A stretch of 31,635 nt of DNA from a virus. Its lineage: Duplodnaviria; Caudoviricetes. The stretch is from positions 1-31,635 of the IMG/VR virus record IMGVR_UViG_3300019879_000001; one strand, written 5' to 3'. Numbering within the stretch: position 1 is the stretch's first letter; the number at the start of each line of letters is the position of its first letter. Made by a program: the position numbers and the translations under genes. Below, piece after piece: positions 1 to 31,635 of this stretch. The notes under the pieces are model-generated. The model worked only from the letters and a program-made list of their open reading frames with translations, made no database searches and was not told the DNA's origin.

Positions 1-2
1 CA

Positions 3-1406
3 TTGCCTAAGATCCCCTACGTTGACGGAATTCCGCTGGATACAACCACGCAGACACCAATCAACTGGATCATCAATGGACAATCCCTTTTTGGGGCAAA
101 AGAAAAACTGGGAAACGATGGTAACCTGAACACACACGTTGTTCAGGTTCAAAAGAACGCCGTTCGGCTGGAAATGAATAGCGGTTATCAGGTAAGCAAA
201 ATCAACGAACTGGTTGATCAGGTGAATCTGATTTCCTCTAACCTGGACGGGATCGCGAGTCAGGATGTTATCAAGACGCTGAATAAAGCGACCAGCGATA
301 TCACCCTGATTAAGGTCGATCTGTCGGTAGCGAAAACCGACATCGCTCAACACACTCTCATGATTGGATCAATCAATAGCGAAATCGGAGAATACGACCC
401 GATCAAAGACCCGAAACACCGGACGGTGCGCGATGATATCATTTTCCTGAAAAAGGAAATGGGTGCATATACTGGCTTCGACCAGAACGGTGATTCGGAT
501 CCGACTTCTGACGGCTCCGGCATGAAATACAAAATCATGCAGACAGCTAAAGCGGTATCGACCCACGAAGGCCGAATCGTTAAGTTGGAAGATGACTGGG
601 CAAATTCTGAGGTTGGTCAGCTTACACAGACCGTAACCGATCTGCGTAATGAGGTTGGCTTGCGCGGTATGGCAACTGCCGATTCTCTGTATGTGCGTCT
701 GAATAAGACTTCAAATCGTATCGATGATATTGATACTGAAGTTGAGGCAATCAACACGTATATCGGTCGGTCTGGTGGCAACACTGACGCCGGTCTGGTT
801 GGTCGCGTTATCGATGCAGAAAAGGAAATCGGGGTTCTTCAGGTTGCGATTAGTGACCCGACTACCGGTCTGGGCTACCGCACGACGCAACTTGAAAATG
901 CGCTGGGTTCCAATCAGGAAGAACCCGGAAGCCTTCGTAATGATATCGTTAAGCTGAAACGTTCTGTTGTTGATATCGGTCTTGTACTGGGCGACAGCAG
1001 CGATGATGGTCTTCGCGGTGACGTAACACAAGCGCTTTCTGATATTGGCTCTGATTCGGACCCTACCAGCCTTAAAGGTCGTGTTCTGACTATCGAGAAC
1101 GCAAGCCGTGATATGATGGCTGATATCGATGATGTGAAAGGGGTTGTAGGTAACTCAACCAGCGGCCTCGTTGCTGCTAACGTCACTATCGGTAAAGACA
1201 TTTACGGCGATGCAACCAGTTCTGATAAATTTATTAAAGACGGTATTAAGAAAACCCTGAAAGATGTTGTTGCTTCTCTGGGCGGTGGTACTGGCGACGT
1301 TTACGCGCTGATCACTGCACTGACTTCCCGTGTAACTGCACTGGAAAAAACGGTAGCGGATAACAGTTCTAATCTGGTTCTTCTGAACCGTCTGCAAATT
1401 AACTAA
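3..1406 (+). CDS. wac: Fibritin / neck whisker protein (probably 5'-truncated by the window edge)
   Basis: N-terminus (LP)KIPYVDG...INWIINGQSLFGA...DGNLN resembles the T4 Wac N-domain; segmented coiled-coil heptads; lies directly upstream of gene 13. The TTG at 3 is probably internal. Confidence 0.9.
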   Translation: MPKIPYVDGIPLDTTTQTPINWIINGQSLFGAKEKLGNDGNLNTHVVQVQKNAVRLEMNSGYQVSKINELVDQVNLISSNLDGIASQDVIKTLNKATSDITLIKVDLSVAKTDIAQHTLMIGSINSEIGEYDPIKDPKHRTVRDDIIFLKKEMGAYTGFDQNGDSDPTSDGSGMKYKIMQTAKAVSTHEGRIVKLEDDWANSEVGQLTQTVTDLRNEVGLRGMATADSLYVRLNKTSNRIDDIDTEVEAINTYIGRSGGNTDAGLVGRVIDAEKEIGVLQVAISDPTTGLGYRTTQLENALGSNQEEPGSLRNDIVKLKRSVVDIGLVLGDSSDDGLRGDVTQALSDIGSDSDPTSLKGRVLTIENASRDMMADIDDVKGVVGNSTSGLVAANVTIGKDIYGDATSSDKFIKDGIKKTLKDVVASLGGGTGDVYALITALTSRVTALEKTVADNSSNLVLLNRLQIN

Positions 1407-1408
1407 TC

Positions 1409-1428
1409 AAGGGGCTTCGGCCCCTTTT
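1409..1428 (+). terminator. Intrinsic terminator with CUUCGG loop
   Basis: AAGGGGC-TTCG-GCCCCTTTT directly after the wac stop. Confidence 0.8.
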
Positions 1429-1437
1429 GAGGATCTT

Positions 1438-2361
1438 ATGATTACGAATAACCCAGAACAACTTAAAGATGAAATTCTTCGCCGGTTGGGTGCTCCTATT
1501 GTCAAGGTCGAAGTTACGCGAGATCAGATTTATGATTGTATCCAGCGTGCTCTCGATCTCTATGCAGAATATCACTACAACGGCACCAACAAAGCCTATG
1601 TAATCCTGATCCCTGGTGCAGATAATACCCGTGGTGTGTTTGACTTGAGCAAAGAACACATTTTCGCCGTGACCAAAGTTCTGAGAACCGGCACCTCCAA
1701 CCTTTTCACAATGGACGGAACTGCAACTTATCCATGGTTCACTGATTTCCTTATGGGTCTGACTGGTGGCACAATGGGCGGTGGTAATGGTGGCGGCGTG
1801 TATGGCATGAATGCCTATGGTGCTGATCTGGGATACTTTACTCAGATGATGTCATATCAGCAAACGATGATGGATATTTTTTCGCCATTGCCTGATTACT
1901 CTTTTAATGACGACACCGGACAATTTTTCATCCATGGCAACCGTGGCACAGGTGATGTTATTGTGCTGGAAGTTATGGTTCGTTCATTCGTCGATGTTCC
2001 GAGCATGGTAGGAGCGGTCGCAGGATACGCTACAGCAGGCGATCCCTATGGTGGTGAACATACCCTATACGATACGTACAACAACCCGTATAACGCTGTT
2101 GCTGGCGGTGTGCGTGCTGGTCAGGGTAGTAACGTAATGGGCGGGACTTCAGCGTACAATAACCGCTGGGTTAAGGATTTCTCTACCGCGCTCGTAAAAG
2201 AGATTAACGGTCAGATTCTGGCTAAGTTCCAGGGTATGCAGTTGCCTGGCGGTGTCTCACCGGACGGAACCCGACTGATCCAGGAAGCCGAAACCAAATT
2301 AACTGAACTCAAACAGGAACTGATCCTGTTATCCGACACAATGCCGATCATCATGGCTTAA
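1438..2361 (+). CDS. 13: Neck protein gp13
   Basis: NPEQLKDEILRRLGAPIVKVEVT...YNNRWVKD...AKFQGMQLPGGV motifs; SD GAGGA; synteny. Confidence 0.95.
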   Translation: MITNNPEQLKDEILRRLGAPIVKVEVTRDQIYDCIQRALDLYAEYHYNGTNKAYVILIPGADNTRGVFDLSKEHIFAVTKVLRTGTSNLFTMDGTATYPWFTDFLMGLTGGTMGGGNGGGVYGMNAYGADLGYFTQMMSYQQTMMDIFSPLPDYSFNDDTGQFFIHGNRGTGDVIVLEVMVRSFVDVPSMVGAVAGYATAGDPYGGEHTLYDTYNNPYNAVAGGVRAGQGSNVMGGTSAYNNRWVKDFSTALVKEINGQILAKFQGMQLPGGVSPDGTRLIQEAETKLTELKQELILLSDTMPIIMA

Positions 2362-2370
2362 GGGGGAATC

Positions 2371-3114
2371 ATGATTCCTGATGAAAGTCTTTTCGCCCAG
2401 TTAAGTTCTGGTGAGGGCGTTGACAAAAATATGCGGGATAGCGTCACCAACCCGTACGTAAATTTCTATAAGCACAACCCTACTCAACAGCTTCACGACT
2501 CCCTGACTGCTGAAGCTATTCAGATGCGTTCACCGGATATGTATTATGTCCGCAGGGAATATGTCAACGTGGATAAAATTCTGGGAGAGGACCGGGAATC
2601 TAAGTTCACAAAATCATGGAAAATCGCGGCTTATATAGAATCTTATGCTAACTATGAAGGTCAGCGCGACTTTTTTAGTAAGTTCGGCTTAAGTTCTAAC
2701 GATGAAATGACTATTGTTGTCAATCCTCGTTTGTTTGCTCACCAGGTTGATGGTGGCATTCCGAGAATGGGTGACCTTGTTTATTTCCCGATGGACAACA
2801 GCCTGTTTGAAATTACGTGGATTGAGGCGGACCCGTTCTATCAGTTCGGTGACCGACCGGCTCGTAAAATTAACCTGGCTAAGTTCATCTATACCGGTGA
2901 AGAAATGTCTCCAGAGTTGCAGCGTAACGAAGGCATAAATATCGAGCCGGACGCTGATCTTGATCTGGAACCAATCCGTAATCTGGATGGAATTGCAGAT
3001 ATTAACGTAGATCAGTATGCGGAAGATACTCAGTTCGAAGTTGAAGCGGATGAGTTCGTAGAGTCGTTTGATGTTGTTAACGGTCGCGGATCGCCCTTTG
3101 CAAACTTCCCTTAA
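2371..3114 (+). CDS. 14: Neck protein gp14
   Basis: NPYVNF, FFSKFG...DE, GDLVYFPMDNSLFEITW.E.DPFYQFG motifs; synteny. Confidence 0.95.
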   Translation: MIPDESLFAQLSSGEGVDKNMRDSVTNPYVNFYKHNPTQQLHDSLTAEAIQMRSPDMYYVRREYVNVDKILGEDRESKFTKSWKIAAYIESYANYEGQRDFFSKFGLSSNDEMTIVVNPRLFAHQVDGGIPRMGDLVYFPMDNSLFEITWIEADPFYQFGDRPARKINLAKFIYTGEEMSPELQRNEGINIEPDADLDLEPIRNLDGIADINVDQYAEDTQFEVEADEFVESFDVVNGRGSPFANFP

Positions 3115-3117
3115 ATA
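3112..3117 (+). promoter_or_regulatory. Putative late promoter core (TAAATA), followed by a hairpin at 3124-3146
   Basis: TAAATA overlaps the gene 14 stop; AAGGGTGCA-acaac-TGCACCCTT stem downstream. Confidence 0.5.
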
Positions 3118-3162
3118 GTACACAAGGGTGCAACAACTGCACCCTTTTGATTTGAAGGTTTT

Positions 3163-3777
3163 ATGATATACACAAAACTTAAAGAATGGTTGTCTCATGA
3201 TTTGTACGTCGAGTATGTGAATATCATAAAGACTTCACCAAAGACAAAGAACACCGAAAAGCATCACATATTACCACGGTCTATTTTCCCTGAATTTAAA
3301 AACGACCCTGATAACCTGGTCGAACTTGATGTTATCGATCACCTTCTGGCTCACAGGGTGTTAGCTAAAACGCAAGACCATAGAATGATTCTGGCATTCT
3401 TCATGATGTTCACATACGAGCACAAGAGATATGCATCTCTTTCTGAAGAACAACAACAGGTGGTTCTACATGAAAAAGCGATTGCTCGACAGGCTATGCG
3501 CCAAGTAAAGAAAGTCCAGATGAAAGGTAAATATGATGGAGAGGATAACCCTTTCTATGGCAAGTCGCATAGCGATAAAACCAAGAAGGCGATATCCAAT
3601 GCACATAAGGGTAAAAAGTTATCTGCTGACCATTTAGCGAAGTTGGTATCTTATCACAAAGGAAGATCCAAGCCAAAGGTTGAATGTCCTCATTGTCATG
3701 CAATGTGTGCTCAAAACCTAGCGACTCGCTGGCACTTCGACAATTGTAAGCTGCTTAAACAGCAGCAGGGGGATTAG
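3163..3777 (+). mobile_element. Free-standing HNH homing endonuclease (Mob-like) with NUMOD3 motif and C-terminal Zn finger
   Basis: EKHHILPRS...NLVEL...HLLAH nuclease motif; NPFYGKSHSDKTKKAIS (NUMOD3); CPHC...RWHFDNC; AT-richer than neighbours; inserted between genes 14 and 15. Confidence 0.88.
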
Positions 3778-3780
3778 AAA

Positions 3781-4601
3781 ATTTTTGGATTCTGGTACAA
3801 TAGTTCATTAAGAAATTATATCGTTTTGATGGGTCAGCTTTTCAATCACGTTCAGGTTATGCGAGTGCGCGGCGACAAACAAAAATTCATTAAAGTTCCG
3901 ATCACTTATTCGTCAAAAGAAAAATTCCTGGCTGCAATGGACAAATACAACAACCCATTGAGTCAGGAAGAAGTGGCGAAAGTTGAAACTATTTTGCCCC
4001 GTATGAATCTATCACTGGTAGACCTTCAGTATAACGGGATTCGAAAAACCAGCACGACCGTAGCAGAGAAAATGTCTCAGTTGCAGTCACCGCACAAATC
4101 AATAGTGCAGTTCAACCCGGTTCCGTACCGGCTTATGTTTGAACTGGGTGTATATACGCGATACGAAGATGACGCGTTCCAGATCGCAGAGCAAATTTTA
4201 CCGTACTTCCAGCCTCATTTTAACTGCAAGATTACGGAACTGCACCGGAACGAAATCAAAATCGACCGCGACATTAAAATCAGTATGCAGTCTGTATCGC
4301 CGGACACAAGTTTTGAAGGCGAAGCGAATCAGCGCAGACACATCGAATGGTCTTTCATGTTCGAATTGCAGGGCTTTATCTATCCGCCTGTCGATAACCT
4401 GAAAGGTGAAATCCGAACCGTATATACTGATTTTTTTGCAAACACCAATGCGCTGGATAAAGATAACTTCGAGTCGGTTGATAGTCAAGTTGATCCTGTC
4501 GATCTTCCTTTCAATGAATGGGATGGCACGCAGATCAAACAAACTCATTCTCAGAATGAGCCTATCCCGACAGGTGAAAAACCTCCTAAACCGAGGGGCA
4601 A

Positions 4602-4605
<4 letters not shown>
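3781..4605 (+). CDS. 15: Tail sheath terminator gp15 (start placed at non-canonical ATT)
   Basis: Reading frame upstream of the ORF-track TTG (3826) encodes (I)FGFWYNSSLRNYIVLMG, matching T4 gp15 MFGYFYNSS; KVPITY.SKE, ILPRM, EQILPYFQP motifs. Confidence 0.92.
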
Positions 4606-6945
<2,340 letters not shown>

Positions 6946-6962
6946 ATTAGAGGAAGTACATA

Positions 6963-8921
6963 ATGCAACAATCTCCGGGTGTTGAATCAAAAGAAACGTC
7001 GGTACAATCTACCGTTGTTCGAAATTCAACTGGTCGCGCCGCTATTGTCGGTAAGTTTTCATGGGGTCCAGCTTTCCAGATTCGTCAGGTTGCCAACGAA
7101 GTTGAAATGGTAAACTCTTTTGGTGCTCCTGACAACCTGACCGCTGATTATTTCCTTAGCTCTGTAAACTTCTTACAGTACGGTAATGATCTCCGCGTTG
7201 TGCGCGTTGTTGATAAAACAGCAGCAAAAAACGCAAGTGCGATTTTCGACCAGGTGAAAACCACAATCACATCGTCTGGCTCTAACTACTCAGTTAAAGA
7301 CCAGGTGCGAGTAAAATATAACAACGTTGTCGTTGAAGACGCCGGTTTCGTTTCTAAAGTCGATAGCAATGGTAAAATCCTTGCTGTATCGATTCCTAGC
7401 GCGAAAATCGTCACGCGTGCTAAACAGATTGGCACGTACCCAGATATCTCAACAGGATGGACTACGGAGATTATTTCCGCCACTTCTGGTGTATCTGCAT
7501 CAATCGCAGTTGACGGCATCGAAAGTCAGTCAGGTATCACCCTGCTGAACCTCGACATTGCGAAAGAAACCATTCAGAGTTCACAGTTCATGGCTCTGAC
7601 CCAGAAATACGGTCTGCCTGCTATCGTGGCGCTGTATCCGGGTGAACTGGGTTCAACTGTACAGGTTGAGGTAGTATCGAAAGCAGCATATGATAGCGGC
7701 GCTGTCGTGACCTCATATCCTTCCGGTACTCAGAATAAAAATAGCGGTCGTTCTGTTCTGGCCTATGGCCCGCAGACCGACAACCAGTACGCACTGATCA
7801 TTCGTCGTGGTGGTATCGTCCAGGAATCTTTCATCGTCTCAACTGTGAAGACAGATAAAGATTTCTTTGCGAACGGTGGCTCTCGTTACGTGTTCGGTAC
7901 TTCACTGAACTGGCCTAAAGGCTTCAGCGGTATCCTGGAATTCGGTGGCGGTATGTCCTCGAACGACTCTGTAGGTGCTGATGAACTGATGAACGGCTGG
8001 GATCTGTTTGCTGACCGTGAGTCTCTGCATGTTCCGCTGCTGATTGCTGGTGCTTCTGCCGGTGAATCTGTTGCAGTGCATTCAACCGTACAGAAACACG
8101 TTGTTTCTATCGGCGACGAACGCGCAGACTGTACCGTATTTGTTTCGCCTCCGCGCAGCAAACTGGTAAACATCCCGCTGGAGCAGGCTGTAAATAACAT
8201 GGTTGAATGGCGTCGTGGTTATACCATCTCCGGCAATACGCCGATTGATGATAACATGAACGTGAGTTCGAGCTATGGTTTCCTGGATGGTAACTATAAA
8301 TACCAGTACGACAAATACAACGATGTAAACCGCTGGGTTCCCCTGGCAGGCGATATCGCTGGTCTGTGTGTGTATACCGATTCGGTTGCGCAGCCGTGGA
8401 TGTCGATTGCTGGCCTGAACCGTGGTCAGATCCGTAACTGTATTAAACTGGCTATTGAACCGCGTGGCGCTCACCGCGATGCGATGTATCAGGAGCAGAT
8501 TAACCCGGTAACTGGTTTCTCAGGTGGTTCCGGTTTCGTTCTGTATGGCGATAAAACTCTGACGAAAGTTCCGAGTCCTTTTGACCGTATCAACGTACGT
8601 CGCTTGTTCAACATGATCAAGAAAGATGTCGGTGATAACGCCAAATACAAACTGTTCGAGAATAACGATGATTTCACGCGTTCTTCTTTCCGTATGGATA
8701 CCGGTCAATACATGACGAATATCCGTGCTCTGGGCGGTTGCTACGACTACCGGATTGTTTGTGATACCACGAACAACACGCCAGATGTTATTGACCGCAA
8801 CGAATTCGTAGGAACCATCTACGTTAAACCGGCGCGTTCTATCAACTACATCACTCTGAACTTCGTCGCTACCTCAACAGGTGCAGATTTCGACGAGTTA
8901 GTAGGCGCACAGACAGTATAA
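6963..8921 (+). CDS. 18: Tail sheath protein gp18
   Basis: SPGVE.KET, GKF.WGP, YDKYNDVNRWVP, FDRINVRRLF, KPARSINYITLNFVAT. Confidence 0.97.
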   Translation: MQQSPGVESKETSVQSTVVRNSTGRAAIVGKFSWGPAFQIRQVANEVEMVNSFGAPDNLTADYFLSSVNFLQYGNDLRVVRVVDKTAAKNASAIFDQVKTTITSSGSNYSVKDQVRVKYNNVVVEDAGFVSKVDSNGKILAVSIPSAKIVTRAKQIGTYPDISTGWTTEIISATSGVSASIAVDGIESQSGITLLNLDIAKETIQSSQFMALTQKYGLPAIVALYPGELGSTVQVEVVSKAAYDSGAVVTSYPSGTQNKNSGRSVLAYGPQTDNQYALIIRRGGIVQESFIVSTVKTDKDFFANGGSRYVFGTSLNWPKGFSGILEFGGGMSSNDSVGADELMNGWDLFADRESLHVPLLIAGASAGESVAVHSTVQKHVVSIGDERADCTVFVSPPRSKLVNIPLEQAVNNMVEWRRGYTISGNTPIDDNMNVSSSYGFLDGNYKYQYDKYNDVNRWVPLAGDIAGLCVYTDSVAQPWMSIAGLNRGQIRNCIKLAIEPRGAHRDAMYQEQINPVTGFSGGSGFVLYGDKTLTKVPSPFDRINVRRLFNMIKKDVGDNAKYKLFENNDDFTRSSFRMDTGQYMTNIRALGGCYDYRIVCDTTNNTPDVIDRNEFVGTIYVKPARSINYITLNFVATSTGADFDELVGAQTV

Positions 8922-8928
8922 CAAAGTG

Positions 8929-8952
8929 GGGGCTGAAAAGCCCCTCTAAATA
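8929..8952 (+). promoter_or_regulatory. Stem-loop followed by late promoter core upstream of gene 19
   Basis: GGGGCT-GAAA-AGCCCC without a U-tract, then TAAATA at 8947-8952. Confidence 0.55.
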
Positions 8953-8968
8953 AATCCGAGGTTATAAA

Positions 8969-9454
8969 ATGCTTACTGACATTTTACGCGCCTTTGAGTC
9001 CGGTGATTTCGCTCGACCTAACCTGTTCGAAGTTGAAATTCCGTACCTGGGCAAAAATTTTAAATTCAAGTGTAAAGCGGCAACCATGCCTGCTGCAACT
9101 GTTGAAAAGGTTCCTGTAGGTTATCAGAACCGTAAAATCAACGTTGCTGGCGACCGCACATATGATGACTGGACCGTAACGATCTATTCTGACGATGCGC
9201 ACACGACCCGTAATGCACTGGTTGCATGGTCAAACTCTATGCATGGCATGGGTGAACAGATTTCCGGTGATGTTCCGGCTAACTACAAGAAACAAGCTGT
9301 AGTCAAGCAGAAAAACCGTAATGACGAAGTGACCGCAGAACACACAATTTCTGGCCTGTTCCCGACAAACGTCGGAGAAGTAGCGCTTGACTGGGATTCA
9401 AACAACGAAGTTTCTACGTTTGAATGTACCTTCGCGCTGGACTGGTGGGAATAA
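8969..9454 (+). CDS. 19: Tail tube protein gp19
   Basis: AFESGDFARPNLFEVEI...NRKINVAGDRTYDDWTVT...TFALDWWE. Confidence 0.97.
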   Translation: MLTDILRAFESGDFARPNLFEVEIPYLGKNFKFKCKAATMPAATVEKVPVGYQNRKINVAGDRTYDDWTVTIYSDDAHTTRNALVAWSNSMHGMGEQISGDVPANYKKQAVVKQKNRNDEVTAEHTISGLFPTNVGEVALDWDSNNEVSTFECTFALDWWE

Positions 9455-9459
9455 AGTCG

Positions 9460-9467
9460 CATAAATA
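9460..9467 (+). promoter_or_regulatory. Late promoter (CATAAATA)
   Basis: One mismatch to the T4 gp55 consensus TATAAATA; intergenic; followed by AGGGGTA-GCAA-TACCCCT hairpin. Confidence 0.7.
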
Positions 9468-9510
9468 CAGGGGTAGCAATACCCCTATCATTATTTTTTG
9501 GAGTTGTTAA

Positions 9511-11082
9511 ATGAACTTATTTGGATTTGAGAATATTTTAAGTTTCTTCAGATCTCCGAGCGAGAAAGACGCGCAAGATCTCGAAACACAATTACAAGAT
9601 GATACAGGTTCAATAGCGCCCCCAAAAAATAACGATGGAGCGCATGAAATCGAAACCGATTTGAACAATGCGAAATATACTTCGGTATATCAGCAGTTCT
9701 ACGGTGGACAGGATCCTAACATCAAAACGAAGCAGGAACTGATCAACACGTACCGTGGCCTTATGGCATACCCGGAAGTTGAAAACGCAGTGTCGGAAAT
9801 TATCGATGATGCGATTGTAAACGAACTGGGCAAAGACGTGATCAGTTTGGACCTGGACAACACTGATTTCTCTGATGCGATCAAGAAAAAGATTGTAGCT
9901 GAGTTTCAGAAGGTTCTAAATATCCATGACTTCGATAATCAGGGTGCTCGCCTGTTCCGCGATTGGTATGTGGATTCACGAATCTACTTCCATAAGATCA
10001 TGCACAAAGAAGAAAACAAAGGCATTAAAGAATTACGCCAACTCGATCCGCGTAGTATGGAACTTATCCGAGAATCGCTGGTCGAGACTATTGACGGTGC
10101 AAAAGTTTTCCGTGGATACCGTGAGTATTTCCTGTATACCGCGCCGAAAAACGGCTATTCGCTGAATGGTCACATTTACGCCGCAAACGAAAAGATTAAA
10201 ATCCCTCGATCTGCGATTGTGTACGCACACTCAGGTCAGGAAGATGCGAACGGTAACATTATCGGTTATCTGCATCGCGCTGTCAAGCCTGCTAACCAGC
10301 TTCGTCTGCTGGAAGATGCGATGGTTATCTATCGTATCACTCGCGCCCCAGAACGCCGTGTGTTCTACATCGACGTTGGTATGATGGGCGGTACGAAAGC
10401 AGCACAGTACGTAAATAACATTGCACAGGGACTTAAAAACCGTGTGGTTTATGATGCGCGTACCGGTACAGTGAAAAATCAGCAAAACAACCTGTCAATG
10501 ACAGAAGATTACTGGTTGACCCGTCGAGACGGTAAAGCCGTTACTGAGGTCTCCACGCTCCCAGGCGGCGCTAACTTCTCTGATATGGATGATATCAAGT
10601 GGTTCAACCGCAAGCTGTATGAAGCGCTCCGAGTGCCTTTAAGCCGTATGCCTCGCGATGATGGTGGTATGCAGATCGGTGGTGGTGGCGAAATCACCCG
10701 TGACGAACTGAAGTTCACAAAATTCATTCGTACCGCACAGATTCAGTTTACGCCGGTTGTTTCTGACCCGCTGAAAACGAACCTGGTCGCTAAGAAAATT
10801 ATCACCGAAGATGAATGGAATGAGAACGTCAGCAACATCGGCTTTATCTTCCAGCAGGACTCATACTACGCGGAAATCAAGGATATCGAAATCCTCGAAC
10901 GTCGCCTGAACCTCATGGCTCAGACCGAAAACGTTGTAGGCAAATATGTGTCGCATAAATACATCATGAAGGAAGTGCTGAGAATGTCTGATGACGATAT
11001 CGAACGCGAAAGCAAAGAAATCGAGGACGAAGCCAGCATAGAGCGGTTTAAAAATCCCGAAGAGACAGAGGAAAACTTTTAA
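9511..11082 (+). CDS. 20: Portal vertex protein gp20
   Basis: YLHRAVKPANQLRLLEDAMVIYRITRAPERRVFYIDVG; EDYWL.RRDG; ITRDELKF. Confidence 0.97.
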   Translation: MNLFGFENILSFFRSPSEKDAQDLETQLQDDTGSIAPPKNNDGAHEIETDLNNAKYTSVYQQFYGGQDPNIKTKQELINTYRGLMAYPEVENAVSEIIDDAIVNELGKDVISLDLDNTDFSDAIKKKIVAEFQKVLNIHDFDNQGARLFRDWYVDSRIYFHKIMHKEENKGIKELRQLDPRSMELIRESLVETIDGAKVFRGYREYFLYTAPKNGYSLNGHIYAANEKIKIPRSAIVYAHSGQEDANGNIIGYLHRAVKPANQLRLLEDAMVIYRITRAPERRVFYIDVGMMGGTKAAQYVNNIAQGLKNRVVYDARTGTVKNQQNNLSMTEDYWLTRRDGKAVTEVSTLPGGANFSDMDDIKWFNRKLYEALRVPLSRMPRDDGGMQIGGGGEITRDELKFTKFIRTAQIQFTPVVSDPLKTNLVAKKIITEDEWNENVSNIGFIFQQDSYYAEIKDIEILERRLNLMAQTENVVGKYVSHKYIMKEVLRMSDDDIERESKEIEDEASIERFKNPEETEENF

Positions 11083-11300
11083 TGAACGAATACATCGAAG
11101 CAGTTAAGAGCGGCGACCTGGTGGAGGCTAAGAAACAATTTAGCTCCATCATGGAAGAGCGCAAAGAAGTAATTCGTCAGGAATTACGTGTTGAGATTGC
11201 CGAAAGCGTACGCGGTGAAGGCGAAGAAAACAAAGAGTCTGACGAAGAAGCTAAAGCCAAAAAAGAAAAAGGCGAAAAGCCAAATTCTGAAGCCAAATAA
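11082..11300 (+). CDS. 67: Prohead core protein gp67
   Basis: IEAVKSGDLVEAKKQF...EIAES; highly charged; synteny. Confidence 0.88.
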   Translation: MNEYIEAVKSGDLVEAKKQFSSIMEERKEVIRQELRVEIAESVRGEGEENKESDEEAKAKKEKGEKPNSEAK

Positions 11301-11312
11301 GAGGGCTGGCAT

Positions 11313-11717
11313 ATGCAACTCGAACTCGAAACCAGTGTAGAAGCCCTGGAACTACATCTCGAAGAAGCGAAAGCCCGTATCGAGATCCTGGGGATTGACG
11401 ACGACACTGTAAAAATTATCGAAAATATGGCGAGTGATGAACCAGAACTGGCTCTGGCTATGATTTCAATCGTTGAGGGCATTACCCTTGATGAAGTCAT
11501 GGTAAAACACGTTGATTCACGCGGTAACGTTGAGCGTCTTAAAGACCGCGCAACACGCCAGCGCAACGCATACCAGACTACCGGCCTGACTAAATCACAA
11601 CGCCGTCAGATTGCGCGTCGTGCGCTTAAAACTAAGCGTGCAAACCCGTCAATCCAAACCCGCGCACAACGCAAACGCAAAAAAGCTCTGCGAAAACGCG
11701 CCGCATTAGGACTCTAA
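11313..11717 (+). CDS. 68: Prohead core protein gp68
   Basis: VKHVDSRG...AYQTTGLTKSQRRQIARRA...RAALGL basic C-terminus. Confidence 0.92.
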   Translation: MQLELETSVEALELHLEEAKARIEILGIDDDTVKIIENMASDEPELALAMISIVEGITLDEVMVKHVDSRGNVERLKDRATRQRNAYQTTGLTKSQRRQIARRALKTKRANPSIQTRAQRKRKKALRKRAALGL

Positions 11718-11719
11718 AT

Positions 11720-12370
11720 ATGAATGAATCCCAGCTCCCAGATGGCAATATGCTTCTGATCGAGGAATGGGGTTTACCTTGTGCGGATATTTCAGATTCG
11801 ATTTTAGAATCTGTTGGACAGTCTAAAAAAGACGGTAAATTGCGAATTGAAGGTATTTTCCTTCAGGCTGAAAAAGTCAACCGCAACCGTAGACTGTATC
11901 CAAAGAAAATATTAGAAGAAGCTGTCTCTGATTATGTCAGAACCCAGGTTAAAACCAAACAGGCGCTAGGCGAAATGAACCATCCGGCCCGTCCGAATGT
12001 TGACCCTCGTTGCGCGTGTATTCTCATTGAGGATCTTTGGTGGAAGGGTAATGATGTCTGGGGTCGCGCAGTCGTCATAGAAGGCGATGGCGGTGATGGG
12101 GATAAACTGGCTGCGTTAATTCGCGCTGGTTGGGTTCCTGGTGTTTCTTCTCGCGGCCTGGGTAAACTTGCTGATTCCGGCAAAGGTTACAATATTGTGC
12201 AGGAAGGTTACAAATTGGCGGTAGGCGTAGATGTCGTGTGGGGTCCATCGGCTCCAGAAGCGTACGTAAAACCGATTGTCGAAAATCAACAGCTAAATAA
12301 CAGTGTTGATAAAAACAGTAGTGCTGATGACGCTTTCAGAAAACTATCTGAACGTTTGAAAGATCTATAA
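11720..12370 (+). CDS. 21: Prohead protease gp21
   Basis: IEGIFLQAE.VNRNRRLYP, ALGEMNHP, GVSSRGLG, DVVWGPSAP. Confidence 0.96.
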   Translation: MNESQLPDGNMLLIEEWGLPCADISDSILESVGQSKKDGKLRIEGIFLQAEKVNRNRRLYPKKILEEAVSDYVRTQVKTKQALGEMNHPARPNVDPRCACILIEDLWWKGNDVWGRAVVIEGDGGDGDKLAALIRAGWVPGVSSRGLGKLADSGKGYNIVQEGYKLAVGVDVVWGPSAPEAYVKPIVENQQLNNSVDKNSSADDAFRKLSERLKDL

Positions 12371-12373
12371 ATA
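12366..12373 (+). promoter_or_regulatory. Late promoter (TATAAATA) for genes 22/23
   Basis: Perfect T4 late consensus 25 nt upstream of gene 22. Confidence 0.8.
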
Positions 12374-12398
12374 CATTAAATCAAACAGGAACATCAAA

Positions 12399-13187
12399 AT
12401 GCTTAAAGAACAACTGTTAGCGGAAGCCCAGAACCTGGAAACCGCCGTAGAGTTAGACAGCATTTTCGAATCAGTAGACCTTTCCGATGATGTGAAAGCG
12501 AGTTTCAGTACTGTATTCGAACAAGCGGTTAAAACCGGCGCTGTGAAACTGGCTGAGTCTCATATCAAACAGATTTCAGAACGTGCTGACGAACTGGTAG
12601 AAGCTCAGGTCGAAAAACGCGCCTCTGAGATCGAAACCAAACTGTACGAAGATGCAAACACATATTTTGACCACATCGCTGGCGAGTGGCTGAAAGAAAA
12701 CAAAGAAGCGGTAACCCGTGATATTAAAGCGGACCTGTTCGAATCTCTGGTTTCTGGTATGAAAGACGTACTGGCTGATCATAACGTGGTCATCCCGGAA
12801 GGTCAAGTAGATATCGTCGAAGAACTGGAAGAAGAACTGGACGAGAACATTCAGGAAGTTAAACGTCTGTTCGAAGCCAACCAGCTTAAAGACGCGGAAA
12901 TTTCTAATATGAAGCGTGATCGCTGCATTGACGAAAAGACCAAAGATTTGACTGAAAGCCAGATCGAGAAAGTTCAGGATCTGATTGAAGGTCTGTCGTA
13001 CTCAGACAAGTTTGAATCAAAACTGTCTGCAATCGTTGAAATGGTAGCAACCAAAAAAGAGGCAACGCCGGTTAACGAAGCTGCGCAGCCTCAGACAAAA
13101 GATGATTTCGTTCCGCCAGTGGTAACCCCACAGAAACCGGAAAATGATTCATCTAAATATGTACATGCGGCACAACGCCTTTCTTAA
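12399..13187 (+). CDS. 22: Prohead scaffold protein gp22
   Basis: MLKEQLLAEA...FSTVFEQAVK...WLKENK; acidic coiled coil; synteny. Confidence 0.95.
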   Translation: MLKEQLLAEAQNLETAVELDSIFESVDLSDDVKASFSTVFEQAVKTGAVKLAESHIKQISERADELVEAQVEKRASEIETKLYEDANTYFDHIAGEWLKENKEAVTRDIKADLFESLVSGMKDVLADHNVVIPEGQVDIVEELEEELDENIQEVKRLFEANQLKDAEISNMKRDRCIDEKTKDLTESQIEKVQDLIEGLSYSDKFESKLSAIVEMVATKKEATPVNEAAQPQTKDDFVPPVVTPQKPENDSSKYVHAAQRLS

Positions 13188-13203
13188 TTAATAGGGTTAC
13201 AAA

Positions 13204-14775
13204 ATGTCTAAGAAAAACGAATTGATGACTAAATGGAATGCACTGGTTGAAGCCGAAGGCTTACCGGAGATTGCCACCAAGTCCAAAAAGCATCTGGTTG
13301 CTGCTATCCTGGAGCAACAGGAAAAAGATACCGAGAACGACCCAGTATACCGCGACGAGAAAATCGTTGAATCTTTCGGCGGCTTCCTGGCTGAAGCTGA
13401 AGTAGTTGGCGACCACGGTTACGATCCGCAGAAAATTGCTGCTGGTCAGGCTTCTGGCGCAATCACCAACATCGGTCCGGCAGTTATCGGCATGGTTCGC
13501 CGTGCGATTCCAAACCTGATCGCGTTCGACATTTGCGGCGTTCAGCCTATGAACGGTCCTACCGGTCAGTTCTTCGCACTGCGTGCAGTGTACGGTAAAG
13601 ATCCTCTGGCTGCTGGCGCGAAAGAAGCGTTCCATCCTTCACAGGCACCAGATGCAATGTACTCTGGTCAGGGCGCAGATCCAGCGACTAAGTTCGCTAC
13701 ACTGACTGCTGGTACAGCAATCGCCGATGGCGCAATCGTCAAGTACGATTTCGAACAGACCGGTCGTGTGTTCCTCCAGAACGTTTCTGGTACTGCTGTA
13801 ACTCCTGCTGCTGGCGCGACTGATAAAGCCAAGCTGGACGAAGAAGTAACCAAACTGATGGAAGCTGGTTCTGTTGCGGAAATCGCATACGGCATGGCAA
13901 CCTCTGTTGCGGAACTTCAGGAGCAGTTTAACGGCTCTACCGGTAACCCGTGGAACGAAATGGGCTTCCGTATCGATAAGAGCGTAATCGAAGCTCGTAG
14001 CCGTCAACTGAAAGCGCAGTACTCAGTCGAACTGGCACAGGATCTTCGCGCAGTTCACGGTATGGATGCGGATGCTGAACTGTCGGCAATCCTGGCAACT
14101 GAAATCATGCTGGAAATCAACCGCGAAATCGTTGATACCATCAACTACACCGCGCAGATCGGTAAGTCTGGTTTCACTCAGACCACTGGTTCTAAAGCCG
14201 GTTCGTTCGATTTCATGGATCCAGTAGATGTTCGCGGTGCTCGTTGGGCTGGCGAAAGCTACAAAGCTCTGCTGATTCAGATCGACAAAGAAGCGAACGA
14301 AATCGCTCGTCAGACTGGCCGTGGTGCAGGTAACTTCATCATCGCTTCACGTAACGTGATCTCTGCTCTGGCACGTATCGACAGCGGTATCAGCGCTGCT
14401 GGTATGGGTCTCCAGAAAGGTCTGAACGTTGACACCACTAAAGCGGTGTTTGCCGGTGTTCTGGGTGGTACTTACCGCCTGTACATCGACCAGTACGCGA
14501 AACAGGATTACTTCACCGTGGGTTACAAAGGTGATAACGAAATGGATGCGGGTATCTACTACGCACCGTACGTTGCACTGACCCCGCTGCGTGGTTCGGA
14601 TCCGAAGAACTTCCAGCCGGTAATGGGCTTCAAAACTCGTTACGGTATCGGTGTCAACCCGTTCGCGAACTCACGCGCTGAAGCGCCAACCGACCGTATC
14701 ACCTCTGGTATGGTTAGCCGTGACATGGTAGGTAAGAACGCTTACTTCCGTAAAGTCTGGGTGAAAGGTCTGTAA
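13204..14775 (+). CDS. 23: Major capsid protein gp23
   Basis: VRRAIPNLIAFDICGVQPM, YSVELAQDLRAVHGMDADAEL, FQPVMGFKTRYG. Confidence 0.99.
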   Translation: MSKKNELMTKWNALVEAEGLPEIATKSKKHLVAAILEQQEKDTENDPVYRDEKIVESFGGFLAEAEVVGDHGYDPQKIAAGQASGAITNIGPAVIGMVRRAIPNLIAFDICGVQPMNGPTGQFFALRAVYGKDPLAAGAKEAFHPSQAPDAMYSGQGADPATKFATLTAGTAIADGAIVKYDFEQTGRVFLQNVSGTAVTPAAGATDKAKLDEEVTKLMEAGSVAEIAYGMATSVAELQEQFNGSTGNPWNEMGFRIDKSVIEARSRQLKAQYSVELAQDLRAVHGMDADAELSAILATEIMLEINREIVDTINYTAQIGKSGFTQTTGSKAGSFDFMDPVDVRGARWAGESYKALLIQIDKEANEIARQTGRGAGNFIIASRNVISALARIDSGISAAGMGLQKGLNVDTTKAVFAGVLGGTYRLYIDQYAKQDYFTVGYKGDNEMDAGIYYAPYVALTPLRGSDPKNFQPVMGFKTRYGIGVNPFANSRAEAPTDRITSGMVSRDMVGKNAYFRKVWVKGL

Positions 14776-14791
14776 TAGACCCCAAAAATTC

Positions 14792-14819
14792 AAAAGGCAA
14801 CCTACGGGTTGCCTTTTTT
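14792..14819 (+). terminator. Intrinsic terminator after gene 23
   Basis: AAAAGGCAACC-TACG-GGTTGCCTTTTTT. Confidence 0.9.
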
Positions 14820-14823
14820 GTTT

Positions 14824-14831
14824 CATAAATA
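14824..14831 (+). promoter_or_regulatory. Late promoter (CATAAATA) for gene 24
   Basis: Near-consensus, directly after the terminator. Confidence 0.72.
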
Positions 14832-14870
14832 CCCGTATGGATTATAAATCCCATTTCAGGAAAATACAAA

Positions 14871-16172
14871 ATGAGCAAAACTTTTCACATTAACCGGCTT
14901 TTAAAGCAGTCGAGTTCCGCTTCTGGCCCGCGTGTGCTGGACGAATCGACTACTACGGCGGATTCCTCTAATGGGCGTCCAGACCTGTTAGCACTAACCC
15001 GCGCAACGACTGACCTGATCTTTACTGACCTGGTAGCAGTTCAGAAGACCACTCAACCGGAAGCAACGCTGTATGGCGTAAAATATATTGACCCATTGAA
15101 ACAAATGCCGTTTACCGCTGCTGCAACTTATGGTGGTGAGATCGGTCTGAAAGAACGCGAAGAGATCCCCGAGTTCTCCAACAAAGCGTTTGCTGTTGGT
15201 GATATGTTCCAGTTTGAAAGCGTCGTGTATAAGGTTATCAAAGAGAACCCGTTCACTGGCACCACTGAAACCGAACCGATGGATATTATCTCAGAAGCGA
15301 TTATCAACAACGGCATTCGCTTTATGTCTGACGCTGCACCGACCGCGCATTTCGAAGATCGCAACGTAACGGTCTCAGAGGTCGGTTTAAGGCTTGATCG
15401 CTGGCGTGTGCCCGTACGTACCCGTAAGCTTAAAACGTCGCTTACAGTGGAACTGGCGCAGGATTTGGAGGCTAATCAGTTCAACGCTCCCGAAACCTTC
15501 GATGATCTGCTGGCAACGATGATGGCTACCGAGGTAAACAAAGACATTATCCAGAAACTGATCACTGTGTCTACCCGTTTCCGTGTGAACGGAATCACCG
15601 ATAAAGGCGTTCTGGATCTGACACAGAGTGATGCTGCTCCAGAGCAGGGTCGTAGACTGTATCGTTACATCTGTGAAATGAACTCACACATCCAGCGCAC
15701 TACCACATACACCGGTAGCTATGTCTTAGCCAGTTCTCGCGTCTCCGCGCTTCTGACGGCTTCTGGTTGGGTCAAAGAGGATGAGGATAACGATCTGTCT
15801 TCTGGTAAGCTGAACAACGGTCTCCCGCTGTATACTGACCCAGTAAGCCCAGTCGATTACGTGATCGTAGGCGTGAAGGAAGATTATGGCGATCTGGAAC
15901 ATGTTGGTTCACTGTTCTATGCCCCGTACGTTGAAGAAGACGGCGCAGGCGCATACAAGATCGTTGTAGACCCGTATAGCTTACAGCCAGTGCTTGCGCT
16001 GATGATTCGCTACGGTCTCTCAGTGAACCCGTATACCAGCAACATCACGGATGAAGAGTCACGCGTAATTCGTGGCGACGACTTCGATAACCTGGCTGGT
16101 AAGAGTTTAATGTCAGTTTTACTCGGGGTTAAACTTCCCAAGCTGGTCGGTGAAGATGATGGTGAATTGTAA
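14871..16172 (+). CDS. 24: Capsid vertex protein gp24
   Basis: ESTTT...GRPDLLALTRATT, RKLKTSLTVELAQDLEAN; gp23 paralog; synteny. Confidence 0.95.
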   Translation: MSKTFHINRLLKQSSSASGPRVLDESTTTADSSNGRPDLLALTRATTDLIFTDLVAVQKTTQPEATLYGVKYIDPLKQMPFTAAATYGGEIGLKEREEIPEFSNKAFAVGDMFQFESVVYKVIKENPFTGTTETEPMDIISEAIINNGIRFMSDAAPTAHFEDRNVTVSEVGLRLDRWRVPVRTRKLKTSLTVELAQDLEANQFNAPETFDDLLATMMATEVNKDIIQKLITVSTRFRVNGITDKGVLDLTQSDAAPEQGRRLYRYICEMNSHIQRTTTYTGSYVLASSRVSALLTASGWVKEDEDNDLSSGKLNNGLPLYTDPVSPVDYVIVGVKEDYGDLEHVGSLFYAPYVEEDGAGAYKIVVDPYSLQPVLALMIRYGLSVNPYTSNITDEESRVIRGDDFDNLAGKSLMSVLLGVKLPKLVGEDDGEL

Positions 16173-16368
16173 TAGATCCATCTAAACAAATCAAGTCACG
16201 AGCGTAGCGAGTTCGAACGAAGTGAGAAATGTCCCTATTCTATTATTATATTTTATATATAGAGAGAAGTGGACATTTTAGTATACTTTTTAACCATACT
16301 CAGTCACTTCGTTCCCTCGTATTCTCGCTACGCTCGAAATATTTGATTTTATGTTTATTGATCTCTAT
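16173..16368. repeat. Long imperfect inverted repeat with AT-rich centre
   Basis: Nested complementary blocks: CGAGCGTAGCGAG 16199-16211 / 16324-16336; GAACGAAGTGA 16215-16225 / 16304-16314; AAATGTCC 16227-16234 / 16271-16278; outer AATCAA/TTGATT, TAAACA/TGTTTA, AGATC/GATCT. Confidence 0.9.
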
Positions 16369-16371
16369 AAT
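16343..16371 (+). promoter_or_regulatory. Sigma70-type promoter for the uvsY unit
   Basis: TTGATT-N17-TATAAT. Confidence 0.7.
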
Positions 16372-16394
16372 GGTTTCTTCAGAGGTGATACAAC

Positions 16395-16505
16395 ATGAAA
16401 ATCATTAAGATAGAAAGTGACTGGTCCTGCAAGCATTGCGGTGGTGTTCTTTGGAATGCTGGCGGTAAGTGCTCAAATCCGAAATGCGGGAGAGAGAACC
16501 ATTAA
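16395..16505 (+). CDS. Small Cys-rich protein, 36 aa, zinc-ribbon-like (not in ORF track)
   Basis: MKIIKIESDWSCKHCGGVLWNAGGKCSNPKCGRENH; strong SD AGAGGTG; TAATG overlap with uvsY start. Confidence 0.7.
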   Translation: MKIIKIESDWSCKHCGGVLWNAGGKCSNPKCGRENH

Positions 16506-16924
16506 TGGCTGAACTCAAGCTCGAATCGCTTCAGGATGAACTTGAAGTCGATATGCAGATCGATACCTTAAAACTTCAGTATGAATCATCACAAATCCCA
16601 GTGATCTGGGCAAAGTGGTTACGGTATCATTCGAATGCAAAGAAAAAACTTGTAACACTCCAGGCCCGCAAAGATACTCAGTTTAAAGAGCGTTTACTGT
16701 ATTACACAGGGCGCGGAGACGAGATCTGCGAGGTGGTATACTCTGGCAGTACCGAAGTTAAGATAGCGATTCAGGGCGACCCGATAATCATCGAGACCAA
16801 CAAACTGATCCAATACTTCGAGGCAATCGCAGAGTTTACCGGCAAGGCACTGGATATCGTCAAAAACAAAGGGTACAGCATTAAAAATATGCTGGAGATC
16901 CGAAAACTTGAAAGTGGTGCATAA
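16505..16924 (+). CDS. uvsY: Recombination mediator UvsY
   Basis: LESLQDELEVDMQID..KLQYES...KWLRYHS...YYTGRG...IKNMLEIRKLESG; start moved to ATG 16505. Confidence 0.93.
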   Translation: MAELKLESLQDELEVDMQIDTLKLQYESSQIPVIWAKWLRYHSNAKKKLVTLQARKDTQFKERLLYYTGRGDEICEVVYSGSTEVKIAIQGDPIIIETNKLIQYFEAIAEFTGKALDIVKNKGYSIKNMLEIRKLESGA

Positions 16925-17103
16925 TGAGCAAAGAAAAATGTTGCGTGTGTAAACGCGAAGTGGAGCAAGGCACTGGCTTTGTTACCGAGAATGGTCCGGT
17001 ATGCAGCGGCGTATGCCTTGATTACCTGGCTGAAGAAAAGAAACGCGGTAACCTGAATGAAGGCGACGGCGACCAACTCAATGAAGTGCAAATGCTTCTG
17101 TAG
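16924..17103 (+). CDS. uvsY.-2: UvsY.-2-like small Zn-binding protein, 59 aa (not in ORF track)
   Basis: MSKEKCCVCK...TENGPVCSGVC...QLNEVQMLL resembles T4 UvsY.-2 (C..CK...GPV...QLNE.QLLL); TAATG coupling. Confidence 0.8.
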   Translation: MSKEKCCVCKREVEQGTGFVTENGPVCSGVCLDYLAEEKKRGNLNEGDGDQLNEVQMLL

Positions 17104-17170
17104 GCGGCAACATGAAAGAAATTGACCTGGGTATCTTCGACGAGCGCCCTGATCTTTAGTCCTAAATACC

Positions 17171-17371
17171 AGTGAGAGGTATGATTGTGTAGTCTGAACA
17201 GATACCAGATGCACAATCTCATAAAGTGGATTTGCTAACGTAACGCGCTATATGCGCAGGAAATGGTGATCCGTATCTCCCCGACAACGTGTACGCGTAG
17301 GAAGGGTGTTAGAATAGTGTGAGGTGACCACACGTAAAGCAAACACCAGCCCGCTTATGGCGGGCTTTTTT
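17171..17371 (+). ncRNA. Candidate structured non-coding RNA (~200 nt)
   Basis: No credible ORF; preceded by TAAATA (17163-17168); several stems; ends in an intrinsic terminator. Confidence 0.5.
17348..17371 (+). terminator. Intrinsic terminator
   Basis: AGCCCGC-TTATG-GCGGGCT followed by a T run. Confidence 0.88.
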
Positions 17372-17381
17372 ATGCCCAAAG

Positions 17382-17411
17382 AAAAAGCCCCAACCAAAAA
17401 GGAAGGGGCTT
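17382..17411 (-). terminator. Intrinsic terminator for uvsW/uvsW.1
   Basis: Minus strand AAGCCCC...GGGGCTT followed by a T run, just after the uvsW.1 stop. Confidence 0.7.
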
Positions 17412-17414
17412 ATT

Positions 17415-17645
17415 TTAGAACTTATCTTCTTCGGTCTCAGTCGCTGCTTTGAGTTCTTCGCGACGGCCTTTGATTGCATCACGCATCGAGATATCATCAG
17501 AGTGATCCACGTCAACCTCTTTGACTCGCTTCGTGTAATAGCCTTCAAGCTCTTTCAAGCCCTCCAGCGTCCGGCAACTTGCGACCTTACTCATAAAGTC
17601 ATCAACCGCTGCTTCGTTTACAACCTGTTTAAAACTTTTCATCAT
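17415..17645 (-). CDS. uvsW.1: UvsW.1
   Basis: EAAVDDFMSKVASCRTLEGLKELEGYYTKRVKE...DDISMRDAIKGRREEL. Confidence 0.9.
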   Translation of the reverse strand: MMKSFKQVVNEAAVDDFMSKVASCRTLEGLKELEGYYTKRVKEVDVDHSDDISMRDAIKGRREELKAATETEEDKF

Positions 17646-17650
17646 AACCT

Positions 17651-19150
17651 CTAAATGTTTATGTGCTTAATCACGTATTCGAATTTCTCTTCGTTGTAAA
17701 TCCTGATGCGTTCCATGGCATGTTTCATACCGTAGTTTACACTACTGTATTTATTTTTCGCTGTCTTTGACTTAGACAGCCTGCCCAGATTATCAACGAT
17801 ATCCCATACTTTAGCCATGACTTTTGAAGAGTGCTTACGCAACACACGACCAATCGACTGTTTGACGATTACCGCAGATTTGCATGGATGACCGAAGATG
17901 ATGTGATGCAGGTTCTTGATGGAAATACCGGTACTCAGTACCCCTATCGAACCAACCACAATCAGCCCTTTCGTTGACTCCGCAATCTTTTTCATGCTGT
18001 CGCGATCTTCAACTCCAGTCTCTCCAGAAATGTACGCGACGTTATCATAAACCTTACTGAGTTTTTCGAACAGTGCTTTCCCGTGCTTAACGTGCTTAAA
18101 CATCAGGAAGACGTTTTCATTCTTATCCCGTGCCAGTTTCAGCGCCAGCTTACACAGCCAGTCATTACGCCTCTCATGGCCCGTGACGAACGCGATCTCT
18201 GTCTGGTAGTCCGCATCCTTCATCTTCTTGATTTCTTCGTCTGTGTAGCGCAGGAAGATGTTATTGATGTTCAGGTTGGTTACCTGTCCTTCCTTCATCA
18301 GCATTGACGTGCTGACCGGTTTGTAAATCTGACCGAATGCCCCGATATACTGCATCAGGTTGGCTTTACCTTCCTTCAGTGACCCGGACAGACCGAATTT
18401 GAAAACACATTCGTTCATATCTGCGATGATTCGGGCAATAGTTGGGCCTGTAGCCTGGTGACATTCATCGACTATCATACAAGCAAACTGCTGTAACCAC
18501 TCTTTCGGCATCTTAGAAGCAGATTGCCACGTTGACACGTAAAGGCGGGCGTTGCTGTTCTTTGCTGTTCCTGAACGGATACCATGCATCTGTGAACGTG
18601 GCAACAGGCGATAGTTTTCGATATCGTCGATCATCTGGGTAACCAGGCCGGTCGTTGGTACGATAAGCAAAACCTTTCCGTTGTAGTTCTCCAGACACCA
18701 CGTCGAAATCAGCCCCTGGATAAGAGATTTACCGGCAGACGTTGGAAGATTCAGGGTAGCACGGCGATTATGCAGCGCGTGGTATACCGTGTCTTTCTGA
18801 TACCAGTACGGGTCGATTTGCGTGTTTCCGTCATAAACCGGGTGTTCTTTCAGCCACTGGTCGAACTGTTCCCGCGTCAACTCTTCTTTCTCGTTGATCT
18901 TCGGATCCGTCCAGATTGAGTATCCTCGGGAGTCTGCAAACTGCTTGACAAGATATGCTAGACCGTAAGGAAGTTTTCCGTTATAGTCCATCAGGTAGAT
19001 GAACCCATTCCAGCCACCATATTTGTATTTTGTCTGATACTGGTAGCCTGGGGGCTGAAAACTGAAATAATCACGAAGCTCGTAAATGAGTTGTGCTTCA
19101 GCCTGTATCTGCACATGGCTGGTATCTAAAAACTTGACCTCAATATCCAC
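17651..19150 (-). CDS. uvsW: SF2 DNA helicase UvsW
   Basis: LPTSAGKS Walker A, VDECH, GLSGS, QSIGRVLR; GTG start with SD AGGA. Confidence 0.96.
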   Translation of the reverse strand: MDIEVKFLDTSHVQIQAEAQLIYELRDYFSFQPPGYQYQTKYKYGGWNGFIYLMDYNGKLPYGLAYLVKQFADSRGYSIWTDPKINEKEELTREQFDQWLKEHPVYDGNTQIDPYWYQKDTVYHALHNRRATLNLPTSAGKSLIQGLISTWCLENYNGKVLLIVPTTGLVTQMIDDIENYRLLPRSQMHGIRSGTAKNSNARLYVSTWQSASKMPKEWLQQFACMIVDECHQATGPTIARIIADMNECVFKFGLSGSLKEGKANLMQYIGAFGQIYKPVSTSMLMKEGQVTNLNINNIFLRYTDEEIKKMKDADYQTEIAFVTGHERRNDWLCKLALKLARDKNENVFLMFKHVKHGKALFEKLSKVYDNVAYISGETGVEDRDSMKKIAESTKGLIVVGSIGVLSTGISIKNLHHIIFGHPCKSAVIVKQSIGRVLRKHSSKVMAKVWDIVDNLGRLSKSKTAKNKYSSVNYGMKHAMERIRIYNEEKFEYVIKHINI

Positions 19151-19180
19151 TATAGAATTCCTATGTACAATTTATATAGG

Positions 19181-19197
19181 TATTTAGGGGATAAATA
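19181..19197. promoter_or_regulatory. Back-to-back divergent late promoters (uvsW / inh)
   Basis: TATTTA 19181-19186 (TAAATA on minus strand) and TAAATA 19192-19197. Confidence 0.65.
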
Positions 19198-19223
19198 ATT
19201 GCTTAATGACTGGAGATTTACGA

Positions 19224-19964
19224 ATGAGTATTGACTATACAAAGGTCGAAGGGTTTAAAGAACTCGACCAGAAAGAGGGTAAGATTGCCCTTGCTGAGTA
19301 CGCACAGGACAACTTCGATGTTAAGCTGGTGCGCAACAAAACTTTCGAAAACATGTTGGCAGATCTGGAAGTCGCGCTGAAGGAAAAATACAAAGACCTT
19401 CCGACCGATGAACAGCTTGCTGCTGAACCCGAAATCGACTTCACTCCCCCTGCTGGCCCTCCTGGTGTAGACCTCGAATCCCTGGCAGACAATACAAAAC
19501 CTTCCGAACTGGTATTAGAACCCATGCCCGAAGGTCATCCGGGTTGGGAGATGCAGGAGATGAAACCCCCGACAGGCGAAGTGTTCACCCTCAACGTGGT
19601 GAAGGCGTCTGAGCCAGAACCGGAAGAAAAGATCGACGAACTGCCGGTAGAAAGTGGCGTGCCTGTATTGGCTCCTGAAAGCGATTCTGCGCCTGTCTCT
19701 GCTGATATGGTATGGATGGAAGGCTTTGCACCGACAATCAGCCTGATGGGTCGCAACGAGCGCACAAACGGCTACTATACGTGTCCGTGGTGGATCTATG
19801 ACTGGATTGCAAAGAATCCTGATAGCTGGTTCACTAACCCCGACGCTTGCCCGCATCAAAGCGCGATCTCCGTAATCAAATCGCTCGCCTGGTTCGCTAA
19901 GCGAGATGGTGAAGTGCGGATCCGCGAGACCCGAAACAGCCGGTTCGTTACTCTGAAGATTTAG
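19224..19964 (+). CDS. inh: Inhibitor of prohead protease Inh
   Basis: KEGKIALAEYA..NFDVKLVRNKTFENML; C-terminal PWWIYDWI...IRETRNSRF; SD GGAG before ATG 19224. Confidence 0.88.
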   Translation: MSIDYTKVEGFKELDQKEGKIALAEYAQDNFDVKLVRNKTFENMLADLEVALKEKYKDLPTDEQLAAEPEIDFTPPAGPPGVDLESLADNTKPSELVLEPMPEGHPGWEMQEMKPPTGEVFTLNVVKASEPEPEEKIDELPVESGVPVLAPESDSAPVSADMVWMEGFAPTISLMGRNERTNGYYTCPWWIYDWIAKNPDSWFTNPDACPHQSAISVIKSLAWFAKRDGEVRIRETRNSRFVTLKI

Positions 19965-19986
19965 CACTTTTTGCTAAAGAAAACGG

Positions 19987-20016
19987 TTGACGACATACCC
20001 TGCTTCTTGATAGTAT
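19987..20016 (+). promoter_or_regulatory. Early sigma70-like promoter
   Basis: A-rich upstream element, TTGACG-N18-TAGTAT; same layout at 27765-27794. Confidence 0.7.
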
Positions 20017-20067
20017 TCTTATCGAAGGCGGGGGAATGGCTCTCGCGGATTAAGAAGGAAGTGAAAA

Positions 20068-20373
20068 ATGATGAACACCAACAAATACTACCCAGTCCTG
20101 TTTGTTTCTAACGGTCCTGGTGAAGTTAAGAAAATCATCAACACTAAAGCCCCTTACTCAAACGCAGCAGCCGCTATCGACCACGCTTATCATGCGGAAT
20201 ACCCAGCACGTTACGTTGAAGCCGGTTATGCCTTCTTCAACGGTACAAAATGGGTTGCAGAGACTCAGGAAGCATATGAAGAAGGTCAGATGGATGACCC
20301 GGATTTCGTAAGCCGCCAGGAACAATGCCACCGCGAAGCGAATCTTCGACTCGAACAAGAAAGTTACTTTTGA
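20068..20373 (+). CDS. Hypothetical early protein
   Basis: SD AAGGAAG; bracketed by a promoter and a terminator. Confidence 0.75.
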   Translation: MMNTNKYYPVLFVSNGPGEVKKIINTKAPYSNAAAAIDHAYHAEYPARYVEAGYAFFNGTKWVAETQEAYEEGQMDDPDFVSRQEQCHREANLRLEQESYF

Positions 20374-20377
20374 TAAC

Positions 20378-20397
20378 AGGGGCTTCGGCCCCTTTTT
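20378..20397 (+). terminator. Intrinsic terminator with CUUCGG loop
   Basis: AGGGGC-TTCG-GCCCCTTTTT. Confidence 0.85.
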
Positions 20398-20410
20398 GCT
20401 ATGGTGCAAA

Positions 20411-20971
20411 ATGAAAATGAATCACGAATGCCTTCGAACGGGCGAACCGAAAAACGTTATCTTCCTTGATGTGGACGGAGTTCTAAATAATCTTCGTTCT
20501 CTCTCCATGGGAGAATATATTGATATGGCCTGTGCCAGGCACGTACGGCGAATTGTGCTTCACGCAAATGCAGATATCGTAATCAGCAGCACATGGAGGA
20601 TCGGCAACAATACTCACACGTTGCGCGAGATGTTCCATATGTGTGGTTTGAGTCGCGTAATAGGAAGAACCACTGACAATTGTCCTTTCGGCACAAGCAA
20701 GGATGAACGCGGACACGAAATCGACCAATGGATAAAGGCTTTCGGGTGTAAGAACTATCTGATCCTGGACGACGACATTGATTTTCTTGAACACCAGAAA
20801 CCCAACTTCATCAAAACCGATGCAAATATCGGAATCACTGAAGAACAATCGACACGGGCGATCCGTGATATTTTTGGAATCAACACCCCGTTCTGTCCAG
20901 AGTGCAACGGTTACGGGCGCGTAGCTGAATTCGTTAAGTGTGGTTCGTGCAATGCCTCTCTAAATACATAA
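20411..20971 (+). CDS. HAD-family phosphatase (Swiss Army Knife RNA-repair-like HAD) with C-terminal CxxCxGxG...CxxC Zn finger
   Basis: IFLDVDGVLN, IVISSTWR, RGHEIDQW, YLILDDD; CPECNGYG...CGSC; start approximate. Confidence 0.82.
   Translation: MKMNHECLRTGEPKNVIFLDVDGVLNNLRSLSMGEYIDMACARHVRRIVLHANADIVISSTWRIGNNTHTLREMFHMCGLSRVIGRTTDNCPFGTSKDERGHEIDQWIKAFGCKNYLILDDDIDFLEHQKPNFIKTDANIGITEEQSTRAIRDIFGINTPFCPECNGYGRVAEFVKCGSCNASLNT
20961..20966 (+). promoter_or_regulatory. Late promoter core upstream of the hoc-like gene
   Basis: TCTAAATA about 25 nt before SD GAGG + ATG 20991. Confidence 0.6.
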
Positions 20972-20990
20972 AACAACCGAGGTTCTAAAA

Positions 20991-21248
20991 ATGGCTGATG
21001 AAACTTTAGCAACAGTAGTACACCCGTTACCACATCGCGGGACTAGCTTCACCTGGATCCCATACTGGATCTATGACGTTATCGTTAAGCTGAAAGCCGA
21101 AGGCGGCGACTGGCGCGATTATGACGACGACCAGTATAAGGTATGGTTCGACACCCTGAAAAAGGCTTACACTGACTACGGCGATGTTGATTTCATCGAA
21201 TCCCGTAACGGTTACGTTCACACTATGTGGCTGATGCCCCAACAGTAA
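20991..21248 (+). CDS. hoc: Hoc-like head outer capsid protein, capsid-binding domain only
   Basis: HPLPHR.TSF.W..YWIYD...W...ESRNGY; ESRNG is the conserved Hoc capsid-binding motif; lies downstream of inh. Confidence 0.8.
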   Translation: MADETLATVVHPLPHRGTSFTWIPYWIYDVIVKLKAEGGDWRDYDDDQYKVWFDTLKKAYTDYGDVDFIESRNGYVHTMWLMPQQ

Positions 21249-21484
21249 CACTGACTGCCAAAAGTGCTCCGGCATTTAAAGTAGGCGATGCTGATCTGGC
21301 TGCTTCCGCACTGTTCACCGTAACACCTGGCGACACCCCGATCACCCTGACCGTTGATGGTTCTGGTAATGCTTCAATCGTAAGCGGCAAGGTTCACGCA
21401 ATCAAAGCTGGTGACGTTGTTGTGACCGGTAAAGCTGGTGACAAGACCGCGACTGTAACACTGACCATTACCGCAGCAGCATAA
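21227..21484 (+). CDS. Ig-like (Big_2-type) domain ORF overlapping hoc in the -1 frame
   Basis: Thr/Val/Ala/Gly-rich beta pattern: TVTP...ASIVSGKVHAIKAGDVVVTGKAGDKTATVTLTIT; no SD before the GTG. Confidence 0.75.
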   Translation: MADAPTVTLTAKSAPAFKVGDADLAASALFTVTPGDTPITLTVDGSGNASIVSGKVHAIKAGDVVVTGKAGDKTATVTLTITAAA

Positions 21485-21493
21485 GGATAAGAA

Positions 21494-22006
21494 ATGATCT
21501 TATTTGAGTTCAACGATGTTTTTGCCCAGTTCTCTGCCACGGTAAAGGCTAAGTTCGGTAAGCTTCCGTCAGAAATGACAAAGACCGAATACGACAATGC
21601 AATGACTTCTGTTCTGCGCACGGATTTTTATAAAACCATGCCACAGGAACAGAAGGGTATCAGTCTGCTGCAATGGGCCAAAACCTATCGCGACAAACAG
21701 GCCGCGTTCCTGCTGATCAACGAAGTGAAAAGCCCAAGCTGGGTAAACAGCGAAAAGATCAACTACATCGATTCGTTCTGCACCGCGCTGGGTATTCCGA
21801 TTCTGGATTTCAGTATCTGCAAAACGGCTGCTGAGTTGAAGGGTCATGCGTATCGTGGTCCACTGATTACCCGCAACAACGATCATCGGATCATCTGGGA
21901 TTCTGCTGGGAAGTATTACAGCGTGTACCTGGAAGAGGAAGACGATGCAATGACGTTGTACAACATCGAGCAATCGTTCAAGCGCTTTGCTATGTCACAA
22001 CAATAA
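21494..22006 (+). CDS. Degenerate HAD / 5'(3')-deoxyribonucleotidase-like protein
   Basis: Aligns by eye with 22037-22489 but has FEFNDV in place of FDMDGV; SD AAGGA. Confidence 0.65.
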   Translation: MILFEFNDVFAQFSATVKAKFGKLPSEMTKTEYDNAMTSVLRTDFYKTMPQEQKGISLLQWAKTYRDKQAAFLLINEVKSPSWVNSEKINYIDSFCTALGIPILDFSICKTAAELKGHAYRGPLITRNNDHRIIWDSAGKYYSVYLEEEDDAMTLYNIEQSFKRFAMSQQ

Positions 22007-22038
22007 AAAAAGGGGCCAATTGGCCCCTTTTCGTTTTT
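22005..22038. terminator. Bidirectional terminator
   Basis: A7-GGGGCC-AATT-GGCCCC-TTTTCGTTTTT between convergent genes. Confidence 0.88.
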
Positions 22039-22489
22039 ATGCTGCTAACATCGGTTTGGTTTGAACGAACAGGACTGCTGTACCGCCTGCTGCTCTGAAT
22101 GGATTGACTGCTTTCAACCGGTCGTCTACTAAAACACCCAGGCCCGCAAACGCTGCTTTCTCTTTGCTGCTTTTGGTGTAGTGGAATTCAGGAAGATATC
22201 CCAGAACCCGGACTAAAGCAGATTTCTTCTGCTCTGCAACTCCCTCAGAATTGAACTTCCCAACGCTGGTAAGGATTGCCGCTTCTTCGCCCATGTTCAG
22301 TACAGAATGAAACAGGTTGATTCCTTCTTCGATGATTTCCAGATTTTCGTAGAAATCTGAATGAGAGATTTGTTCTTTTGCGGCCTGCAACTCTTCGTGA
22401 TCCATTGCTTCGGCTGATTTACCGAAAGTTGTCAAGAAGGCTTTTTCCCAGTCGAACAAAACGCCGTCCATATCGAAGAAGTATTTCAT
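22037..22489 (-). CDS. HAD-family 5'(3')-deoxyribonucleotidase-like phosphatase
   Basis: FFDMDGVL, DFYENL, ILTS, K..FA...VLVDDR...FRAAGG. Confidence 0.82.
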   Translation of the reverse strand: MKYFFDMDGVLFDWEKAFLTTFGKSAEAMDHEELQAAKEQISHSDFYENLEIIEEGINLFHSVLNMGEEAAILTSVGKFNSEGVAEQKKSALVRVLGYLPEFHYTKSSKEKAAFAGLGVLVDDRLKAVNPFRAAGGTAVLFVQTKPMLAA

Positions 22490-22516
22490 AATCTGTTTCC
22501 TTGTGTTGATGTGTGT

Positions 22517-22544
22517 ACCTTAACATAACTGCGCATAGAGTCAA
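22517..22544 (-). promoter_or_regulatory. Putative sigma70-like promoter for the HAD gene
   Basis: Minus strand TTGACT-N16-TAAGGT with extended -10 TG. Confidence 0.45.
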
Positions 22545-23374
22545 CCCCAAGTATCAGTTTTAGGAGCATATTTTGCAATCTTTGCAACAATCTCGCTACC
22601 CAGTTCATCAACAGACTTCTGTTGCTTCCCTTTTGCCTTAACTTTGATGTAATTTGACTTAACAACAAACATCCCGCCCGTACCTGATTTCTTGATCTCG
22701 CTGTCAACGCCAACCTTGTTGAAGCTGATCCAGATATCCCCGTTCATATACTGCTTGAGTGAATCACCCATGTTCAGGATCTTCGCCATAGTCAGCGCCG
22801 CGCCTTCGTGCGTATCCATCAGAATTTCTTTCGGTACGACACGCGCCCGTTTTTCGTTCTGCACAATAGCAACATGAACATCGTTCATCACCCAGACAAT
22901 ATGGATATTTTCTTTCTCATAACCCAGCGTTTCAGTATCACGGGCAATACTGGCGAGTTTCGACATACCTTTAAGGGTCACATCAAAAATCAGGTTGGGT
23001 TTACGATCTTTCGGTGCAGCCAGGATACCGGAATAAACCAGCGTTTGTTTTTTGTTTGAGACGCCGAAGAGGTCTGCAACGATGTGATGCATAGTCGCTA
23101 CGTTGTCCGGCTTGCGCAGGTCCATTGTCTTCACATCATGACCGGTCTGTTTCTGAATAGTCGCAGCCAGCTTCGTACTGTTGATCACCAGGCTTTTGAG
23201 TGCGTCAACATCCATCACCTGCCCTTCTATACCCAGCAATTTTTCCAGTGTGAATCCCTTACCGGAACCGGCACCGCCTGCCAGGATAACGACCTGACCG
23301 AATTTTGGGTAGGCTCTTCCGCCAAAGGTAATCAGGGCTTCATCAAGCTGTGTATGTTCTAAAAATGAAATCAT
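22541..23374 (-). CDS. P-loop kinase / NTPase (zeta-toxin or AAA_33-like)
   Basis: VVILAGGAGSGKG Walker A, MDVD, LIFDVT, lid motif NEKRARVVP. Confidence 0.8.
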   Translation of the reverse strand: MISFLEHTQLDEALITFGGRAYPKFGQVVILAGGAGSGKGFTLEKLLGIEGQVMDVDALKSLVINSTKLAATIQKQTGHDVKTMDLRKPDNVATMHHIVADLFGVSNKKQTLVYSGILAAPKDRKPNLIFDVTLKGMSKLASIARDTETLGYEKENIHIVWVMNDVHVAIVQNEKRARVVPKEILMDTHEGAALTMAKILNMGDSLKQYMNGDIWISFNKVGVDSEIKKSGTGGMFVVKSNYIKVKAKGKQQKSVDELGSEIVAKIAKYAPKTDTWG

Positions 23375-23395
23375 ATAAAAAGCTCCAGATAGTTT

Positions 23396-23435
23396 TATTT
23401 ATTTATTGACAGTCTATTTCTGAAAGGTGTATGTT
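23396..23435. promoter_or_regulatory. Divergent promoters: late TAAATA (minus) and sigma70-like (plus)
   Basis: TATTTATTTA 23396-23405; TTGACA (23406)-N18-TATGTT (23430). Confidence 0.6.
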
Positions 23436-23486
23436 GTCCCTGTCCTACGGATTTCCCGGACCGACATAAACCATAAGGTACATTAA

Positions 23487-24371
23487 ATGAGCATCAGAAC
23501 CGAACTACAAAATTTTATCCGCGAAGCGGTAAACGGAGATCGTTCCCGGTATGCCGGTCGTTCTCTCCTGCTCGCAGAAGACTTCGCCCATCTGCTCGGA
23601 TTCAAAACCAAATACTCCAATATGGTTTTGCAGATGGATATGGATCCTAAGTGGTCGCCCGCAAACTGGAAAATTAGTGACGATGGTCGAACTGGTTATG
23701 TTAGTGACATTCGTGTTATGACCTTTCGTCATTTCTATGCGATTTCCTTGATGCAGATTGCATCAAAAAATAACACCATCCTGCCTAATGGGATGCCTCT
23801 GAAAAATGTAATCCAGTGTCTTATTGACATTCATCATGAACTGAAAGCCACATACAGAAATTTCGACTTTAGCGAAAACTCCATTTACGCCGAATCTGTC
23901 ACTGTCGCAAAATATCTGATAAACACGCTATACCCGATCATTGCCCGCTACGGCAAGCCGATTGATATCGGCGGTCATCATATTGTGGCTAAAGCTCGCG
24001 AACGGGCCAAACAGGCTGCTATCGAAATCAACAAAACCGGCGTAGTTCTTTCTGTTTACTGCGATGAAATCATTTATAAAGGTGACCAGGTAGACATCAA
24101 AGGCGTTCATCATGAGAAGTTCAACAAGATAATCTTTGCAGACCGTGGCTATGCTTATGGCAACGATATCAGAACACATGCGATAAACCGACTTCGTTTT
24201 AGCGATGCCGACGAGTACTACACCGAAGACGAAAGAACCATTGAACGTTTGCGGGCTGGTACGGAGAAGCGCATAACCAAAGCAAAAGCGGGTCTTGCTG
24301 CTTACTTCAACTGCACGTTAGAAGACGCAGAACGCGAATTTAGTGTTGACTGCCAAACCGACCTCCTGTAA
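23487..24371 (+). CDS. Truncated, degenerate family-B DNA polymerase palm/fingers-like protein
   Basis: Ordered motif remnants: GYVSDIRVMTFRHFYAISL (A), AKYLINTLY (B), VVLSVYCDEIIY (C); SD TAAGG. Confidence 0.6.
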   Translation: MSIRTELQNFIREAVNGDRSRYAGRSLLLAEDFAHLLGFKTKYSNMVLQMDMDPKWSPANWKISDDGRTGYVSDIRVMTFRHFYAISLMQIASKNNTILPNGMPLKNVIQCLIDIHHELKATYRNFDFSENSIYAESVTVAKYLINTLYPIIARYGKPIDIGGHHIVAKARERAKQAAIEINKTGVVLSVYCDEIIYKGDQVDIKGVHHEKFNKIIFADRGYAYGNDIRTHAINRLRFSDADEYYTEDERTIERLRAGTEKRITKAKAGLAAYFNCTLEDAEREFSVDCQTDLL

Positions 24372-24374
24372 GTT
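24346..24374 (+). promoter_or_regulatory. Putative sigma70-like promoter
   Basis: TTGACT-N17-TAAGTT. Confidence 0.45.
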
Positions 24375-24401
24375 AGTGTCTCAACCAACGGGAGACAAAA
24401 C

Positions 24402-24719
24402 ATGAAAACTATCGATTGCAAACCAGAATTCGTAACCTTCTATCACGGATCCTGCTCAGTAGCCGGTATCACTAACATGCTTTTGCCTCCTGTTGCCTCG
24501 GAAACTCTGTCAGAAAAAGGCAGAAAGAAAAATCTGGATCGTGTCTTCTTTACTGCTGATATCGGCCTGGCCCGTATCTATGCAGGTCGGGCTGCACGTT
24601 CTATCGGTGGCGAACCGGTCTTATATCGTGTCGTCTGTCCTGTTGGCGCTGTGTGTATGAATGACACCGCTGGCGCTACTGTTTACCATGCTGAATGGGC
24701 TTTTTGTGAGGAAGTATGA
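24402..24719 (+). CDS. Small ADP-ribosyltransferase-fold protein (Arr/KptA-like)
   Basis: FYHGS...LLPP...RVFFT....A..YA.RA....GGEPVLYRV; SD GGGAG. Confidence 0.65.
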   Translation: MKTIDCKPEFVTFYHGSCSVAGITNMLLPPVASETLSEKGRKKNLDRVFFTADIGLARIYAGRAARSIGGEPVLYRVVCPVGAVCMNDTAGATVYHAEWAFCEEV

Positions 24720-24898
24720 TTAAGAAAATTAGTGACGAAACGCGGGTTAAGGCGATGTTCATCGGGTTCTTAGGGGCTGCTGTTTACAACATGGGTATCG
24801 ATCTTCTCTGGGTGAATGATCTATCGGCTATCTGGTTTGCTGCTTTAGGTCTTTTTGGTATCAATTTCGGTTTCTTTACTTTGGAGAAGGGCGAATGA
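24716..24898 (+). CDS. Small predicted membrane protein (two hydrophobic segments)
   Basis: AMFIGFLGAAVY and AIWFAALGLFGINFGFF; SD GAGGA; ATGA overlaps at both ends. Confidence 0.7.
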   Translation: MIKKISDETRVKAMFIGFLGAAVYNMGIDLLWVNDLSAIWFAALGLFGINFGFFTLEKGE

Positions 24899-25221
24899 GC
24901 ATTCTATATCACGTAATTTACGCGGGTCAGGTTGGTGTTGATAGCGAAAGCCTGAAGGCGTCTGGTATCGAAAACCTGAAAAAGATCCACGGGGCTAAGT
25001 TCCGTCGATTCGCGATTGATGATGTTCGCGTTGTGTTCTGCGACCATCCAAACGATATGGAACACCTGGTTAATACTCTGGACGATCTCCAGATCCCGTG
25101 TTCAAATATTTTTGACGATATGGCTTGCGTTTTCACCGCAGTTTCGTTTATCGTCGTAGGTGACCTGACCTGTAGCCCAACTCTGTTGGATACCATTTCT
25201 GCAATCAATTCTGCATTATAA
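24895..25221 (+). CDS. Hypothetical protein
   Basis: Translationally coupled ORF with SD. Confidence 0.7.
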   Translation: MSILYHVIYAGQVGVDSESLKASGIENLKKIHGAKFRRFAIDDVRVVFCDHPNDMEHLVNTLDDLQIPCSNIFDDMACVFTAVSFIVVGDLTCSPTLLDTISAINSAL

Positions 25222-25231
25222 GGGAAATAAC

Positions 25232-25654
25232 ATGAAAGCAATTCGCCGCAATATCAGTGAAGTTGACCAGGCCGAGAAAGTACAGATCCATTTCAAGTTC
25301 AATGACCAGAAACAGGGCTATGCTGAAATCGCCCGCGAACACCTTCTGGACAACTGCGATATCTATAATATCGTTCAGGAAATCGAAAAGATCCGTGCTC
25401 ATCGTGCCAACAACCCAAAGGTTAAGCATGTGCTGCGCCGCGTTCATGTGAACAAACATCGTCAGGAGCAAAAGCCGGTTAAAACGGCACGCTCACCGCG
25501 TCCTGATAATCGTCGTAAGGTTGTCGCCCGAGAACTCGACCTTAACGAAGAAGCACTCTACCTCGAAGACGACTACCGCAAGCCGGAACGTCCGCGTTAT
25601 CAGAAACCAAATCAAGCTATGGCGCTGGCGTTCCAGAACGCAGCCCGCAAATAA
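25232..25654 (+). CDS. Hypothetical basic protein
   Basis: SD AAGGG; Arg/Lys-rich C-terminal half; lies directly upstream of rnlB. Confidence 0.75.
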   Translation: MKAIRRNISEVDQAEKVQIHFKFNDQKQGYAEIAREHLLDNCDIYNIVQEIEKIRAHRANNPKVKHVLRRVHVNKHRQEQKPVKTARSPRPDNRRKVVARELDLNEEALYLEDDYRKPERPRYQKPNQAMALAFQNAARK

Positions 25655-25668
25655 TTGAAGGGAACATT

Positions 25669-26685
25669 ATGTTTAAGAAATACGCATCATTGACCAACCA
25701 CTACGAAGGCAAGTTCATCAACGGGATCGTTATGAACGGGCTGGTTGCTGGTGAGTGGGTAGCCCGTGAAAAGATTCATGGTGCTAACTTCAGCTTCATC
25801 ACGCATGACGGATGTAACGTGGTCCCAGCAAAACGCACTGGTGAGATCCTGCCAGGCGAAAGCTTCTACGGCTGCGACGGCGTGGTAGCCAAATATCTGG
25901 AATCTGTCCGTAATATCTGGCAGTCTCTTTTTGTTACCGGTCAGTATGACACACTCGAACTTCAGATCTTCGGTGAGTTGGCTGGTACTGGTGTACAGCA
26001 CGGCATCGATTACGGCGACAAAGATTTCTACGCCTTCGACATCATGGTTAACGGTCAGTACCTGGACGATCACAAAGTGGCCTTCCTGGTCCGTAAGCAC
26101 GGAATGAAAATGGCTCCGCTGCTGGGTTATGGCGAATTCGAAAATCTGAAGAGCATCCCTCTGACTTTCGAAAGCGTTGTTAAACGTGCGAACGCTGCTA
26201 CTCAGGATCCTGAACGTGAAAACGTATTCCTGGTCGAAGAAGCTGGCGATGATGCAGAGAACATCGCAGAAGGTTACGTTCTGAAGCCGGTACAAACTCA
26301 ATGGATGCAGAACGGATCCCGCGTTGCAATCAAATGCAAAACGAGCAAGTTCAGCGAGAAGAAGAATAAACAGGCTAATCGCTTTAACGCGCCTGTAAAC
26401 CTCTCTGACGCGGACACAGCTCAACTGGAAGAGTATGTCACCTATCTGACAGAAAACCGCGTACGTAACGTGCTGTCGAAGATTGATGCTACTAATCTCA
26501 GTGCTAAGGATTTCGGTCGTGTGATGGGCCTGACGGTTCAGGATGCAATGGAAGAGATCCAGCGTAACGAAGGCGATTTTATCACCAAATTCGAAAACCC
26601 TGCGCTGGCGAAGAAAACCTTCGTTGCTGAAGCCCAAAATCTGATTCGCCCTCACTGGGGCGCGATTCTGAACAATGAGTTTTAA
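25669..26685 (+). CDS. rnlB: RNA ligase 2
   Basis: MFKKY.SL.NHY, WVAREKIHGANFS (motif I), IFGELAG, FYAFDI, AEGYVLKP, AIKCK..KFSE. Confidence 0.95.
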   Translation: MFKKYASLTNHYEGKFINGIVMNGLVAGEWVAREKIHGANFSFITHDGCNVVPAKRTGEILPGESFYGCDGVVAKYLESVRNIWQSLFVTGQYDTLELQIFGELAGTGVQHGIDYGDKDFYAFDIMVNGQYLDDHKVAFLVRKHGMKMAPLLGYGEFENLKSIPLTFESVVKRANAATQDPERENVFLVEEAGDDAENIAEGYVLKPVQTQWMQNGSRVAIKCKTSKFSEKKNKQANRFNAPVNLSDADTAQLEEYVTYLTENRVRNVLSKIDATNLSAKDFGRVMGLTVQDAMEEIQRNEGDFITKFENPALAKKTFVAEAQNLIRPHWGAILNNEF

Positions 26686-27256
26686 CAGCGTATTGCAGAC
26701 TGCCAAAACAGCGACCCTTATTGGCAGTCGCAAACCTCCTGAACGGATCGCACGCGTTGCGGTACAAATCGGGCGGGCATTGAGTGAAAGGGGTATCATT
26801 GGTTATTCCGGTGGTGCTCCTGGAATGGATAGTCAGTTTATGTTTGACTATTCCCCTGATCGCAGGGTGATTATCCTCCCTGAAGACGGGTTCAATAACC
26901 TGTATGCAAATGGCAAGGATGTTATCGATTTTACGCAACTTGATACGCACAAGGCCGCAGACATCGCCAGAACTGTAGCCGGTCACTTTGATAGTCAGGG
27001 TGATTATACGCAGCGCCGGTACTCACGGAACACTTACCAGGTGTTGCGGGAAGATCTTAACAGTCCGACTGACTTTGTGTTATTCTGGGCTGAAGAGGTG
27101 AATTTATCGGTAAAGGGTGGCACAGCTATTGCTGTCCGGGTAGCCAGAAAATACGGCGTACCGGTGTTCAATCTCTGGAAAGAATCTGTATTGAACGAAG
27201 TGTGTGAAACGTTGGGGATCGACATTAAGCCCAGAACACTGGATATGTTTTTATGA
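26675..27256 (+). CDS. SLOG / DprA(Smf)-like nucleotide-binding protein
   Basis: IGSR..P, SGGAPGMD..F, SRN.YQVL..DL..P.DFV, GGTA.A...A....VPVFNL. Confidence 0.8.
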   Translation: MSFNSVLQTAKTATLIGSRKPPERIARVAVQIGRALSERGIIGYSGGAPGMDSQFMFDYSPDRRVIILPEDGFNNLYANGKDVIDFTQLDTHKAADIARTVAGHFDSQGDYTQRRYSRNTYQVLREDLNSPTDFVLFWAEEVNLSVKGGTAIAVRVARKYGVPVFNLWKESVLNEVCETLGIDIKPRTLDMFL

Positions 27257-27388
27257 CCCCAAACCATTACGAAACCCTCTCCGTGTTATGTACGGGGATT
27301 AACCCAAGTGAGATTTATTATCATGAACCCAAAAACCCGAGCGCAGAACGCGCAGAGCCGGAACGAAGTTTGCGAAACGTTTGGTATC
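27193..27388 (+). repeat. 28-bp imperfect direct repeat (27193-27220 and 27361-27388)
   Basis: GAACGAAGTgTGtGAAACGTTgGGgATC vs GAACGAAGTtTGcGAAACGTTtGGtATC, 24/28 identical. Confidence 0.8.
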
Positions 27389-27757
27389 CAAAGCGAAAAC
27401 TGCGACCGATCCCCTACCTTGTTCGAACGGGCGCAAAGCCTGATGAACAAGGAGTACGACAGGCAAGTTGAATTCTTGCGCGAACACATCTCAAATAAAA
27501 TTGTGGAACGCGCAACCGAACGCAAAGCATGGATCGATATGAAGCGCGTCGTCGGTTCTCAGTTCCGTGTAGAGATTCAGCCAGAAGTGGTCAAACGTGT
27601 TCTCGCCTGGCTGAAGGAAGAAGGGTTCCCGGACGTGAAAACGGTTGAGAAAGAACTCATGGAAGACCGAGCGAAACCGGCAAGCCAGCGCAGCTACAAT
27701 GTGCATAACAACCCTTACCGGAACTACTCAAGCGAAACTTTATTGCTTGAGTGGTAA
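27323..27757 (+). CDS. Hypothetical protein
   Basis: Fills the gap between genes; ATG 27323 preferred to GTG 27308. Confidence 0.7.
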   Translation: MNPKTRAQNAQSRNEVCETFGIQSENCDRSPTLFERAQSLMNKEYDRQVEFLREHISNKIVERATERKAWIDMKRVVGSQFRVEIQPEVVKRVLAWLKEEGFPDVKTVEKELMEDRAKPASQRSYNVHNNPYRNYSSETLLLEW

Positions 27758-27764
27758 AAAGTTG

Positions 27765-27794
27765 TTGACGGTGAGTTCGGGTCTATTGTAGTAT
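27765..27794 (+). promoter_or_regulatory. Early sigma70-like promoter
   Basis: AAAAA upstream, TTGACG-N18-TAGTAT. Confidence 0.72.
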
Positions 27795-27833
27795 TAATCC
27801 CGTAGACAACAACACTCATTCAGGAGATACGCC

Positions 27834-28100
27834 ATGAACTTCAATCCTACTCTCGTTAAGACCCGCGCTGGTTATGCCCTTCACGTCGAAGGCGCTGCGA
27901 ACCTGGGCAAAGGTGTTGCTGAGTGCATTGCTCTGACCCTCGATGCGGTCGATGCGAAGTACACGCAGGATATGAATTATTGTGGCGGCGTCACTGTCAA
28001 AGTCACCAGCCTGGTGATCGACGGCGTTGATCTCGCTGGTTGGTGGGATGCTTACTTTGATTTCAAAGCGAACATGTTCATCATGTTGTCTGATTTCTGA
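27834..28100 (+). CDS. Hypothetical early protein
   Basis: SD CAGGAG; bracketed by a promoter and a terminator. Confidence 0.75.
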   Translation: MNFNPTLVKTRAGYALHVEGAANLGKGVAECIALTLDAVDAKYTQDMNYCGGVTVKVTSLVIDGVDLAGWWDAYFDFKANMFIMLSDF

Positions 28101-28102
28101 TC

Positions 28103-28123
28103 GGGGGCTTCGGCCCCCTTTTT
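28103..28123 (+). terminator. Intrinsic terminator with CUUCGG loop
   Basis: GGGGGC-TTCG-GCCCCC-TTTTT. Confidence 0.88.
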
Positions 28124-28137
28124 GCGAAGGATATATT

Positions 28138-28548
28138 ATGAAAGAGTACGAAGGCACCGAAGCCGATGCGATGGAAGACTGGGACGGCGCAGACGCCTAC
28201 ACCAACGAAGACGGGACATTCACCGCTAATCAGGAAGCCATGACCCTTAAACGGGAACTGATTGACCTGATGAAGCGCCCAAATGATTCTTTTCGGGGTG
28301 AAACTGTTGTCGCCTGCTATTCTGGTCGCGTGATTACAAAAGAGAGACAAACTGCATTAATTGAGTTGTATACTCTGGCGAAATCGGCTAAAGTTGGTTC
28401 GGTGATTAAGTGTCCTACGTGTGGCACCGAACACACAAAGACCACTTATCACAAAGTCTTTTGCTCTAACGGGAAGAAGACAAAGAAAGACTGTAAGACT
28501 AAATATCATAACACGATTCATCCAGAACGGCTTGAACGTGTATTTTAA
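28138..28548 (+). CDS. Hypothetical protein with C-terminal Zn finger
   Basis: SD AAGGA before ATG 28138; CPTCG...FCS...C...YHN. Confidence 0.72.
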   Translation: MKEYEGTEADAMEDWDGADAYTNEDGTFTANQEAMTLKRELIDLMKRPNDSFRGETVVACYSGRVITKERQTALIELYTLAKSAKVGSVIKCPTCGTEHTKTTYHKVFCSNGKKTKKDCKTKYHNTIHPERLERVF

Positions 28549-28566
28549 TCAAACGTGGAGTACGTT

Positions 28567-30003
28567 ATGACAACATTTGCAGAATTAAACAGTGTTTTAA
28601 CCGCAGTAGATTCATACAAAACAACGCACTGGCTTCAGTATCCAGAAGGGACTGATGGCGCAGTATTCTATATCGAGTCGCGTGGTGGCAAGTTTCAGGA
28701 AGTGGTGACCGGTGGTCCAAACTACATCGCCCGCTTACTGTCGCAGCCAGTGACCCGTAAACAGGTACTGTTCGCGCAACGTCTGTATAAAGCTCACTTC
28801 GGCAAAGACATTTTCAACCTGGACGGATGGTTGAAAATCGCGGAACTCGGATATCTTCCGGTTAAATTCTCTGCGATTCCTGAAGGTACTGTTGTGCCGG
28901 TTAAAAACATGGTGGCTCGCTTTGAAGCATTTGGCGAATACTCATGGCTCGCGGGCTGGCTGGAAACGCCAGGAGTACGCGGGATCTGGTATCCTTCAAC
29001 CGTTGCAACACTGTCCCGTGAATGTAAAAAGGTAATCAACCAATATCAGTCTATGACCTCGGATCTCCAGGGCGATGATTATGATTTTGTGTTAAAAACC
29101 CGCTTACACGATTTCGGGGCGCGTGGTGCAAGCTCTGCCGAATCTGCTGCTATCGGCGGTCTGGCACATCTCTATAACTTTATCGGAACCGATACCGTAG
29201 AAGGAATGATTCTGGCTATCTCGATGTTTGCGGATGCAGAATATCTCCTGGAAAACGAAAACGCTGCTATTGATGCTGCCGGGATCTCAATTCCTGCGCG
29301 TGAGCACTCTACTACGATTTCGTACGGTCGGGAAAACGAACAGGACGCCTATCTGAACAGCGTTAAGACCTTTGGTGACGGCGTTTACGCAAACGTCTAT
29401 GATTCCTGGTCGTTCAAAACTGCTGTTGCACGGATCATCGAGTATAAAGACCTGGTGATTCAAAAGGGCGGAACTCTGGTAATTCGTCCCGATTCTGGGG
29501 ATATGCTGGACAACATCATGTATGCGCTTACTAAGTTGGGGGAGATCTTCGGATACGAATACAACTCAAAAGGCTATAAGGTGTTGAGCAAACATGTTCG
29601 CATCATTCAGGGCGACGAGATTCACGGTCCTGAAACCATTGCGCGAGTTCTTAGCTGGATGGAGTCTCATAAGTGGGCTTCAGAGAACATCGCTTTCGGT
29701 ATGGGCGGCGGTCTCCTTCAGGAGGTAACCCGCGACACTCAGAAATACGCAATGAAGATGTCGGCAATCCGTGTTAACGGTGAGTGGAAAGGCGTCTACA
29801 AATGCCCAGAAGGGGCGGAGTGGAAGAAGTCCAAAGCCGGTCTGCTTGAAACCATCGTCAAAGACGGTGAGTATAAAACCATCAACTTGCTGGAAGACTT
29901 TATTCCCGAGGGCTGGGAACGTGCTCTGGTCACGTACTTCGACCACGGGGAAGTTAACGAGCAAGATAACCTACAGGTGATTCGTGAGCGTGCAGGGATT
30001 TAA
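28567..30003 (+). CDS. nadV: Nicotinamide phosphoribosyltransferase (NAMPT/NadV family)
   Basis: DSYK.THW.QYP, YIESRGG, WYPSTVAT.S, LHDFGARG, SIPA.EHS, LVIRPDSG, IIQGD, FGMGGGLLQ..TRDT; SD GGAG before ATG 28567. Confidence 0.9.
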   Translation: MTTFAELNSVLTAVDSYKTTHWLQYPEGTDGAVFYIESRGGKFQEVVTGGPNYIARLLSQPVTRKQVLFAQRLYKAHFGKDIFNLDGWLKIAELGYLPVKFSAIPEGTVVPVKNMVARFEAFGEYSWLAGWLETPGVRGIWYPSTVATLSRECKKVINQYQSMTSDLQGDDYDFVLKTRLHDFGARGASSAESAAIGGLAHLYNFIGTDTVEGMILAISMFADAEYLLENENAAIDAAGISIPAREHSTTISYGRENEQDAYLNSVKTFGDGVYANVYDSWSFKTAVARIIEYKDLVIQKGGTLVIRPDSGDMLDNIMYALTKLGEIFGYEYNSKGYKVLSKHVRIIQGDEIHGPETIARVLSWMESHKWASENIAFGMGGGLLQEVTRDTQKYAMKMSAIRVNGEWKGVYKCPEGAEWKKSKAGLLETIVKDGEYKTINLLEDFIPEGWERALVTYFDHGEVNEQDNLQVIRERAGI

Positions 30004-30295
30004 TATCCGCACCAGCGAAAAAGGCTCTGTAGTGTTTCACGGAGATAAGCCCCTTGTGTTATGCAGGGGGCTTTTTTGTAAGCTGGTGAAGCACTCCTTT
30101 AAGCTGGAAGGCGTAGAAAAGAGCGTACTCAAAGAACTGGTGAAGATTGCCTATGAAACAGATCATCTCGACCGCGATCACCGGATCGTATTTGACAGGA
30201 TTCATGAACTGGGCGAAAATCATTGTTTCGTGATCCATCGTGGTCACTCCTACGATTCAATAGCAAAGTTTGAACGAGACTTAGGGAAAATATGA
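29984..30295 (+). CDS. Possible hypothetical protein (start uncertain)
   Basis: Fills the gap and overlaps the dam start (ATGA), but contains a terminator-like hairpin. Confidence 0.4.
   Translation: MSVQGFNIRTSEKGSVVFHGDKPLVLCRGLFCKLVKHSFKLEGVEKSVLKELVKIAYETDHLDRDHRIVFDRIHELGENHCFVIHRGHSYDSIAKFERDLGKI
30047..30077 (+). terminator. Probable terminator after nadV
   Basis: AAGCCCCTTGT...GCAGGGGGC followed by a T6 run. Confidence 0.65.
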
Positions 30296-31152
30296 GTAAT
30301 TATCTGGGAGTCATTCCCTACACAGGAAACAAGCAAAGCCTCCTGAAAGACCTTCTGCCGATGTTTCCCGAGAAAGTCGGGACATTCTATGATGTTTTTT
30401 GTGGTGGCCTTAGCGTGTCTCTGAACGTCCCTTATCCGGTCGTTTCGATGGACATTGAAAAGCCTTTGGTCGATATGTATAACATGCTGCTGAATGAACC
30501 TGATATCAGCTTCGCGAATGAGATCATCGAAGAGTATCACATGACTCCCAGTAATGACGGTCCGTATTACTCGTTGAGGACTCATTACAACGATACCAAG
30601 GATCCGAAGGCTCTTTATGTCCTGCTGATGTTTGCATATTGCAATCTGTACCGGACCAATCTCAAAGGCGGGTTTAATGCCCCGTTCGGGAACAACCGTA
30701 ATCGCAGTGTAAGGGGTGGCTATAAGGATGTATGGCTTGAGCGGTTCAACCATATGCACCGGAAGAAAGAAACCGGCCTGACCATCATTAACGCGCCATA
30801 TCACGCAGCAACCCCTTTGCCTGGTGATTTCGTTTATTGTGATCCTCCGTATCTGATCACGGGTGCGCAGTATAACTCTAAATGGAAAGAAGAGAACGAA
30901 ATCCAGCTTTACAACTGGCTGGATGAACTCGACTCAAAAGGCGTTAAGTTTGGACTGTCCAACGTAATGGAACACGGCGGACGCAGCAATGATATCCTGA
31001 TCGAGTGGGCGAAAAAGTATGATGTTATCGACCTCGATAAGCGATACATGCTGAAGCAGATCCAAGGAAAGGAAAACGAAAAGACGCGGGAAGTTTACGT
31101 GTGTAATACCGGCGTAAATAGTAACCCGTATAACTTAGAAGACTTTATGTAG
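30292..31152 (+). CDS. dam: DNA adenine methyltransferase (Dam / D12 class)
   Basis: YTGNKQSLL, DVFCGGLSVSLN, R.N..G.FN.PFG, VYCDPPY. Confidence 0.92.
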   Translation: MSNYLGVIPYTGNKQSLLKDLLPMFPEKVGTFYDVFCGGLSVSLNVPYPVVSMDIEKPLVDMYNMLLNEPDISFANEIIEEYHMTPSNDGPYYSLRTHYNDTKDPKALYVLLMFAYCNLYRTNLKGGFNAPFGNNRNRSVRGGYKDVWLERFNHMHRKKETGLTIINAPYHAATPLPGDFVYCDPPYLITGAQYNSKWKEENEIQLYNWLDELDSKGVKFGLSNVMEHGGRSNDILIEWAKKYDVIDLDKRYMLKQIQGKENEKTREVYVCNTGVNSNPYNLEDFM

Positions 31153-31159
31153 GTAAATC

Positions 31160-31432
31160 ATGTTTACAGTATATGGCTATGAGCCAAGTGTTTTTAATTG
31201 CCCTCCGTGCATTAACTCAAAACGTCTGCTCGATGCACGTCATCAAAAATACGACTTCGTGTCTGTAGCGAAAAGCAACGACCCGACCGGCGCTCCTGTT
31301 CTGGATGATCAGGTAGTCGATAAGCTGGCCTCTCTTCTGGGTACGCGTCGAATGACCATGCCTCAGATTTTCCACGACGGGAAACACGTAGGCGGCTTCG
31401 ACCAGCTTCGCGAGTACGTTCGCACCCTGTGA
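31160..31432 (+). CDS. nrdC: Phage glutaredoxin (T4 'thioredoxin')
   Basis: MF.VYGY, CPPC active site, TMPQIF, GGFDQLREY. Confidence 0.9.
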   Translation: MFTVYGYEPSVFNCPPCINSKRLLDARHQKYDFVSVAKSNDPTGAPVLDDQVVDKLASLLGTRRMTMPQIFHDGKHVGGFDQLREYVRTL

Positions 31433-31468
31433 TAAATAAAGACACCTAAACTTGAATGGTGTCGTTAT
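31431..31468 (+). promoter_or_regulatory. Late promoter plus RBS-sequestering hairpin of gene 49
   Basis: GATAAATA 31431-31438; ATAA-a-GACACC...GGTGTC-g-TTAT stem covers the SD and the start of the ATG. Confidence 0.7.
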
Positions 31469-31635
31469 GTTAACTACTCGAATCACAAAGAAATCCTATC
31501 CCGACCTCAAAAAGGCGCTGTTCATTGAACAAGACGGCCTGTGTGCTATCTGCAAGCGCCCTTTAGAGGGAGATATCAATAAGCATCACCTTGACCATGA
31601 CCATGCTCTGACTGGCCCAAACGCCGGTCGTGTTC
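31467..31635 (+). CDS. 49: Recombination endonuclease VII (3'-truncated by window; not in ORF track)
   Basis: MLTTRITKK...EQDGLCAICKRPL...HHLDHDHALTGPNAGRV matches T4 gp49 (Q.G.C.IC...HLDHDH.L.GP.AG.V). Confidence 0.92.
   Translation, partial: MLTTRITKKSYPDLKKALFIEQDGLCAICKRPLEGDINKHHLDHDHALTGPNAGRV

What the first reader, a model, noticed from the sequence alone, without database searches (positions are those of the whole stretch)
23487..24371. Stand-alone miniature PolB core with the motif-A aspartate lost
Seen: the 294-aa protein carries PolB-like elements in the correct order. These are GYVSDIRVMTFRHFYAISL (cf. G....V...DFxSLYPSII), LKNVIQCLIDIHHELK (fingers helix), AKYLINTLY (cf. KxxxNSxYG), HIVAKARERAKQ...GVVLSVYCDEIIY (cf. 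IT..GR...VIYGDTDS) and EKFNKIIFADRGYA (cf. E..Y......KKRYA). Established: PolB needs an Asp in both motif A and motif C; here motif A has Thr (~T79) and only D193 remains, with no exonuclease domain. Inference: a pseudo-polymerase expressed early from its own promoter. It may be a DNA/nucleotide binder, a decoy for defences that sense phage polymerases, or an enzyme with altered chemistry.
Basis: partly seen in the sequence, partly recalled or inferred. Interest (0 to 1): 0.72.

Follow-up and report, generated by a model that had tools for sequence, protein, structure and literature searches.

The report
Thumbless phage pseudo-polymerase keeps nucleotide pocket
This T4-like phage gene encodes a conserved 294-residue protein predicted to fold as only the palm and fingers of a family-B DNA polymerase; all aligned relatives lack one catalytic aspartate but keep the nucleotide-binding residues, so it likely binds nucleotides without copying DNA.

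Summary
Observation confirmed and extended. ORF 23487-24371 is the orthologue of RB43ORF242w in a T4-like (Pseudotevenvirus/Slopekvirus-related) phage. Its AlphaFold model (pLDDT 83) matches family-B polymerases. A 32-sequence family profile hits archaeal PolBs by sequence (KOD E 3.5e-9) and puts T79 on catalytic D404. The family covers enterobacterial and Aeromonas T4-like phages, Vibrio Ackermannviridae and ~100-kb Vibrio phages. Motif-A Asp is absent in 32 of 32. Motif-C Asp is present in 32 of 32, and the triphosphate-binding Arg/Lys/Lys, steric-gate Tyr and the E580-type acid are among the most conserved columns. There is no exonuclease domain and no full thumb. dN/dS is 0.07-0.26 in nine orthologue pairs. 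All nine carriers tested also encode a separate replicative PolB; the 14 polymerase frames scored against the family profile match it only weakly, which argues against a gp43 decoy. In RB69 polymerase, losing this Asp abolishes synthesis but barely affects dNTP binding, so the best reading is an early nucleotide-binding pseudo-polymerase (~0.42). An enzyme with re-wired chemistry is the main rival (~0.27). Not found in print in my searches; the scan has noted similar mini-PolBs in other genomes.

The parts
23487..24371 (+). Mini-PolB ORF, 294 aa (phrog_7439; orthologue of RB43ORF242w)
23406..23435 (+). Sigma-70-like promoter match TTGACA-18-TATGTT; TTATTGACA also upstream in L008-L014
   Evidence: not above chance alone; 7 of 7 orthologous loci
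23441..23466 (+). Predicted leader stem-loop; a similar hairpin folds in the RB43-, RB16- and KP15-type leaders with different outer-stem letters (PeSL-like layout)
   Evidence: no shuffle control; PMC2839356 passages
23470..23479 (+). ACCATAAGGT with Shine-Dalgarno core, conserved in orthologues
23709..23750 (+). Motif A strand and helix (res 75-88): T79 in place of the catalytic Asp; Y84 steric-gate position
23799..23861 (+). First fingers helix (res 105-125): L112 invariant, H116 (R in 30 of 32), K120
23910..23933 (+). Motif B (K142, N146, Y149)
24042..24080 (+). Motif C hairpin (res 186-198) with D193 (32 of 32) and E194
24108..24161 (+). Palm strands with E210 (aligned to KOD E580) and degenerate KKRY position
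24237..24356 (+). Two C-terminal helices (res 251-290) where the thumb would be; not matched by VIA-align
24402..24719 (+). Downstream ADP-ribosyltransferase-like gene (phrog_2110); syntenic neighbour in RB43-type and 44RR-type phages but not an obligate partner

Best explanation
A PolB-derived pseudo-polymerase: it is predicted to fold as palm plus fingers without exonuclease or full thumb, likely binds a Mg-nucleoside triphosphate in its retained pocket without carrying out normal two-metal DNA synthesis, and likely acts early in infection as an accessory host-takeover or counter-defence protein, not as part of the replisome. Shown by sequence: loss of motif-A Asp in all aligned members, retention of the triphosphate- and sugar-binding residues, purifying selection, and coexistence with an intact replicative PolB. 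Predicted: the fold. Inferred from RB69 enzymology: nucleotide binding without chemistry. Inferred from context only: early timing and a role against the host, most simply by holding or sensing a nucleotide ligand, or by nucleotide-dependent docking on a DNA 3' end or a host protein. Rough step odds: fold 0.97, pocket binds nucleotide 0.75, no polymerisation 0.7, host-directed accessory role 0.55-0.6.
For: Fold; a second member P0019 gives the same result (best E 1.2e-8). Column counts in 32 sequences: position 79 = S14 T9 G3 Y2 Q2 F1 C1; D193 32; R116 30 (H 2); K120 29 (+2 R); K142 30 (+2 R); Y84 28 (+2 F); E210 26 (+5 D); N146 22 (C 10). Mean column identity is only 29%, and five of the six best-conserved columns are ligand residues. 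PMC3792054 (passages): RB69 D411A gives complete loss of polymerisation with minute impact on dNTP binding, and E686 is in the water network to the nucleotide. Structural alignment stops at about residue 227-234 against chain 610 (5mdn) and 725 (RB69). dN/dS 0.066-0.262 in 9 of 9 pairs that could be computed (the tenth, window vs EcRAM-01, was saturated). Separate replicative PolB in 4 of 4 and 5 of 5 carriers. Absent at E<=10 from T4, RB49, Aeh1 and CBA120; in KVP40 only a weak hit (E 0.0089) in an 853-aa frame. It therefore looks dispensable for T4-type replication. It lies among small accessory genes (hoc-srd-rnlB region; after groEL; beside thymidylate synthase and deformylase), not in the replication module.
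Against: No ligand, activity or expression data. An invariant Asp plus three basic residues fits an enzyme as well as a binder. This very protein has His at the conserved Arg116 column (2 of 32). Ten members have Cys for the motif-B Asn. A possible substitute carboxylate exists: Glu/Asp two residues before motif A in 12 of 15 non-enterobacterial members, and Glu right after D193 in 14 of 17 enterobacterial ones; its geometry was not tested. The 32 rows include near-duplicate pairs. Neighbours are not conserved across groups, so context names no pathway. About as many records hold this gene (176) as hold the neighbouring kinase-like gene at >=60% identity (179; not matched record by record). 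That near-core retention is more stable than many counter-defence genes.
Confidence: 0.42

Rival explanations
1. Active enzyme with re-wired chemistry: one-aspartate or substitute-carboxylate catalysis on a non-duplex substrate, such as (d)NTP hydrolysis to NMP + PPi, single nucleotide transfer to a protein, small molecule or nucleic-acid end, or turnover of a signalling nucleotide.
For: The whole triphosphate pocket is conserved at ~29% identity. Position 79 is mostly small or hydroxylated (S/T/G/C 27 of 32). Acidic residues at motif A -2 and at D193+1 are largely complementary between subgroups. Vibrio members keep YGDTD/YSDTD/YADTD and KRY. Neighbours often act on nucleotides: two NT5C-like genes, a P-loop kinase, an ART-like gene and NAMPT in the window, an annotated ADP-ribose pyrophosphatase in L049, thymidine kinase/synthase in L047.
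Against: Motif-A Asp is catalytically essential in RB69 polymerase (PMC3792054). Six of 32 members (P0006, P0014, P0015, phage 65.2, VAP7, VP-1) have neither candidate substitute acid. The nucleotide-enzyme neighbours differ between groups. I know no PolB that works without this Asp (own knowledge).
Confidence: 0.27
2. Dead scaffold in the manner of herpesvirus UL8 or poxvirus F12: a PolB remnant used for protein-protein contacts in replication, recombination or assembly.
For: Inactivated PolBs with such roles are known (PMC4304020, search listing and abstract start; UL8 title in the reference list of PMC4889955). UL8-type proteins appear lower in the BFVD list. Near-core in its phage group.
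Against: Conservation is concentrated on ligand residues, not lost from them. The gene is far from replication genes and missing from T4, RB49, Aeh1 and CBA120.
Confidence: 0.13
3. Decoy that soaks up host defence sensors of the phage's own DNA polymerase.
For: Polymerase-like surface, promoter-led accessory position, and an srd sigma-decoy gene a few genes downstream in RB43 and 44RR2.8t.
Against: The family resembles archaeal/Pol alpha-type PolBs far more than the carriers' own replicative enzymes: 14 scored frames from carriers give E 2.7 to 8,100, against 38 PDB PolBs at E<=0.001 with no RB69 gp43 among them. A decoy would be expected to track gp43.
Confidence: 0.08
4. Catalytic half of a split polymerase: a partner supplies the thumb and/or the missing carboxylate in trans.
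For: Split PolBs occur in these phages (phiAS4, V6Aob, 3.058.O; gp43A/B in PMC2839356 passage). Earlier scan notes report other mini-PolBs that keep both aspartates (unchecked).
Against: No conserved neighbour across the groups. The split gp43 halves already contain motif A and motif C between them in V6Aob and 3.058.O. The motif-A position is on the central palm strand, where supply in trans is unlikely (inference).
Confidence: 0.05

Closest known systems
Catalytic core of archaeal/eukaryotic-type family-B polymerases (KOD, Tgo, Sso PolB1, Pyrobaculum PolB 5mdn, Pol alpha)
   Same: Palm-fingers fold and motif order; motif-C Asp, fingers R/K, motif-B K/N, steric-gate Tyr and E580-type acid align.
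   Different: About 290 aa against 770+; no exonuclease, no full thumb, motif-A Asp lost in 32 of 32; not the replicase.
T4/RB69 gp43 and the carriers' own replicative PolB
   Same: Same fold (RB69 Z 8.4, rmsd 4.0, 184 aligned, chain 340-725).
   Different: No significant sequence match; compact palm without the T4-type insertions; encoded far from gene 43.
Inactivated PolB derivatives: herpesvirus UL8, chordopoxvirus F12, Pol epsilon C-terminal module
   Same: PolB-derived proteins that lost polymerase activity and gained another job (PMC4304020 listing; PMC7544198 passages).
   Different: These are large or fused eukaryotic/viral proteins. That they lose the whole active site is recalled, not checked here. 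This family is a small stand-alone bacteriophage protein that keeps the nucleotide pocket.
Single-aspartate-motif PolB groups (archaeal B2/G2, piPolB, PolB_SITDG)
   Same: PolBs with a changed active-site motif, some still active (PMC7544198 passages).
   Different: They lose the first Asp of motif C; this family loses the motif-A Asp (the first motif-C Asp is kept in only 7 of 32).
PHROG 7439 and PHROG 7204 (unknown function); GenBank PP597383 MVRY019
   Same: The window protein is phrog_7439 (E 2.9e-77) and links to phrog_7204 (E 5.6e-7). One of the 60 listed records labels the orthologue 'DNA polymerase delta catalystic subunit'.
   Different: The PHROGs carry no function. The one label does not note the missing Asp or the missing domains.

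Membership tests
Family-B DNA polymerase (PF00136) | Palm/fingers fold with motifs A, B, C in order | tested here: met
   (predicted models plus profile alignment)
Family-B DNA polymerase (PF00136) | Catalytic Asp in motif A | tested here: not met
   T79; 0 of 32 Asp/Glu; aligned to KOD D404
Family-B DNA polymerase (PF00136) | Catalytic (second) Asp in motif C | tested here: met
   D193, 32 of 32
Family-B DNA polymerase (PF00136) | Fingers triphosphate ligands (R..K, KxxxN) and steric-gate Tyr | tested here: met
   this protein has His at the Arg column
Family-B DNA polymerase (PF00136) | 3'-5' exonuclease domain | tested here: not met
   only ~70 residues precede motif A; they align to the helices just before the palm (chain 340-350 onward)
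Family-B DNA polymerase (PF00136) | Thumb subdomain | tested here: inconclusive
   a full thumb cannot fit: ~60 residues remain after the last aligned palm strand. VIA-align stops at 227-234, Atlas alignments reach 253-294, so the two helices may be a thumb-base remnant
Family-B DNA polymerase (PF00136) | Pfam gathering score | tested here: not met
   no hit for the window protein; 2 of 21 and 2 of 24 members weak (best E 0.011)
Family-B DNA polymerase (PF00136) | Template-directed DNA synthesis | not testable with these tools
   needs an assay
Duplicate of T4-type gp43 | Closest to the phage's own replicative polymerase | tested here: not met
   E>=2.7 for carriers' polymerases, hhalign probability 0.9%, against E 3.5e-9 for KOD; no tree was built
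UL8/F12-type inactivated PolB scaffold | Binds a replication or assembly partner | not tested
   no complex prediction or interaction data
PeSL regulatory cassette (RB49/phi1) | Sigma-70 promoter + stem-loop + SD, repeated across the genome | tested here: inconclusive
   layout present and conserved in orthologues; the ACCATAAGG core occurs exactly once in the window and 1-mismatch hits are at chance level; the genome is only ~18% complete

The most novel reading that the evidence does not exclude
A new enzyme class: phages rebuilt the PolB core into a small thumbless nucleotidyl-transfer or nucleotide-cleaving enzyme that works without the motif-A aspartate (perhaps through a shifted glutamate) and uses it early to disarm nucleotide-based host defences or to mark DNA ends or proteins.
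Probability: 0.25. Interest if true: 0.88.

Novelty: new variant of a known kind. Interest (0 to 1): 0.64.

Why it matters
It ties two unannotated PHROG families and unannotated Vibrio phage genes into one PolB-derived family with a clean signature: the catalytic Asp is gone, the nucleotide pocket is kept, and selection is purifying. If it binds nucleotides without chemistry, it is a natural pseudo-polymerase and a candidate new way for phages to manipulate nucleotide pools or signalling. If it is active, it breaks the two-aspartate rule for PolB. It sits in cultured phages (RB43, RB16, KP15, 44RR2.8t, VAP7), so both questions can be tested directly. It also warns annotators not to call it a DNA polymerase.

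Tried and rejected
Single-sequence Pfam and PDB searches were blank or spurious, as were profiles of the enterobacterial group alone (A2, A4). Only adding the Aeromonas/Vibrio members exposed the PolB link by sequence. hhalign of A4 against RB43 gp43 gave nothing. Single-protein scans of viral contigs found no relative. P0018 (804 aa, low-complexity repeats) was dropped as spurious. Left out of the 32-row alignment A7: P0001 (99% identical to the query), P0009 (223 aa, truncated), P0005, L008, L009, L012-L014, the GenBank copies L001-L006, L038 and L042 (close to included rows) and the split copy in phage henriette 12B8. The C-terminal QTDLL resembles a beta-clamp-binding motif (motif recalled) but is not conserved in any alignment: rejected. 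The ART-like neighbour as obligate partner is rejected: 609 records hold it, many in phage groups with no mini-PolB hit, and in Aeromonas phage Aszh-1 the two genes are ~190 kb apart; Vibrio, 65.2 and CC2 members have other neighbours. A decaying pseudogene is rejected by dN/dS. A cellular origin was not found: the only hit in genome contigs is a 178-kb contig that looks like a phage genome (narrow patterns, so no proof of absence). No 'longer' or 'shorter' homologue search was run. 'Stand-alone' rests on ORF boundaries in the loci read and on the length-unrestricted search, where 10 of 11 hits are 223-318 aa. No complex prediction and no phylogenetic tree were run. Literature searches listed no paper describing this family. 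Passages of PMC7544198, PMC4889955 and PMC7824862 did not mention it. Their supplements were not read and could list these proteins. Bermek et al. 2011 (PMC3030377) was not held; only its title in reference lists and one citing sentence were seen.

Full report
Setting. The window is a 31.6-kb, ~18% complete fragment of a T4-like phage. It holds terminase, sheath, portal, capsid, uvsW, inh, hoc pieces, rnlB, NAMPT and a DNA methyltransferase. The finding is ORF 23487-24371 (+), 294 aa. tblastn finds it in 176 of 50,697 phage records at <60% identity (35-41% in the 60 rows listed). The records whose taxonomy I read are Pseudotevenvirus or Slopekvirus. It is the orthologue of RB43ORF242w, in the same gene order. 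Of the 60 rows listed, one names it a DNA polymerase delta subunit; the rest are hypothetical, of unknown function or unannotated.

Fold. The single sequence has no Pfam or PDB match. The ESM Atlas model matches PolB clusters at TM ~0.6. An AlphaFold2 model from 14 sequences has pLDDT 83 and pTM 0.81. Foldseek against PDB lists only PolBs (81 matches at E<=0.001; best 6.9e-6). VIA-align over 48,161 chains ranks seven PolBs first, Z 10.2 to 8.4: Pyrobaculum PolB rmsd 4.6 over 197 residues (model 9-227 on chain 350-610), HSV-1 Pol Z 10.1, RB69 gp43 Z 8.4 (chain 340-725). The tool warns that middling Z is common; the weight here comes from one family filling the top ranks in three searches and agreeing with the sequence profile. 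The model covers the helices just before the palm, the palm and two-helix fingers. There is no exonuclease domain. After the last palm strands only ~60 residues remain (helices 251-274 and 278-290), too few for a full thumb; whether they are a thumb-base remnant is open.

A wider family. Foldseek against viral models put small uncharacterised phage proteins above all full-length polymerases: Aeromonas phiAS4 (252 aa, E 9e-9), Vibrio VAP7 (286 aa) and Aeromonas 65.2 (241 aa). Genome searches confirmed the links by sequence (A4 profile: phiAS4 E 1e-14, VAP7 1.3e-11, 65.2 missed; phrog_7204 finds all three). Further tblastn rounds gave 115, 91, 61, 97 and 114 records (overlapping sets). These add Aeromonas T4-like genera, Vibrio Ackermannviridae and related ~157-kb phages, and ~100-kb Vibrio phages. 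Vibrio members keep textbook motifs: YGDTD, YSDTD or YADTD, LYP/FYP, and KRY. With them, the profile hits PolBs by sequence: A5 gives Sso PolB1 E 2.2e-9; A7 (32 rows) gives 38 PDB sequences at E<=0.001, all archaeal PolBs or Pol alpha, best KOD 3.5e-9. A second model (P0019, pLDDT 77.5) again matches only PolBs among the listed rows, best E 1.2e-8.

Active site. In A7 (mean column identity 29%; it includes near-duplicate pairs) the motif-A Asp column holds S14 T9 G3 Y2 Q2 F1 C1: no acid in 32 of 32. D193 is invariant. R116 is Arg in 30 (His in this protein and P0002), K120 Lys/Arg in 31, K142 Lys/Arg in 32, Y84 Tyr/Phe in 30, E210 Glu/Asp in 31, N146 Asn in 22 and Cys in 10. The KOD alignment maps these to D404 (lost), Y409, R460, K464, motif B, the second motif-C Asp and E580. 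The motif-A stretch is weak as a separate domain, so its register rests on the FxxLYP anchor. The pattern is selective: residues that hold the triphosphate and sugar stay, while the metal ligand needed for chemistry and the duplex-gripping thumb go. PMC3792054 (passages) states that RB69 D411A loses polymerisation completely with minute impact on dNTP binding. PMC3715850 (passage) places the equivalent Klenow residue D705 after fingers closing. One caveat favours an enzyme: an acidic residue sits two before motif A in 12 of 15 non-enterobacterial members, and Glu follows D193 in 14 of 17 enterobacterial ones; six members have neither. I could not measure the geometry.

Selection and context. 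Nei-Gojobori dN/dS is 0.066-0.262 in nine orthologue pairs across all three main groups; the tenth pair was saturated. All nine carriers tested encode a separate replicative PolB. Fourteen scored polymerase frames from carriers match the family profile only at E 2.7 or worse (same database size), so this is not a recent gp43 duplicate; no tree was built. T4, RB49, Aeh1 and CBA120 give no match, and KVP40 only a weak one in an 853-aa frame. In RB43-type and 44RR/phiAS4-type phages the gene follows hoc and precedes the same ART-like gene. That gene occurs in 609 records and is unlinked or absent elsewhere. Vibrio copies follow groEL or sit among thymidylate and deformylase genes. Upstream lie a sigma-70-like promoter match, a hairpin and an SD, conserved in 7 of 7 orthologous loci. 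This resembles the PeSL layout of PMC2839356 (passages), but repetition was not shown. Early expression is therefore inferred.

Mechanism. Most likely (0.42) it is a pseudo-polymerase that binds a Mg-nucleoside triphosphate, cannot do normal two-metal synthesis or grip a duplex processively, and serves early as a host-directed accessory. Rivals: re-wired enzyme 0.27, dead scaffold 0.13, gp43 decoy 0.08, split polymerase half 0.05.

Novelty. It works like the nucleotide-binding core of a PolB but fails membership as an active PolB (motif-A Asp, exonuclease). Inactivated PolBs are known (F12: PMC4304020, listing and abstract start only; UL8: reference title only; Pol epsilon C module and single-Asp motif-C groups: PMC7544198 passages). 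My searches found no description of this phage family; supplements were not read. The scan itself has noted stand-alone mini-PolBs in other genomes, one also lacking motif-A Asp and several keeping both aspartates. These are unchecked notes, and I could not test their kinship with this family. The Atlas lists viral clusters of 254-307 aa with similar features. Verdict: real, conserved, a new variant of a known kind, and testable in cultured phages; interest 0.64.

Noticed in passing
window 24402-24719 (+): 105-aa ADP-ribosyltransferase-like gene (phrog_2110), 60-90% identical in 600 of 609 phage records; next to dmd in several E. coli phages; function apparently unnamed in most records.
   Followed up: partly
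window 21494-23374: Cluster of two NT5C-like nucleotidase genes (21494-22006 +, 22037-22489 -) and a Zeta-like P-loop kinase (22541-23374 -) divergent from the mini-PolB; the kinase is >=60% identical in 179 records.
   Followed up: partly
window 20991-21484 (+): hoc-like gene is in two overlapping ORFs in different frames (85 aa + 85 aa); relatives also annotate hoc in pieces.
   Followed up: no
window 25232-25669: No srd (sigma decoy) gene between the phrog_7404 gene and rnlB, where RB43 and KLB21 have one.
   Followed up: no
window 26675-31152: DprA/SLOG-like gene, NAMPT (28555-30003) and a DNA methyltransferase follow rnlB; possible NAD-salvage/counter-defence block.
   Followed up: no
L073:3001-3849: An orthologue lies on a 178,077-bp contig of a Flagellimonas marina assembly; the size matches these phage genomes, so it is probably a co-assembled phage.
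   Followed up: no
L048:2327-3144: Vibrio phage henriette 12B8 carries the gene as two overlapping ORFs, either a frameshift or a sequencing error.
   Followed up: no
(ESM Atlas, query P0019): Viral clusters of 254-307 aa (53-93 members each; one with 31% PF00136) score 0.95-0.96 by features, hinting at a larger class of phage mini-PolBs.
   Followed up: no
MN038175.1 19107-21362: Pantoea phage Phynn is the best-scoring record for both flanking genes; the gap between its genes 25 and 27 would fit the orthologue but was not read.
   Followed up: no
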